Virus record (IMG/VR): IMGVR_UViG_3300042341_001047
Length of the DNA stretch: 64,000 bases
Reading direction: 5' to 3' (one strand)
Source: a virus
The notes below the pieces were generated by a model. The model was not told the DNA's origin, did not search any database, and worked only from the letters and a program-made list of their open reading frames with translations. The translations under genes were made by a program, and so were the position numbers. Below are positions 1-64,000 of the stretch, in pieces (the stretch's first letter is position 1; every line of letters starts with the position of its first letter).

Positions 1-594
1 GTAGATGATCCGTCATTATCAACAAATGCCTTTGATAAACACTCAGACGCTATTAGACAAGCGATGGGTAGAATTAATGACATCCTTTATAATCTTAGTG
101 GTACAAGTGCTTATAAAAATCTTAGAAGTAGATTAGCATTAGAACATCAAGATATTCAAAGTATTAAAATTCTAAGAATTGTTAAGAATGAAATTTACTA
201 TGATGCTTATATCACGTTCAAAATTGATGATTATGAATACTGGGGAGTTATTGAAAATGTAATGAACGCAAATCCAGAATTAACATCAGAAGTATTCAAA
301 GATTATGACCTTTATCAAAGTAAAGAATGGGTTATTAAAATAAAAGGATTAGTAGTTAAGACTATTAAAACTTGGTTAAAACCAGAGCCAGGAATATACA
401 GATTATTAAATGATGAAATCATTTGTTACTCTACTGAAACCGGCAAACAACTTAAAATGGATAAAGGAATCGAAATCGAGTTAATAAGATCACATAGTGA
501 TAAAATTATCATTAAACACGAATCAGATTATTACAACTTAGTTGGTGATAATTATGTTTACTTTAACTGGTGGTTTGAGAAAATTGAAGATTAA
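1..594 (+). CDS. hypothetical protein (probably 5'-truncated by the window edge)
   Basis: The frame of the 64..594 ORF is open from base 1; no recognisable motif. Confidence 0.6.
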   Translation, partial: VDDPSLSTNAFDKHSDAIRQAMGRINDILYNLSGTSAYKNLRSRLALEHQDIQSIKILRIVKNEIYYDAYITFKIDDYEYWGVIENVMNANPELTSEVFKDYDLYQSKEWVIKIKGLVVKTIKTWLKPEPGIYRLLNDEIICYSTETGKQLKMDKGIEIELIRSHSDKIIIKHESDYYNLVGDNYVYFNWWFEKIED

Positions 595-2693
595 ATATCT
601 TTTGGTTTCTTCAATGGTTCAACAATAACTCTACCATTATCATCAGTCCATTCCGTATCATACATATGTTTATCATGTCTTTCTCCGATTACCATCCAAC
701 TAATCTCATCAGAAGAAGTATTTGACTCGGATATTATCTCAAGTATATTTCCAGTAACTTTTCCTTTAACAGGTGTCCATCCTGTTTCATTTGTTGTAAA
801 ACATTGAACATCTCTATTTAATAAAACAAAAGTGCCTTCAGTCATATTTGAAGATTCATCTAAATTAATTTCAGATTTACCATTAACTAAGGATACTTTT
901 CCTCTATAGATCAAATCAGCTTTAGGACCTTCAATGAAGGAGTGTACTAATTCATATTTATCTTTCATAGATTCAATTGGATGATCAATTCTAAAAGATC
1001 CACTACCCTTACTTAAACTACCAGTAACAGATGCATTTGAACTAATGAAGAAATTTTGTTGACCTGTCCAATCTATTGAACATAACGCATTTGAAGAAAT
1101 AACCGTATAACCATTACCAAGAGATAAGTCATATTTGTTTATAGTCAATGTGGCGTTATTTAATGGTGAGTGTATGATAATATCAGTAGCACCTCCTTGT
1201 TTTATCTCCAATTTTTTAGTACCACTTGTGCTAAAAGCAATAACATTAGCACTTGGCATATACATACCACTTTGAGTATATCCATACCATGTGTAATCAG
1301 GAGCCGCTGCCGTTGAAAAAGAAGTACTGACAGCACCTACCTGTATATAAGGAGATTTAGTTGTAGTACCTGTACCTAAACTAGTAGCTGTTGTAAATAC
1401 AACACCACCATTTCCAGCATTTGTTCCTTTAATATGCATTCTAGGTGTTCCATTTGTAGTAAATGCTATTTGATTAGTAGTAGGTCTATAAATACCAGTA
1501 TCAATATCACCAGTAAATGTAATAGATGGAGCTGTTGGAGTACCATTACTATACCTTATTGGTGAAGTACTAAGAGAATATGTAGCATACAATCTAAATG
1601 GAACAGATCCACTTACTGAAAATCCAATAAATGGAGCTGTGTAAACTATTGGAGAAGTACCCGGAATTGCTGTATCAACACCAGCTCCAAATATACCAGA
1701 ATCATTACCAAAAGCAATAGGTGGATTATCAGGTCCATTAAGTTCAGCACTACCAAACATAAGACCTGTAAGGTAATAGGTAGGTAATAACATTTGAGCA
1801 GTAACTGAATTAAATGCGAACCCAGTCCCTCTAGAATTATTGTAATAAGTACTAACACTAGCACCATTCACATTAGAAGCCGTAGATGAAAACATCATAT
1901 ATTTTAATCCACTCGAAGAAGGTGAGACTTGTGAATTATAAACAGTAACGGTGGAAGCTGTTTTAGATCTATCAGAAATTATATTAGTAATCTGACTACC
2001 ATCTCCTTTAAAGAAACCACTTGTTTTTATATTTCCAGTAACATCTAAAATCTCTGCAGGTAAAACAGTAGAGCTCCAATTTGAACCAATACCAACTTTA
2101 TTATTATTTGAAAGATAAATGGTTTGAACAGGAGCTCCTGAACCACCTGGTCTATTTGATATAGATAAATCTCCTTGGTCATTACCAAAGCTAATCAATG
2201 AAGAACCCTTAGATGAGTTAAAATAACCATTACCACCGACAAAACCAGTATAATACCAATTAGAACCAATAATGGTTGTTCCACCTTTATGTATAACCAA
2301 TGGAGGTGCTTGACCCGCAACATAATTAGGATCTTCAGCAAGACTCATTCCACCAAACTGCATATAGGTATTATTACCAGTTGGATTATTAGTACCAACA
2401 CCAATTCTTTTTTCAGTACCTGTGCTAACCTGGAAAACTCCACTATTTCCTATATAATTTTGAGATGTAAATAAAGGAACATATCCAGCTACCCCATTAA
2501 CTTGGTCAGTTATTTCGGCACTGAAGGTAGTGCCATTATAATAGTATGATCTATTATCAGATGTATCAAAAACTCTTAGACCAGTATATTTATATGGTAT
2601 TGAATTTCTAGCAGCAGCACCAGATGCGACTATTCTATTATCCAATGGAGTTGAATTATTTACGGTGAATCCTGTTATTATTTGTATTGACAT
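591..2693 (-). CDS. tail fibre / receptor-binding-like protein
   Basis: G/S/T-rich 700 aa; repeated fibre motifs (APSITFTGDIDTGIYRPTTNQIAFTTNGT, APDYTWYGYTQSGMYMPSANVIAFSTSGT, IGVGTNNP); C-terminal SFRIDHP...LVHSFIEGP domain typical of phage fibres. Confidence 0.7.
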   Translation of the reverse strand: MSIQIITGFTVNNSTPLDNRIVASGAAARNSIPYKYTGLRVFDTSDNRSYYYNGTTFSAEITDQVNGVAGYVPLFTSQNYIGNSGVFQVSTGTEKRIGVGTNNPTGNNTYMQFGGMSLAEDPNYVAGQAPPLVIHKGGTTIIGSNWYYTGFVGGNGYFNSSKGSSLISFGNDQGDLSISNRPGGSGAPVQTIYLSNNNKVGIGSNWSSTVLPAEILDVTGNIKTSGFFKGDGSQITNIISDRSKTASTVTVYNSQVSPSSSGLKYMMFSSTASNVNGASVSTYYNNSRGTGFAFNSVTAQMLLPTYYLTGLMFGSAELNGPDNPPIAFGNDSGIFGAGVDTAIPGTSPIVYTAPFIGFSVSGSVPFRLYATYSLSTSPIRYSNGTPTAPSITFTGDIDTGIYRPTTNQIAFTTNGTPRMHIKGTNAGNGGVVFTTATSLGTGTTTKSPYIQVGAVSTSFSTAAAPDYTWYGYTQSGMYMPSANVIAFSTSGTKKLEIKQGGATDIIIHSPLNNATLTINKYDLSLGNGYTVISSNALCSIDWTGQQNFFISSNASVTGSLSKGSGSFRIDHPIESMKDKYELVHSFIEGPKADLIYRGKVSLVNGKSEINLDESSNMTEGTFVLLNRDVQCFTTNETGWTPVKGKVTGNILEIISESNTSSDEISWMVIGERHDKHMYDTEWTDDNGRVIVEPLKKPKDI

Positions 2694-2711
2694 ATCATAT
2701 ATATAAATTTT

Positions 2712-4232
2712 TTAATACTTGAATTGATAATTTACAGAAGGTGGACCAACTTGTGGTATACCCGTCCATTTGTAAACTTTGAATTGTTTTGAAGCCCAAA
2801 GACCACTTGGTGATGATAGTATTGTTAAAGTCGGTATTGAAAAAGAGTTTCCAATAATTACTGAAATATTATCAATAACCTCATCTAAATCTGGATAAGT
2901 ACTATCATAAATAAAATATAAATTACCACTACCAGTTATATCAATTGTCTTATCTCCTAAAGGTTCAACTAATTTAGTAAGACCAGAAAGACCAGCTGTA
3001 TTCATAGCAGAAAGGGCACTAAATCCATAAAAATATGGATATATTCCACTAATACTAGCAGTTGATGTATTTGATTGAGTTCCATCTCCAACGGTAGCAG
3101 CAAAGTAAGTAGTTGTATTAGAAACTGGTGATATAACTATACCAGATGCTGTTCCAGATACGACAGTTGTTCCAGCAGTTGATATAGGAGGATATGAACT
3201 TGGAACCATATTTGACAAAGATGTTATGTTTGTTGGATAAGTTCTTTTTGTTATTGTATAATTTAATTTAATCAATGGTGAAGTACCAACTTCAACATAT
3301 CCTGAAGAATATGGAGGTAAAACAGATACCGAACATGTTGGAGGTAAGTAGGAATAAACTATTCTTCTTAACATCTCAGACATCTCAACTAAACTAAAAG
3401 TCTCTCCCATCTGTATATCACCAATAGAAACTAAACAAGGTCTACTATCTGTAAATTCAATTGGATATCCATTAACATTAATAGGACCACCATTTATATT
3501 TATAGGTGAACCAGTTACACCAATACTACTCATACTAGGTAATGTTATGTTATCCCAAACATAGTTACCATTATTCCAAACCAATATTCTCCCATCAGAG
3601 GCTCCTGTCAAACCAGGAGTTAGATTAGCCGAGTCCGATATAGTTGGAAAAACTATATTATTAACAGAAACTGAACCATAATCACTAGTCAAATTTATAT
3701 TACCACCCGTATTACTTGGATTAACTATATCAAATGATAATGAACTTGTAGATGCTATAGTCTGTACTTGTAAATAAGGAGCGACACTATATAAAGAAGA
3801 TTTTGTTCCTGATAAAATAGAAACTCTTGTCCTTCCGTTGGAAATAGTATCTCTTTTAGTATTGAATAAAAATATATCAACATCGCTATTCAACAAAGAT
3901 GTTGACATTATATCTTGATAAGGTGAATATGATGAATATGTTCCTGAAAAAGATCTTTTACCAAAGTAAATTTTATTTTTCAAATCACCATCTAATGGAT
4001 CAGATGTATCAATTCCTATGTAAGAATCATTTGAAACTTTTGTTTGAGTAAATATAGAATTAGCAGCAGTTGTTAAAAAAACATCTCTTAAATCCTTAGG
4101 ATTAATTTGTTTACTAGTATTATCCTCTAAAACCGTTAAAACCTGACTTAAATCAACGCCAGTGGCTCCAATTAAATCATAAGTGGTTGCTTCTGTTGAT
4201 AGTCCTATATTTACACTAAATGTTGCTGCCAT
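2712..4232 (-). CDS. virion structural protein (tail/baseplate-associated), paralogue of 4235..5893
   Basis: S/T/G-rich; N-terminal DNTSKQINPKDLRDVFL...YIGIDT...KIYFGKR is shared with the neighbour. Confidence 0.55.
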   Translation of the reverse strand: MAATFSVNIGLSTEATTYDLIGATGVDLSQVLTVLEDNTSKQINPKDLRDVFLTTAANSIFTQTKVSNDSYIGIDTSDPLDGDLKNKIYFGKRSFSGTYSSYSPYQDIMSTSLLNSDVDIFLFNTKRDTISNGRTRVSILSGTKSSLYSVAPYLQVQTIASTSSLSFDIVNPSNTGGNINLTSDYGSVSVNNIVFPTISDSANLTPGLTGASDGRILVWNNGNYVWDNITLPSMSSIGVTGSPININGGPINVNGYPIEFTDSRPCLVSIGDIQMGETFSLVEMSEMLRRIVYSYLPPTCSVSVLPPYSSGYVEVGTSPLIKLNYTITKRTYPTNITSLSNMVPSSYPPISTAGTTVVSGTASGIVISPVSNTTTYFAATVGDGTQSNTSTASISGIYPYFYGFSALSAMNTAGLSGLTKLVEPLGDKTIDITGSGNLYFIYDSTYPDLDEVIDNISVIIGNSFSIPTLTILSSPSGLWASKQFKVYKWTGIPQVGPPSVNYQFKY

Positions 4233-4234
4233 AA

Positions 4235-5893
4235 TTAAAAAATAAATTCAAATTCACCACTACCACTATAACTACAAGTTCCTATTGTTCTATAAACTCT
4301 GTAATTACCATAATTGATTTCAGTTCCTGAAAGTGCCGGTGTTACTGAACCAGAATAAGTAAATGAACTAGTCAATGGATAAGCTGCATCATATACAATA
4401 TAACCGTTAGGATCTTTTATCATTGATAACTCACCATAATTATAATCTATTGAGTAAGGAACTAAAAAGTACAAATACCCTGATCCACTACAATTAAATG
4501 ATACTGATTGAGAGTTTCCAGGATATGGTGTAATATGTTTATTAGATATATTCATAATAAGTCTAGTTCTACTACCATTTATAAAGAATGTCGAAGATCC
4601 GGTATTGATAGTACTATTGAATATTGTAAAAAATGGACTTAAAAATGTCAAAGAAGCCGTAGCAAAATGATTGATTAATGTATAACCCAGTGAGTCTAAT
4701 GAATCAGATGCTTGTATTGCATAATCATTTGTTACAGGTGTAGAAACATAATCTCTTTTAACACTGTAAGTAAAAGTAACAATAGTTTGATCACCTGGTA
4801 GGGCACTTGAGAAAGACAAACCAGAGTATGTACCAACAGCACCAACGGTATAAGGTGATGTATTAGATGGACCATATATCTGATAAGTATCAATATTTTC
4901 GGAATACTTTGTTACTGAGTATGTAAAACTAATAGATGATGTAACTCCTATCTCAGCATAATTATCACCAGTAGCTAAATTAGACAATTGTATTGTAAGA
5001 CCTGGAGGAGAATATGGATATAAAAGTTTTCTTATAACCTCAACCATTGGCCAGTTTTGATAGTTACCAGTTACCAATGTAGCATCATATCCAAAAGAAG
5101 GAAATGAACTTCCAGCTTGAATACCACCAATGGTTTGAGTAGTCAATGTAGGATCGACAAATTCTAATGAATAACCATTAACATTACTTGGACTACCATA
5201 AATATTAGTAGGAGTCCCAGGAACTCCAATACTTGAAATCGATATTGTTGGATCATCCCATCTTAAAGAACCATTCGGCCAAGTTCCTGAATACTTTAAT
5301 ATTCTACCATTTGAAGCAGACGCTGATGTTTCAGCAGCTGTTGGAAAAACTATACCATTTATAGCAACTCTACCAGTATTACTATAAATATTTATTGGAC
5401 CACTATAAATAGATGGATTAACGATATCTAAATTTATAGCAGTTCCTGTTGAATTAGATTCGGCTTGTATATAAGGAGCACTCGTATATAAACTTGAATT
5501 AGTTCCAGCTAAAATAGCAATTCTTGTTTGACTTTGAGTTACTGTATCTGGTTTTGTGTTAAAGAAATAAATATCAGTAGGGTTTGTATAAGAAAGTAAA
5601 GCATTATTCATTATATCAACGCCTGTATAATTTCTTTTACCAATAAATATCTTTTGTTTTATATCTCTATTTTCTGGATTACCAGAGTCAATACCAATAT
5701 ACTCTAAAGAAGACAAACCTATAGTTTGTTTAAAAGCAGCATTTGCCCAAGTTGATAAAAAGGCATCTCTAACATCTTTTGGTGATATTAATTTTTGTGT
5801 ATTATCAGGTATATCCAATAAGACACTATTAATGTCTTGCTTTCTAAGGGCTTCAGTTGGCAATCCAACACTTATACTATATGTAGCTGGCAT
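4235..5893 (-). CDS. virion structural protein, paralogue of 2712..4232
   Basis: DNTQKLISPKDVRDAFL...YIGIDS...KIFIGKR; both paralogues end in GSGxLYF...Y/F-x-V-Y; upstream TAATATATA motif. Confidence 0.55.
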   Translation of the reverse strand: MPATYSISVGLPTEALRKQDINSVLLDIPDNTQKLISPKDVRDAFLSTWANAAFKQTIGLSSLEYIGIDSGNPENRDIKQKIFIGKRNYTGVDIMNNALLSYTNPTDIYFFNTKPDTVTQSQTRIAILAGTNSSLYTSAPYIQAESNSTGTAINLDIVNPSIYSGPINIYSNTGRVAINGIVFPTAAETSASASNGRILKYSGTWPNGSLRWDDPTISISSIGVPGTPTNIYGSPSNVNGYSLEFVDPTLTTQTIGGIQAGSSFPSFGYDATLVTGNYQNWPMVEVIRKLLYPYSPPGLTIQLSNLATGDNYAEIGVTSSISFTYSVTKYSENIDTYQIYGPSNTSPYTVGAVGTYSGLSFSSALPGDQTIVTFTYSVKRDYVSTPVTNDYAIQASDSLDSLGYTLINHFATASLTFLSPFFTIFNSTINTGSSTFFINGSRTRLIMNISNKHITPYPGNSQSVSFNCSGSGYLYFLVPYSIDYNYGELSMIKDPNGYIVYDAAYPLTSSFTYSGSVTPALSGTEINYGNYRVYRTIGTCSYSGSGEFEFIF

Positions 5894-5944
5894 TAGTCTT
5901 AATCTTTTTTTGTATATATTAAAAATCGAAGTCCAACTATTAAC

Positions 5945-5977
5945 AAAAAAGTCTGATAATTACTTATCAGACTTTTT
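5945..5977 (-). terminator. intrinsic terminator hairpin
   Basis: aaaaagtctgataa-ttac-ttatcagacttttt. Confidence 0.7.
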
Positions 5978-6061
5978 AGAGAATATCTTTTCAATTGATT
6001 TCTTTCTTCTATTTTTTCTTTGAATAGAATTTGAAATGTAGGGATAGTGTGGTAACGGCAT
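5960..6061 (-). CDS. 33-aa micro-ORF MPLPHYPYISNSIQRKNRRKKSIEKIFSKKSDK (not in the ORF track)
   Basis: ATG lies 2 nt after the upstream stop; carries the recurrent RxxSIxxIF tag; ends in the terminator. Confidence 0.45.
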   Translation of the reverse strand: MPLPHYPYISNSIQRKNRRKKSIEKIFSKKSDK

Positions 6062-6063
6062 AA

Positions 6064-6465
6064 TTAATTAAATAAAAATTCTAATTTAATCAAATCCTTA
6101 ACTTTAGCAGTTTGTAAATTTAAGTCATCAAAGTTTATCTTATCATAAGGAACTTCATTTTCAATTTCCATTAAATCTGACATCTCTCTTGAAAAATCAT
6201 CCATATTTGTTATATTAACAGAACCAGGAATAATATTTCCTTGTTCATCTTTAGGTTGAACAATTGTTCCATTTTCATCTTTTTCTGAAAACTTTTCTAA
6301 TATTCTTCTTTCCATTTTAACTTTATCATCAACTATAGAAGAAACTTCTTTGATAATTCTAGTTAATCTAAAAGCAACTGAAGCATTGATATCTAAATCA
6401 ATAAGTTTGTTAAGAGCCTCTATGGTTTCACTACTAAGTTGTGAGTTTTTAATTCTAATTGGCAT
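6064..6465 (-). CDS. hypothetical protein
   Basis: 133-aa ORF with phage-like composition. Confidence 0.6.
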   Translation of the reverse strand: MPIRIKNSQLSSETIEALNKLIDLDINASVAFRLTRIIKEVSSIVDDKVKMERRILEKFSEKDENGTIVQPKDEQGNIIPGSVNITNMDDFSREMSDLMEIENEVPYDKINFDDLNLQTAKVKDLIKLEFLFN

Positions 6466-6485
6466 AATTATGTTTAATATTTATT

Positions 6486-7217
6486 TTATATATCATCAAT
6501 ATTCAACTTTGTTGATAATTTTTCTATTCTATTTTTGATAATATCAATATATTTTTCTTCTCTTTCAATTAAAATATATTTTCTATTAAGTAATATAGAA
6601 GCATGTCCTGTTGTTCCTGTTCCAGCAAAAGTATCTAAAACAACATCACCTTCATTTGAATGTTTTTTTATTAAATCAGATATTAGTAAAATTGGTTTCT
6701 GAGTAGGATGTTCATATCTTTCTTTTCCGTGACAGATAGGGTATTTATAAATACCATTATCATACTCCGAATTAAATGTTGGACTCTTTACTTTAACAAA
6801 AGTAAAAAAGTATTCTACAGCATTTGAAAGATAATTAATCTTTGAGTTAATAGGAACTGGATTTGTTTTTACCCAACTACAAACTCTTGGTTGTTTGAAT
6901 TTATATTTATCAGCAATTTGTTTAATTGTATTTGACTTCCAGATATCATAAAAGAAAATTAAAGTTCCACCATCTTTTAAAACTCGATGATATTCTTTAA
7001 ATAATAAATCCCAATCTATTTCTTCTTTATCCCAATCACCAAAGTCAATTGATATACCACCATATTTAGTAATAATATCTTTTGATGCTGATTTAGAATA
7101 CTTTTTGAAATTTGAACTTTTTGAAATTTGATAAGGTGGGTCAACAAGTATTAGATCAATTGATTTATTATCAATTTTCTTCATTAGTTCAAAACAATCA
7201 CCTTCTAAAATCATCAC
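6486..7217 (-). CDS. DNA N4-cytosine/N6-adenine methyltransferase (beta class)
   Basis: DPPY catalytic motif precedes HPTQKP and the DTFAGTGTT SAM-binding motif. Confidence 0.9.
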   Translation of the reverse strand: MMILEGDCFELMKKIDNKSIDLILVDPPYQISKSSNFKKYSKSASKDIITKYGGISIDFGDWDKEEIDWDLLFKEYHRVLKDGGTLIFFYDIWKSNTIKQIADKYKFKQPRVCSWVKTNPVPINSKINYLSNAVEYFFTFVKVKSPTFNSEYDNGIYKYPICHGKERYEHPTQKPILLISDLIKKHSNEGDVVLDTFAGTGTTGHASILLNRKYILIEREEKYIDIIKNRIEKLSTKLNIDDI

Positions 7218-7280
7218 AATATATATTAAGGCGTTACAAGCCCCATAAAATAATATATAGATAAAAGATTATATTTAAAA

Positions 7281-8051
7281 ATGAACTTAATCAATTTATT
7301 TAAGAACCTTTTAAGAACTCAAAAGAAATTGGATATTGATAAACTACCATCACTAGGTCTCTTTTATAAAGATGACTTTAAGATTCATATTAAAAAAGTT
7401 GATGTTCAAGATATTATTGAATATGAACATAACTATAATAGTGATGACTTAGGATCTGTGATTAATAAACTCAAATCTATAGTAGAGAAAAATACTATTT
7501 TTTCTAAAGGATATAATTTTAAAGATATTAAAAGTATAGATGTTGTTTTTATATTCTTAGAAATCGTAAGATTATCAAAAGGAAAAGCTATAAAACTCAA
7601 TTATATAGATGATGAATATGGAACTGAAGAAGATGTTGAATTTAATTCTATTTACTTTAATTATTTTGAGTTAAGTGAAGATTTGAAAAAACTATATGAT
7701 AAAGAGAATAGACAATTTATAATAAATGATTACAAGTATACCTTACCATCAATTGGTATAGAGAATTGTCTAACCAATTATTTAATATCTAAGTCAGATG
7801 ATCCAAATGCTGTAAGATTTAATAAGTATAACTACGATTTTACTTTCTTTTTAGGTGATAAAAAATCTATAAGTTTTAAAGAAATTGATAACCTAATACA
7901 GATTTTTAACTTTGATATGGAAGATAGTGAGATAAAAAAAGTTAGAAATATTACAAAAATGTTTCAACCTATACAAAGATATTCACTCATAAAAGATAAT
8001 AAAATAATTGAAATCAATTCAAGAATTGATTTAGAAAAAATATGGAAGTAA
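7281..8051 (+). CDS. baseplate hub subunit-like protein (T4 gp26/gp51-like)
   Basis: LPSLGLFY N-terminal motif and D-x-x-F-I-F-L-x-I-V-R segment resemble T4-like hub assembly proteins. Confidence 0.45.
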   Translation: MNLINLFKNLLRTQKKLDIDKLPSLGLFYKDDFKIHIKKVDVQDIIEYEHNYNSDDLGSVINKLKSIVEKNTIFSKGYNFKDIKSIDVVFIFLEIVRLSKGKAIKLNYIDDEYGTEEDVEFNSIYFNYFELSEDLKKLYDKENRQFIINDYKYTLPSIGIENCLTNYLISKSDDPNAVRFNKYNYDFTFFLGDKKSISFKEIDNLIQIFNFDMEDSEIKKVRNITKMFQPIQRYSLIKDNKIIEINSRIDLEKIWK

Positions 8052-8066
8052 TTTAATATATAGTCT

Positions 8067-8903
8067 ATGAAAATACTTAACTGGAAATTATTCTTAGAAG
8101 AATTAGTTGGTGAAAAACCAATAGCTGACTTTGATGACTATATCGAAGGAATGAAAATGTCTATGGAGGATAAATTATTTTTTGTAAACAAATTAGACTT
8201 TGATGTTATAGTTGATTTTGGATGTGCTAACGGAACGTTTCTTTCACTTGTTCAAAATATGAAACCTAATGTTAAGCTAATTGGATATGATTTAGACGAT
8301 ACAATGCTTTCAAAAGCAGAATCTATATTAGGAGAAGAATCATTACTAACAAGTAGTTGGGAACAAGTGGTTTTAGAATTATCTAAATATGAAAAACCTT
8401 TACTTAATTTAAGTTCTGTTATACACGAAGTTTATTCTTATTCACATTCAAGTGTTATTAAAAAATTCTGGGAACAACAAGTATTTGGAGGAAAATTCAA
8501 ATGGATAACTATTAGAGATATGATACCTTCAGTTGAAATACACAAAAGTGAATTAAAATCATTTGAAGAAGATGTTAAAAAAATTAGAGAGTTGGCTGAC
8601 CCTTACTACTTAAAATCATTTGAAGATAAGTGGAGTCCAATCGATAATAATTATAGAACTCTTGTTCATTTCTTATTAAAGTATAGATATACTGACAATT
8701 GGGATAGAGAATTAAATGAAAACTACTTACCCGTATCATTAGAAACTGTTAAAAAGAAAATACCTTCTTCTTATAAAATAGTATTTGAAGAAGACTTTAT
8801 AGTTCCTTTTATCAAGGATAAAGTTATGGAAGACTTTGGAATTACTATTAAACACTCTACTCATACTAAAATGATAATAAAAAATGATAGTTTTAAAAGA
8901 TGA
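8067..8903 (+). CDS. class I SAM-dependent methyltransferase
   Basis: VDFGCANG motif I, IGYD motif II, LSSVIHEV. Confidence 0.8.
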   Translation: MKILNWKLFLEELVGEKPIADFDDYIEGMKMSMEDKLFFVNKLDFDVIVDFGCANGTFLSLVQNMKPNVKLIGYDLDDTMLSKAESILGEESLLTSSWEQVVLELSKYEKPLLNLSSVIHEVYSYSHSSVIKKFWEQQVFGGKFKWITIRDMIPSVEIHKSELKSFEEDVKKIRELADPYYLKSFEDKWSPIDNNYRTLVHFLLKYRYTDNWDRELNENYLPVSLETVKKKIPSSYKIVFEEDFIVPFIKDKVMEDFGITIKHSTHTKMIIKNDSFKR

Positions 8904-9631
8904 AATTAAAAAAGTATAATGACTTTATTAAAGAATCTTTTGGAACGTCAGCGGAGTATAATAATTTCTTAAAATCAAAATCTATAGACTTAGATTTATT
9001 TGATGATAGTTTATTTGATGTTAAACAATTTGCTAAAGTTAATACTTATAGATATTTAATTGATTCAAAAGGAAATACTATTAATACGGAAGTTGATGAT
9101 AACGAAAAGTATAAAATACTTTACACTTGTCAAATTCAATACAATTTAAATTCCGGTAAAAATGATTTTAATAAAGTTATTGATAATTTAAATACTATTA
9201 AGATTTCTTTAGAAGAAATGATAGATAGAATTGAATCACAAGGATTAAAACTTGACAAAAATGAGTATTGGTCAGATAAAATTCTTATGAATGTGGATAA
9301 AATTACTCACACATTTTCTATATCATTCAAAAGTGATGAGATAGATACAAAAGAGTTGAAAGATAAATTTGATATCTATAACACAACACAAGATGACGAA
9401 TACTTAGAAGGGTTAAAAAAACTTAGAAATATCTATAGAGCAGAAGATATAGATTTCGACAGATATATGGACACCACCGACCAAGATGAGTTTATTTTAA
9501 TAGGAATGTTTATAGGTGATGATTTATATGGAGTAGGCATATATAATTCAGAAACTAAAGAGTTCACTATTGATAGACAAGAAATTGGAGCTTCGGTAGA
9601 TGCTTATAACGAACTAGAAGATAATGAATAA
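8900..9631 (+). CDS. hypothetical protein with capsid-targeting-like leader
   Basis: N-terminus MKLKKYNDFIKES. Confidence 0.6.
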   Translation: MKLKKYNDFIKESFGTSAEYNNFLKSKSIDLDLFDDSLFDVKQFAKVNTYRYLIDSKGNTINTEVDDNEKYKILYTCQIQYNLNSGKNDFNKVIDNLNTIKISLEEMIDRIESQGLKLDKNEYWSDKILMNVDKITHTFSISFKSDEIDTKELKDKFDIYNTTQDDEYLEGLKKLRNIYRAEDIDFDRYMDTTDQDEFILIGMFIGDDLYGVGIYNSETKEFTIDRQEIGASVDAYNELEDNE

Positions 9632-9661
9632 AAAAACCCACTCATTTGAGTGGGTTTTTTT
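9630..9661. terminator. bidirectional intrinsic terminator
   Basis: aaaaaacccactc-attt-gagtgggtttttt between convergent genes; almost identical to 18905..18935. Confidence 0.85.
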
Positions 9662-9663
9662 AA

Positions 9664-11115
9664 TTAAAGTTGGATAGCTTTAATCTCATTAAATAAAGCC
9701 TTCTTATCTAACTCCATCATTTTCATGATGTCAAAAACTTTATCGCTGAAGCCAGCCAAAGCAAAAACGTTTTGTTCTGGAAATTGAAGTGTAGAGTAAC
9801 CAGCCAAATCCCAAGAATAAACATATGGATTAGCTCCAAACTTTTTCTTGTATTGACTGAACTCAGAAGCGGGTGTTGTATAACCCATCCAACCTTGCAT
9901 ATCTGACAAGATGATAACTCTGTCATACTTCTTATTAGCCTTTTGGAAGATAGAACGGAAGTTCGTACCACCACCAGAGAATCTAAAAGAGTTTCTAATA
10001 GTCATTACAGAATCCATTGGATTGTAAGACATATAATTAGCGTTAGTAGAGAAAGTCATAACATCACAGTTATTAACTTTAGCTAAAATAGCTCCAAATA
10101 AAGAAGCAATTTCAGATGGTTTACCACTCATAGAACCAGAGACATCCATAACAACAAGTGTTTCGCCATCAAATACTGGTACGTTAGCAACAGAGATATC
10201 AAGTGCTTGGTTGATTGCCATAAGAACTTCTCTTACTTCTTTAGAAGAACCAACCTTACTGATTTCTTCATAAGCAGTTGAGAAACGGAATGGAAGAACT
10301 CTAGAGTTCTTAATCAACTTTTCATCAACTAACATTTCACAAGCTGCTGAAATAGAATCAGGAGATTGGGATATAATATTTCTTAGGTTTTTAAGAAGTG
10401 CAAAATATCCCAATTTTCTTGTAGAAATTAATTCAGACCAAGCATCAGACTTTAATTTAGTTAAATCTTCTTCAGACTCAGCCATTTGACCAGCTAGTGA
10501 TAACTTAGATTCCCAAGTTTGTGTGTTTTTCAACTCACCTTTAATAAGTAACTCTAAAGCTTCTTTATTTCTCATAGTAGGAACTGGGTGGACAATGTTA
10601 ACTAAGTCAACAAGTTTTACATCTTTGTTATCACCTTTATATTTGGCCAATTGGTAACCATCAAACTTATCAAAAGCCTTAGCAAATCCTTTCTTCAAAG
10701 CATTTGGGAACTTAGGACTATCCTTAGAAGTCTTATAAGCTAGATAGTAAGACATGATTTCAGTCATATCATCAACACGAACAACTACTTTATCGTAGAA
10801 GTTTTTACCCCACTCAGCACCTTCCAATTGTGAAGTTAATTCACCAGCAAGTGCGTGAGTAATACTTCTCATACCGAAACGGTCACGAGCAAAAATAGCT
10901 GCCTTAGCAATAAATTCTTTATCTTTCACTTTAGTAGAAAGTTTTCTCAATTCATCTAAAGATGTTTGAGCATTTCTATAAAACTGATCATTAACAAATG
11001 ATGTTAATAATAAAGATACTAATGCTAATTCATTAGATTGTGAATAAGCTTGACCACCTGCTAGGTTTTCAGTTAAAGTTTTTGCCTTTGGCATTGTTGT
11101 GTTAAATTTTGACAT
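9664..11115 (-). CDS. rsr: Ro60/Rsr TROVE-domain RNA-binding protein with vWA domain
   Basis: NLAGGQAY, ARDRFGMRS, YQLAKY, TWESKLS, ALLKNLRNI, RVLPFRF; vWA MIDAS DVSGSM, GGTNF, IILSDMQ. Confidence 0.92.
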   Translation of the reverse strand: MSKFNTTMPKAKTLTENLAGGQAYSQSNELALVSLLLTSFVNDQFYRNAQTSLDELRKLSTKVKDKEFIAKAAIFARDRFGMRSITHALAGELTSQLEGAEWGKNFYDKVVVRVDDMTEIMSYYLAYKTSKDSPKFPNALKKGFAKAFDKFDGYQLAKYKGDNKDVKLVDLVNIVHPVPTMRNKEALELLIKGELKNTQTWESKLSLAGQMAESEEDLTKLKSDAWSELISTRKLGYFALLKNLRNIISQSPDSISAACEMLVDEKLIKNSRVLPFRFSTAYEEISKVGSSKEVREVLMAINQALDISVANVPVFDGETLVVMDVSGSMSGKPSEIASLFGAILAKVNNCDVMTFSTNANYMSYNPMDSVMTIRNSFRFSGGGTNFRSIFQKANKKYDRVIILSDMQGWMGYTTPASEFSQYKKKFGANPYVYSWDLAGYSTLQFPEQNVFALAGFSDKVFDIMKMMELDKKALFNEIKAIQL

Positions 11116-11148
11116 AATTTTATTTTTAATTTTAATTTATTTTTAAAC

Positions 11149-11189
11149 AAAAAAGACCAGATAAAACATTTCTGTTAAATCTGGTCTTT
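11149..11189 (-). terminator. intrinsic terminator between the ncRNA region and the TROVE CDS
   Basis: aaagaccagat...atctggtcttt stem, followed on the minus strand by a U tract. Confidence 0.7.
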
Positions 11190-11197
11190 ATAATTTG

Positions 11198-11484
11198 CGC
11201 AAACAAGTAAATTTAGCCTAAGGCGTTACAAAGAATTCTCCCGAAACTCTGCCTGTGTATTATCGTGTCCATCATACGAGTTTTTTTATTTAAAGGAAGT
11301 AAACTTTTTCCTTGACTTAGCCCTTAAAAAGGATTTACAGGAGTCACCCGGACTTTTTCACTTTAATTCAGTATGTCCTTTCGGCTTCATCTGAATTCAG
11401 TAGCCTTGCTGTCGCTTAGCACTTTTTCGATCATAGTTTATATTTGAATTTATCGAAGTATCTCAAACTATCGCTATGTCTGCG
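11198..11484 (-). ncRNA. putative ~290-nt structured RNA (Y-RNA-like candidate)
   Basis: Terminal helix CGCAGACA/UGUUUGCG (one G-U pair); internal hairpins AUAGUUU/AAACUAU and UUCAG..CC-GAAA-GG..CUGAA; GAGAUACUUCGA motif; higher GC than flanks; no ORF; directly upstream of Ro60. Confidence 0.55.
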
Positions 11485-11499
11485 TTTTAATTATATTGA

Positions 11500-11568
11500 C
11501 CAGAGAAAATTACTAAAGAGTGTTTTTTAGAATAAATGTTTCGAAGTAACTCTTTAATTTACTACTGG
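11500..11568 (-). ncRNA. putative 69-nt minimal Y-RNA-like hairpin
   Basis: CCAG-UAGU-AAAU-UAAAGAG...CUCUUUA-GUA-AUUU-UCU-CUGG bulged stem; GAGUUACUUCGA motif shared with the neighbouring RNA. Confidence 0.55.
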
Positions 11569-11650
11569 AATTTTTTAATTGTCTTTCTTTTATATCTGAA
11601 AATCAAAAAGTTTTAATTTTCTTCAAAAAAAGTTTTTTTAATTTGTTTAG

Positions 11651-11702
11651 TATATATCAACCTCTAAAATTTCACTTTTTTCAAAGGTGGATTGTTTACA
11701 GA
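11651..11702 (-). promoter_or_regulatory. extended phage promoter (ATCCAC-N30-TATATA)
   Basis: Same two boxes and exact 30-nt spacing as upstream of the capsid and protease genes. Confidence 0.6.
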
Positions 11703-11715
11703 TAAGTTATATACC

Positions 11716-12357
11716 TTACTTACCAATATGTTTAGAGATTTCATAAATTAATTCCTCTAACTCTTCTTCTGACATTTTATCAGTTACCTTCAAATCATCG
11801 GTATTTACAAGGTCTCCAGGCATTTCTTGTTGAACTGGAGTGATTATATAATCAGAAAATTCTTCTTTCTCTTCATCAGTAAAACATTTAACCATTGATA
11901 AATAAGACCAATCTAATTTATCTTTCCATTGTCTAATAAAATCAATTGATAAGTCATTAGCACTAATAACAGACCATAAATTTTTATCTTCAATAACTTT
12001 AGTATGATTGTCAAATGAATCAGATTGAGTAGAGATATAAAGTATCATTCTATCCCAATTAATATTTTCTTTATACTTAGTGATAAAATCATCAGATAGA
12101 TTAGAATATGTTGTCATACTTAATTCTGTAATATCTTCGATATTTAAATACTCCATTTCAATAGCTTTAATAATAAACTCTTCTGAAAAATTCAAACCTT
12201 GAATAAGAACTTCTTTATCTAAAAGGTCTGTACATTCTAAAATAGTATCTTCGGATAATTCATAATTTCTAACAATATCATATGTTTCATATCCACTTGA
12301 TAATAATTCAATTACCCAACTTCTATCTAGTTTTCCTTCTATTTCAATTTTTTCCAT
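11716..12357 (-). CDS. tryptophan-repeat hypothetical protein
   Basis: Repeated LSxDFIxxxKxxI/LxW units (LSDDFITKYKENINW, LSIDFIRQWKDKLDW). Confidence 0.55.
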   Translation of the reverse strand: MEKIEIEGKLDRSWVIELLSSGYETYDIVRNYELSEDTILECTDLLDKEVLIQGLNFSEEFIIKAIEMEYLNIEDITELSMTTYSNLSDDFITKYKENINWDRMILYISTQSDSFDNHTKVIEDKNLWSVISANDLSIDFIRQWKDKLDWSYLSMVKCFTDEEKEEFSDYIITPVQQEMPGDLVNTDDLKVTDKMSEEELEELIYEISKHIGK

Positions 12358-12385
12358 AAAAATAATTTCTTTTTATTTATATAAT

Positions 12386-12417
12386 AAAAAAAGGGATTGT
12401 TGTCACAACCCCTTTTT
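12386..12417 (-). terminator. intrinsic terminator after nrdA
   Basis: aaaaaaagggattgt-tgtc-acaaccccttttt. Confidence 0.65.
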
Positions 12418-12435
12418 CAATTTTATCTATTTTGA

Positions 12436-14982
12436 TTAAGATCCACAAGCTAAACAATCATCTGGATTATCAAGTGAACAACTGATTTCAGCCATTTGTT
12501 CCTCAACAGATTTATTATCTTCTTGAACGGTGAACTTAACAGCATCTGAAGCTGATTTGTTTCTTAGATAATAGATACCTGTTTTCAAAGCAGATTTCTT
12601 ATCTCTATAACATCTAGCTTTTCCTTCTGAATCATATATGATTTCAATAGATTCACCTTGAGGAATAATTGGAGTACCATCAGCATTCATAATAAAGTTT
12701 CTTCTTCCCCAACCATAAAAGTGCATTGAAGTCAACTTCGCAAAGTTTGGAGAATCCATAAAGATATTCATTGATTGTGTTTGGTCGATGAAAGCTCCTC
12801 TATCAGCAGCCATGTCAATAACATCTTTTTGTTTAATTTCATAAACCGTTTTATAAACTTCTTTTATGTTCGTAGGAACTTGTGGTATATTTTGAATAGA
12901 ACCATTTTCTCCAATAATTCTTTTTCTTATATCATCATTCCATAATCCTAATTTAACCAATTCTTTTACAAGATATTTATTAACTAAGATAAATGTTCCA
13001 GAGAGTACACTTCTTGTATACATATTTGAAGTTTGTGCTTCACAAGATGCTTCATTACCTAAGATAGATGCTGTAGAAGCAGTTGGCATAATACAAGTAG
13101 TTAAAGAATTTCTAACACCATGTTTTTTAATTTCTTCTCTTAGTTTATCCCAATCCCATCTTTTTGTAGGTTTAGCACCCCATAAGTCAAATTGAAATTT
13201 ACCTTGTGAAATAGGAGAACCTTCATATGTTACATAAGGACCTTGTTCTTTAGCTAAGTCACAAGAAGCTTTAATTGAAGCGTAATAAATAGTTTCAAAA
13301 ATTTCTTTGTTTATTGATTTAGCTTCTTCTGATTCATAAGGTAATCCTAACATAAAGAATACATCAGCTAATCCTTGAACACCCAATCCAATTGGTCTAT
13401 GTAATAGGTTAGAGAATTTAGCGGCCGGTGATGGATAAAAGTTAACATCAATTACATTATTCAAGTTAATTGTAGCTTGATAAGCAACATCATACAATTT
13501 ATTGAAGTTATAAGTTTTGTTTTTATTAACAAACTTAGGTAAAGCGATAGAAGCCAAGTTGCAAACAGCAGTTTCATTCACAGATTCTTCACCAAAAAAC
13601 TCACCTAATCCAATTCTTTCCAATAACTCTTTATTTTGTAGTATCTCAGCTTGTGTTTTAGTAATTCCAGTTGCTTCAACAATTTCAGCACAAAGGTTAG
13701 AACTTCTAATCACACCAATATTAGATTGATTTGATTTCTCATTAATAGAATCTTTATAAAGAATGTAAGGAGTTCCTGTTTCAATTTGAGATTCAAGAAT
13801 TTTATTCCAAACCTCTCTTGCTTTAAGAGTTCTTTTAGCTTTACCTTGTTGTTCATAGCTTGTGTAAAGTTCTCTGAATTCTTTACCATAAGTTTCTGTT
13901 AAACCAGAACATTCGTGAGGACACATCAAAGACCAATCTTCATCAAGTTCAACTCTCTCCATAAATAAGTCATTCATCCACATAGCCAAGAATAAATCTC
14001 TAGCTCTAATTTCATCTTTACCTTGATTCTTACGAAGGTCTAAGAACTCCATAATATCAGAATGCCAAGGTTCCATATAAATAGCAATTGAACCTTTTCT
14101 TTTACCACCACCTTGGTCAACAGCTCTTGCTGTCTCATTAAAAATCTTCAAGAAAGGAATAATACCATTTGAGGTACCATTAGTACCAGCAATATAAGTT
14201 CCTTTAGATCTAACTTTAGTGAAAGAAATACCGATACCTCCAGCGTTTTTAGAGATTTGAGCAGATTCTTTAAGAGTGTTAAAGATGCCTTCAATTGAAT
14301 CATTCTCAACATCTAATAAGAAACAAGATGATAATTGTGGTCTACCCGTACCAGAGTTAAATAAGGTTGGAGTAGCGTGTGTATAATAACCTTCTGAAAG
14401 TGTATTATAAGTTTCGATAACTTTTTCCAAGTTCTCACCCCATACTTGAAGAGCTGTTCTCATATACATATACTGAGGTCTTTCAGCTACTTTACCATTC
14501 AATTTCAATAGATAAGACTTCTCTAATGTTTTGAATCCAAAGTAATCAAAATTGTGGTCTCTTGAATGCACAATAGCTGAATCAAGTTCACCAGCATGTT
14601 CTTTTACAATTTTATAAAAGCTTTCAGAAACAATTGGAGAATGTTTACCTGTTTTAGGATCGATGTACTTATAAAGATCTTCAGCAGTTTCAGAAAAACT
14701 CTTTTTTGTTTCTTTATGCAAATTTGTAATTGCCAATCTAGCCGCTAAGATAGAATAATCAGGATGTTTAGTAGCTAAAGACGCAGCTGTCTCCATAGCT
14801 AATTGATCTAAAGTATAAGTTTTAATATCCGGTGTTATTCCTTCAATTACCTTTTGAGCAACTTCAAAAGGAATTATAAGTTTCTGATCTAACCCATAAG
14901 TTTGTTGTTTAATTCTGTCTAAAATTTTGTCCAGCATAACTGGCTCTTTCTTCCCATTTCTTTTTATTACTTTTATATTCAT
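12436..14982 (-). CDS. nrdA: ribonucleotide reductase class Ia alpha subunit with ATP cone
   Basis: VIKRNG ATP cone, ATPTLFNSGT, QLSSCF, SSNLCAE, AVCNLAS, MPTAST, TGIYYLR, C-terminal CLACGS. Confidence 0.97.
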   Translation of the reverse strand: MNIKVIKRNGKKEPVMLDKILDRIKQQTYGLDQKLIIPFEVAQKVIEGITPDIKTYTLDQLAMETAASLATKHPDYSILAARLAITNLHKETKKSFSETAEDLYKYIDPKTGKHSPIVSESFYKIVKEHAGELDSAIVHSRDHNFDYFGFKTLEKSYLLKLNGKVAERPQYMYMRTALQVWGENLEKVIETYNTLSEGYYTHATPTLFNSGTGRPQLSSCFLLDVENDSIEGIFNTLKESAQISKNAGGIGISFTKVRSKGTYIAGTNGTSNGIIPFLKIFNETARAVDQGGGKRKGSIAIYMEPWHSDIMEFLDLRKNQGKDEIRARDLFLAMWMNDLFMERVELDEDWSLMCPHECSGLTETYGKEFRELYTSYEQQGKAKRTLKAREVWNKILESQIETGTPYILYKDSINEKSNQSNIGVIRSSNLCAEIVEATGITKTQAEILQNKELLERIGLGEFFGEESVNETAVCNLASIALPKFVNKNKTYNFNKLYDVAYQATINLNNVIDVNFYPSPAAKFSNLLHRPIGLGVQGLADVFFMLGLPYESEEAKSINKEIFETIYYASIKASCDLAKEQGPYVTYEGSPISQGKFQFDLWGAKPTKRWDWDKLREEIKKHGVRNSLTTCIMPTASTASILGNEASCEAQTSNMYTRSVLSGTFILVNKYLVKELVKLGLWNDDIRKRIIGENGSIQNIPQVPTNIKEVYKTVYEIKQKDVIDMAADRGAFIDQTQSMNIFMDSPNFAKLTSMHFYGWGRRNFIMNADGTPIIPQGESIEIIYDSEGKARCYRDKKSALKTGIYYLRNKSASDAVKFTVQEDNKSVEEQMAEISCSLDNPDDCLACGS

Positions 14983-15098
14983 GTTTTTAATTTTTTTTGT
15001 CTTTTATATATCTGTGTTAAAATCCAATTAAAAATGTCAATTATTCATTTTTTTTTGGTTTTTTATAATAGCCTTTTTAATTATTTTTTTATAGTTTA

Positions 15099-16052
15099 TT
15101 ACAAAAAGTCTATATTGTTTAATTTATTTAGGTTATACTTAAATTTAGTATTATTTAAAATTTTAGTAATTTTTCCAAGTTCTACATTATATAAATTTTC
15201 ATAAGAGTCAACTTTAAAAGTTGATTCAATGTAGTCAGTTTCGATAACAACACCGGTTATTATTTTACTTTCCTCTAAAATCTCATCAAACCATTCGAAT
15301 TCAATTTCAGTTCCCTCATAAATATTTCTATTTGTGATTTCTTTAGCATTTACGTTTTTACCAATGTGATCTTGTAGTTCATTTATTATTAAATTCCTCC
15401 ACTTTTTATCCAATAGTTTGAACATATTGAAAAGATTATCTGAAAAATAAACAGCCAACTCATTAAACAATTCAATGTTTGTAAAACTCTCACTAGTAAG
15501 ATTTGTTTTCAATAGTGAATAATACTGATTGAAATCCGACCTAGATGGTTTTCTACGATTATTTAAAAAGTTAATACTAGTATTTTCAGTTAGAATAGCA
15601 TAAACTCTTTCTTTAACTAATTTAGACCTAATGTATTTTTCATTATCAATAGATTCAAAGTAGTAGTTAGATGATTTATCGACTTCAATAGTATCTTTAT
15701 GATACATACCAAATCCACCCATATCTTCATCCTCGTCTAAAGGATCTTCTTTTTTACCTTTGAAAATTGAATCATATTTTAATGAGTGTTTTCCTTCTAC
15801 CTTATGTTTAGATAGAACAACATCATCAGTTTCAGTTTCTTCAGGTTTCACATCGGTGATATTAAGATCTTCATCATCTATTTCGATAATGATGTCTAAA
15901 TTATCTTCATCATCATCAATCATATACCCATCACCATCGTCACTATCGTCATCTTCATCAGACTCTTGTTCTGGTTCAATAACCTCATTTTGAGTATCAT
16001 CATCTAATTCTTCATCAAAATCATCTTCATCGTCTCTAACTTTTTTAGCCAT
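15099..16052 (-). CDS. hypothetical protein with highly acidic N-terminus
   Basis: D/E-rich first ~80 aa; lies between the helicase and nrdA. Confidence 0.65.
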   Translation of the reverse strand: MAKKVRDDEDDFDEELDDDTQNEVIEPEQESDEDDDSDDGDGYMIDDDEDNLDIIIEIDDEDLNITDVKPEETETDDVVLSKHKVEGKHSLKYDSIFKGKKEDPLDEDEDMGGFGMYHKDTIEVDKSSNYYFESIDNEKYIRSKLVKERVYAILTENTSINFLNNRRKPSRSDFNQYYSLLKTNLTSESFTNIELFNELAVYFSDNLFNMFKLLDKKWRNLIINELQDHIGKNVNAKEITNRNIYEGTEIEFEWFDEILEESKIITGVVIETDYIESTFKVDSYENLYNVELGKITKILNNTKFKYNLNKLNNIDFL

Positions 16053-16069
16053 GTTTTATTTTATTTTTA

Positions 16070-17398
16070 TTATTGATCTAAAAATTGATCATTTTCAAGA
16101 GTCAAATATGTAGAGTTCAAATTAAGTCGAATCTGTGACTTTAAGAAATCACCATCTCTTTGTTTTAATAACTTGAATCTATACAGATTTTGTCTTTTCA
16201 TTTCTTCAGTTCTTATTATAGCAAAAAATGTGTCTGCTGTTTCAGCAATCGCCTTAGATTCAGGTACACTTTCTAATGTAATATCAGCTGAGTTCCAAGC
16301 GTCCTTAGCGACTTGAACACCAGTTATGACTGGACACTTGTATTTAGCACCAACTGCTCTTAAAGCTTCTGCAAGAGTCTTACCTTTAGTATAAAGGTTA
16401 TCAGCCATTGCTCCTTTATTAGTTGCTACTAATGTGATATAATCCACGATAATTAAATCGATTTTTATATCTTTCTTTTCTTTTAACTTTTGAATGTAAT
16501 TATCAAAATCAGTAACCGTGGCAGTACCAGCCGCCCAGAACTTGGTAAAGATTTTACCAACTTTCTTATCAAAAAGATCCCCACTATCAGCAGTTTTACT
16601 AAGATTAGCGATTTTCTTTTTAATCATTTCGGTATCTTTTGAAAGAACATCATATTCATTGATAGGAATTTTTAATCTCATTGCTCCAATTCTTTTCATA
16701 ACTTTTCTTTCACTCATCTCAAGTGTTATGTAAAGAACATTATGACCCATATCAGCGGCTTTGAAAGCAAAGTTCTGCATCCAAAGAGACTTACCATTGT
16801 TAGTCTCAGCCATAATAACATTAAGAGTTGAAATATCCCAACCACCACCTAACATATGGTCAATTGATTCAAATCCACACTTAACTTTAAATTTAGAAGA
16901 ATCTTGAACGTGGTTTTCAGGGTCATCAAAGTCTGAACCTAAGTCATCATCTTGAATAAAGTTTGTTGATGACATTTCATTGACAATAGATTTAATTCTA
17001 TCAGCCGCTTCTACAGCTTTTTCAAAGTCAGAAATAGAATCAAGATTTCTTGTTTCGTCAATAATATCTACGGTGCCGGTTTTTAACCTATTTCCTAGAA
17101 TCCAAGCGTTAAATTTAGGTTCAATGAAGTTCTTCTCATCATATTCTTTTAAATCTACTTGTAAAATTGATTTTAATATTTCTTTAGTTATAACTCCTTC
17201 TTTATCTTCTAAAGAAACCATATCTAATATTTGTCTAGGAGTAGGAACCTGAGTATCAGCTTTAATCATATACTCTCTAATCACACCATAAACAAATTGA
17301 ATTTCGGAGTTTCTAAAGAAATAAGGTTTAACAATATCAAAGTATTTCTTGTTCTTAAGTATAAAGCTGAAAAATACTTTCTCTAATTGTGGAGTCAT
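16070..17398 (-). CDS. gp41: replicative DnaB-family helicase (T4 gp41-like)
   Basis: Walker A AETNNGKS, YITLEMSE, IIVDYI, ESKAIAETAD, LLKQRDG. Confidence 0.9.
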   Translation of the reverse strand: MTPQLEKVFFSFILKNKKYFDIVKPYFFRNSEIQFVYGVIREYMIKADTQVPTPRQILDMVSLEDKEGVITKEILKSILQVDLKEYDEKNFIEPKFNAWILGNRLKTGTVDIIDETRNLDSISDFEKAVEAADRIKSIVNEMSSTNFIQDDDLGSDFDDPENHVQDSSKFKVKCGFESIDHMLGGGWDISTLNVIMAETNNGKSLWMQNFAFKAADMGHNVLYITLEMSERKVMKRIGAMRLKIPINEYDVLSKDTEMIKKKIANLSKTADSGDLFDKKVGKIFTKFWAAGTATVTDFDNYIQKLKEKKDIKIDLIIVDYITLVATNKGAMADNLYTKGKTLAEALRAVGAKYKCPVITGVQVAKDAWNSADITLESVPESKAIAETADTFFAIIRTEEMKRQNLYRFKLLKQRDGDFLKSQIRLNLNSTYLTLENDQFLDQ

Positions 17399-17457
17399 TT
17401 AAATAATTTCATTTTTATATTATATAAAATGCTATTACTAAGTTTGCTATAAATGTG

Positions 17458-18243
17458 TTATTGCTCTTTAATTAGATCGATGTTTGAGTCTTTCTCAGTA
17501 TCAGTAAATGTAGAAAACTTTTGAATAGATGGGGTTTCTATATCAGCTAAAACTTCTTTTTGATTAATAGGGAATTTACTTTTAATTTTATTCAAAATAC
17601 TAACTATACCATGTTTTGCAATTATAGTACCTATACCAATTGCTAAACCTAAAAAGTTCTGACAAAGTGTTTCTAAATTCAATTCATATTTACCTATTAT
17701 TGATAAAACACCATTCATGACAGGTATCAATAAAGATGTATAAGCAAACATATCAATTATTCCATCAGCGATAGTACCTAGATGTTTACCTATAACTGAG
17801 AATATATTTTTTATTGATTCTAAACTCTTTATCATTTTTTTAACAAGGCCGTTTCCAATTCCCATCATTTTTAATTCTTCCAACATAGATTGAGAATCTT
17901 TTGTAAGTAAGGCTTCTTCTTCTGGTGTTTTGAATCTTTTTTCTTCTAAATATGCTATTGTTACAGAAGAAATTGTTAATAAAACAACAGATTCTGGAGT
18001 TATTTCGATTGAGGATATACCCATATTTCTTATAAGACTATCAACTATAGGATAAAGAGCTCCGATACCAGCTCCAAATGTAGCGATTAATCTAGTATTT
18101 AATTTTAAGTCAGCAACTACTTTCCTTTGCACTTTTTTATAGTTGGTCTCATCAGACTCTAATAACATTTTATCAAAAGAATTAATAAAATTAAAAGCCA
18201 TCGATTCAGTTGAATCATACTCTTCAAATCTTTGAATTTTCAT
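17458..18243 (-). CDS. hypothetical membrane-associated protein with capsid-targeting-like leader
   Basis: MKIQRFEEY leader; several hydrophobic G-rich helices; TAATATATA upstream. Confidence 0.6.
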   Translation of the reverse strand: MKIQRFEEYDSTESMAFNFINSFDKMLLESDETNYKKVQRKVVADLKLNTRLIATFGAGIGALYPIVDSLIRNMGISSIEITPESVVLLTISSVTIAYLEEKRFKTPEEEALLTKDSQSMLEELKMMGIGNGLVKKMIKSLESIKNIFSVIGKHLGTIADGIIDMFAYTSLLIPVMNGVLSIIGKYELNLETLCQNFLGLAIGIGTIIAKHGIVSILNKIKSKFPINQKEVLADIETPSIQKFSTFTDTEKDSNIDLIKEQ

Positions 18244-18398
18244 AAAGTATATATTATTTATTAATCCTCATTTTTCATAACAAAGGTTCTCTTTTAGTGT
18301 TAGATTCTAAAATAATTTAGAATTTTCATAACTATATCTAAAAAGCATAAAAATGAGTTTATTTATTTAATATATAAAACATAAAAATAATATTTAAA

Positions 18399-18887
18399 AT
18401 GAGATATCTAAAAACTTTTGAAAACTTTGATCTAGGACCTAGATTCACTGATGATAGCGTTGAAACCGACGAACAAGATTGGTTGACAAGAGCTAAACAA
18501 ATAGAAAATGAAGAAGAGTCTGAAGAAGAGTCCGAAGAAGATTATGAAGATTGTGAAGAATGCGATGATGAAGAGACAAATTCATTGGAATCTAAACCTA
18601 GAGTTTGGGGTGATGAAGTTGTTGAAAAGAAAAAGGTAAATGCTGGATTTCAAGCTTATTTAGATAAACAAAAAGCTAAAAAAGGAGATAAAAAAGAAGA
18701 AAAAGGTGGTAAAAAAGCTAAACCTGATTTTTTAGATTTAGATAAAGATGGTGATAAAAAAGAACCAATGAAGAAAGCGGCTAAAGATGCTAAAGAAGAT
18801 GACAAAGGTGGTAAAAAAGGTTTAACGGCTGGACAAAAGAAATTACCAGAAGCAATGCAAAAAGCTATTTTGAAAAAACAAAAATAA
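18399..18887 (+). CDS. acidic/basic low-complexity protein, probable head-internal/core protein
   Basis: MRYLKTFENF leader; KPDFLDLDKDGDKKEPMKKAAKD segment (EF-hand-like DxDxDGD); late-promoter motif upstream. Confidence 0.55.
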   Translation: MRYLKTFENFDLGPRFTDDSVETDEQDWLTRAKQIENEEESEEESEEDYEDCEECDDEETNSLESKPRVWGDEVVEKKKVNAGFQAYLDKQKAKKGDKKEEKGGKKAKPDFLDLDKDGDKKEPMKKAAKDAKEDDKGGKKGLTAGQKKLPEAMQKAILKKQK

Positions 18888-18904
18888 TTAAAAAGCTATA
18901 TAAC

Positions 18905-18935
18905 AAAAAACCCACTCAATTGAGTGGGTTTTTTT
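18905..18935. terminator. bidirectional intrinsic terminator
   Basis: aaaaaacccactc-aatt-gagtgggttttttt. Confidence 0.85.
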
Positions 18936-20601
18936 ATGCTTCTATTTTAATATTTATTCTCTTAATAGCATCTTGAATCCAATCCGGTAAAAAGTGCGAA
19001 CTATGTTTAATAACATCACCAAATGAACCATCAATTATAATAGTATCTGCATAATCTAAACTTGAACGAACAGGTCTACCAGTCATCTGAACTATACCAG
19101 AAACCGTTTTCCAAGAATACCATTCAGGATTATTCTTTTGTCTCAATTTATTCTTTTGAGAACCTAAACTAGGATATGGAACTTTAGCAATTATTTGAAA
19201 TCTAGCATCATCATTATCAAATGAAACACCAGTATCCATTGAAGGACTAACAATAACCGTTGGTTTATCAGACTCTTTGTGCATTTTTAAGACTTCATCT
19301 TTGTTAGTTGAATCATGAAAAATTAATCTTGGATCTTTTATCGATTGTTCAATCCATTTAGCTAATTCAAATGAGTTAGTATGTATGATACCTTTTTTAT
19401 TCTTATACTTATCTAATAGTTTCTTTATATAAGGAATGTATCTTTTAAATGTTTCTTCTTTAGATTTATAAGACATCTTACCAATAGGCATATAATAAAT
19501 AGGTCTATTCTTAACATTGAAAGGAGAAGCAATTGAATAATATACCGCTTTAGTAACATCTAATCCATTTAATTGGCAAAATAAATTCTTATCTAAAATA
19601 GTACCAGACATAAGAATAACCATATCATAATTAGCAAAGACATATTTATCTAAATAGTCATAAGCCCAAATAGGTTCTAATGATAATTCTTTTTGTTTTA
19701 ACTTTTCATTATAATATGTTTCTAATACCCAATTATTAGGATTATCTTTATACTCTTTCAGGAAGATTTCTATTTTCAATTGTAGTTGTCTAAGATCAGT
19801 AGCGAGTTGCATAGTCTTAACATCTGAATTTTTACCACCAATAACTTTATTGATTTTCAAATCTCTTTTATCTTGTCTAACATTTCTCGGAGCAGAAGAC
19901 ATACCCTTCTCCATTGATTCAATAGTTGTTAAAACCTCTCCGTTTAGATATCTTAGAAAGTCAACATACTGAGAAATAGAAGTAACTCCTTTGAGTTGTT
20001 TCATTATTGAATACTCATCACTAAACTTAAATCTTTTAATCATATTCTCAGTTATCTTAATAGTAATGAAGTCAGACATCACATCATCAAAGTCATGACA
20101 CTCATCAACTATCAAAACTCTAGCATCTCTATTCTCCATCAATTTAGGATTATAGATAGAATAAAGAATGTATAAATAGAAATTAGTAAGAGAAATACCA
20201 CCACTTATAAAAGACTCTCTTGAATAAGAATAAGGACAAGATTCACAAGTTGTTTTATTTAATCTATTGAACTCAGCACCTTGAGAACAAGAACAAGAAT
20301 ATTGCTCACACTCATAGTTTTCTTTACCTTTTAAGTCCGAGATAGACTCATATTCATTTGAGTATTGATCTTGTAGAATTTTACTATTAGTTATGATATC
20401 AACTTTAGCAGTTCTATTAACATTTTTTTTATACCAATCGGCAACCATAAGAGCTAAATGTGACTTTCCACTTCCAACTGGAAGATTAAGTAGAAAAAAC
20501 TTATTAAGTTTATTTTTATTATACTCGGTTTCGATGAAATTAAGAGCTTCTTTTTGCTCTTTTCTGGGCTTATATTTAGCCAAATCGTTTTTTAGTGACA
20601 T
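18934..20601 (-). CDS. DinG/XPD-family SF2 helicase
   Basis: PRKEQ Q-motif, PVGSGKS, VDECH, MSGT, KVPYP, QMTGRPVRS; Cys cluster (CEQYSCSC...CESCPY) compatible with Fe-S binding. Confidence 0.88.
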   Translation of the reverse strand: MSLKNDLAKYKPRKEQKEALNFIETEYNKNKLNKFFLLNLPVGSGKSHLALMVADWYKKNVNRTAKVDIITNSKILQDQYSNEYESISDLKGKENYECEQYSCSCSQGAEFNRLNKTTCESCPYSYSRESFISGGISLTNFYLYILYSIYNPKLMENRDARVLIVDECHDFDDVMSDFITIKITENMIKRFKFSDEYSIMKQLKGVTSISQYVDFLRYLNGEVLTTIESMEKGMSSAPRNVRQDKRDLKINKVIGGKNSDVKTMQLATDLRQLQLKIEIFLKEYKDNPNNWVLETYYNEKLKQKELSLEPIWAYDYLDKYVFANYDMVILMSGTILDKNLFCQLNGLDVTKAVYYSIASPFNVKNRPIYYMPIGKMSYKSKEETFKRYIPYIKKLLDKYKNKKGIIHTNSFELAKWIEQSIKDPRLIFHDSTNKDEVLKMHKESDKPTVIVSPSMDTGVSFDNDDARFQIIAKVPYPSLGSQKNKLRQKNNPEWYSWKTVSGIVQMTGRPVRSSLDYADTIIIDGSFGDVIKHSSHFLPDWIQDAIKRINIKIEA

Positions 20602-20710
20602 GAAAATTAGAAAATTTATAAAAATTATATCATTTTTTTCTATTTAGTTTAAGAAATAGGTTTTTTTGAGGTTTTTTATAAATATATAAGAAAAATACAC
20701 CTCTTTTATT

Positions 20711-20893
20711 ATGCTTTACATGGATTACGATGAGTTTAATATCTATACCACAATTGAAGATGTCGAAAGCTATGTAGAAATTCTTTTTTCTCAAGGATTT
20801 GAGTTGAAAGATGAGATATATAGTAAGTGTTTAAGTTACTTTGGAAATGACTTCAAACATTTAATAGACAGATTCTTTTATGACGAAGATTAA
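20711..20893 (+). CDS. small hypothetical protein
   Basis: 60 aa; AATATATA motif upstream; overlaps the next start. Confidence 0.5.
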   Translation: MLYMDYDEFNIYTTIEDVESYVEILFSQGFELKDEIYSKCLSYFGNDFKHLIDRFFYDED

Positions 20894-21527
20894 AAACTAC
20901 AATGAATATATAAATCAAAATGTTCTTTACATATTTGATTTTGACGACACGCTTGTTAATACACCAAGCTACGAGGAACTCGCTATCCAATTTTTAAAAG
21001 AAGACGTAACAATAAAAGATTTATTAAATCAATCGGTTAATAGAATAGGCGTTACATTAAATGATCTAAAGTGGCAAGACGGAAGAATCTATGTAATGGA
21101 TATCAATAAACAACTAAAAGAATTTGGCAACTGGGTAAGAAAAGGTGACAGAATGTATATGTTGTCTCCAAATTTATTTCACACATCTGATATAAGTTTA
21201 CCAAGTACATTAAAAAGTCTTTCTAAGTTATACAAATCAGTTGATAATAAATGTATAGTAACAGCTAGAGAGGAATCCATAAGAGATAAAATAACAAATA
21301 AATTATTAGAACTTGGACTAGAAATTCCTAAATATGGTTTACATATGGCACCAGTTGGTACTAAAAATGCAGGACATTGGAAAGGTGAGAAGATAGTTGA
21401 AATACTAAAAGAAACAGGATTCCAAAAAGCTATCTTCTATGATGATAATTCTAAATATATTAGAAAAGCAACTAAAGTAGTAAGAGAAAAGATGCCAAAT
21501 ATACAATTTGAACCAGTTAAGGTTTAA
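20880..21527 (+). CDS. HAD-superfamily phosphatase (RNA-repair 'Swiss army knife'-like)
   Basis: FDFDDTL motif I, VTAR motif II, K, FYDDN motif IV. Confidence 0.75.
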   Translation: MTKIKNYNEYINQNVLYIFDFDDTLVNTPSYEELAIQFLKEDVTIKDLLNQSVNRIGVTLNDLKWQDGRIYVMDINKQLKEFGNWVRKGDRMYMLSPNLFHTSDISLPSTLKSLSKLYKSVDNKCIVTAREESIRDKITNKLLELGLEIPKYGLHMAPVGTKNAGHWKGEKIVEILKETGFQKAIFYDDNSKYIRKATKVVREKMPNIQFEPVKV

Positions 21528-23053
21528 TATACTTCAGCTTCTAATCTTTTAATTTCATCCATTACTTCTTTTAACTCTTCTTTCTTATCCATCATCACTT
21601 TCTTAGCTTTCTTTCTATCAGCATAAACATCTTCCAACATAATCAACGTAGGTGACTTTCTTTTCTCAAATACAACACCATTGACACATAAAACATGTTG
21701 AGATAAATCTATAGGTCTTCCATTCGTACATTTAGATTTATCTTTCTCATCTTGAACTCCGACAAATGTTTCAGGAGCAATAAAGAATTGTCTTTGAGTA
21801 GTCGGATAAAGAGAAGCAAAGTCATAAGTAACACACCACTGATTCATACCAACCACCGGATCCTTAACCCAACCACCAGCAATTGTAGATTCAGCATCTC
21901 CTTTCTCATCTCTAAAAAGAACAATGTTTTCCATATCACGGAATTTGTTTCTTAAAACTCCTTCTGTAATAGCCAATGAGCCTAAAGCGTTATTCATTTG
22001 AGAGACAACATCAACAATTCTAATTTGAGCTAATGAAGAAATCGCATAAATAATTGAAATATAGTTACGAGCGTCGTGTATCTTCTGAACTAGAACACTA
22101 TCGACAGCGTTATAATACATAAAGGTTTCAAAGTCATCTTCATATAACTTTTGTAATGAACCGTTATACTTAATCTTTTCAACCCCAACTAACTTATTAG
22201 AAACGAAATCTAAAGATGATGATTCTTTTACTTTAATAGAAGTATCACAAATTTCATATAATTGCATATAATCGAAAATCATTCTATGAGCTGGTACCTC
22301 AAACTCAGTAGACCAAATCTTATTCATCTTTTTAGTTAAAGAAGAAACAGCTGGATCAATTTTATATTCTTTACCATTTACCCATTTAGAAATCTTTCTT
22401 GATCGGTTTACTAAATACAACCAGTCATATTGAAGGAAGTTCCATCCTGTTAGAATAGGCATCTTAGGAATCATCTTATAGAAGAAAGCATATAACATAT
22501 CAAATTCATCTTCATATTTGATATACTTGAATTTATAATCAGCTCCGAATTTTTCAAAATACTTGTTAGTATTATCCTTGATTCGTTGTTGCATATCTTC
22601 TGGCATTTCTTTAAGACCTAAAAGAATAATTTTGTCGTCATAAACAATAGATATAGATAGAACTTGAGTTGAAGCTCCTTCTTTTGTTACATTACCATTA
22701 ACGTCTTTAATATCAGCCGCTTCTGGGAAACCGTCAACGATTTCTGTTTCAATATCTATAAAGTAAATATTAGGTAAGTTAAACTCAAATATCTCATTCT
22801 TCTCAGATTCTGGAAGTGAGTCTAGGAACTCATAAATAGCATATCTATCTGGATGATTTACTTCTATCTGTTTAACGGATTTACCATCCCAAGATTTGAA
22901 TTCTGGATGTTTTTGAGGATCGTTATCTTCACAAGCCACATATTTCATTGGATCTTCCCAATTGTAATATTTTAGTTTTATATCACCAGACTTATCAACA
23001 TAACTTACTACTAGTTTTTTACTATTTGTTAGGTATTGTGTTTCTACGAGCAT
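21524..23053 (-). CDS. family B DNA polymerase, N-terminal half (exonuclease + motif A) of a split enzyme
   Basis: ExoI DIETE, ExoII TGWNFLQYD, ExoIII YNAVD, motif A YDFASLYPT; stops in the fingers helix with no motif B/C. Confidence 0.88.
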   Translation of the reverse strand: MLVETQYLTNSKKLVVSYVDKSGDIKLKYYNWEDPMKYVACEDNDPQKHPEFKSWDGKSVKQIEVNHPDRYAIYEFLDSLPESEKNEIFEFNLPNIYFIDIETEIVDGFPEAADIKDVNGNVTKEGASTQVLSISIVYDDKIILLGLKEMPEDMQQRIKDNTNKYFEKFGADYKFKYIKYEDEFDMLYAFFYKMIPKMPILTGWNFLQYDWLYLVNRSRKISKWVNGKEYKIDPAVSSLTKKMNKIWSTEFEVPAHRMIFDYMQLYEICDTSIKVKESSSLDFVSNKLVGVEKIKYNGSLQKLYEDDFETFMYYNAVDSVLVQKIHDARNYISIIYAISSLAQIRIVDVVSQMNNALGSLAITEGVLRNKFRDMENIVLFRDEKGDAESTIAGGWVKDPVVGMNQWCVTYDFASLYPTTQRQFFIAPETFVGVQDEKDKSKCTNGRPIDLSQHVLCVNGVVFEKRKSPTLIMLEDVYADRKKAKKVMMDKKEELKEVMDEIKRLEAEVY

Positions 23054-23123
23054 TTTTTAATTTCGATTTATATTTATAGACAAAAAAATAAAAAAGTTAT
23101 TTTATAAAAATTATTTAATAATA

Positions 23124-23155
23124 TTTGGAGAATTATAAAAGTTGCACTATATTTG
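23124..23155 (+). promoter_or_regulatory. Bacteroidota-type sigma70 promoter
   Basis: TTTG (23124) - 20 nt - TATATTTG (23148) upstream of 23190. Confidence 0.6.
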
Positions 23156-23189
23156 TATTATATAACAAACATATAAAGCCACTACAAAT

Positions 23190-23570
23190 ATGAAAACTGT
23201 AATACTTAAAGGACAAGAAATTAAAATCGGATCTGAAGTTCGTTTTATTGACGATAGAAATCTTTATTCAGATGTTAAAAATATCATCAAACCTGTTTTA
23301 GGAAATGTATATGTTGTTAGAGGATTCTCTAAAAACGGTGGATTTCTTTTAGAAGGAATTGAAAACCAAATTCACACATTTGCTGATATGAATGGTACAA
23401 TCTTCGATACTTGTGAACCAGGTTTTGGAGTTAACCGATTCGAACCAGCTACACCTCTTAAAAAGAGAAAAATTGTAAGAATTGAAATTCTACCTATGGT
23501 AGAAGAAAGACTTTATGTTCCAACTAAGAAAAAAACTAAAGTCAAAGAAGAAGAATTGGAATTGGCATAA
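23190..23570 (+). CDS. hypothetical (early) protein
   Basis: 126 aa; has its own host-type promoter and terminator. Confidence 0.65.
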   Translation: MKTVILKGQEIKIGSEVRFIDDRNLYSDVKNIIKPVLGNVYVVRGFSKNGGFLLEGIENQIHTFADMNGTIFDTCEPGFGVNRFEPATPLKKRKIVRIEILPMVEERLYVPTKKKTKVKEEELELA

Positions 23571-23600
23571 AAAAAGGGAAGTTTTTACTTCCCTTTTTTT
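23569..23600. terminator. bidirectional intrinsic terminator
   Basis: aaaaaagggaagt-tttt-acttcccttttttt. Confidence 0.85.
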
Positions 23601-23620
23601 ATTTTTATATCTTTTTTAAT

Positions 23621-24631
23621 TTATTTCTTAAAATTTCTCATTTTTTTAGAAGAAACACTTTCTACTGTAGATTTTGTTTGAGTAACATTACCAGAAACCT
23701 CAGCCATATTTGTGTTAAGAACTGCATGTAAGTCAGATGCGTTTATAAGATCTGTAATACTCATATTAAGTGGCTCTAAATAAGCTTTTAACACAGAGGC
23801 TAATCTACTGATACAATTATCAATTGCCTCAGCTTTAGCACCAGTATAACTAGTACTTCCTAAACCAATAGCACCTAATGCAACTAATGAACCACCAGCA
23901 GCAACTTCGTATCCTCCTCTTGGAGCTACAATGTCCCAACTAAAAGATCCGTGACTATATCCACCACCACCGGTAGATAGCCATTTATCAGGAGATTCTG
24001 CTTGAAATCTCATCATTCCAAACATTGCTAAACCAAAACCTAAAAGTAAAAGAGTTGGACCAGCAACAGTTACAGTTTTATCAACAAAATTTAACCATTT
24101 TGATTTTTTTGCTAAATCTTCAAAAATATGCTTAACATGAGCAATTTCTTCAGCAGTTGGTTTATAATCTATATAAGCTTCTTTATATTTACCAGTTCTA
24201 TCTTTATAAGTAACACCATAATAACCAATTGAGTATTCTTTAAAACTTTGAGCGACATACTCAGCACCAACTGGAATATCTCTCATACTACCTCTAAATT
24301 TAATTGAACCCGCTGTTAAAATTGGAAGTCTAGCAATAGCACTTTTCATTATAGAATCCATAGCAGCTGGATTAATTAAATCCTTACCTGTATAATTTTC
24401 TCTAATTTTTTCCTCAGGAAGATTTTGTGTTTCGGATTGAGCTTGTGCAGCTTGAATCATTTTATCTGAGATGTCTGATTTATTAGGATCCATAAGTTCA
24501 GCAGCATCAGCAGCAACGTCTTCAAGAGGCATTTCTTTTCTAGCTATATTTATTAGTTCCTCGGAGGAAACATTAGTTTCATTTTCGTAAACTTTTGAGA
24601 ATCCCTTAAAATTGTTAATTATTCTACTCAT
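23621..24631 (-). CDS. hypothetical membrane protein, possibly virion-internal
   Basis: Two hydrophobic segments; MSRIINNFKGFSKVYENE leader. Confidence 0.6.
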   Translation of the reverse strand: MSRIINNFKGFSKVYENETNVSSEELINIARKEMPLEDVAADAAELMDPNKSDISDKMIQAAQAQSETQNLPEEKIRENYTGKDLINPAAMDSIMKSAIARLPILTAGSIKFRGSMRDIPVGAEYVAQSFKEYSIGYYGVTYKDRTGKYKEAYIDYKPTAEEIAHVKHIFEDLAKKSKWLNFVDKTVTVAGPTLLLLGFGLAMFGMMRFQAESPDKWLSTGGGGYSHGSFSWDIVAPRGGYEVAAGGSLVALGAIGLGSTSYTGAKAEAIDNCISRLASVLKAYLEPLNMSITDLINASDLHAVLNTNMAEVSGNVTQTKSTVESVSSKKMRNFKK

Positions 24632-24681
24632 TTTTCTGGTTTATTTTTTATTATATATTTTATTTAAAAAGTCATTTTTTA

Positions 24682-25530
24682 TTAATTGAATGACAAATCT
24701 TCTTGTCTTATTTTTTGACCTTGTTCTTTTAATTTTTGAAGATACATTTTCTGAAAAGGAGACTCACCTTGAGTAAAGTCTTGATAATCTTTAACTTTAC
24801 TTTTTGTAAACTCATCCCATCCTGTTATTTTACTGATAAAACTTTTTGGTTTATACCCTGGAACATCTCTAACATCTTTCATAACCTTTATCTCAAGATT
24901 AACTTTCTTCTTAGATGCCCATATAAAAACAATCAGTATAACAATACTACAAACAGCAGTAATAATAGGACCAGCTGTAACACCCAAAGCAACTAAAGCA
25001 CTGGTGATTAGATTTGATAGGACTAATGAAATAGCTGATTTACCAGCAAGAGCTAAAATTTTATTAATACCAAACTTAAGTTTTAGACTTTTATCTTCTA
25101 ATCCATCTTCTGATTTTAATTTTTCTTTATCATCAGAAAAAGACCAACTTTTATCTGTAACAAAGTCTTTTAAACCAACAGAAATTTTGGAATAAAGATT
25201 TTTAACACTCTTAGCGCTCAAGTCAGACCACTCTAAATCTGAGTAATCTTTACTAAAAAGTAAATTTATTATTCTATTTAATTGAATCTTTGACATCTCA
25301 CCGATAGCTTCAAATAATTGAGCAAAATAATCTTTAAATTTTGATAATTTATTTTTTATCCAATCTATAAAAGAAGTAATTTTATCCCAAATAAATTCAC
25401 CAGTATCTGATATCCACTGACCAATATCAGAAATGACATCCTTCATACCTGGTATTGGATCTACCGGTAATGTAAACATATCCAATGTCTCATTTGTTGA
25501 GAAATCTTTATATGTATTTAAATATTCCAT
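24682..25530 (-). CDS. hypothetical membrane protein, N-terminus paralogous to 30210..30782
   Basis: NETLDMFTLPVDPIPG; two TM-like helices. Confidence 0.6.
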   Translation of the reverse strand: MEYLNTYKDFSTNETLDMFTLPVDPIPGMKDVISDIGQWISDTGEFIWDKITSFIDWIKNKLSKFKDYFAQLFEAIGEMSKIQLNRIINLLFSKDYSDLEWSDLSAKSVKNLYSKISVGLKDFVTDKSWSFSDDKEKLKSEDGLEDKSLKLKFGINKILALAGKSAISLVLSNLITSALVALGVTAGPIITAVCSIVILIVFIWASKKKVNLEIKVMKDVRDVPGYKPKSFISKITGWDEFTKSKVKDYQDFTQGESPFQKMYLQKLKEQGQKIRQEDLSFN

Positions 25531-25542
25531 AGATTATATATT

Positions 25543-25573
25543 AAAAAAAAAGAGGCTAAAAGCCTCTTTTTTT
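25543..25573 (-). terminator. intrinsic terminator
   Basis: aaaaaaaagaggct-aaa-agcctcttttttt. Confidence 0.75.
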
Positions 25574-26051
25574 AATAATCACAATCAAAATAATCAAGTA
25601 TTTCGTTTGTTCTACTATTGATAAATATCAATTCATCTCTTTTAACTAACTGATATTCATAGTGATTACCACTTTTGAATAAAGTTCTGATAAATGGAAT
25701 ATCTGTATTTTTATTTACATGTTCTTGGTTAACCATTAAACAAAGAACTTTTTTATCATCTTCTGGATTAAAATTAGTAATCTTCTCTAAATCATCGTGG
25801 TCTTTAGATAAACTTGTTTTATCATAACAAATAAACTTAGTTTCTAATTTCTCACCACTTGGCTTATAAGTCATAAATATATCATCACCTTCTTGAACAT
25901 CACATTCTTCTTTTAGATAAAGTCTAATCCAAATATAAACTTTTTGTTCTTCAATCACTTTCATATCAGGATCAGTATTCTTATCCCAATCTTTAACCTC
26001 TTCAGTATCGATTGTTTTTATTTGTTCAACTAAATTGTCATATCTTCCCAT
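25572..26051 (-). CDS. hypothetical protein
   Basis: 159-aa ORF in operon. Confidence 0.6.
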   Translation of the reverse strand: MGRYDNLVEQIKTIDTEEVKDWDKNTDPDMKVIEEQKVYIWIRLYLKEECDVQEGDDIFMTYKPSGEKLETKFICYDKTSLSKDHDDLEKITNFNPEDDKKVLCLMVNQEHVNKNTDIPFIRTLFKSGNHYEYQLVKRDELIFINSRTNEILDYFDCDY

Positions 26052-26065
26052 TTTTATAATTTTTT

Positions 26066-26275
26066 TTAATTTTGTCCAATATTTTTTAGATATTCCAAAT
26101 AATCTCTTTGAGTTGCCATTTTTGACATACTATCATGTAAAACTTTTATATACTTTTCAGTTGTAATTCTTTTCTTTTTATATAAAGAAGTGTGAAGTTC
26201 AATTGATTTAATAGATTCTCTGATAATTTTAACATTTACCGTTCCGGCTTCTTGCTTTTTACTTTTATTTTCCAT
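26066..26275 (-). CDS. small hypothetical protein
   Basis: 69-aa ORF in operon. Confidence 0.5.
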   Translation of the reverse strand: MENKSKKQEAGTVNVKIIRESIKSIELHTSLYKKKRITTEKYIKVLHDSMSKMATQRDYLEYLKNIGQN

Positions 26276-26290
26276 ATTATTATATATTTT

Positions 26291-27157
26291 TTATATACCT
26301 ATTTCTAGTTTAGTTGATAATTTTTTTATACCATCGATATTAAATATCGAAAAGTCATCAATTGTTATATCATAGAAGTTTTTATTAGAAGTCAATTCTA
26401 ATATTGGTTGAATCTCAATTGGATTTCTATTTAATATCTCAGCCAAACCATCAAAATGTCTATCATAGACATGAAGATTCTGAACAAAATGACAAAACTT
26501 ACCTACTTTATAACCTAAATGTGAAGCGACCATCATCTGCAAAGCCACATACTGAATCTTATTTATATATCCAGCCATAATGTAGTCATTACTTCTTTGA
26601 TTCAAAGTCATATCTAAATAAAAGAAATCACCTTCTTGGACATCACTAGTAGTTTTCTTACATCTACTTCTTCTTACAGACCAAATGGTTTCATAAGCAC
26701 AAGGATGTAATCCTTTAGTTTCAGCCATATCCGATTCTTGATACATATTCATTATATGTCTTCTTGAAAACGGATCCTCTTTCAAAGATTTTAATAACTT
26801 ATTCATTAAATCATATCTCTGAACAGTAGCTCCATATCTTTGACCAATAGTATCATCACCAACATTCCATTCATCCCACCAATTAATACCCATTTCTCTA
26901 GCAACTGCTAATGAGTTAGTTTGTTTTTGATAAATCCAAAGTATTTCTTTGATACCTGTTTTAATAGCTGTGTTTCTCAATGTAGTAATTGGAAATTCAC
27001 CTTTTGATAAATCATATTCCTCAAATACTTGTGTTATAAATTTAGAATGTGCTTTTTCACCATCTGCATATTTAGGTCGAGGATCCTCATCCCAAGTACC
27101 ATCACCTTGTGATATTCTATTTAAGTTATCTATGTAATATTTATCAGCCTTAATCAT
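26291..27157 (-). CDS. thyA: thymidylate synthase
   Basis: FPITTLR, EILWIY, FSRRH, LHPCAY (catalytic Cys), NQRSND, NLHVYDRH. Confidence 0.95.
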   Translation of the reverse strand: MIKADKYYIDNLNRISQGDGTWDEDPRPKYADGEKAHSKFITQVFEEYDLSKGEFPITTLRNTAIKTGIKEILWIYQKQTNSLAVAREMGINWWDEWNVGDDTIGQRYGATVQRYDLMNKLLKSLKEDPFSRRHIMNMYQESDMAETKGLHPCAYETIWSVRRSRCKKTTSDVQEGDFFYLDMTLNQRSNDYIMAGYINKIQYVALQMMVASHLGYKVGKFCHFVQNLHVYDRHFDGLAEILNRNPIEIQPILELTSNKNFYDITIDDFSIFNIDGIKKLSTKLEIGI

Positions 27158-27668
27158 TTAATATTGAATTTATTTTTTGTTCTCTTATAATAATTTTTAT
27201 AAAGTCATCACTATTATAAGATTCTCCTTCTGTCTTTAATAAAACTTTTTTTCTTTTTTCCTCATCACTATATTCATTGGTGATTTCTAAAAATTTTGAA
27301 TTTTCAGTAAATTTTAATTTATTAACATCTAAGCAAGTAAATATTTTTCTAACTTTTATATTCATAATATTATTAAATACCTCATCAGATATATAATCAG
27401 CATCATCAACTATAAGTAAATTATAATCTTTAATATCAATTATTTCGGTAGCCTTTTCAATTATTTTTAAATTATTATACTCAGATGAATTTAGAAAATC
27501 AAAACTATCAAACTCTTTCATCACACTTCTTAATTCTGAAAACTCAGAAGTAGCACCAATAAAAAATACTTTTAACCCATATTCTTTCAAAGCGATTGAA
27601 ATATCAATCAAAAACTGACTTCTACCCGAACCTCTTTCACCATATATAATATTTAATTCACCAGTCAT
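27150..27668 (-). CDS. degenerate P-loop NTPase-like protein with C-terminal REQKINSIL tag
   Basis: GERGSGRS (Walker A K->R), LLIVDD Walker B. Confidence 0.55.
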   Translation of the reverse strand: MTGELNIIYGERGSGRSQFLIDISIALKEYGLKVFFIGATSEFSELRSVMKEFDSFDFLNSSEYNNLKIIEKATEIIDIKDYNLLIVDDADYISDEVFNNIMNIKVRKIFTCLDVNKLKFTENSKFLEITNEYSDEEKRKKVLLKTEGESYNSDDFIKIIIREQKINSILND

Positions 27669-27699
27669 ATCTTTTATATTATGAGTTAATTAAAATGTT

Positions 27700-28485
27700 T
27701 TAGTATGGACAATTATCTTTCCACTTTTCAACATACCAGAAAGTTCTTCCGGTTTTGTCTTTACAAGATATTCCTTTTTGATAAAAAACCCACTTCCTAA
27801 ACTCTTCATAATCAGTATCAAATGGATTTTTCCAATCTTGTAACTGACCACCATTTAAATTATAAGCCATAATAGGAATGTCTCTACACATTGATAAAAT
27901 TTTTGTATTATCTTTAATGACTTTTCTGGCTTCTTCAAATGGATTAACATCTAAGTAATATAAAATAGTACTTCTTAAGTAATTACCAATTCCATTGAAA
28001 TACTTTTGGTCGAGTAAAGCCTCACAGATAGGCTTATCAAATACTTTCTTATCTAAATTATCAATTACATTGTTATAAAAGTCAGTGAACTCTTTTGTTG
28101 GATCTGGTCCTCTTTTAACACCAGTAAATCCACCAATTCTATATTTAGGACCCATGTAAGAACCATAAAGAAGTAATGAATATCCATCAGTAGTATCTAA
28201 TCTCATTCTAATAAACTTAGTATCACTCCAATTTTCGGTTGGAACCCACTTCCAGTTACCAGACATACCCATAAAAACCGATATTTTATGAATTTCAGAG
28301 CCATTATAAAATCTAATTATTAACTCTTTTCCAAAAGATTCAGCATCAACCTTAAACTCATTAAGAAGTTGAAATTGTTCAGGATTATTACCCTTTAATA
28401 CATGAAATGATTTATTGAAAGTTTTCTCTTTTACATTCTGATTAATATAATCAGACATAATCTTCAATTCTGCTAACTCTGGCAT
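27700..28485 (-). CDS. Fpg/Nei DNA glycosylase, NEIL1-like (zincless finger)
   Basis: N-terminal MPELAE, FGKEL, MGMSG, H2TH PICEALLDQKYFNGIGNYLR, C-terminal DKTGRTFWY without a 4-Cys finger. Confidence 0.88.
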   Translation of the reverse strand: MPELAELKIMSDYINQNVKEKTFNKSFHVLKGNNPEQFQLLNEFKVDAESFGKELIIRFYNGSEIHKISVFMGMSGNWKWVPTENWSDTKFIRMRLDTTDGYSLLLYGSYMGPKYRIGGFTGVKRGPDPTKEFTDFYNNVIDNLDKKVFDKPICEALLDQKYFNGIGNYLRSTILYYLDVNPFEEARKVIKDNTKILSMCRDIPIMAYNLNGGQLQDWKNPFDTDYEEFRKWVFYQKGISCKDKTGRTFWYVEKWKDNCPY

Positions 28486-28570
28486 AGATATAATTTTACT
28501 AAGGTTATATAAATTGAAAAAAAAAGGTTTATATTTTAATATATAACTATATTAAAAAAATAATTATAGT

Positions 28571-30208
28571 ATGAAACTAAAGAATTATAATGATTTTACA
28601 AATAAATCAAAAAACACAAATGAAGGTAATTCATCTAATTATATGGCTAAATATAGTTTATCTGAATTTAGAAATATGATATCTGATAGTATACTTGAAA
28701 AAGATGAGTTTATAAAAGAAGAAAAAATTAATAGAATTCACGCATCATATGAATTAGAAATGTTATACGAGTCTAAATCTCATTGGGAAAAAACACCAGG
28801 TTCTATTTATCATGTAGATTTTGGTGATCATATTTTCTTAGTTAAGAATTCTGAGGGTTTTATAATAGAGAAAAAAACATTTGAACTTACTAATAGTGGT
28901 GAGTTAGAAAACTCAGAAATTCTTGAAGAGTGGGGTTGGAGAGATCTTGTTCCTGACTTTATTGAAAAAAGAATTGATAAGGTTTCTGAAGGTGGTAAAA
29001 AAGTTTTAGAATGGGTTAAAAAGGCTAAGGCAGCTATTAAAGAGTTTGTTCATCATAATCATAAAGCAATAAGTATAATTTTAAGTATTCTAACTGCTGT
29101 ATTTGGTATCGCTGGTATAGTTGCTCCTGGTTTAAGTGTATTAGGTGGTATTTGTATGATGTTAAATGGTACTTTACACATTTCACACGGATGGAGTGAT
29201 TTCAAAAAAGGAAAAGAAGTACTTGGTAAAGTATCACTTAAAGAATCTGGTAAAGCACTTTCATCTGGAATCATTAGTGGATTACCTGGTTTACTTTCAG
29301 GTAGTTTAATGATGTGTATTGGACTTAATGATGTTTGGCATGGAGGTACTACAGCAATGACTCCAGCCGGAGCAGCTGCTGCGGTTCACTCTGAAGCAAC
29401 TAAAAAAGGAGCTATGGCGACAGTAGAAAAAGTAGTTACTGGGGTAGGAGCTACAATAGAACATACAGTCGAAGCAGGAATTGAATGGTTTGCAGAGAAT
29501 GTTGTTCCAAATGCTGTGAAATTTGCAGGTGAAACTTTATTACCAGAAGCAGCAAAAGGTTTAGCTGCTGGAGCACTTGGTATAGGTTCAATATACTTAC
29601 ATGTTGCACTTAAAAAAATAATCGGATGGATTTATGATGCTATTCTAAAATCAATAGATGTAGTTGTATCAACACTTGATGGTGTTTCAAAAATACCTGG
29701 TAAAATAAGTGATTCGATATCTAAATTTACTGAGAGTGCTAAAGGTTTTGTATCAAAATTAGTTAGTAAAGGATTAAATAAATTAATTAAACCTATAACA
29801 GATTGTATAGCTGGATTCGTAGAAAAGTATATTACTCCAATCCTTAACGGAGTTAAAGGATTTGTTGCTGGTCAACAAATGGCTGTTAAAATTCTACAAG
29901 AAATGGAAAAAAGTAAACCGGAAACTGCACAAAAGATAGAAGGTATGCAAATCCAAGCAGTTCCTAAATCTGATCAAAAAATGTTCCCCAATACAGAACC
30001 TGTTAATATTAGCGATGAAGATAAAAATCAAATAGAAGAAATCGCAGAAGAAGGTGAAGAAAAAAATGGAGGAGGAGAAGGTGATACAAAAAAAGAAGTG
30101 AATAAAGAGGAACAAGCTACACAACCCGAACAACCGGCTAAAGAAAAAGAATCTGTAGCTGAAAGTAAGAAATATCTTATTAAAGAATTTAATAAATTTA
30201 AATATTAA
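28571..30208 (+). CDS. large hydrophobic protein, candidate virion-internal/ejection protein
   Basis: MKLKNYNDF leader; several G/A-rich hydrophobic helices; amphipathic tape-measure-like stretches; C-terminal KYLIKEFNKF. Confidence 0.55.
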   Translation: MKLKNYNDFTNKSKNTNEGNSSNYMAKYSLSEFRNMISDSILEKDEFIKEEKINRIHASYELEMLYESKSHWEKTPGSIYHVDFGDHIFLVKNSEGFIIEKKTFELTNSGELENSEILEEWGWRDLVPDFIEKRIDKVSEGGKKVLEWVKKAKAAIKEFVHHNHKAISIILSILTAVFGIAGIVAPGLSVLGGICMMLNGTLHISHGWSDFKKGKEVLGKVSLKESGKALSSGIISGLPGLLSGSLMMCIGLNDVWHGGTTAMTPAGAAAAVHSEATKKGAMATVEKVVTGVGATIEHTVEAGIEWFAENVVPNAVKFAGETLLPEAAKGLAAGALGIGSIYLHVALKKIIGWIYDAILKSIDVVVSTLDGVSKIPGKISDSISKFTESAKGFVSKLVSKGLNKLIKPITDCIAGFVEKYITPILNGVKGFVAGQQMAVKILQEMEKSKPETAQKIEGMQIQAVPKSDQKMFPNTEPVNISDEDKNQIEEIAEEGEEKNGGGEGDTKKEVNKEEQATQPEQPAKEKESVAESKKYLIKEFNKFKY

Positions 30209-30209
30209 T

Positions 30210-30782
30210 ATGAAACACTTAAAAACATTTGAATCGTTTTCAATCAATGAAACAATGGATATGATGACACTACCAGTTGATCCTATTCCAGGATCAGTAG
30301 ATGTCTATAGTGAAGTATTCAAATCAATTGGTTATAAAATTAATGATATAGTTAATCCATTAAAAAGAGTAGCACTTCCAGATGTTGTTAAAATTAAAGG
30401 TTTCATGATTAAAACATTTGGAACTACCTCTCCAGAATTGTCAAAAGAAAATGTTGAAAAACTAAATAAAGTTCTTGGATTAGATTATATTAATGAAAGT
30501 TCTTTTCAAGAAAATGAAAACTTAGCTATTAAATTGTGTGGTAGAATTAAACAATTATTAGGTGTTAATATTTATGCCAGTGCTGGTATTCCTTTGGCTA
30601 CGGTTTTAGGATTAATATCTGGTTCAGTATTTATAGGATTTGTTACATTTTTAGCCGGATGGGCATTACTTTGGATTTTTTCAAAAATTATGCAAATCTT
30701 TGGATACGGAGATATGGACACTAATATTAGTGGTATTGGAACTTATGATCCAGATAATGACATCAGAAGAAGAGAGAACTAA
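30210..30782 (+). CDS. hypothetical membrane protein, N-terminus paralogous to 24682..25530
   Basis: MKHLKTFESFSINETMDMMTLPVDPIPG; TM helices. Confidence 0.6.
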   Translation: MKHLKTFESFSINETMDMMTLPVDPIPGSVDVYSEVFKSIGYKINDIVNPLKRVALPDVVKIKGFMIKTFGTTSPELSKENVEKLNKVLGLDYINESSFQENENLAIKLCGRIKQLLGVNIYASAGIPLATVLGLISGSVFIGFVTFLAGWALLWIFSKIMQIFGYGDMDTNISGIGTYDPDNDIRRREN

Positions 30783-30796
30783 TAGAAAAGGTAATT

Positions 30797-31153
30797 TTAA
30801 TCATTACAAGTTTTCTTTACCCATTTAACAAGTATATCTCCGTGACAAGATTTACCACCACCTCCTAAATTTTTACACCAACACCCAAGAACTTTATCTT
30901 TTAATTCATGTAAGTCATTCATTAATTCTTCATTAGAAAGTAAATACTCTTCATAAGCATCTACGATTTTTTTTCTCGTAGTTCCCTCTGGAAAAGTATC
31001 ACGCAATTCTTTAGGGTAAGACCACTTATTGTATTTACCATTTGGTAACCGACCAATATAAATGTCAAAAGGTTCTTTCTTAAAATGAACTACTCTTACT
31101 TTATGGTCATATTTAGGCTTACCTTTAAAACTATCAAAAAAATCATCACTCAT
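30797..31153 (-). CDS. DUF4326-family protein
   Basis: VVH..K...DIYIGR...KW; ELKDKVLGCWCK...CHGDIL. Confidence 0.8.
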   Translation of the reverse strand: MSDDFFDSFKGKPKYDHKVRVVHFKKEPFDIYIGRLPNGKYNKWSYPKELRDTFPEGTTRKKIVDAYEEYLLSNEELMNDLHELKDKVLGCWCKNLGGGGKSCHGDILVKWVKKTCND

Positions 31154-31229
31154 ATTGGTAGATTTACTTTACTCAATAATTGATTTGAAACGTGTGTATA
31201 TATCTCAGTTATAAATAATAAAACTAAAA

Positions 31230-31382
31230 TTATGAATTGTTTAATTCGTTCAGTCTTATTTTCGCTGTTTCATAAGTATTCCACCTTTCATAAAATGATT
31301 CAAATAATCCAAACCATCTTACATATATCATGTGATAAACTTCACCACACATCAATTCTTGTTTAATAAAGTATTTTTTCAT
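31230..31382 (-). CDS. small cassette-encoded protein (50 aa, MKKYFIKQ...)
   Basis: The ATG at 31382 lies just inside one arm and the stop inside the other arm of the 31208-31414 module; the longer ORF-track start runs through the repeat. Confidence 0.5.
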   Translation of the reverse strand: MKKYFIKQELMCGEVYHMIYVRWFGLFESFYERWNTYETAKIRLNELNNS

Positions 31383-31620
31383 ATTGTATAATTTTAGTTT
31401 TACATATTTATAACAAAGTGTAAAAAACATTAAAACGATTTTTTACACTCAACCGTTGTTTTGGAAGAAGAGTGATTTTTATATCTTAACTTTTCTTCAA
31501 ATATTTTAAGAATTTTCATATAGAATCATATATAAAATAAGTGATTTAGTTTAATTATAGATATATAATAGTTATGTTTAATTGTTCGTTCCTCACAACT
31601 ACACTTCGTTAAACATAACA

Positions 31621-31830
31621 TCAGATAAACGAAATAAAATTAAAAATCAGCGATATTGCTAATACAATCACTATTCCAACTATCCATTTTCGTGCAAGAA
31701 AAAATCCTTGTACAAAACCATTTGAATATCCACTCGTATATGAATGTTTATCAATGTTTAGTTTTTTGTAATCAACCTTATCGTGTTTATTTAATTTTTG
31801 TAAAAGTATTTTTTTAAGTATTCGTTCCAT
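31621..31830 (-). CDS. small cassette-encoded membrane protein
   Basis: 69 aa with a C-terminal TM helix; enclosed by inverted arms 31613-31633 / 31848-31871. Confidence 0.55.
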   Translation of the reverse strand: MERILKKILLQKLNKHDKVDYKKLNIDKHSYTSGYSNGFVQGFFLARKWIVGIVIVLAISLIFNFISFI

Positions 31831-32011
31831 ATTTTTTTAATTTTACATTCGTTTATCTGTAACCGTTATGTATAATAAAAACTTAATTATGAGTTTCTAT
31901 TTTACAAAAATATTTATCCAAGTGAATAATTAAGTTTTTACTAATACATAACAAAGTGTAAAAAACATTAAAACGATTTTTTACACTCAATCGTTAGTGA
32001 TAATTAAAAAA

Positions 32012-32209
32012 TTATTTACTTTTTATAATATTTATTATTTTATCCTTATTCTTCTTCATATATACATCTATCGTTTTAATCTCCCAATTGATATATAAAT
32101 CCTCGATTATTTGAATAAGATTAGTAATTTTTTCACCATCACTAACATCAGATATATTCAAGTTTTCTTGATGTTCATTGAACTTTTGTATGTGTTTATT
32201 ATTTTCCAT
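32012..32209 (-). CDS. small protein spanning a cassette junction
   Basis: Leader MENNKHIQKFNEHQENLNISDV comes from one module and the rest from the next; TAATATATA upstream. Confidence 0.55.
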   Translation of the reverse strand: MENNKHIQKFNEHQENLNISDVSDGEKITNLIQIIEDLYINWEIKTIDVYMKKNKDKIINIIKSK

Positions 32210-32290
32210 CTTCGTATGTTATTTTAGTGTATATATTAAAAGAAAACCTAAATATATCTGAGTATCGTTATATTCAATTACTTTAAAATA

Positions 32291-32761
32291 CTACAGGTTG
32301 AATCTTATGCATTGTTCGGTTATGTATTTAGAGTGTTCTAATTGTAAGTGAGTAGCCAAACCAATAGTTAAGTGTAATCCAAAGTAAGGATCTGGAGTTA
32401 AACCCATAGCAGTTCTAATGTTTCTAGCATCATCACAATAAACTTTCAACCACCAGTGACCTTTATCGTTAGATCTAATTAAAGTTGGATCATATTGTAA
32501 AGTGATTTCTTTTCCGTGGAATATTTCTCTAGCTTGTGCGTAGATTTCATCATCACATCTATCATTGATAATAGTAACGTGAGTTCCTCTTAAAGGTTTG
32601 TTCAACTTCAAGTTGAATCTTTTTTCTAAGAACCAAGCGTAGTAAGCAAAAGTATCATCATCGAACTTCACCATAGCAGTTTTCTTCCAACTAGACTGAG
32701 CATTGTGCTTCTTAGTCACGTTAATTGGGTCAAACTCTATAATTCCTTTCAATTCAAACAT
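32291..32761 (-). CDS. 2H phosphoesterase family protein
   Basis: Two HxT motifs (GTHVTII, GLHLTIG) about 68 aa apart in 156 aa; TATCTTTG host-type promoter box at 32766-32773. Confidence 0.7.
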   Translation of the reverse strand: MFELKGIIEFDPINVTKKHNAQSSWKKTAMVKFDDDTFAYYAWFLEKRFNLKLNKPLRGTHVTIINDRCDDEIYAQAREIFHGKEITLQYDPTLIRSNDKGHWWLKVYCDDARNIRTAMGLTPDPYFGLHLTIGLATHLQLEHSKYITEQCIRFNL

Positions 32762-32813
32762 AGAACAAAGATACTTAGAAATATTAATATATACAAAAAA
32801 TATAAAATATTAT

Positions 32814-33248
32814 ATGGTATTATCAACATTAATTATAATGAATTTCATTTGGATAGTTTATTCACTAACAGAAGGAATGAGAGAAGGTTTCTACTGGCAC
32901 TATGAGAATAGTTGTAAAAGAGTATGTGACTTTAATGTGAATCCAATATTTAATCTACAAAGAGCTCTAATTTTATTAATAACATCAATAGTTATGGTAG
33001 GTATAATCGGATGGTACTCCCTATTAAGTTCAATATGTATGATACTAATTTTTAGCTTCTTTCACAACGGAACCTACTATCATACTAGAAATAAATTAAG
33101 TAATGGAGATTTATATCCTAAAGGATGGTGTGATGAATCTAGAACATTTCCACCATTTACACCACTAATAAAATATAATAAAAGAACTATAGCAATGGTA
33201 ATAGGTGTTTTATCACAAGTATTCATCTATCTATTTCTACTAAATTAA
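32814..33248 (+). CDS. hypothetical membrane protein
   Basis: Several TM helices; likely start MVLSTL at 32814, since the ORF-track start overlaps the divergent gene. Confidence 0.55.
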   Translation: MVLSTLIIMNFIWIVYSLTEGMREGFYWHYENSCKRVCDFNVNPIFNLQRALILLITSIVMVGIIGWYSLLSSICMILIFSFFHNGTYYHTRNKLSNGDLYPKGWCDESRTFPPFTPLIKYNKRTIAMVIGVLSQVFIYLFLLN

Positions 33249-33259
33249 AAATAAATATT

Positions 33260-33448
33260 ATGAAAAAAGAACCTGAAATGATTAAAAATCAATCAATGTC
33301 AAAAGAAGAAATCAACCTATTAAGAGAAAAATTTGTTAATGAATACTCTAAAAAGAAAGGTTGGAATTCAAAAGAATTATCAACACAACAAATGATGGAG
33401 ATAGTTTCTCACAAACAATACAAATCACCTGGATTAATCTTAGGTTAA
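33260..33448 (+). CDS. small hypothetical protein
   Basis: 62-aa ORF. Confidence 0.55.
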   Translation: MKKEPEMIKNQSMSKEEINLLREKFVNEYSKKKGWNSKELSTQQMMEIVSHKQYKSPGLILG

Positions 33449-33464
33449 GATAAAAATATCCTGA

Positions 33465-34550
33465 TTACATCAGGATATTTTTTTGCTTTTTAATTCCATT
33501 TGGATTATCACATAAATCACTTGTATAAACAGTACCAATCTCTGGTAACATTTCCATTATATCATATCTGTTTCCAACAAACTCTTGTTTACCTCTATGA
33601 TTTTCAACATATAAAGCGTGACCATTCCAATTAATACTTTTCATTTCTGTATATCCTTGTTCAAAAATCCATCTATAAAGTAAAGAAGTTTCTTCTTCTA
33701 TTTTCTTTTTAGAGATATACATTTTTTTAGTTTTATCACCGAATTTAAAGTATGAGAAGTAATCAGCAGAATAAACTGAATTATCATCACTCTCACCGGT
33801 GTCAATATCATCATAATTATACTGATTTCTTTTTACAGGTAATGTTTCCCAATCAATATTACAAACTGACTTACAAAGTTTAGATAAAAATTCAATATCT
33901 TGATGTTCACTAGTTGTATGTTCTTTGTAATAACCTACAGATATGTTAGTACACTCAGGTACCAAGTCCATAAATTTAGCAGAATCTGTAAGAATACCTG
34001 TATCATCTGGTTCAAAACTTAAATTCTCACCAGCCACATTTAATCGAGTGGCCAATTCTTTTGCAAATTCATCAGAACAACATCTACCATACCATTGGTG
34101 TGTAATAACAGAAGTAGTTCCTCTTCTATCAAAAGAAACAACCTTATTAATTGTTTTTGAAAATTCATTATTTTGCCAATCATTAGAGACTTTACCAGAT
34201 CCTATACAACCAACTTCTTCACCTAAGAAGAAATAGTAAAGTCCTGGAATTTTCTTTTCTATCATATACATCACAACAACCATACCTGCTTTATCATCAG
34301 CTCCTAAAATGGTTTTACCATTAGTTCTAATAAATTTAGTATCTTGAACGTGTGTTACTTTTTGTTGTGTTGAACAAGCCGTGTCTAAGTGACAGGTAAA
34401 CATTGTAGTTGGATTTTCACCAACAACATAATAAAAGTTACCAAACTTATCTTGTTTTGTTCCTTGTGGTAAATATGATTTTAAAAATCCCTCAGTTCCG
34501 TTCGGATATGTGTAACTTGTAAGTTGTAAAAACTTCTTCCTAATTCTCAT
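33465..34550 (-). CDS. M28/M20-like zinc peptidase
   Basis: CHLDT, LGADDKAG, GEEVG, SFDRR, TDSA, NISVGYYKEH. Confidence 0.85.
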   Translation of the reverse strand: MRIRKKFLQLTSYTYPNGTEGFLKSYLPQGTKQDKFGNFYYVVGENPTTMFTCHLDTACSTQQKVTHVQDTKFIRTNGKTILGADDKAGMVVVMYMIEKKIPGLYYFFLGEEVGCIGSGKVSNDWQNNEFSKTINKVVSFDRRGTTSVITHQWYGRCCSDEFAKELATRLNVAGENLSFEPDDTGILTDSAKFMDLVPECTNISVGYYKEHTTSEHQDIEFLSKLCKSVCNIDWETLPVKRNQYNYDDIDTGESDDNSVYSADYFSYFKFGDKTKKMYISKKKIEEETSLLYRWIFEQGYTEMKSINWNGHALYVENHRGKQEFVGNRYDIMEMLPEIGTVYTSDLCDNPNGIKKQKNILM

Positions 34551-34597
34551 TTTATATAATTTAAGTAAATATAGTTAAAAATAAAGTAATATACAAA

Positions 34598-35131
34598 TTA
34601 TTCTTTATCTTTATTAAAAATTTGATCAATCTTTTTATCTCTAATCCATGATTTGGATAATTCGGTTAAGTCTGAGGTCCAACCAGATATCTTATCAGTT
34701 ATGTAATAGTTATTCTCTATATGATTATTTTTAATTTCATGTTTTACATGATAATCACCAACATCATCTGACATCTTATAGTGATATTCCTTAGCAACGA
34801 TTATATAATCAATATTCAATTTATCTATAATCTCTCTATACTCTATAATAGTCGAAACACTAAGACCCCAAAAGTCAAATATTAAAAGGTCGACTCTAAA
34901 CAAATTAGAACGATTTTCTAATATCATTTTAAATTCGGAAAAATTATTAAATTCTATTTTATTATCTATAAAATATATAAGTGATGTTTTAGCAGAACTT
35001 GAACTTCTGGGTCTACAAATTAACAAAGGTGTTCTACCATCAGTTTCCAAAAAAGATATTATACGACTCAATGCGTATGAGACATCACTTGGATTACCAG
35101 TAATATAATTACTTCTTTTTATCGGTATCAT
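34598..35131 (-). CDS. hypothetical protein (degenerate P-loop-like) with C-terminal RDKKIDQIF tag
   Basis: Walker-B-like DLLIFD; no intact Walker A. Confidence 0.5.
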   Translation of the reverse strand: MIPIKRSNYITGNPSDVSYALSRIISFLETDGRTPLLICRPRSSSSAKTSLIYFIDNKIEFNNFSEFKMILENRSNLFRVDLLIFDFWGLSVSTIIEYREIIDKLNIDYIIVAKEYHYKMSDDVGDYHVKHEIKNNHIENNYYITDKISGWTSDLTELSKSWIRDKKIDQIFNKDKE

Positions 35132-35525
35132 TTATATTCTTCATTCTAACATCAACTATATAGTTGAATTTATGTAAAAATCTCCTACCTATTAAGACAG
35201 GATATCTCATATTTTTTCTATTTGCTAATGATATAAAAAACTTATATGTTGATTCTCCAATTTTTATTTTTGTAAAAACTAAAAATCTTTCTTGTTTTCT
35301 ACCAAATGAACTTTTAACTGAAACCTTCTTAAATTTCTCATAAACAAATTCATTGGAGTCTATTCTAAATTTCAATTTACCATCGACAATCTCAATATCA
35401 TCGACATGTAAAGCTATACCATAAGCACCGGTATCTATTTTACCCTTTAACTTACCAATGTTCAACTCAGGGAAATAAACATTCTCATATCTCCCAACTT
35501 TCTTTTCCACATTTTCACCACCCAT
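35109..35525 (-). CDS. RimK-associated retropepsin-like aspartic protease (ATP-dependent Zn protease family)
   Basis: KIDTGA, VKSSFG...ER, MRYPVLIGRRFL. Confidence 0.82.
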   Translation of the reverse strand: MGGENVEKKVGRYENVYFPELNIGKLKGKIDTGAYGIALHVDDIEIVDGKLKFRIDSNEFVYEKFKKVSVKSSFGRKQERFLVFTKIKIGESTYKFFISLANRKNMRYPVLIGRRFLHKFNYIVDVRMKNINDTDKKK

Positions 35526-35659
35526 CTCCTCTATAAAATAATTTTATTTTATATATAATTTATTATACCCATCCATAGGGACATCTTAATTAACAAATAT
35601 AGTAATTTTTATTGAACAAATTGATAATAGTTTATATAAATAAAAAATAATATCATTTA

Positions 35660-36424
35660 ATGGCTCATAATTACGCTTTTACCTATGTAATAGGATACAG
35701 ACACAGAATAGACAGACTACAAAATTTAAGAAGAGTACTTGATTGGATCAATGGATTCTCAGGAGCAGAAGTAATAATAGTCGAGCAAGATAAACACTCA
35801 AAGATATCACATCTAAATCTAAAAGCTAAACATATTTTTATAAAATCAAATCTACCATATAATAGATCTTGGTCATTTAATGTGGCTTTGAAAAGCTCAA
35901 ATTCATCAGTAATAGTTTTTGGTGACTCTGATTTAATAATGGAACCTAATCAATTTATAGCTGGTTTACAAGCTCTTCAAACCTATGAAATGGTTAGTCC
36001 TTATCACACAGTAGTTGATTTAACACCAAGTGAAACTGGATTACCAATGGAAGAAGTGGTGAAAATTGAAAGACCTGGAAGAGGAGAAACAGATAACCAA
36101 AAGATTAATATTTCAGGCGGAATATCAATGTTTAGAAAAGAGTCTATCTCAAAAATAGCTGGTTGGAATGAAGACTTTATTGGATGGGGTGGAGAAGATG
36201 ATTATCAAACATTAAAAGTTCATAACTTTTTATCTTGGACAGAACTCAGAGCTAAGTGTTACCATCTTTATCATGATAAAGAACAACCAGAAATGAAATG
36301 GTATCAAAGAAATTTAGATCTACTTAAAAAGACATCTCAAATGGATAAGTCTCAGTTACAAAAGGTTATCTTTAACCAATTGCCAAAAATTGGAATGAAG
36401 AATAAATATGATAATTTCATCTAA
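35660..36424 (+). CDS. glycosyltransferase (GT2/GT7 galactosyltransferase-like)
   Basis: IIVEQD, NRSWSFN, DSD, GWNEDFIGWGGEDD, HLYH. Confidence 0.85.
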   Translation: MAHNYAFTYVIGYRHRIDRLQNLRRVLDWINGFSGAEVIIVEQDKHSKISHLNLKAKHIFIKSNLPYNRSWSFNVALKSSNSSVIVFGDSDLIMEPNQFIAGLQALQTYEMVSPYHTVVDLTPSETGLPMEEVVKIERPGRGETDNQKINISGGISMFRKESISKIAGWNEDFIGWGGEDDYQTLKVHNFLSWTELRAKCYHLYHDKEQPEMKWYQRNLDLLKKTSQMDKSQLQKVIFNQLPKIGMKNKYDNFI

Positions 36425-37184
36425 AGATTTAGAAAAAGTATGTAACTATGTAGAGTCTACAAAACCTTCTTTACCACAAGCATCAATGAACTTCATTGAC
36501 TTTGAAGAAGAACCAAATGAAGAGTATCAAAGAGAAATTAAAAGAAAGAATAGAGAACTTGCTATTGATGCTATTATTGAAGATAAAGTAGAAGAGTTTA
36601 AAAACAGAGAATCATTTATTAATCCATTGGATAATGAAGGATATATACAAACTATATCTCCTAAACTTAAATCAATTAATGTTAAGGGTAAAACCTATTT
36701 AGATTTAACAGATATTTACACAGATATAATGATGACATTAGAATCATTAACATCTTCACCTATGAGTACTCCTCAAAATTTGAATATAAATATTCAAAAT
36801 GATCCTAGTTTAACAGACTTCGAAAATTTGATGGCTTTATCCAGAAGAGTTGTGTCTAAAATAATTTTATTAAGTAATTACATATCATCAACTGGTAGAA
36901 CAGGTCCTGCTAATACTATTATAATTGGTTTAGATGCTTATAAGTATCTTCTTCTTTCCAATGGAATGATGGCTTCAAGTAACGATGGTGTTGTGACTGG
37001 GAATATTAATGGAATGAATGTTATACCATCACCTTATATCAAATCAAATAAGATTATTATGATGAGAAATGTCCAGAAAACCGAGAATGGATTAAATGTA
37101 ATAAATTGTACAAATGATATGAGATACTTCTTAAAAGAGACTCCGAATTATTCTAAGATTATAAATTGGTTTGAAATTATATAG
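36408..37184 (+). CDS. truncated major-capsid-protein paralogue
   Basis: RRVVSKIILLSNYISSTGRTGPA matches MCP RKLITKIAHASNYIATEGRVGPA. Confidence 0.65.
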   Translation: MIISSKDLEKVCNYVESTKPSLPQASMNFIDFEEEPNEEYQREIKRKNRELAIDAIIEDKVEEFKNRESFINPLDNEGYIQTISPKLKSINVKGKTYLDLTDIYTDIMMTLESLTSSPMSTPQNLNINIQNDPSLTDFENLMALSRRVVSKIILLSNYISSTGRTGPANTIIIGLDAYKYLLLSNGMMASSNDGVVTGNINGMNVIPSPYIKSNKIIMMRNVQKTENGLNVINCTNDMRYFLKETPNYSKIINWFEII

Positions 37185-37716
37185 AGGCAACTCTAACCTT
37201 ATCATACTTTATTAGTAACTTATAAAGTTTTTCATATTCATCATTAGGATTCTCAACTTTTCGTTCATACCATTTATCCTTATTAAAATACTCAACTAAC
37301 ATACCAACTCTAAAATCTTCTTTTTTAGTTGGTTTCCAATATCTTTTTGATTCAACAAATGAGAATGATGTACCATTATGTAAATATGACATATTATCAG
37401 AATCAGTATTATACATTACAATACCCATTGGTATCTCAGAACCATCTTTGAATATCTTCTTAGCATTAGTCTCACCTGTATATTTAATAATAGCACAATC
37501 TTCGTGAAAGTGATTAAGTAGGAAAATAACATCTTTCCTTAAGGTATCATTATCAACACGACCATAAGCCATAACAGAGTCTTCATATTGACCTTTGTAA
37601 TAACCCTTAATAGGTAAAACTTGATATTCTTTAGCATAAAGAATTGAAATCATATCCTCTATTCTAGGTGAGGAAAGTAAAATAAAAGAAGCGTCTCTGT
37701 GTTCTAGTCCGATCAT
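37177..37716 (-). CDS. hypothetical protein
   Basis: 179 aa; TTAATATATA upstream. Confidence 0.6.
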   Translation of the reverse strand: MIGLEHRDASFILLSSPRIEDMISILYAKEYQVLPIKGYYKGQYEDSVMAYGRVDNDTLRKDVIFLLNHFHEDCAIIKYTGETNAKKIFKDGSEIPMGIVMYNTDSDNMSYLHNGTSFSFVESKRYWKPTKKEDFRVGMLVEYFNKDKWYERKVENPNDEYEKLYKLLIKYDKVRVASI

Positions 37717-37734
37717 AAAGTATATATTAAATAT

Positions 37735-37890
37735 TTATACTTGATCTGTCACAGTATAGATATCAAGAATACTTTTTTTACTAAGCTTTTTTACTTTTGA
37801 AAAATAAATAATCGCCTCTTCTAATGTTTCGAGCAAAACTCTCGAAATGACCTCTTTGGAGTTTTTTGGTTTTAGATAAAATGTTTTCAT
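37735..37890 (-). CDS. 51-aa hypothetical protein MKTFYLKPKN... (not in the ORF track)
   Basis: ATG 37890 to TAA 37735 fills the intergenic gap; TATATA upstream. Confidence 0.5.
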   Translation of the reverse strand: MKTFYLKPKNSKEVISRVLLETLEEAIIYFSKVKKLSKKSILDIYTVTDQV

Positions 37891-37914
37891 AGTTTATATA
37901 TCATATATTTAATT

Positions 37915-39156
37915 TTAAATAATTCTAAATTCTTCTAATAATTTTGTCTGGAAAATTGCCCAAACGCAATCCCTGTATTTCTTTTGCATGATTATACTAT
38001 CATGTACAGTAACAACTTTAATTTCAGGATAAAGTGTAATTATTTGTCTTATTATTTGATTGAAAATTAAATTACTCTCAGCCTTCTGTAAATCATATGC
38101 TAGTATTCGATAATCACCATGTTCTTTTTTATACAATTTTATAAAATTATGAATAGTCGGGAAAAGATTTGAGAAGACTTTATCAGCCTTACTATTTGAA
38201 CCATTTCTACCAAAAAGAACTTTATAGGTCATTTCTTTTACATTATTTCTATCACTACTACCAATTGAATTCATAACATACTGGTAATAGTTGCCACTTA
38301 TAGTTAACTCCTTAAATAATTGAAACTCTTCCTCTTTAACCCATTTACTTCCAATATCTTGAATCATCTTTGCTAAAAACAAAGGTTGACTATTTTTAAT
38401 ATCTATTTCAGAAGTTTCCTCACCATCTATCAATAAACAATTTTTTCTAATAAAGGATTTTAATATGGTAAAGTTTGTATGCATCCTACCATAATTATCA
38501 AAATGATAGAATATGTGTTTATCATTTATACACTCAACTGAATATCTATTACGATTATAAACATCAGTATCATCTTGTTTCAACGCATCAAGATAGAATA
38601 TAGACCTATCAAACTGCACTTGAACACTAAATAAATCATCTACAAGCTTAATCTTAATATCATTGTCAATTAATGACTTTTTATCATCTACATCATTCTC
38701 TTCTATTTGTGATATTTTGTTTTTATATTTTTTAAGAAGAACCTTATCACAATTATTATATCGTATAATTTTACCTCTTAAAATATATTCATTTATTGCG
38801 TAGATTCTAGAATTTTTACCTTTTTGATGTTTTGATAAAAGAACAATAACTCCCTTTTCAATGAGGAAGTCCATATAGTAATTATATAAATACCCATACT
38901 TCTCTTTGAGAATGGAAGCCATTAAACTAAATTTATTATTTTTTCTAAAATAATATTTAAGTATAAGGTTATGTAATATATCAACTATATACGCTGATTT
39001 TAATTTTTCACCTTTGTATGTAAAGTTTTTTTGTTTTGATATCTCTTCTAAAGAGACTGGTAGGAATTGTAAGCTATGTTTTTTATTCTCTAAATTCTTC
39101 TTAATTGACTGATATGATTCTATATCACTTAACTTAACTACACTTGAAACTGTCAT
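37915..39156 (-). CDS. small family-A-polymerase-like protein (palm/fingers only)
   Basis: GRMHT, motif A EIDIKNSQP, motif B RNNVKEMTYKVLFG, LQKAES, motif C TVHDS. Confidence 0.7.
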   Translation of the reverse strand: MTVSSVVKLSDIESYQSIKKNLENKKHSLQFLPVSLEEISKQKNFTYKGEKLKSAYIVDILHNLILKYYFRKNNKFSLMASILKEKYGYLYNYYMDFLIEKGVIVLLSKHQKGKNSRIYAINEYILRGKIIRYNNCDKVLLKKYKNKISQIEENDVDDKKSLIDNDIKIKLVDDLFSVQVQFDRSIFYLDALKQDDTDVYNRNRYSVECINDKHIFYHFDNYGRMHTNFTILKSFIRKNCLLIDGEETSEIDIKNSQPLFLAKMIQDIGSKWVKEEEFQLFKELTISGNYYQYVMNSIGSSDRNNVKEMTYKVLFGRNGSNSKADKVFSNLFPTIHNFIKLYKKEHGDYRILAYDLQKAESNLIFNQIIRQIITLYPEIKVVTVHDSIIMQKKYRDCVWAIFQTKLLEEFRII

Positions 39157-39196
39157 AGATTTTATATAAAAAATCCTGGTTTATGTTTGTAATAAA

Positions 39197-39412
39197 CTAG
39201 ATATTATTAAAAATTTTATTGATAGAATTTTTACGATTAGAAGCCCTTTCTTTAATAAGTTCAGCTCTTAAAAGATTCTCAAGATCTTTTTCAATATCAG
39301 TATTATGATATGAACTTATATCCTTAATCATTTCAGTGGTCCAAGTAGCTTTAATAGCTCTTGTTTCTGCTTTAACTTCAATAGAAGTCATATTAAGATT
39401 AATTGATTTCAT
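39197..39412 (-). CDS. 71-aa gp23-like capsid fragment with RKNSINKIF tag
   Basis: VKAETRAIKATWTTEMIKDISSYHNTDIEKDLENLLRAEL resembles the conserved gp23 segment (vxAxsRxLKAxy/wtxElaqDlxaxHgxDaexeL). Confidence 0.6.
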   Translation of the reverse strand: MKSINLNMTSIEVKAETRAIKATWTTEMIKDISSYHNTDIEKDLENLLRAELIKERASNRKNSINKIFNNI

Positions 39413-40755
39413 TATTTAGTTAAACTAGGTGGTTCCTTACTAGTTGATTCAGGAGTTATAGGTAATTTACCACCTTTACCTTTTTTCTTCTTTTCACCAG
39501 CTCCTTTTTCAAATTCTGAGTAAACATCAGGATAAACTTCACCTTCTCCATCTTTGTCATATTGAATATCAAAGAAGTCACCAAAATCAAGTAATCCAGA
39601 TCTTGTTAACTCAACCTCATGTAATTTATTAAGATATCTATCAATATATTTATCAATATCATCTACAAATCCATTAAATAAAATAACCGTATTATCAGTA
39701 AAAACACCAATTGGCTTTTTTCTTTTTTTGTTAAATGAACCCAATATAGCTTTGAATATATACTCAAGTTTACCACTTTCTCTTATGTAATCTTTTGTTA
39801 ATTTATTTGAAATAAGTTCAGTATTAATTTTAAATTTCTCTTTATCAAAGAATTCAGGAACTACAAATTCAAAATTTAATAAATCTTCTTTTACTTCAGA
39901 AACATAGATATTAAATAGTTTACATATTAAGTAAATGTAAACCTCATCTTTTTTATCACCTTTAAGTTTAATTTCATCTAAATTAAACGACTGACAAAAA
40001 TTTAAAAAGTTAATTAAAATAAGTGTATAGATTTCAACAAATTCAGTTGAATTACTATCATTCATTCTTTTATATAAAGGGTTAAGTATTTCAAATGAAA
40101 TATCCGTATCTTTTGATCTAACTATTAATTTCTCTAAATTAGATTGATAATCTTCTTCATCCATTAGAAATGAATTAGTAGAACTTGGATTAAGTATTTT
40201 ATAGAAAAAGAAAGCGAATGATTTCTCACCAAACACATACTCTAAATCATCCTCACTTGTATTAACAAAGTATTTAATAGCTTCTATAGCTCTTTCAGAT
40301 ATCTTCCCTTGGAAAACCACCGGTAGAACATCAACATCAAATAGTCTTGAATACTCATCTAACTCTTCTACTCCAAATTCATATTTACCACCTTTATTAA
40401 TAGTGGTTAAAACTAAATGATTTTTAGGAACTCTTGAATATTGTATATTTGCTGGTTGACTATCTGGAAAATATTCAAAACAGAACCACCATTTTTTATT
40501 AAGTAATGATTTAACTCTATTATCTAAACCATTAAGATAATTAATAGCAGGGTTGTAATAATTCTGCATAGCTAAATCAATTAAATTAATTGATTCACTA
40601 CCGATGGATTTAGGTCTTATGTTAAATTCCTTACCATCCCAGTTAACCCATATTTTTGAACCTTGTATATCTTCAAATACAATTATTTCATTTCCAAAAA
40701 TTGAATCTAATATTTCTTGGTCATTTTCACCATTTAATGTAACTAATCTACTCAT
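39412..40755 (-). CDS. RNA-ligase-2-like fold protein, probably inactive
   Basis: VFEDIQGSKI aligns with motif I EKxDGS but lacks the Lys; FCFEYF, LPVVFQG and LEKLIVR resemble motifs III-IV. Confidence 0.45.
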   Translation of the reverse strand: MSRLVTLNGENDQEILDSIFGNEIIVFEDIQGSKIWVNWDGKEFNIRPKSIGSESINLIDLAMQNYYNPAINYLNGLDNRVKSLLNKKWWFCFEYFPDSQPANIQYSRVPKNHLVLTTINKGGKYEFGVEELDEYSRLFDVDVLPVVFQGKISERAIEAIKYFVNTSEDDLEYVFGEKSFAFFFYKILNPSSTNSFLMDEEDYQSNLEKLIVRSKDTDISFEILNPLYKRMNDSNSTEFVEIYTLILINFLNFCQSFNLDEIKLKGDKKDEVYIYLICKLFNIYVSEVKEDLLNFEFVVPEFFDKEKFKINTELISNKLTKDYIRESGKLEYIFKAILGSFNKKRKKPIGVFTDNTVILFNGFVDDIDKYIDRYLNKLHEVELTRSGLLDFGDFFDIQYDKDGEGEVYPDVYSEFEKGAGEKKKKGKGGKLPITPESTSKEPPSLTK

Positions 40756-40815
40756 TGTGCTTGATTTTTGTTTTTTATCAATAGGGTATATATAAAAATA
40801 TATAACGTCTATAAT

Positions 40816-42651
40816 CTATCTATTATCTATGTAAATGATTACTTCACAGTAATATTCAATAAAGTGTTCATTCCACAAATCCCATTTGATATCAACACCA
40901 TCAAATGAGTAAACTTGTATGTTATTAAATTTAGGAAGTATGTTTTTTCTAAACCATCTAAATTTACATTTATCAAATGTTTCATTATCTCTTAAATGGA
41001 ATTCAGTAACAATTTTTGGAATTGTTTTTAAGAATTCAATATTACTTGGTTGGAATACATCATATTCACCACCCTCACAATCACATTTTAAGAAATCAAT
41101 TTTATCAATTCCATTTTCATCTAAAAATTCTCTAAATGTAAATGTTGGAACACTTTCTGTAACATTATCCCAAGATATTTCAATTTTCTTTTTATCTGTA
41201 ATTGCTCCCTGAATTATTTTCACATTATCTTTACCAACATTTTTATTTAATATATCAATTTGATGTGATAAAGGCTCAACAACATAACATTGTTTTGGAT
41301 TTTTTGGTAGAATTTTATATGTGAATGGACCTATAGACGCTCCTAAATCCACAACAATATCACCTTCTTCTACTTCAAAAAATCTTTCATATGTATTATC
41401 CTCAAATACTTCTTTGATTGCAGCATCTACATACTGATTATCTTTTTTACCCCAATCAAAATTTTGATAATCATTTTCTTCTACTTCACCGTTGATAATT
41501 TTATTGATTTGTTTAATCACCATATCAGAACCTATTTTTTTTGTACACTCAAACATACGTTCTGTATTTTTGTGTTTTGGACACCAATTCCAATCACCAG
41601 CATCTAATCTATCACTATTAAAACATCCATGACAAACTGACTTATTAATTACTCTATAAGTATTTAACAAAGTTTCAGCCCATTCTTCACTAAACCCAGA
41701 TATTAAAACAACAGGTAATCCGATTGACCAAGCTAACCAACTTAATCCAGATGCAAGTCCAATAAAAAACTCACAAGTTGACATATCACTTATAACATCT
41801 TTCATAGAACCACCTGGGAATTTTTGTATTCCTTTTGGTTGAAAGTTACCCATATATCCATCATTCTCTCTGGAATAAAGAACAACTTCATATCCCTTTT
41901 TAATTAAGTAATTCACAACTTCTTGCCATCCTGTTGGATTATTCCAATATTTTGCTTGTGCGGTTGAGTGCATAGCAAATCCAACTCTTTTCTTTTTAGT
42001 TGTAGAGATATTAGGAAGATTAGCAGAAACTTCTTTATAATCAAGTCCTAATATATCACTTGCTGTTTGTTGAAGTGGTATTTTCTTAAAATCTTTTGGA
42101 TTCAAATTTTGATTAAATAATCCATTGTTATAAAACCATCCGATTTTATAGTGAGCATAAATATTCTCAAATCCTTGCCCTGGGCTTACAAATTCTAAAT
42201 CAGGATATTGGTCAATAAATAAATCGTTCATAAATGTAGATATTGCTACCTGACATGAATGTTTCTTTCTGAACTCTTCAGCATATGGGAACCAAGCAAG
42301 TGTATCTCCTAAGGCTTTTGACTCAAGTGAAATATAAACCTTTTTACCAGTAAAATCTATCTTTTGGTCATAAACAACCTGGTCTTTTTTAGTTATTCTA
42401 ACTCTCCAATCAGCATAATACTCCCTATTAACTTTGGTCCACATACCACATCTTATATTAGATGAGTGTACTAGCCTATCTCCATCAATAAATTCAACTA
42501 AAAAGTTATCTTTAGAATTTCCTGATATCTCAACAGTAGGATTTCTTAAAAAAGAAACATTAAAGTTATACTTCTCTGGAATTTTATTTTCTGTAATAGA
42601 GGTACTATTATAAGCGTTAATATATTTCTGTGTTGTTAAAAATGTACTCAT
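40816..42651 (-). CDS. autotransporter O-heptosyltransferase (TibC/AAH-like) fused to an FkbM methyltransferase
   Basis: ALGDTLAWFP, GLASGLSWLAW, VVLISGFS, CHGCFN..WCP..FEC Cys motif; C-terminal VDLGASIG, LKCDCEGGE. Confidence 0.82.
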   Translation of the reverse strand: MSTFLTTQKYINAYNSTSITENKIPEKYNFNVSFLRNPTVEISGNSKDNFLVEFIDGDRLVHSSNIRCGMWTKVNREYYADWRVRITKKDQVVYDQKIDFTGKKVYISLESKALGDTLAWFPYAEEFRKKHSCQVAISTFMNDLFIDQYPDLEFVSPGQGFENIYAHYKIGWFYNNGLFNQNLNPKDFKKIPLQQTASDILGLDYKEVSANLPNISTTKKKRVGFAMHSTAQAKYWNNPTGWQEVVNYLIKKGYEVVLYSRENDGYMGNFQPKGIQKFPGGSMKDVISDMSTCEFFIGLASGLSWLAWSIGLPVVLISGFSEEWAETLLNTYRVINKSVCHGCFNSDRLDAGDWNWCPKHKNTERMFECTKKIGSDMVIKQINKIINGEVEENDYQNFDWGKKDNQYVDAAIKEVFEDNTYERFFEVEEGDIVVDLGASIGPFTYKILPKNPKQCYVVEPLSHQIDILNKNVGKDNVKIIQGAITDKKKIEISWDNVTESVPTFTFREFLDENGIDKIDFLKCDCEGGEYDVFQPSNIEFLKTIPKIVTEFHLRDNETFDKCKFRWFRKNILPKFNNIQVYSFDGVDIKWDLWNEHFIEYYCEVIIYIDNR

Positions 42652-43585
42652 CTTTGTTTAATGTTTTTTTTATTGCCTGTGTGTCAATTTCTGTATAACC
42701 ACTAAGGAATGTAATATTTTCATGACTACTATAAGAACCACAATATGTTTTTAAATCAAACATAAGTATTGGAATATCATAACATAAAACTTCTTTTATA
42801 ACTAATGGGTTAAGTTCTAATGTAGAAGTAAATAAAAGCATATCAGAAGCCATTATGAAATCTTCAACATCCGATCTTTCTCCCCAGACTATACAATTCT
42901 CTGGTTTATTATTCATTAATGGTTCCCAATAACTTCTGAAGTTTTCAGCTTGGTTTCCTAAAAAATGAAACTTTATCTTCTCATTCAATAATAATCTAGC
43001 GATATCAAAAATATAAGCTTGATTTTTACCAGGAGTGAATAATCCAATGTTTATAATATGTTTATATCCATCATCTAATCCTAATCGAGTCTTTGCTTCG
43101 GAATCTATCTCTTTTTTATCTATTGGATATTCAATAACAACAGAATCAACTCCAAAGTGACTATACATATTTTTAGACCACTCTGAAACAAAAATAAATT
43201 TATCTGGTAAGTTTACTTTTGAAATTGATTTATCATCAGACCCATGTGTTGTTTCTATTATTTTATATGTTCTATCTTCTTTAAAAATGAAATTACACAC
43301 CTCTATATCCATAAAAGTTTCCGAGAATTCCTCAATGTGTATTATATCAGGTTTTATATTAGTCAATAAGTCAATTAACTTATTTTTATCTCCAAATATT
43401 GGAATAAATCTATCACCAATCAAATCAATAACTTTATTTCTTTGAACAACGTATTGTGATGATAAAAAACTATATTCTATACAATAAATTTCATAGAACT
43501 CTCTTAACATCTCAATTCTTTTTAGAACAAATTGAGGACACCCACCAGTTGACATATGGGGTGTTATAATAATTAGTTTTTCCAT
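42617..43585 (-). CDS. GT4 (GT-B) glycosyltransferase
   Basis: PHMSTGGCPQ, IGLFTPGKNQ, WGERSDV, ELNPLVIKE. Confidence 0.82.
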   Translation of the reverse strand: MEKLIIITPHMSTGGCPQFVLKRIEMLREFYEIYCIEYSFLSSQYVVQRNKVIDLIGDRFIPIFGDKNKLIDLLTNIKPDIIHIEEFSETFMDIEVCNFIFKEDRTYKIIETTHGSDDKSISKVNLPDKFIFVSEWSKNMYSHFGVDSVVIEYPIDKKEIDSEAKTRLGLDDGYKHIINIGLFTPGKNQAYIFDIARLLLNEKIKFHFLGNQAENFRSYWEPLMNNKPENCIVWGERSDVEDFIMASDMLLFTSTLELNPLVIKEVLCYDIPILMFDLKTYCGSYSSHENITFLSGYTEIDTQAIKKTLNKDEYIFNNTEIY

Positions 43586-43640
43586 ACCCTCTTATATAAA
43601 AAATTAAAATATAAGTTTCTATTTTTTAATATATACATTT

Positions 43641-44387
43641 ATGAAAGTTAATAAATATTTTGAATTTGTTCAGGCTGACTTAGAACCTATTAAGTCTTTT
43701 TATATTAAAGATGAGTTGAATCCTAAATTATGGGATAACTTTGAATTAGATGGAGAAGTCAGAGAACAATTGATTAAAATCGCTCAAGACTTTTACGAAT
43801 CAACTGAGCTTAAAGCCGATGTTAAAGATATTATACTAACAGGGTCTTTAGCTAATTACAATTGGTCAGAAAAATACTCTGATTATGACTTACACATTCT
43901 AATTGATTTCGATGATGTTGATGATAATGTTGAGTTGGTTAAAAAGTTTGCTGATGCTGCTAAGAAAAACTGGAATGATGAACATGATATCAAAATAAAA
44001 GGATATGAAGTAGAAGTTTATATACAAGATATTGATGAACCACATAAATCAAGTGGTGTTTTCTCACTACTTAATGATAAATGGAATGTTAGACCAGAAA
44101 AGATAGAATTTGAACCAGATGAAGAAGCTCTTAGAGAAAAGGCAAAATCAGTAATGATGTCTGTTGATGGATTAGAAGAAGAAGTAGATGAAGACAAATA
44201 TGAAAAATTCCATGAAAAGTTAAATAAAGTATGGGATAAAATTAAAAACTACAGAAAAAGTGGATTAGAAGAAGAAGGTGGTGAATTATCACTTGGAAAT
44301 CTTGTATTCAAACTACTTAGAAGAAATGGATACATTGAGAAGATTATGAAACTTAAAAGAAAGTCATATGATAAACAATTCAATTAA
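43641..44387 (+). CDS. Pol-beta-superfamily nucleotidyltransferase
   Basis: LTGSLANYNW...SDYDLHI (GS...DxD) and EVEVY third acidic residue. Confidence 0.8.
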   Translation: MKVNKYFEFVQADLEPIKSFYIKDELNPKLWDNFELDGEVREQLIKIAQDFYESTELKADVKDIILTGSLANYNWSEKYSDYDLHILIDFDDVDDNVELVKKFADAAKKNWNDEHDIKIKGYEVEVYIQDIDEPHKSSGVFSLLNDKWNVRPEKIEFEPDEEALREKAKSVMMSVDGLEEEVDEDKYEKFHEKLNKVWDKIKNYRKSGLEEEGGELSLGNLVFKLLRRNGYIEKIMKLKRKSYDKQFN

Positions 44388-44389
44388 AT

Positions 44390-45082
44390 ATGGAAATTAA
44401 AATATCAGAAATAGAACAAATATTCAAAGATATCTTTGAAGAAGAAGGTGTCGTAAATACGGTAGAATCCGTATACGAAATGTCACCTGAGGAAGACTTC
44501 TATAAGTTAGTTATCTCAATTCATGGATTAGCGGTACAAGATGTATCAATAATACATACTAAATTTATATTCAAAGCTGATTTAGATAAGAGAAATATAA
44601 TAGAAAATTCATTTATATATCTATATGATTTAAATTGTGTTTATCATAAAATTGAATTCTCTAATGTAGTCGATATGAAGAAGAAGATAGAGGATATAAT
44701 AGAATCTAATAACTTTGGAGAAGACTTACAAATTCTTTCAGATTTTATTGAAGCACCATCTATGTTCTTAAACTACTATATGAGAAGAGCAAAGATTACA
44801 GATTACTCAATCTTTGACGTAGAGTATGAACCTAAGTTCAAAACAACTCCTTGTGATAAAACAACATTCGATTTTAAAATAAACATTAATAATAACTATA
44901 ATATGGAGTTATCTATACAAAAAATAGATAGAACTGATAAAGAAGAATTAGATACTTATAAATTTCAATTCAAATTTATGGATGAAATAGAGACTATTGA
45001 AACAGACACATTAAAAAATGTTCACTTCTTTATAGGAGATAATATAGCTGCCATACTTGATAAAAAATTGAAAAATAAGTAG
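44390..45082 (+). CDS. hypothetical protein
   Basis: 230-aa ORF in operon. Confidence 0.6.
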   Translation: MEIKISEIEQIFKDIFEEEGVVNTVESVYEMSPEEDFYKLVISIHGLAVQDVSIIHTKFIFKADLDKRNIIENSFIYLYDLNCVYHKIEFSNVVDMKKKIEDIIESNNFGEDLQILSDFIEAPSMFLNYYMRRAKITDYSIFDVEYEPKFKTTPCDKTTFDFKININNNYNMELSIQKIDRTDKEELDTYKFQFKFMDEIETIETDTLKNVHFFIGDNIAAILDKKLKNK

Positions 45083-45747
45083 TGAGATATTTAGAAAAAT
45101 TTGTAACATACTTAAATGAATCTTCTGAAGATATAACAGATTTATCTAAAGAAGATTTAGATGAGTTATTAATTCCTATTACTGACCTAGGAATTGAATA
45201 TTCTTTTTCAGAACCGAGAACTATAACTGAAGGTGAATTTTCCGGATATAAATCTATTAATATAATATTTAGAAACTCTTTTAAATTAGGACCATCTGGT
45301 GGATACACTGAACAAATTATTGATGATAAGTTTTGGGAATTTTTAGATGAGTTAATAGCTCTTAAAAATCGTTTAGAAAGCTCTAGAGTTTCAATAAATC
45401 CACATATGAGACATCATATAATAGTTACTTTTATACAAAAAGCTAAAGTTGAAGGAAGTTTATTTTTAGTTCAACAACTTTTCAACGAGATGAGTAAAAG
45501 AACAAATGTTTCTAAAAGTGACTTTTCAAATAATATGACTAAAAGATTACATAAAGAAGACTTGAAAATTGTTGTTAATTGTAGTAATGGTTATAGAGAA
45601 GGTGCTTATACCGATAGAAAGTGGAATGGTCTTTTTAGAGGTATAGATTTTTCTAAATTTAATGTTGAAAAGGAAATTACTGAAGATAGTTATGGTGATA
45701 AAAGTGCTATCATTACAATAACACTAAAACCCGAATTTAGAGATTAA
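45082..45747 (+). CDS. hypothetical protein with capsid-targeting-like leader
   Basis: GTG start, MRYLEKFVTYLNES. Confidence 0.6.
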   Translation: MRYLEKFVTYLNESSEDITDLSKEDLDELLIPITDLGIEYSFSEPRTITEGEFSGYKSINIIFRNSFKLGPSGGYTEQIIDDKFWEFLDELIALKNRLESSRVSINPHMRHHIIVTFIQKAKVEGSLFLVQQLFNEMSKRTNVSKSDFSNNMTKRLHKEDLKIVVNCSNGYREGAYTDRKWNGLFRGIDFSKFNVEKEITEDSYGDKSAIITITLKPEFRD

Positions 45748-45773
45748 TATATACAAAAAAGTAATTCTATAAA

Positions 45774-46202
45774 ATGACTTATAAAGAAAATACACCTACA
45801 TTCAATGTAAATAGAAAAGTAGTTAACTTTAAAGACTTCTTGTCCGATCCAAAAGGAGAAGAAACAGATTTAAAAAAAGTTAGAAGATCAACTAAGCCTA
45901 ATTCTGAAGACCAACAACACGTTGGGAACTCAAGATATAAATTCAATAAAACAACTCGTAAAATGGATGATTTAAGTCCTGCTGAAATAGATGATAGTAT
46001 TGAAGCTATTGAGGATTTCGAAGGAACTAATGAAAATGTTGATGTTGAGGATAAAAAAATAGAAATATGGAATAGTATAACAGACATGACTCAAGATAGA
46101 CATGCTCCAAAACTTGATAAATGGATAAATAGTTTAAGTGAAGAAGAACTTAATATTATCTATAATAGTATTAAAAAAAACGATTTGTTATCTAAATTTT
46201 AA
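45774..46202 (+). CDS. hypothetical protein
   Basis: 142 aa; TAATATATA upstream. Confidence 0.6.
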   Translation: MTYKENTPTFNVNRKVVNFKDFLSDPKGEETDLKKVRRSTKPNSEDQQHVGNSRYKFNKTTRKMDDLSPAEIDDSIEAIEDFEGTNENVDVEDKKIEIWNSITDMTQDRHAPKLDKWINSLSEEELNIIYNSIKKNDLLSKF

Positions 46203-46203
46203 T

Positions 46204-46232
46204 AAAAAACTCAGAGAAATCTGAGTTTTTTT
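46204..46232. terminator. bidirectional intrinsic terminator
   Basis: aaaaaactcaga-gaaa-tctgagttttttt. Confidence 0.85.
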
Positions 46233-46455
46233 ATTTAAGTATTTTATTTAGTTTATATTCTCTTTTATCTTCTAATTCAAGTGGTTCAGCTATTAACTCA
46301 CCATCCGATATTTTAATTTGCCATTTATTACCGGTCTTCTCATCTAATAGAACTAACTTACTAATAACTGTACAACCATCAACATCAACATTAATTGCGG
46401 TTGAGTTTGATGAACTATTTATATTAAATACACTAGGATTACAAGCTCTTGCCAT
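46231..46455 (-). CDS. small protein with C-terminal REYKLNKIL tag
   Basis: 74 aa. Confidence 0.55.
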   Translation of the reverse strand: MARACNPSVFNINSSSNSTAINVDVDGCTVISKLVLLDEKTGNKWQIKISDGELIAEPLELEDKREYKLNKILK

Positions 46456-47188
46456 CTAAAATATTATCAATTTTTATATCTCTTTGTAAAGACGTATATT
46501 GTTTAAATGCCTCAGAAGTTTCATCTTCAATTACAAAAAATAATTTAGAGTCATTTACATTATAATCAATATCATATTCTATGACAATTCTCGGAGCGAA
46601 TGATCCAGGATAAGGTGTTTCATAAGCTTTCATTTCACCTACATTAAATTCAACTGCATTAAACAAACAAATTCTACCATCATTAAATTTCATATATGGA
46701 TCACTATAAACTTCAACACTACCTCCTAATTTACCATAACACTGAGGTTCACCTCCATTTTTCAAATCATGTGTTGTCATATAAGGTGAGAAAGCCGAAC
46801 TATCTTGTAATTCAGAGGCTATAAGTCCAGTAGTAATTAAGTTATTATAATTATCTCCAGTTAACAAACTTACTAATTGCTCAAGATATTTCCTACCATT
46901 CATTAATGAGCCATCAGGTCTTAAGTCTAAGTAATCAAATTTATGAGTAGTAAATAATCTCTTAGTGAGAGTTCTAATAATACTATTTGAAATTTCATTT
47001 TTAATAGCATTAACTAGATGAGGTTCCATATCTATATTAAGATATTCATTTTTCATTTCTGATGTTAAAACGGGAACTGAAAACTTTTTAGTCTCAAAAT
47101 TAGTAAGGTTTTTATTTTCGACCATCCAACGTTGAGAGGTAATAAAATCTCTTGTATTACTATTAAATAAATCTACTATGCTATTCAT
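46439..47188 (-). CDS. truncated major-capsid-protein paralogue with RDIKIDNIL tag
   Basis: MEPHLVN~MESILVN; LITTGLIASELQD~LITNGGLAAALQD; VYSDPYMKFNDGRI~IYVDPYMRYNDNRI; SFAPRI~TFAPRM. Confidence 0.7.
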   Translation of the reverse strand: MNSIVDLFNSNTRDFITSQRWMVENKNLTNFETKKFSVPVLTSEMKNEYLNIDMEPHLVNAIKNEISNSIIRTLTKRLFTTHKFDYLDLRPDGSLMNGRKYLEQLVSLLTGDNYNNLITTGLIASELQDSSAFSPYMTTHDLKNGGEPQCYGKLGGSVEVYSDPYMKFNDGRICLFNAVEFNVGEMKAYETPYPGSFAPRIVIEYDIDYNVNDSKLFFVIEDETSEAFKQYTSLQRDIKIDNILDGKSL

Positions 47189-47385
47189 ATCAGTTGAAAT
47201 CTTCTTTGTCCATCCTCAGAAGTTGAGTTCCAAATATCTAATGGTCTAACATAAATAGAACCAAAGTTGATAGATTTATAAACTACCAACTTTTCTCCTG
47301 TTTCTGTATGAGTGGCTAAAGTAATTACTTCGTAAGTACCTCCTTTATAATGTTTATATCTCTGTCTCGGTAGTGGATACTCCAT
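47185..47385 (-). CDS. DUF1653-family protein
   Basis: YKHYKGGTYEV...HTETGEKLVVY...YVRP. Confidence 0.85.
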   Translation of the reverse strand: MEYPLPRQRYKHYKGGTYEVITLATHTETGEKLVVYKSINFGSIYVRPLDIWNSTSEDGQRRFQLI

Positions 47386-48337
47386 GATTGATGTTTAATT
47401 TTTTACCAGTAGTTGGGTCATAATTCATAATTAGTAACTCAACTCCTTTTTCTTGTTCTTTTTTAGTATCTGAGTTATTCCCACCTTGAGCAGAACTTCT
47501 AAATACTTCTTTCTCAGTCCAAATATATTGGTCTCTTGGTAACAATTCTTCTAATAAAGGAAAATAGTAATAAGATAATGACCAACGAGATTTTGAATTT
47601 TTAATTAGATCCAATAGTCTTCTATGAGAAGCTGGTCCAAATACTCCTTCTTTATCAGCTCCATACCAAGATAATCTTTTAGCATCATCATCACCATTTA
47701 CATCTGGTCTGTGATATGGTGGATCTAAATACAAGTAAGTATCTTCTGAGTCATATTTATTAATAAGTTCTTCAAAATCAACATTATTGAACTCTTTAAT
47801 AGATTTTAACTTTGCAGTGTATTTGTTCTTTTTTAATTTATCAATAAGAACTTCTAATTTCAAACGGTCTTTATCTTTTTTATAACCATTAAAACCAGCA
47901 CCACGAGGATAAACTGAGTTATGAGCTGAAGTGATTAAGAAAGCATAAATAGAAGCTTTTTTGAAGTCACCTATTTCAAAATCCATATTATCTAGGAATT
48001 CATTCTTAATATATTTCTTATAAATTTCTTTATAGAAGTCCCATTTCTTTAATGGTTCTGTTTCATCTGTATGAAGTAAAGTTTTTTTCAAAGCCTCTAA
48101 ATACTTAACAAATGTTTCAGGCTCAGAACAACACTTATATAGATTCGCCTGGTGACGATTTTTATCATTATAGATAACTACATCAAACTTTAAGTTTGGG
48201 TCGTCCATATATGTTCCCATGGCTCCAGAGAATGGTTCTAAATAGGTTTTTATACTTCCATCTTTAGGAATTTTTGAATTTATGAATTCAATGAAAACAT
48301 TTGAGGATTTACCTCCAAAATAGCTTATTACACTCAT
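47354..48337 (-). CDS. dam: Dam-like (D12 class) DNA adenine methyltransferase
   Basis: SYFGGKS, LEPFSG, YND, YLDPPY, ELLIMNY. Confidence 0.85.
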   Translation of the reverse strand: MSVISYFGGKSSNVFIEFINSKIPKDGSIKTYLEPFSGAMGTYMDDPNLKFDVVIYNDKNRHQANLYKCCSEPETFVKYLEALKKTLLHTDETEPLKKWDFYKEIYKKYIKNEFLDNMDFEIGDFKKASIYAFLITSAHNSVYPRGAGFNGYKKDKDRLKLEVLIDKLKKNKYTAKLKSIKEFNNVDFEELINKYDSEDTYLYLDPPYHRPDVNGDDDAKRLSWYGADKEGVFGPASHRRLLDLIKNSKSRWSLSYYYFPLLEELLPRDQYIWTEKEVFRSSAQGGNNSDTKKEQEKGVELLIMNYDPTTGKKLNINHGVSTTETEI

Positions 48338-48339
48338 TA

Positions 48340-48843
48340 TTAATCTAATTTATTTTTATCTTTTATTATATCTTCGATTGAAGGTTTTTGATTTGCTAAT
48401 TTTAATTCTTCTCTAACATCCATTAGAATTTTACCAAGATGATTTTCACCTTTACCATTACAAACTCCCCAGAAATAATCATGCCACCAGTTACCCTCAA
48501 TAAGTTCATGATCATCAGTATCAATTAATAATTGAGCCAATTCTTCATTTTTAAACTTCTCGCGAACACCCCAGTTCATTACTTCTAATTTCTTTTCATC
48601 CCAATTACTTCGTAGTTTTACTTTAGAACCTATTCTTTTAACTTCAGCAGGATTTGAAATTTTAGCAATCATTTCTCTGAAATCACCAGGAGTGAAATAA
48701 GTACCATTTATTAATTGCTGATCATTAACTTTCATTGCGACATAAAAGTTTTCAACGGATGGGTATGTAATACCTTGGTGTTCTATCTTACAAGGATAGA
48801 AATTGGATAAGAATCTCCAACGACCTTCAAATTTATCAATCAT
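48340..48843 (-). CDS. NADAR/YbiA-family hydrolase
   Basis: FLSNFY, YPSVENFY, WDEKKLEVM...KF, LIEGNWWHDYFWG, GENHLGKILMDVRE. Confidence 0.9.
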   Translation of the reverse strand: MIDKFEGRWRFLSNFYPCKIEHQGITYPSVENFYVAMKVNDQQLINGTYFTPGDFREMIAKISNPAEVKRIGSKVKLRSNWDEKKLEVMNWGVREKFKNEELAQLLIDTDDHELIEGNWWHDYFWGVCNGKGENHLGKILMDVREELKLANQKPSIEDIIKDKNKLD

Positions 48844-48872
48844 AGATATTATATAATTAGATTAAACAAAGT

Positions 48873-49199
48873 TTACCAATACCAAGGTGCATCTTTGTAG
48901 TTATCTTCAAAGATATAATTCTCATCACCTTTCATGATTCTATGTACTACTTGTTTAGATTTGGCTCTTTGTGAACGATTAAGCATATTTCTATACCACC
49001 AAGGTGCGCTATTAAAATATCCATTATATTCATTATGGAATTTTTGACGAAGCCTTTCGTTAATTTCACAAAGACGTGAATTTTGAGGACGACTCCATTT
49101 AGGGTATCTTGGTGTAGAATCGTATATATAATCATGCTCTTTTTTAAGAGAAATATATTCTTTTTCTCTTAACCAGTGTTTGTTTGTGTGTTTTGACAT
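48873..49199 (-). CDS. hypothetical basic protein
   Basis: 108 aa; APWWYR...NRSQR. Confidence 0.55.
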   Translation of the reverse strand: MSKHTNKHWLREKEYISLKKEHDYIYDSTPRYPKWSRPQNSRLCEINERLRQKFHNEYNGYFNSAPWWYRNMLNRSQRAKSKQVVHRIMKGDENYIFEDNYKDAPWYW

Positions 49200-49252
49200 A
49201 TGTATAAGTTATTTTTTAAATACTTACATGTCAATTCTATCTCTTAATTTTT

Positions 49253-49318
49253 TCATATTCCTAATTTTGTAGACCCAGGTGACCAAGGCAAATGATATGT
49301 TCTGTTATACTTACTCAT
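49253..49318 (-). pseudogene. 21-codon remnant resembling the N-terminus of an RNA-ligase family protein
   Basis: MSKYNRTYHLPWSPGSTKLGI*; KYxRTxHLPWSPG is the start of a phage/bacterial RNA ligase family; TATATTTG promoter box just upstream. Confidence 0.5.
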
Positions 49319-49347
49319 TTTACAAATATATATAATTTTCTCATAAT

Positions 49348-49385
49348 AAAAAAAGACCTCACTCCCATTTCAGGAAGTGAGGTCT
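49348..49385 (-). terminator. tmRNA terminator
   Basis: agacctcact...agtgaggtct stem plus U tract on the minus strand. Confidence 0.75.
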
Positions 49386-49412
49386 AAAAAATCGATATTA
49401 CTATCGAACTTG

Positions 49413-49794
49413 TGGAGATGACGTTGTACTGCCCAACGTGTCTTTTTCAGTTACTAATAATTACTCATTCACAGGCTTAGAAAGTTTTTCTTAACTTACA
49501 AACTATTTACTTGATTTTGAAAGACTCTAACAAGTAAAAACAATAAATCTCACCTTTTTTAACCCCGTGTGAATCGGGATGGAGAATTTTTTGATAACAA
49601 CTATTGTTTAGACAGTTGCTAGATCTTCTACAGAGATCATGTTGTTTTGTAGAGCCGCTACTAAATCTTCACGAGTTCCTACTTCATTTGTTTTGCCATT
49701 TACGACTTTGCCATCTAATTTATAAATCGGTCATTTGACAACCCGATACCTGCATAAATACCACCACTCTGCAAATCAATTCTAAAACATCCCC
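49413..49794 (-). ncRNA. ssrA: tmRNA (one-piece, ~382 nt)
   Basis: 5' GGGGAUG pairs with 3' CAUCUCC-A (G3-U70 Ala determinant); T-arm ACGUUG-GGCAGUA-CAACGU; internal tag ORF 49697..49608; TACATTTG promoter box at 49821-49828. Confidence 0.88.
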
Positions 49795-49869
49795 AAGTGT
49801 GTATATTTGTTACTATTCTACAAATGTATATATAATATTCTAAAATAACAAAAAGTTTAATAAATTTAA

Positions 49870-50376
49870 TTAAAAAGGTGTATTATCATCATCTAAACCA
49901 TCACCATAATAAAAATTAAAAGTCAACATTGGTCTACCATCTTTAGCATACCAAATTTCAAATTCAGAATCATATTGTGCTAAGGTATCTCTTTTAAGTT
50001 TTTTAGCAACTTCAAATACTCTTATTACATCTCTTAATCTTTCCTTTTCATTCATAAAAGCAACAATAGAAATATCTAAATCATCATTTGTTATCTCAAC
50101 TTCAACTCCAGTATTTTTGAACATTAATCTAAGAAGATATAGTAAATGACCAAACTGACCATCATCTTCTGAATCATCATCTTCATCGTCATCTTCATAT
50201 GAATAGTCTTCTTCATCATCTGTTAGTTTCTTATAACCTTTATCATCATAAAATTCATCGTCATCATCATCGTCATCACCATCTGTACTTGGATAATTAG
50301 GTCTTCCAAAAAGAGAGTCATCATCATCATCCCAACGACCTTCATTTACTATTTGTGTATACTTTTTAATTTTCAT
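49870..50376 (-). CDS. acidic hypothetical protein with capsid-targeting-like leader
   Basis: MKIKKYTQIVNEG; poly-Asp tracts. Confidence 0.6.
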   Translation of the reverse strand: MKIKKYTQIVNEGRWDDDDDSLFGRPNYPSTDGDDDDDDDEFYDDKGYKKLTDDEEDYSYEDDDEDDDSEDDGQFGHLLYLLRLMFKNTGVEVEITNDDLDISIVAFMNEKERLRDVIRVFEVAKKLKRDTLAQYDSEFEIWYAKDGRPMLTFNFYYGDGLDDDNTPF

Positions 50377-51737
50377 TATTTTAGTTCTATTTTTAGGTAA
50401 GTTTCATCAAAGAAAGCAGTATCTTCTATCTTATATTTCTTTAATATAACAGATAAAGATGTTAATGAATCATAAATTTCTTCAATAGCACCATCTTCTA
50501 AATCACATTGTAAAGAAACACCACCACCATCTTCACGGACAACTTTAACATCTATAGCAAATGCTGACTTTTTAAGTTCTGATATTAAACTACCATGTTT
50601 TCTTAAAACTTCTTCATCTAAACCAATTTTTCTAACAGTTGGAAGAGAATTCCAATCAACACCAATACTTGCCTTAGCAAGTTTTTCTAAATATGTAATA
50701 TTTTGATACTCATCTGCAGTGTGTTCATGCATATATCCAACAGAAACATTAGTACATTCTGATATTTCTTCTAAAAATGATGCTGAATCGGTATAAACAC
50801 CTGTTGGATCTAAAGATAAATCCATACCTTGTTTATTATACTCTTTACAAAGAGCTGTTCCAAAATCATTCGAACAACAAACTCTACCTAATTGAGATGT
50901 TATAACTGAGTGATAGTTTCTTCTATCAAAAGAAACACATCTCTTAATATCTTTAAGATAATCAACCTCATCATAAACTGATGAAAGTAATCCAGAACCG
51001 ATTCCACCTCTTTCTTCACCAATAAAGAAATAATAAAGACCTGGTACATTATGAGCCATCATATATAACATAACAGCCACACCAGCTTTATCATCAGCTC
51101 CTAATATAGAATTACCATCGGTAATAATATATTCTTCACCTTTTTCTTCACTTGAATAAAGTTTTGTTATTTTTTGTTCTCTATCAGCAGTATCTAAGTG
51201 AGAAGTAAACATAGTTTGTGGTTTTGAATCTCCTATTATTTTATAATAGTTACCAACGATATCTTCTTCTAATTTTGGAAGAAATTGTAAAACTTCTTTT
51301 TCATAACGATTATCTGCAAAGTGAGGGTATGTTTTAGTAACTAATGAAAGGAAAGTGCTTCTTACATCTTTTGGATTGTATTTAAAATCTTCAACTTTAA
51401 TTAAATTACCATCAATTGGTTCACCAGCAGATAAAGAGTTATACATTCTAAGAAAATCATTAACATCGGAAGGACTTAATAGACTTCTAAAGTAATATTT
51501 AATAAAATTTGATATAGGCATTGGTGTCACTTTACCATCAATAGTAACATCAAATGAATTTTTCTTTTTAGAAACACTAACCGTTTCAATTCTTAATCCA
51601 TTATGATATTTAGCAGATATTTCACCTAGCCAAAGTAGCTCAAATGCTACATAATTATTTGCATCTTCCAGTTCTTTAAGAATACTTTCTAACTCTTTTG
51701 TATAAGTAACTCTTACTGATTTTTTATCTTCTGCCAT
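50376..51737 (-). CDS. M28/M20-like zinc peptidase (second paralogue)
   Basis: SHLDT, LGADDKAG, GEERG, SFDRR, YTDSA, NVSVGYMHEH. Confidence 0.85.
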   Translation of the reverse strand: MAEDKKSVRVTYTKELESILKELEDANNYVAFELLWLGEISAKYHNGLRIETVSVSKKKNSFDVTIDGKVTPMPISNFIKYYFRSLLSPSDVNDFLRMYNSLSAGEPIDGNLIKVEDFKYNPKDVRSTFLSLVTKTYPHFADNRYEKEVLQFLPKLEEDIVGNYYKIIGDSKPQTMFTSHLDTADREQKITKLYSSEEKGEEYIITDGNSILGADDKAGVAVMLYMMAHNVPGLYYFFIGEERGGIGSGLLSSVYDEVDYLKDIKRCVSFDRRNYHSVITSQLGRVCCSNDFGTALCKEYNKQGMDLSLDPTGVYTDSASFLEEISECTNVSVGYMHEHTADEYQNITYLEKLAKASIGVDWNSLPTVRKIGLDEEVLRKHGSLISELKKSAFAIDVKVVREDGGGVSLQCDLEDGAIEEIYDSLTSLSVILKKYKIEDTAFFDETYLKIELK

Positions 51738-51773
51738 TTATAAAAATATTTTTATTATGTTATATATTAATTA

Positions 51774-52163
51774 TTAAACTTGAATTTCATAAGAATTTGT
51801 ATAATCAACTTTAACTTGACCATCATTCATGTTTGGTTCTTTCTTAACAAACCTTCTTTGACAATAAACTACAGTAGCCTTACTATCTTTAGATGCTTTA
51901 CTATTTTTCTTAGCCAATTCAGCTGCTTTTTTAATAACCGAATCAATAGGAAGATTTTCTCTAACTCTAATAACAACATGAGAACCCGGAACACCTTTAA
52001 CGTGCATCCAAATATCTTCTTTATCAGCTATATTAAATGTTAAGTGGTCATTAGATTTAGCATCTTTACCTACATAGACAACAAATCCGTCTATATCTAA
52101 TTTTTGTATATTAGGGAATTTATCTTTTTTACCCTCGAATAGTGAAAATTGTTTTATAATCAT
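51774..52163 (-). CDS. stand-alone NFACT-R (DUF814) RNA-binding domain protein, related to the RqcH/FbpA C-terminus
   Basis: VGKDAKSNDHLT...DIWMHVKGVPGSHVVI...AAELA..NSKA...VKK...GQV. Confidence 0.85.
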   Translation of the reverse strand: MIIKQFSLFEGKKDKFPNIQKLDIDGFVVYVGKDAKSNDHLTFNIADKEDIWMHVKGVPGSHVVIRVRENLPIDSVIKKAAELAKKNSKASKDSKATVVYCQRRFVKKEPNMNDGQVKVDYTNSYEIQV

Positions 52164-52188
52164 ATACTATATATAAACTATTTAAAAC

Positions 52189-52218
52189 AAAAAAAGACCC
52201 AAGAAGGGTCTTTTTTTT
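52189..52218 (-). terminator. terminator after the major capsid gene
   Basis: aaaaaagaccc-aagaa-gggtctttttttt. Confidence 0.85.
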
Positions 52219-52236
52219 AATATTTCAATCAAACTA

Positions 52237-53988
52237 TTAGTTCAATAACTGAGCAGCGTCAGTAACTGTAATAGTCATAAATTGTTTTTGTGGATACCAA
52301 CCAACTTCAGTTACTGCGTATCTTGAACGTAACAACATTCTTGGTGCGAATGTAGCTTCAGAGATTACAGAAATAGACTGAGCCATTAAGTAAGGTACGA
52401 AAATGATACCTGGTTGGTCAGGGTTATTCTTACGACCTAATACGATTCTGTTATCGTTATATCTCATATATGGATCTACATAGATAGAGATGTCTCCGAT
52501 TGAACCTACAGGGTATAATTGACCTTGTCCGTTTAATTTAGATTTAACTGGGTTAATTGTGTAACCAGCGATATCTTGAAGAGCTGCAGCTAAACCTCCG
52601 TTTGTGATAAGGTATTGAGCAGGTCCTACACGACCTTCAGTCGCGATATAGTTCGAAGCGTGAGCAATCTTAGTGATTAACTTTCTTTGAACAGCGTGAG
52701 TTGTTTCACCACCAACATAACCTGATGTTTGATTAGCATAAGCTGTATTCAAGTCAAAGATTGTTGTTCCTGTACCAACAGCACCACTAGATAATGGAGC
52801 ACTAGCCGCGTTTAATGTACCCATTTCGAAGATTTTAGCAACGATTTGTTTAGAGATTGTTTGAGACAACTCATTAACAAGGATAGATTCCATTTTTTGA
52901 ACGATATCCATACCTGTATTAGCTTTGATATCTTCAATTTCAGTTCTTCTAAGAGCTGAAGATACTTCGATAGTACCAACTGCTACAGTTTTAGAAGAGA
53001 TTTTTGGTCCGATAACACCAGCATATGAATCATCATCTGACTGACGAGACATTGGGTAAGAACCAGCAGCACCAGTACCAGCTGTCCAGTTTGCAGAGAA
53101 ACCTGGGATATGGTCTTCTAAAGCAGATACCAATTCGATAGTTTTTGTTCCAGCAACAACATTACCCGTAATAGTAGAGTAAGTACCTACTTGAGTAATT
53201 TGGTCAATCATAGATTGAGTTGGGTTAAAAGTGTTTCTTGCTTGGTCAAATGCCCAAAGTGTAGATGTTCCACTTGCTAAAGCTGTAGCAGTATGAGCTG
53301 TGTTAGCTTGTCTGTAAGCTCTGAAGATTGGGAAACCATCGATACGAGAGAAACCTAAGAACTCAGCAGTACCTCTTTTATCAGCATTTTCTTGACTAGT
53401 TACAGTAACTGTACCAGCGATAGCTGAAGAAGCATTAAGAGATATCCAAACTCTACCGTTTGCTAAACCACCTGTAGTTTCATTGATTGAATTAGTAGCT
53501 AAGAAAGCTCTAATTGATCTTTGAATAGATGCGTTTTCTGGACAATTTAATTTGAAAACTTGTGGTCTTTCATCAGCACCATTAACTGAACGAACGTCAT
53601 CATATTGAAAATCAATATAAAGTAAGTCGATTTTTGGACCTGGAGTTGGTTTAACAGCTACTAAATCTAAACCGATTGTTTGAGCTGCAATTTTCATTGC
53701 TACTGGTAACAAGTTTTGACCTACGTCTCCTGAACCAAGTGATCCACCGTTTCCGTTTCCAGACCAGTTACTACCTAGTAAAGAACCAGCTAATGAAGAT
53801 GGTTGAGCAGCTGTAACAGCTCCCATACCTGCAACGTTAGAAGCGTTAACATACGCATTCTCGTTGATTGAGTGATATTCAGCCATTTCTGACATCCATT
53901 CAACTCTTTCAGCAGATACACCCATGTTTTCCAATACTGGAGTCCACTTCTTAACTGCTTTTTGTTTGTCTATTCTAATGTGTGACAT
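52237..53988 (-). CDS. gp23: major capsid protein (T4 gp23-like)
   Basis: KKWTPVLE N-terminus, IGLDLVAVKP, SNYIATEGRVGPA, IYVDPY, GIIFVPY, TFAPRMLLRSRY; follows the protease gene. Confidence 0.9.
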   Translation of the reverse strand: MSHIRIDKQKAVKKWTPVLENMGVSAERVEWMSEMAEYHSINENAYVNASNVAGMGAVTAAQPSSLAGSLLGSNWSGNGNGGSLGSGDVGQNLLPVAMKIAAQTIGLDLVAVKPTPGPKIDLLYIDFQYDDVRSVNGADERPQVFKLNCPENASIQRSIRAFLATNSINETTGGLANGRVWISLNASSAIAGTVTVTSQENADKRGTAEFLGFSRIDGFPIFRAYRQANTAHTATALASGTSTLWAFDQARNTFNPTQSMIDQITQVGTYSTITGNVVAGTKTIELVSALEDHIPGFSANWTAGTGAAGSYPMSRQSDDDSYAGVIGPKISSKTVAVGTIEVSSALRRTEIEDIKANTGMDIVQKMESILVNELSQTISKQIVAKIFEMGTLNAASAPLSSGAVGTGTTIFDLNTAYANQTSGYVGGETTHAVQRKLITKIAHASNYIATEGRVGPAQYLITNGGLAAALQDIAGYTINPVKSKLNGQGQLYPVGSIGDISIYVDPYMRYNDNRIVLGRKNNPDQPGIIFVPYLMAQSISVISEATFAPRMLLRSRYAVTEVGWYPQKQFMTITVTDAAQLLN

Positions 53989-54016
53989 AATTTAATTTTT
54001 ATTTTTTTTTGTTATC

Positions 54017-54068
54017 TATATATAACCCTTGTTTTATCTACTTTTCGGAGATGTGGATTTTTTATAGA
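54017..54068 (-). promoter_or_regulatory. extended phage promoter for the capsid gene
   Basis: On the + strand TATATA(54017)-N30-GTGGATTTTTTATAGA. Confidence 0.6.
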
Positions 54069-56186
54069 TTAGATGTTTTTGAATCTTTCCATAATAGCAG
54101 TAACATCATTATCAGAAAGTTTATCTTCTTGTATAAGACTTTCGTGTGATACTAACTTTTTAGTTACAGATTCATTTGTTTTAAGCTTTCTAGTTGCCCA
54201 GAAGTGCTCAACTTGAGATTCGTTCATTAAAACTTCAGCTGGGTAAAGTCTAGCTTGTGATAAGATAGATTTTTTAGCAGATTCATTCATTTGACTCCAG
54301 ATAGCCTTAGTGTTTTCAGGCATTAATCTGATTACTCTTTCTTCAAGTGTTTCATTCTTTGTTGATAATGCTTCAGCAATTAGACCTAATACATCTTTGG
54401 ATGTGAAATAACTTCTCTCGTTTATGTGAAGTTTAACAGATTCCTGTTCTTCGTCTGATAGTGCATAAAAGCTATCTACTTGTGACTTGTTTAAGAATTT
54501 TAAGAAATTCAAGTCTGTAGATTCAGAAACTTTACGTTTTTTAGCTTCTTCTATTAATTTATTAATTGATTCAGATAATTCAGAATCTTCATGTCCACCA
54601 ACTTCATAGTTATGTGAATGAACTTCTTCTTCATTTTCTTCATTTTCATTTTCTTCTTCATTTTCCATATTGTAAGCCTCTTCTTCGTGAGCTGAAGGAA
54701 CACCATTGTATTCTTCTTCATCTTCTTCAGTAGCGTTAGGTCCACAATTTTCATCTTCTTCAGCATCTTCGAAACCAGCAGCTTGTAATGAAGGGAAAGC
54801 TTCTTCTTCATTTGATTCAAATAATTTACCACCTTTAGAATTTAATTTTTCAACGATTAATCCTTGGTAAGAAATTGATTTGTCTAAGTTTTCAGCGATA
54901 TATTCTGAATAAGCGATATTATCATCTAAATGTTCAGCGATGTACTCAGAGTAAGCGATGTTACCTTCAACGTGTTCAGCTAAATATTCTGAATAAGCGA
55001 TTGAATTATCAACGTGTTCAGCGATGTACTCACCGTAAGCGATACTTTTATCTAAGTTTTCAGCGATGTACTCAGAGTAAGCGATGTTTTTGTCTAAGTT
55101 TTCAGCTAAATATTCTGAATACTCAATGTTTTTATCCAAATTCTCAGCTAAATACTCAGAATAAGAAATGTTTTTATCCAAATTCTCAGCGATATACTCA
55201 GAATAAGAAATATTTTTATCAAGATTTTCAGCTAAATATTCTGAATACTCGATATTTTTATCTAAGTTTTCAGCCAAATACTCAGAGTAGTTAACAGCCT
55301 TTTCAAGATTTTCGGCTAAATAGTCATTATGTTTAATAAGTTTATTTGTAGTCTCTTTTAAAGACTTATTCTCATTAACCATAATTTGAACTTTCTCAGC
55401 CAAATAATCCAAGTACTTAACAACTTGAGAATTTGTGTTATTTAACTCATCGTAATACTCTAAAAGTTGTTCAAGTTTTTTAGGACTTAAGTTACCTTTA
55501 GAAATTGCACCTTTAACTTCTTTCTTAGTAGAAGCTAATTCTTTAACTAAATATTGAGAATAGTCAGTTAACTGTTGTTTAGTAACAAATTCATTTTTGT
55601 TCATATCAAATAGTTGATTTATTTTGGACTCATCGGACATTTCATATATCCTAAAGTTGGAGTTTTGATTATAACCCAAAGACTCGTTAAGAACCTTCAC
55701 GCTCATCTTAGCCGATGCAAATCCTGGATCAGCTACTATATCATAAGTAAATAATTTCTTTAAGGAAACAGTACCATCTGATTCAGTAATACCAGCCGCT
55801 CTTGAAGAAACAAAAACTGGACAACCATCATCAACTAATGCTTTAGCTTCTTTACCCCAATAGGTACTAAGAAGTCTAATTTCACCACTAACAAGGTTAG
55901 ATTCTTTTACATAATTTGCTTTTGTAATTATGTGAGAAGCTCTAGAAAGAGATGTATCAAAAACATCTGGGTGATCAAACTCACCATAAACAGCACCTAG
56001 ACTGCTCATTCTATCATTCATCTCATTTAAAGCAGGAAGAAATTTGTCAGCAGTATAAATTCTTTCATTACGATTTTTAACACCGAATTCCGTGAATGTA
56101 CCACCAAGTATATAATCTTTCTTACCATTGACACTTTCTCTTATAAGAGCATTTGTCGAATTTTCTACAATTAAAACTGGTTTCAT
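54069..56186 (-). CDS. gp21: prohead protease (gp21-like) fused to scaffold/core domain
   Basis: NRNERIY, GEFDHP, VSSRAAG, YDIVADPGF; then coiled coil, 11x14-aa repeats and an acidic linker. Confidence 0.88.
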   Translation of the reverse strand: MKPVLIVENSTNALIRESVNGKKDYILGGTFTEFGVKNRNERIYTADKFLPALNEMNDRMSSLGAVYGEFDHPDVFDTSLSRASHIITKANYVKESNLVSGEIRLLSTYWGKEAKALVDDGCPVFVSSRAAGITESDGTVSLKKLFTYDIVADPGFASAKMSVKVLNESLGYNQNSNFRIYEMSDESKINQLFDMNKNEFVTKQQLTDYSQYLVKELASTKKEVKGAISKGNLSPKKLEQLLEYYDELNNTNSQVVKYLDYLAEKVQIMVNENKSLKETTNKLIKHNDYLAENLEKAVNYSEYLAENLDKNIEYSEYLAENLDKNISYSEYIAENLDKNISYSEYLAENLDKNIEYSEYLAENLDKNIAYSEYIAENLDKSIAYGEYIAEHVDNSIAYSEYLAEHVEGNIAYSEYIAEHLDDNIAYSEYIAENLDKSISYQGLIVEKLNSKGGKLFESNEEEAFPSLQAAGFEDAEEDENCGPNATEEDEEEYNGVPSAHEEEAYNMENEEENENEENEEEVHSHNYEVGGHEDSELSESINKLIEEAKKRKVSESTDLNFLKFLNKSQVDSFYALSDEEQESVKLHINERSYFTSKDVLGLIAEALSTKNETLEERVIRLMPENTKAIWSQMNESAKKSILSQARLYPAEVLMNESQVEHFWATRKLKTNESVTKKLVSHESLIQEDKLSDNDVTAIMERFKNI
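54870..55331 (-). repeat. 11 tandem 42-bp (14-aa) coding repeats YSEY(L/I)AE(N/H)LDKNI
   Basis: Counted directly in the translation. Confidence 0.9.
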
Positions 56187-56214
56187 TTAAATAGTTATTT
56201 TTTAAAATATAGAG

Positions 56215-56366
56215 TATATATTCACTTCAAAAAACCGTTAAAAATAAAGAGTGGATTTTTTACAGAACTTCTACAACAATTGACTTTGTTATACTAAGCA
56301 GGTTCAAAGTAATGTATTTATCGAAATAATGAATATGATTTCCTAAGTGAATGGATTTTTTACAGA
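56215..56366 (-). promoter_or_regulatory. tandem extended promoters for the protease/capsid operon
   Basis: TATATA(56215)-N30-GTGGATTTTTTACAGA and TATTTA(56315)-N30-ATGGATTTTTTACAGA. Confidence 0.6.
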
Positions 56367-56419
56367 GGGGCAGTGATTAACTTAATAAATAATAGAAATT
56401 TTTGCAAATTCGAGGATTT

Positions 56420-56806
56420 ATGATACTAACAAGAGTAATAGATATTAAAATAAATGAATCAAACTTTCAATACTATGAAGATTTGGGATATGATGTAACT
56501 ATTGGGGAAAATATACAAATACCCATAGAGTTAATGTCAAAAGGATCACATTATAAAATAACTTGTAAATGTGATGGATGTGGTATAGAAAAGGATGTAA
56601 TCTTTAAAAACTATATTAAATATGATAATAAGTGGGGTGAATATTATTGTAGAAAATGTTCCGAAGTAAAAAGAAAGAAAACACTAAGAGAAAACTTCGG
56701 AGTTGACTACCCAATACAAAATAAAAAGGTTCTTACTAAGATGAAAAAAACTCTAGTTGAGAAGTATGGTGTAGATAATATCTCAAAGAGAGATAAACAA
56801 AATTAA
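56420..56806 (+). CDS. zinc-finger protein resembling homing-endonuclease-associated domains (no nuclease domain)
   Basis: CKCDGC...CRKC; KKTLRENFGVD / KKTLVEKYGVD repeats; likely ATG start at 56420. Confidence 0.55.
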   Translation: MILTRVIDIKINESNFQYYEDLGYDVTIGENIQIPIELMSKGSHYKITCKCDGCGIEKDVIFKNYIKYDNKWGEYYCRKCSEVKRKKTLRENFGVDYPIQNKKVLTKMKKTLVEKYGVDNISKRDKQN

Positions 56807-56827
56807 ATTCACTAATAGAATAAACAT

Positions 56828-58708
56828 ATGATAGAATTAAAAGAGGGAGATGTATTTGTAGGACAAATAGAATTTTCGACAAACGGAAACGCATCTCTAA
56901 AAATAGAAGAGAAAGAAGTATTCATTTATAAAAAGAATACACTTAACTCATTACACTTAGATAAAGTGAAAATTGAAATATTCAAAGCTGAGAAAAAGCT
57001 AGAAGGAAAAGTTACTGAAGTAGTTTCAAGATATAAGACAGAATTTGTTGGAAAAGTACAAATAGGTAAAAAATCAACATTTGTAATACCAGATAGTAAT
57101 AGAATTCCAGTTGATTTCTATATCAAAGGTGGATTAGTAGCTGAAGATAATCAAAAGGTTATTGTTGAGTTAGTAAAGTGGACTGATAGTAAATCACCAC
57201 AAGGTAAAATAGTTAAAATATTAGGAGATTCTGGTGATAACAACGCTGAGATGAACTCAATTATGTATGAATATAATCTACCTGTTGATTTCCCACAAGA
57301 TGTTATAAATGAGGCTGAATTAGTACCAGAGATTATAACTGAAAAAGAAATTAAATCTCGAAGAGATATGAGAGGTATAACAACCTTAACTATTGACCCA
57401 GTTGATGCTAAAGACTTTGATGATGCTTTATCAGTTAATATAATAAGTGATAATAAAATTGAAGTAGGAGTACACATCGCAGATGTTGCTCATTATGTAA
57501 AACCTGAAACTAAATTAGATGAAGAAGCTTTCAAAAGAGCTACCTCTGTTTATTTAGTGGATAGATGTGTTCCAATGTTACCAGAAAGATTAAGTAATGG
57601 GATATGTTCTCTAAAACCTCACGAAGATAGACTAGCATTCTCTGTTATATTCACATTAGACTATGATGGTAATATATTAGATACTTGGCAAGGAAAAACA
57701 ATAATACACTCTGATAGAAGATACTCATACGAAGAAGCTCAAGAGATAATTGAAGGTGTTGATGGTGATTATAATAAAGAGATAAGAATTTTAGATTCTA
57801 TTGCTAGAAAAATCAGAAAGAAAAGAATTAAAGATGGTTCTATTGAAATGGGAGGCATTGAAGTTAAATTCAAATTAGCACCAGATAACAAGAAACCAAT
57901 TGGTGTTTATTTCAAAGAACAAAAAGAAGCTAATAAATTAATTGAAGAATTTATGTTATTAGCTAATAAATCTGTTGCTAAGACACTTTCAACAGCTGGA
58001 TGGGCAAATGTATATAGAGTTCACGATACACCTAATATCGATAAGTTAAATGAATTGGTTGGAATTTGCAACACATTTAAATACGAATTAGATGTAGATG
58101 TAGAGTCGAATGACTTGAAGAAGTCACTTAACAATTTACTAGTTCAGATTAAAGGAACACCTGAAGAGAATATGATAGAAACATTAGTTACTAGATGTAT
58201 GTCTAAGGCTACTTATACAATCAAGAACATAGGACACTATGGTTTAGGATTTACACACTATTCACACTTTACAAGTCCAATTAGAAGATATCCTGATTTA
58301 ATCACACATAGAATTTTATTTGATTTCTTAAATAAAGGAAAACAGGGAAACCCTGGTAAAGTTGAAGACCAAGCTAAATGGTGTTCATCCCGTGAATTGA
58401 TTGCTGCTAAAGCTCAAAGAGATTCTATTAAATATAAACAAGCTGAATATCTTTTAGATAAAATCGGAAAAGTATTTGATGGAATCGTATCAGGAGTAAG
58501 TGATTGGGGTATGTATGTTGAATTAACCGAAAGTAAATGTGAAGGAATGGTTAGATATCAAACATTAGAAGGTAAATGGTCAGTTGATACAAATAACTAT
58601 ACTATAACTAATGAATTAGGTGATAAAATCAGATTAGGAGATCCTGTTAAAGTTGTAGTTAAATCAGTAGACTTAGAAAGAAAACAAATAGATTTCACAA
58701 TATTTTAA
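56828..58708 (+). CDS. rnr: ribonuclease R (RNB family)
   Basis: TIDPVDAKDFDDALS, VHIADV, RATSVY, IEEFMLLAN, HFTSPIRRYPDL, C-terminal S1. Confidence 0.95.
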   Translation: MIELKEGDVFVGQIEFSTNGNASLKIEEKEVFIYKKNTLNSLHLDKVKIEIFKAEKKLEGKVTEVVSRYKTEFVGKVQIGKKSTFVIPDSNRIPVDFYIKGGLVAEDNQKVIVELVKWTDSKSPQGKIVKILGDSGDNNAEMNSIMYEYNLPVDFPQDVINEAELVPEIITEKEIKSRRDMRGITTLTIDPVDAKDFDDALSVNIISDNKIEVGVHIADVAHYVKPETKLDEEAFKRATSVYLVDRCVPMLPERLSNGICSLKPHEDRLAFSVIFTLDYDGNILDTWQGKTIIHSDRRYSYEEAQEIIEGVDGDYNKEIRILDSIARKIRKKRIKDGSIEMGGIEVKFKLAPDNKKPIGVYFKEQKEANKLIEEFMLLANKSVAKTLSTAGWANVYRVHDTPNIDKLNELVGICNTFKYELDVDVESNDLKKSLNNLLVQIKGTPEENMIETLVTRCMSKATYTIKNIGHYGLGFTHYSHFTSPIRRYPDLITHRILFDFLNKGKQGNPGKVEDQAKWCSSRELIAAKAQRDSIKYKQAEYLLDKIGKVFDGIVSGVSDWGMYVELTESKCEGMVRYQTLEGKWSVDTNNYTITNELGDKIRLGDPVKVVVKSVDLERKQIDFTIF

Positions 58709-59158
58709 ATGGATGGTTGGAGTGTAACAAAGTCTTTTAATATTAAATTAGATAATAATAATTTAGAACAATACGAGAAACTATTATCTAATTTTAGTAA
58801 TTGGAAAGAATATAAAAGAGATATTAAACTAAATTCAATTTTAGAAGATAAAAAGATTGAATTTACTTTAGATATATCCGCACATTCTCTTGGTGTTATG
58901 TATGTAAATGTTGTAACAGATGATAATTATGACTATGATGTTCTTAAAAAATCATCATCTGCTATAAAGTTTATGAAATTTATACTCAAAGGTAATAATG
59001 TTTTAGAATTAGAAATAACAATTAAAACAATGACTACTGAATGGGGTAAGATTATCAGAAACTTAATTGAATCAGGAGTTGAACTAGAACTCAGACAAAA
59101 CATAGTAGATAATCAAGTCAAATCTTTCTACTTTACATATCCAAAAATGACAGCATGA
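58709..59158 (+). CDS. degenerate prohead-protease-like fragment with RDIKLNSIL tag
   Basis: IKTMTTEWGKIIRNLIESG resembles protease IRLLSTYWGKEAKALVDDG; catalytic motifs absent. Confidence 0.5.
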   Translation: MDGWSVTKSFNIKLDNNNLEQYEKLLSNFSNWKEYKRDIKLNSILEDKKIEFTLDISAHSLGVMYVNVVTDDNYDYDVLKKSSSAIKFMKFILKGNNVLELEITIKTMTTEWGKIIRNLIESGVELELRQNIVDNQVKSFYFTYPKMTA

Positions 59159-59592
59159 TGAAATTTATCAACATATTAACAGAAGCCAATCAGGACTATT
59201 TAAATGAAATCATAGATAAAATGTCTATTTCTGAGATTGAATATATCGAATCTTTATATTCCAAATTTAGTGCAATTGAATACATAGATGATAATGATAA
59301 TGAATGTATGTTTGCTATATTAGATGATAACCTATTAGTAGACATATCAAATCTATATAAAAAATATGGAATAAAATTCAAAGTGGTGGATTTATCAACT
59401 GATATATTTTTCGACAACCACTTTGATGTTCTTTTTGAAAATAATATTGGACAAGATATGTCTAATATCATACTTAAATTAATATTAAGTTTCAAAGAAG
59501 ATTTTACTACAAAGGATATTGTTCTTGATAAAATATTAAGTAAAGGAATATCCAGTCTTACAAAATTTGATAAAGAGATTCTAGATAACTAG
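59155..59592 (+). CDS. hypothetical protein
   Basis: 145 aa; C-terminal DIVLDKILSKGISSLTxxDKEIL. Confidence 0.6.
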   Translation: MMKFINILTEANQDYLNEIIDKMSISEIEYIESLYSKFSAIEYIDDNDNECMFAILDDNLLVDISNLYKKYGIKFKVVDLSTDIFFDNHFDVLFENNIGQDMSNIILKLILSFKEDFTTKDIVLDKILSKGISSLTKFDKEILDN

Positions 59593-61304
59593 AATTCGAA
59601 TTCCCCACCACCTTCAGCAGGAGGAGTTTCTCCACCCTCAGCCGGAGCTTCTGGAGCGGCTTGAGCACCTTGAGCAGGAGCTTCACCTTCAGCAGGAGGC
59701 GTCTCACCACCTTCAGCAGGAGCTTCACCACCTTCAGCAGGAGCACCACCGGCAGCGGCGGCAGCGGCGGCGACAGACGCAGCATCTTTAGCCCAGTATC
59801 TTTGATTTTCAGCAATTTCCTCTTGAGTAAGTTTAAATACATTGTCTATTAAGTAATCAACGTGGAAGTAAGGTTTCTCACCATTCATAATTCCAACTAA
59901 TGTTCCAAATATCTCAGCTTTCTTAGCTAAGTTTCCTAATTTCTTCCACTCTTCAAATACTTGATTTGAGTTAAAAGTAATATCCATTTGATTCATGATA
60001 ACTTCATCATCTTTCAACTCAGGGAACTCAATTAACATTTGTAATTTAAGAGGTTTAACAATTAATTCTTTAAAGTTAGCTCTTAATCTATTAACAAAGT
60101 TATAAAACTTAATCTCATCTCTTGTCATCTCAGAAGCATCTGAGAAAAGGTTACCACCACCATTTTCTTTATCGAATCTTTGGAAAGGAATTTTAGAAGC
60201 TCTTTTCAAAGCATTATAGAACCAAGTTAACATATCAGACTCATTCAAGTTATGTCCTTCTGGTGAAACTAATTCCATAGCTGGTGTACCAGCATCTCCT
60301 TCAGGAAACCAAATTTGTTTATTATAAGGTAAGTGTTTAGCCCCATTGATACTTAAAGTACCTAATGTATCATCCCATTCTACTTCTTCAGAATAGTCAT
60401 TAATTAATTGACCAATTTGTTCTTCAGCTCTTTGTCTTGATAAACCTTTAATTGGAATAGTAAATTTTTGATAAACGGTAGCATTAATAATGTTAAACAT
60501 AACTCTTGTTTGTTCAAGAATCTTTAACTGATTATATGGTTTAATTAAACCTTCAACATAAGAAGTTTCTGAATAATCATTTTGAGTAGAGTAAGAAATA
60601 TAAACTATTTGAGAATCTAAGAATATTCTTCTTAATTGAGGATCCTCTGGAAACTGAATCCATAAGTGACCTATTGTTGGTTCATAAGCTGGAACTAAAG
60701 TTTCTGGTCTTAATCTATTAAATCCAATGATATTTTTCTTTTTATCATCATAAATAATTTCAAGTGCTAAATAACCATCAACTAAAAAGTCTTTCATCAT
60801 ATTCCAAGCCGTGATACTATCACCGAATCCAAACTTATTATAAATTTTTTCAAAATACTCTTGATATTTATCTTTTACTTCTTGTGGATACTCATTAGAT
60901 AATGTTTTTGGAGAACAAAAGTCTCTATCATCATTGTAAACGATACTCTCATCAGCTATCGAACTAACAAAGTCTCTAATCTCATCTTTAATAGAATACT
61001 CTCTTAGGATTCTTCTTTTATCACCATATGCTTTATCTAAGTAAGGAATAGATTTTCTATTTAATACCGAAGCAACGGCTCTTTGAGAAAAGAAATCATA
61101 CATTGAGTTACCTCTAGCAGCGTATGGATCTTCGTTGATACCAATACCTACTTGATTTCTAACAATCATATCATCATAATTCATACCATATGATGATAAA
61201 CTTCTTAAAATTCTATTAAAAAGTCCTTTGTTTTCAACTGCACTATTTGTGTAAGCGAAATTCGAATTTGATGTATCTTGATTAGATTGATTATAAGAAG
61301 CCAT
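59589..61304 (-). CDS. gp20: portal vertex protein (T4 gp20-like)
   Basis: FLVDGYLA, IKPYNQLKILEQ, WFPEGDAGT, ASKIPFQRF, TRDEIKFYNFVNRLRANF; low-complexity AEGGE tail. Confidence 0.9.
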   Translation of the reverse strand: MASYNQSNQDTSNSNFAYTNSAVENKGLFNRILRSLSSYGMNYDDMIVRNQVGIGINEDPYAARGNSMYDFFSQRAVASVLNRKSIPYLDKAYGDKRRILREYSIKDEIRDFVSSIADESIVYNDDRDFCSPKTLSNEYPQEVKDKYQEYFEKIYNKFGFGDSITAWNMMKDFLVDGYLALEIIYDDKKKNIIGFNRLRPETLVPAYEPTIGHLWIQFPEDPQLRRIFLDSQIVYISYSTQNDYSETSYVEGLIKPYNQLKILEQTRVMFNIINATVYQKFTIPIKGLSRQRAEEQIGQLINDYSEEVEWDDTLGTLSINGAKHLPYNKQIWFPEGDAGTPAMELVSPEGHNLNESDMLTWFYNALKRASKIPFQRFDKENGGGNLFSDASEMTRDEIKFYNFVNRLRANFKELIVKPLKLQMLIEFPELKDDEVIMNQMDITFNSNQVFEEWKKLGNLAKKAEIFGTLVGIMNGEKPYFHVDYLIDNVFKLTQEEIAENQRYWAKDAASVAAAAAAAGGAPAEGGEAPAEGGETPPAEGEAPAQGAQAAPEAPAEGGETPPAEGGGEFEF

Positions 61305-61375
61305 TTATTGTTTTAATAAAATTTATATTATATATTAAAATCAAAGAGTCCCTCCAAACAATTGATAATGTTGAA

Positions 61376-61852
61376 TTATACATAGAAAGTTCTAAAAACA
61401 ACCTTCAAATCTGTTGAAGTTAGCTTACTTTCAACGAAAAATGATTGAAAATCGTCTTGATTTTTAGAAATTGCATCTACTAATTTTTGAAATTTCATAG
61501 CTGATCTTTTCTCTAAAAATTTATTACCTTCACTCCAAGTAATATCACCTGTTTTAGGATCGATAACAGAGTCTATTCTATGTGTATTATTACCAGAGTT
61601 GAATATGGATCTAAGTAAAAAAGACTCACCTGATCTAAATAAACTCATCTCTTGGAACTTAGCCTCAGGAAAAGGTCTAACACCACCAACTAAAATACCA
61701 AAAATCATCTCGTCAACTTCTCTTCTAGACATATTAACAGCGTGTGTTCTTAATTCTTTAGCTCTATCGATTTGCCCAAAATCTTCTAATTTATCAGCAG
61801 CACTGATATATGTTGAGTAATCCAATTCTTCAAATTTTCTGATGTGTTTCAT
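61376..61852 (-). CDS. hypothetical protein with capsid-targeting-like leader
   Basis: MKHIRKFEEL. Confidence 0.6.
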   Translation of the reverse strand: MKHIRKFEELDYSTYISAADKLEDFGQIDRAKELRTHAVNMSRREVDEMIFGILVGGVRPFPEAKFQEMSLFRSGESFLLRSIFNSGNNTHRIDSVIDPKTGDITWSEGNKFLEKRSAMKFQKLVDAISKNQDDFQSFFVESKLTSTDLKVVFRTFYV

Positions 61853-61886
61853 AGTATTTTGTATATTTTATATGATTATATATTAA

Positions 61887-62582
61887 TTATTTATTACCAT
61901 ATTTTTTTTGATTGCTTTGAATTCTTTGTATATGTTTTTTCAATACAACATATTTATCGGAAATTTCTCCTCGAACATCATAGAAGTCATCCATAGATGA
62001 GTTCATTATTTCTTGATGTCTCTTATCCTTATCCTTTAACTTAACTTGCCATATATCAAATAACTTACCTGGATCATATTTATTTTTAGGGTGTCCAGAT
62101 ATTAAAAATCTAGGAACTAAACTCATATCAATTCTATGAACTAATTTAACCAATCTAACATCATATTCAACGATAGAATATTCAAATCCAAACTTTATAA
62201 GTTCAGCATACATACCCTCATAATTAACTTTTAATGGTCTATTTTGGTCTAAATCCTCTTCTGTAATAAATTTATCAAATAAAAAAGCTCTTACTTCAAG
62301 TGGTATAAAATTTAAATTAACACCAAATACTATTATCTGTTTTCCTATTTTTTTATAGTTTGTAACAAAAATAGGAGACCACTTCATCCAATTAGAACTA
62401 TCAAGGTAATGTAAGTGAAAAAACATACCAGGCATTAAATCCTTAACATCAATAGCAAAAACATCTTTATCAGATTTTTGATACTTATTATAAAAATATA
62501 AAGAGTTATTTTTAAAATTATCTGCTATACCATCTCCGTCAACTAACATTCTAAGACCTATTCTATCAACCAATTCCCCCAT
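61887..62582 (-). CDS. gp2: DNA end protector protein (T4 gp2-like)
   Basis: PGMFFHLHY...SPIFV...FGVNLNFIPLEVRAFLFD; divergent from gp4. Confidence 0.6.
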   Translation of the reverse strand: MGELVDRIGLRMLVDGDGIADNFKNNSLYFYNKYQKSDKDVFAIDVKDLMPGMFFHLHYLDSSNWMKWSPIFVTNYKKIGKQIIVFGVNLNFIPLEVRAFLFDKFITEEDLDQNRPLKVNYEGMYAELIKFGFEYSIVEYDVRLVKLVHRIDMSLVPRFLISGHPKNKYDPGKLFDIWQVKLKDKDKRHQEIMNSSMDDFYDVRGEISDKYVVLKKHIQRIQSNQKKYGNK

Positions 62583-62624
62583 GAGTTTAATTTTCTTTTA
62601 TATATAAAGAAAACTATTATAGAT

Positions 62625-63149
62625 ATGTTAAATTCAAAACCAAATAACTCTAATTATAATCAAGGAAATTATATACCTAAGAATAAAGACAAGGTAATTA
62701 AGTTAAATACACAAGGTGGTGTTTATTTTAGAAGTTCTTGGGAAAAGAAAATTATGTATTGGTTAGACATGAAATCAGAAATTATAAAATGGGGAGCAGA
62801 ATGTTTACAAATACCATATCAAATGACACACTTTGATAATGGTGACACAAAAGTCAAAAGTCATATATATCACGTTGACTTTTATTATGAAATGAGAATC
62901 AATGGAGAACTAAAACAAATAGTAGCCGAAGTTAAACCAATGAAAGAGTATAAAATGGTTCAAGCTCTAAACGAAGGAAGATTAGAAGTACCTGATAAAG
63001 GAACTAAGAAACTAAAAAACTTTGAGTACGACTTAAAAATGGCTTATAAAAATAAACAAAAGTGGGAAACCGTGATTGAATGGTGTAATAAAAAGGGATA
63101 TACCTTCATTATAATAACTGAAGATCATCTTAAGAAGTTTAATGTATAA
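62625..63149 (+). CDS. gp4: head completion nuclease (T4 gp4 / TnsA-like)
   Basis: YFRSSWE, WGAE..IPY, YHVDF, EVKP, NKQKW, FIIITE. Confidence 0.88.
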   Translation: MLNSKPNNSNYNQGNYIPKNKDKVIKLNTQGGVYFRSSWEKKIMYWLDMKSEIIKWGAECLQIPYQMTHFDNGDTKVKSHIYHVDFYYEMRINGELKQIVAEVKPMKEYKMVQALNEGRLEVPDKGTKKLKNFEYDLKMAYKNKQKWETVIEWCNKKGYTFIIITEDHLKKFNV

Positions 63150-63483
63150 GACTATAAATAAATATCATCAATATAAAGATGATAGAAATACTAGGTAGTA
63201 TATTATCCCAAACTGCATATAACCTTTTACTTAAATGATAAAATGGAAATTTAAGAAGATATAGAGAAAGTAAAGTAATAAATAATACTTTTTGAGATGA
63301 CCATAATCCTATAATCATCCAAACAAAAAATAGAAATTCTGTGAAGTAATAAACTAAGTCTATTTTTTTAATAGCCATTAAATCTTTATTTCTAAAGTTT
63401 AAGTCCAATCTTTGTTTGTTAAAAACAAGAAATATCTTAGTCCATATAAAAACTAAAATAAAATAATAAAAAAAAGTAATCAT
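63139..63483 (-). CDS. hypothetical membrane protein
   Basis: Three to four hydrophobic helices. Confidence 0.55.
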   Translation of the reverse strand: MITFFYYFILVFIWTKIFLVFNKQRLDLNFRNKDLMAIKKIDLVYYFTEFLFFVWMIIGLWSSQKVLFITLLSLYLLKFPFYHLSKRLYAVWDNILPSISIIFILMIFIYSLIH

Positions 63484-63785
63484 ATCATTTCTGTGTTATA
63501 TATTATATCTTCAAATTTTATAAGATTTTGAAATTCAACCTCAGATATTTTAACAGAATTTGAAGTGGATAATAAATTATAAATACTATCAGTTAGAAAA
63601 ACTTCAATTCCTTCACCAACAATACTATCATATTCATTGGGTATATCACCAGATTCTCTATTAGAATAAATATTTGAAACAAATTTTATTCTTTCATCTT
63701 CATTAATATGAATTGAGCATCCATTACTAAACACACCATCATTTTGATTTGACTCTTCCCAAAGTTGTAAAATAACCTTATTCAT
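63480..63785 (-). CDS. hypothetical protein
   Basis: LQLWEES...GCSIH. Confidence 0.6.
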   Translation of the reverse strand: MNKVILQLWEESNQNDGVFSNGCSIHINEDERIKFVSNIYSNRESGDIPNEYDSIVGEGIEVFLTDSIYNLLSTSNSVKISEVEFQNLIKFEDIIYNTEMI

Positions 63786-63856
63786 TTTTTTAATAATTTA
63801 TAGTCATTTTATAAAACAATTGTGAGAAAGTTTCATAAAATAAAAAAAACTTTAAA

Positions 63857-64000
63857 ATGAGCGTAAAATTAGAATACATTTGGTTAGATGGTTCGGAACC
63901 ACAACAATTAAGAAGTAAAACTAAAATTGTCGAAAAATCAGACACACTTTTGGCAAAAGATTACTCTATGTGGTCTTTCGATGGAAGTTCAACACTACAA
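63857..64000 (+). CDS. glutamine synthetase (type II-like), 5' part only
   Basis: MSVKLEYIWLDGSEPQQLRSKTK...WSFDGSST, running off the window. Confidence 0.85.
   Translation, partial: MSVKLEYIWLDGSEPQQLRSKTKIVEKSDTLLAKDYSMWSFDGSSTLQ

Follow-up and report, generated by a model that had tools for sequence, protein, structure and literature searches.

A 1.1-kb stretch of the genome of a large uncultured phage (positions 31,154 to 32,290 of the window, i.e., the 64,000 nucleotides of IMG/VR record IMGVR_UViG_3300042341_001047 that were analysed as one stretch) consists of four small mobile gene cassettes, each made up of a hairpin and a segment closed by its own inverted repeat. We consider it likely that this locus is a recombinase-dead mobile cassette array belonging to a phage-borne, integron-like gene-capture system. 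The evidence for this reading comes from the anatomy of the cassettes, the covariation of their closing helices, the gain and loss of whole units at a fixed core in relatives, the link to a recombinase gene, and the wreck of such a gene in the window itself, all of which could be established from the data.

The window is part of a record of 175,660 bp (27–30% G+C) whose distant DNA relatives are uncultured huge phages. Window and record differ at 18 bases clustered in three short stretches (differences at 17075, 21198-21251, 30019-30136, and 30830-30979; one cluster lies within the DUF4326 gene), none of them inside the locus described here. All genes at the locus are on the minus strand; their order is a 2H phosphoesterase-like gene (32291-32761, 156 aa), the orphan ORFs O3 (32012-32209, 65 aa, ATG at 32209), O2 (31621-31830, 69 aa, one membrane segment), and O1 (31230-31382, 50 aa), and a DUF4326 gene (30797-31153, 118 aa). 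The two outer genes are the kept upstream and downstream flanks, respectively. The 2H gene product has two H-x-T motifs and a weak match to 2H phosphoesterases (PF22547, E 0.0017; phrog_12204), and could perhaps be a cyclic-nucleotide or RNA-end phosphodiesterase. O1 and O3 had no match in Pfam or PHROGs, and the only match of O2, to the C-terminal portion of SLATT_5, was below threshold (E 0.0018).

The same 2H gene is encoded on 15 viral contigs, across which the interval between the 2H and DUF4326 genes ranges from 361 bp to 2.6 kb with unrelated contents. Among these 2H-gene relatives, the modules of the window recur only in L005, in another arrangement and with other interiors; no modules of this kind were found in L004 or L006-L018, and L004, whose flanks are 94% identical, has a compact operon in their place. 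A HAD-like gene that is intact in L004 (6287-6703) is broken off in L005 (5811-5846) after about 10 codons, and the break falls right at CATAAC, the first TAAC core, where the array starts. An earlier, sequence-only reading of the window had proposed integron-like shuffling, an idea that would have been refuted by a locus invariant among relatives or by breakpoints away from the GTT/AAC cores; instead, the locus is hypervariable and its breakpoints fall at AAC cores.

That reading had described a chain of nine interlocking inverted-repeat modules joined at GTTA/TAAC cores, and all nine are present, with their arms and their GTTA/TAAC ends, as are the 50-aa and 69-aa ORFs (31230-31382 and 31621-31830, both minus strand) that it placed in the chain. 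The second module (31411-31457) and its copy (31949-31996) share an identical run of about 43 nt, of which 38 nt were matched exactly, and this short hairpin has two copies in the genome, both at the locus. When folded as single-stranded DNA, the modules reached z-scores of -2.6 to -4.4. The 1.1 kb contains four of the 30 highest-ranking ungapped inverted repeats of the entire 175,660-bp record, and 6 of the 14 hairpins in the genome that are bounded by TAAC..GTTA or GTTA..TAAC sit there, while the genome-wide count of such hairpins equals that of shuffled sequences. The inverted-repeat chain thus exceeds chance and, within the 175-kb record, is confined to this locus. A search of positions 29000-34000 against Rfam gave no family match. 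GTTAT/ATAAC and TATAAATA were also considered as genome-wide promoters and were rejected, because they are about as frequent at the locus as expected and are not distributed across the genome. The ordinary terminators of this genome look unlike the cassette hairpins: they are short hairpins in which a G+C core separates an A-run from a T-run, and they can be read from either strand (e.g., 9629-9662, 18905-18934, and 23567-23602 of the window).

Two kinds of module alternate in the chain, and the sequence-only reading had taken each of them to be a cassette in its own right. We found instead that they are the two halves of one cassette, a hairpin followed by a closed body, with four such units read along the minus strand. 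The array opens at its 5′ edge with an orphan closing-helix 3′ arm (32267-32284) that ends in a TAAC core, 10 nt past the 2H stop codon; its partner arm could not be identified. The 2H gene itself was rejected as a cassette, as there is no partner arm at its start and it is kept in all relatives. Cassette 1 (31993-32266, 274 nt) carries O3. Its hairpin has stems at 32240-32261 and 32148-32169 and a loop containing the ATG (32209) and 14 codons of O3, and its closing-helix arms, at 32133-32146 and 31993-32006, are those of the module at 31993-32146. The hairpin of cassette 1 corresponds to the module first described at 32143-32270, which is a widely kept leader with a start codon and the first ~22 codons. 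Cassette 2 (31865-31992, 128 nt) has no ORF and joins a short hairpin (stems 31955-31965 and 31977-31987) to a closed body of 88 nt (31865-31952). Cassette 3 (31571-31864, 294 nt) holds the entire O2 gene in the loop of its hairpin (stems 31848-31859 and 31622-31633), ahead of a closed body of 49 nt (31571-31619). Cassette 4 (31208-31454, 247 nt) carries O1 and lies inside a recombinase gene, with its short hairpin formed by the stems 31417-31427 and 31439-31449 and its body closed by the arms 31389-31414 and 31208-31233.

The same anatomy recurs in relatives. Exact copies of the 19-nt left arm of the leader (32143-32270) occur in 40 stretches of viral contigs, and by alignment the leader is a unit of ~130 nt in which TAAC and a G are followed by 5 nt of spacer and a stem of 19 bp. 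The loop comprises untranslated sequence and then an ATG with about 14 codons; six residues are encoded by the returning arm of the stem, after which come 2 nt and GTTA. Two wobble pairs in this stem are paired on the coding strand only. A blastn search of the leader module against GenBank phages gave no match. The leaders of about 40 loci (e.g., 32170-32209 of the window, minus strand) keep an N-terminal peptide of ~22 residues ahead of unrelated proteins. Separately, L005 contains a rearranged cassette (L005:7676-7840) in which a leader, its interior inverted relative to L005:6743-6875, is fused to a duplicate of the 2H end (the last ~35 nt of the gene) and to a cassette 3′ arm, a structure not accounted for by the simple model.

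For 35 of 38 leaders, the 14 nt that follow the hairpin have a pairing partner (13-14 of 14 positions) in a stretch that ends in TAAC and lies 0-25 nt past the stop of the variable gene, and when arms were swapped between loci such pairing arose in only 2 of 190 trials. The TAA of the TAAC core doubles as the stop codon in about eleven cases. A general scan then gave 194 distinct cassettes of 65-1587 nt (median 258 nt), a set chosen for full pairing, in which all four bases are used at positions 5-9 of the closing helix and position 11 is a G·T wobble in 188. Since this set was pre-selected for pairing, the weight rests on the unselected leader-anchored test and on the shuffle control of the scan (607 vs 169). 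As judged from these comparisons across loci, the closing helix of ~14 bp covaries and keeps one G·T wobble. It is the pairing in the leaders and in the 194 cassettes that identifies one kind of module as the closing helices of bodies and the other as the hairpins between them. The asymmetry first seen beside the cores of the window, 2 nt on one side and 5-6 nt on the other, also holds in relatives: 163 of 194 cassettes have G as the base after TAAC, and in 186 of 194 the dinucleotide before GTTA is TT, AT, CT, or GT.

The window itself bears a trace of mobility in the recombinase gene that cassette 4 interrupts. The sequence-only reading had set the module at 31455-31574 aside as degenerate and had stated that no recombinase is in the window; this module is instead an attI-like site with the 5′ end of a tyrosine recombinase gene, and remnants of that gene are present at 31455-31519 and 31153-31207. 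The wreck was mapped by DNA alignment to the intact recombinase gene of L150 and reads, on the minus strand, as the attI-like site and recombinase upstream region (31520-31570, TAAC followed by T and an AT-rich box), a 5′ part in which codons 1-17 (31469-31519) are joined to codons ~241-245 (31455-31469), and a 3′ part with the last ~18 codons and the catalytic-tyrosine motif (31153-31207), whose stop codon overlaps the ATG of the DUF4326 gene. The same T and AT-rich box after TAAC precedes the intact recombinase genes of L050, L137, L150, L168, and L173. Over the attI-like site and codons 1-17 (31583-31469) the DNA is 84% identical to L150, relative to which an internal deletion of ~674 nt fuses codon 17 to codons ~241-245. 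When the record's own genome was searched with the recombinase of L076, codons 1-21 were placed at 31519-31457 and the last 21 at 31215-31153.

The segment 31454-31208, i.e., the short hairpin plus the closed O1 body, fits precisely between ...CAAC and the recombinase codon that follows; its first base is G and its last four are TAAC. The 5′ part of the pseudogene ends in the AAC that is the insertion point, and no recombinase base was lost there. Cassette 4 is thus a precise insertion at a secondary AAC site, and this precision defines the mobile unit as G, spacer, hairpin, and closed body. The window array is a fossil of four cassettes, one of them within the ruins of a recombinase gene. A PF00589 search of the 175-kb record gave no match and no intact recombinase, and neither a serine recombinase nor an HUH transposase was found in the record. 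With its recombinase gene destroyed, the array can move only with an enzyme from a co-infecting relative. A second array-bearing contig, that of L163 (G003, C1:8765-9013), also has only a fragment of the recombinase (residues 2-84, open frame of 99 aa), so decay of the gene may be recurrent.

The sequence-only reading had advised a search for a tyrosine recombinase, and such a gene does follow the arrays in relatives, with only remnants in the record itself. The commonest ORF family around the arrays is a protein of ~265-266 aa, present at 12 of 46 array loci (a count to be read with the fact that these loci are short pieces of contigs) and, in all 12, downstream of the last cassette on the same strand; the gene lies elsewhere on the contig in three of five further array contigs. 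Members have a tyrosine-recombinase catalytic domain (PF00589, E 1e-33 to 1e-39) and a SAM-like N-terminal domain, and intact relatives combine the latter with the catalytic R..HxxR..Y residues, as Xer-like tyrosine recombinases do. Where G and a hairpin would follow TAAC in a cassette, the stretch ahead of the recombinase gene has T and an AT-rich box, or else another fixed sequence, and we call this site attI-like. The family comprises more than 120 clusters at ≥75% identity, nearly all of 265 aa, on contigs of up to 445 kb, and carries the JGI label XerD. Against the integron integrase profile TIGR02249, intact relatives score 150-160 bits, split over two stretches (cut-off 265); their best profile is a XerA-type one, likewise under its cut-off. 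Aligned to VchIntIA (2a3v), 28 query residues stand opposite 76 IntI residues, leaving the phage protein ~48 residues short at the IntI-specific insert, whereas the alignment to archaeal XerA (4a8e) is continuous from end to end. The closest cultured relatives, at 37% identity, are integrases of Polaribacter and Cellulophaga phages.

Comparison of near-identical genomes revealed units coming and going. L141 and L144 share kilobases of 100% identical sequence and are distinguished by one unit of 386 nt in mid-array and by 762 nt (two units) adjoining the recombinase gene, both differences being bounded at TAAC|G. Among cultured phages, the ten Freya isolates (Polaribacter phages of one species, 43,978 to 48,920 bp) vary in how much small-gene DNA is inserted immediately upstream of the integrase, from 0 to 4.9 kb. 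The site ahead of the integrase is empty in Freya_1 (...CAAC|ACCCC...), and at that position Freya_10 has 4.9 kb of cassettes with twelve small genes; Freya_9 and Freya_10 are otherwise identical and are told apart by a single 307-nt unit inserted at the integrase-proximal site (Freya_1, _8, _9, and _10 are L176-L181; MT732463, MT732470-72). The description of these phages mentions only an integrase and a possible temperate lifestyle and does not comment on the cassette difference (PMC8776804). On the evidence of these aligned genomes, whole units are demonstrably gained and lost precisely at TAAC|G. A first model, in which crossover occurs at GTTA after the hairpin so that the leader is donated to the next body, was dropped because the indels and the in-gene insertion start with G and a hairpin and end with TAAC. 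The crossover is therefore placed at TAAC|G on the coding (minus) strand rather than at GTT, where the sequence-only reading had put it.

The sites also fold in a strand-dependent manner. The coding strand is more stable than its complement at 158 of 182 sites (p about 4e-25). Rebuilding the circular junction of the short window cassettes, with the 3′ arm, hairpin, and 5′ arm joined as in a circle, gives one continuous two-part hairpin of about -23 kcal/mol, compared to about -8 in the array context. In these folding models, the rebuilt junction would fit a site that acts as a folded strand, its outer helix resembling R and its inner hairpin L, an inference and not an observation. That recombination proceeds via a folded single strand is likewise inferred, from the indirect evidence of strand-biased folding, the kept G·T wobble, and stems without sequence conservation. 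An extra RNA role of the hairpins is not excluded, as the wobbles and the strand bias would also fit an mRNA helix.

This last point leads to the alternative that survives best, though we consider it improbable: that these are RNA-level regulatory cassettes like the PeSLs of T4-type phages, i.e., terminators, leaders, processing sites, or mRNA helices, shuffled by homologous recombination without a dedicated recombinase. Strand-specific structures with G·U-compatible wobbles on the mRNA strand, a leader hairpin that encloses a start codon and precedes about 40 different genes, and a hyperplastic region rich in small orphan genes (as in PMC2839356 and PMC4122927) would all be expected of it. 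It does not account for indels between 100% identical genomes that end at TAAC|G despite non-homologous neighboring hairpins, for a cassette within a recombinase coding sequence at a bare AAC without flanking homology, or for the tyrosine recombinase gene that regularly adjoins the arrays; moreover, it is not obvious what a cassette without an ORF would do as RNA, and the motifs do not serve as promoters or terminators across the genome. We regard it as very unlikely that the units are miniature elements with subterminal hairpins, moved by a single-strand HUH (IS200/IS605-type) transposase that inserts beside a fixed tetranucleotide, even though the hairpins do adjoin a fixed TAAC and insertion is oriented, with no target duplication beyond the shared AAC: the record, in which the sequence-only reading had suggested looking for an HUH enzyme, has no Y1 transposase (no PF01797 match), the recurrent neighbor is a tyrosine recombinase, and the units pile up in one array beside the recombinase gene, at a single locus in 175 kb, instead of being scattered. 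A shufflon or inverton, in which an invertase flips segments between inverted repeats and so switches or recombines gene starts, could draw on the inverted leader interior at L005:7676-7800 (vs L005:6743-6875) and on the weak matches of tyrosine-type invertase profiles to the recombinase, but is scarcely credible when every repeat pair has its own sequence, near-identical genomes differ by insertion or deletion of units and not by inversion, and all 190-odd cassettes have one orientation relative to the recombinase gene.

In the integron-like system that we propose, a cassette begins on the coding strand with the G after a TAAC core, followed by a 3-5-nt spacer and a hairpin of variable sequence, whose loop in some cassettes holds a start codon or a whole small gene; 2 nt later comes the body, GTTA...TAAC, with its first and last ~14 nt complementary. 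In a circular cassette, the two arms would flank the hairpin and yield a long two-part hairpin, like the R and L boxes of attC. The Xer-like recombinase (265 aa, downstream and co-directional) would exchange strands at AAC, and cassettes would preferably insert at the attI-like site ahead of the recombinase's own gene. Catalysis by this ~265-aa enzyme, a folded single-stranded site on the coding strand, and circle intermediates are all inferred, and no recombination has been directly observed. With less assurance than for the locus itself, we lean towards the broader view that large Bacteroidota phages and cultured Polaribacter phages own a gene-capture machine, built independently of IntI from a minimal Xer-like recombinase, in which folded two-part sites head each gene and can supply its start and first 22 codons, and for which the cassette-spanning 14-bp helix with its fixed G·T wobble is a landmark; such a machine would trade counter-defence and accessory genes between co-infecting phages and can insert into itself, destroying its own recombinase gene. 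If true, this would be a second, probably independent invention of folded-hairpin cassette recombination, by a different and much smaller phage recombinase, would offer a mechanism by which large phages could build up hyperplastic regions of small orphan genes, and would flag hundreds of mobile phage genes as host-takeover or anti-defence candidates. With cultured phages (Freya_1 to Freya_10) that already vary by single cassettes, the system lends itself to direct testing, and a 265-aa enzyme acting on structured sites could be of interest as a tool.

Integrons are the textbook example of a bacterial system that captures and shuffles genes, and the phage arrays resemble them in many respects: small, mostly orphan gene cassettes arrayed in one orientation; sites whose structure rather than sequence is conserved, in which AAC and GTT cores surround an asymmetric internal loop and a variable stem-loop; one strand that folds better, with crossover at AAC on that strand; whole-unit gain and loss at the core; a preferred site beside a tyrosine recombinase gene; and secondary insertion at AAC. 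They differ in that the phage enzyme is a 265-aa Xer/XerA-like protein without the IntI-specific insert, encoded downstream of and co-directional with the array, whereas the integron integrase is upstream and divergent. Furthermore, the phage hairpin accompanies a gene at its 5′ end and may include the start of that gene, the genes face the other way relative to the sites, the outer helix of 14 bp has a fixed G·T wobble and spans the whole body in the array, and the host of the system is a phage genome. Of the features that define an integron, structure-conserved hairpin sites with AAC and GTT cores are present, as is discrete unit gain and loss at the core beside the integrase (L141/L144; Freya_1, _9, and _10; the in-gene insertion); an IntI-clade integrase with its specific domain is lacking in intact relatives, and an intact integrase is lacking in the window. 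Since the recombinase has no IntI-specific insert, we regard the system as an analogue of integrons and not a member. In the same way, the window array resembles CALINs, orphan arrays without a functional integrase, and with four cassettes and a dead recombinase gene it would meet their definition (at least two cassette sites in a row, no functional integrase), by analogy only, as the sites were not scored with an attC model.

A Xer-type recombinase and short sites bracketing small gene modules are also found in the pdif modules of Acinetobacter plasmids and in Xer-dependent integrating elements, in which neighboring modules likewise share sites in alternating orientation. Their sites are sequence-conserved 28-bp duplexes used by the host XerC/XerD, in contrast to the structure-defined hairpin sites and phage-encoded enzyme found here. 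We found no published description of phage cassette arrays served by a Xer-like recombinase (subscription journals were outside the search); the nearest published items are PeSL cassettes and the attC clusters that IntegronFinder detects in phages. PeSLs of T4-type phages are similar in that repeated stem-loops flank small non-essential genes in hyperplastic regions and the modules are shuffled between related phages, with mini-circles proposed; they are sequence-conserved sigma-70 promoter and terminator motifs that recombine by homology (PMC2839356, PMC4122927). The present locus does not fit that definition of a conserved promoter and terminator moved by homology: its motifs are absent from the rest of the genome, its stems covary, its breakpoints coincide with a 4-nt core flanked by hairpins that lack homology to each other, and it comes with a recombinase gene of its own. 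Nor does it fit the IS200/IS605 family, which is defined by a Y1 HUH transposase, as the record has no PF01797 match.

Phage attC clusters were reported with IntegronFinder by Qi et al. 2023 (PMC9892861), who found virulent phages, a Polaribacter phage among them, to contain attC-like sites and small cassettes, with DNA methyltransferases as part of the cargo; the phage sites were handled as parts of bacterial integrons and tested with the bacterial IntI1, and no phage-encoded Xer-like recombinase, closing helix, or leader-carrying site was described there. DNA methyltransferases are also cargo of the present cassettes: the 73 longest cassette ORFs include three N6/N4 DNA methyltransferases and one C5 DNA methyltransferase, along with five other Pfam matches (four domains of unknown function and a dual-specificity phosphatase), and the cassette genes are otherwise mostly orphans.
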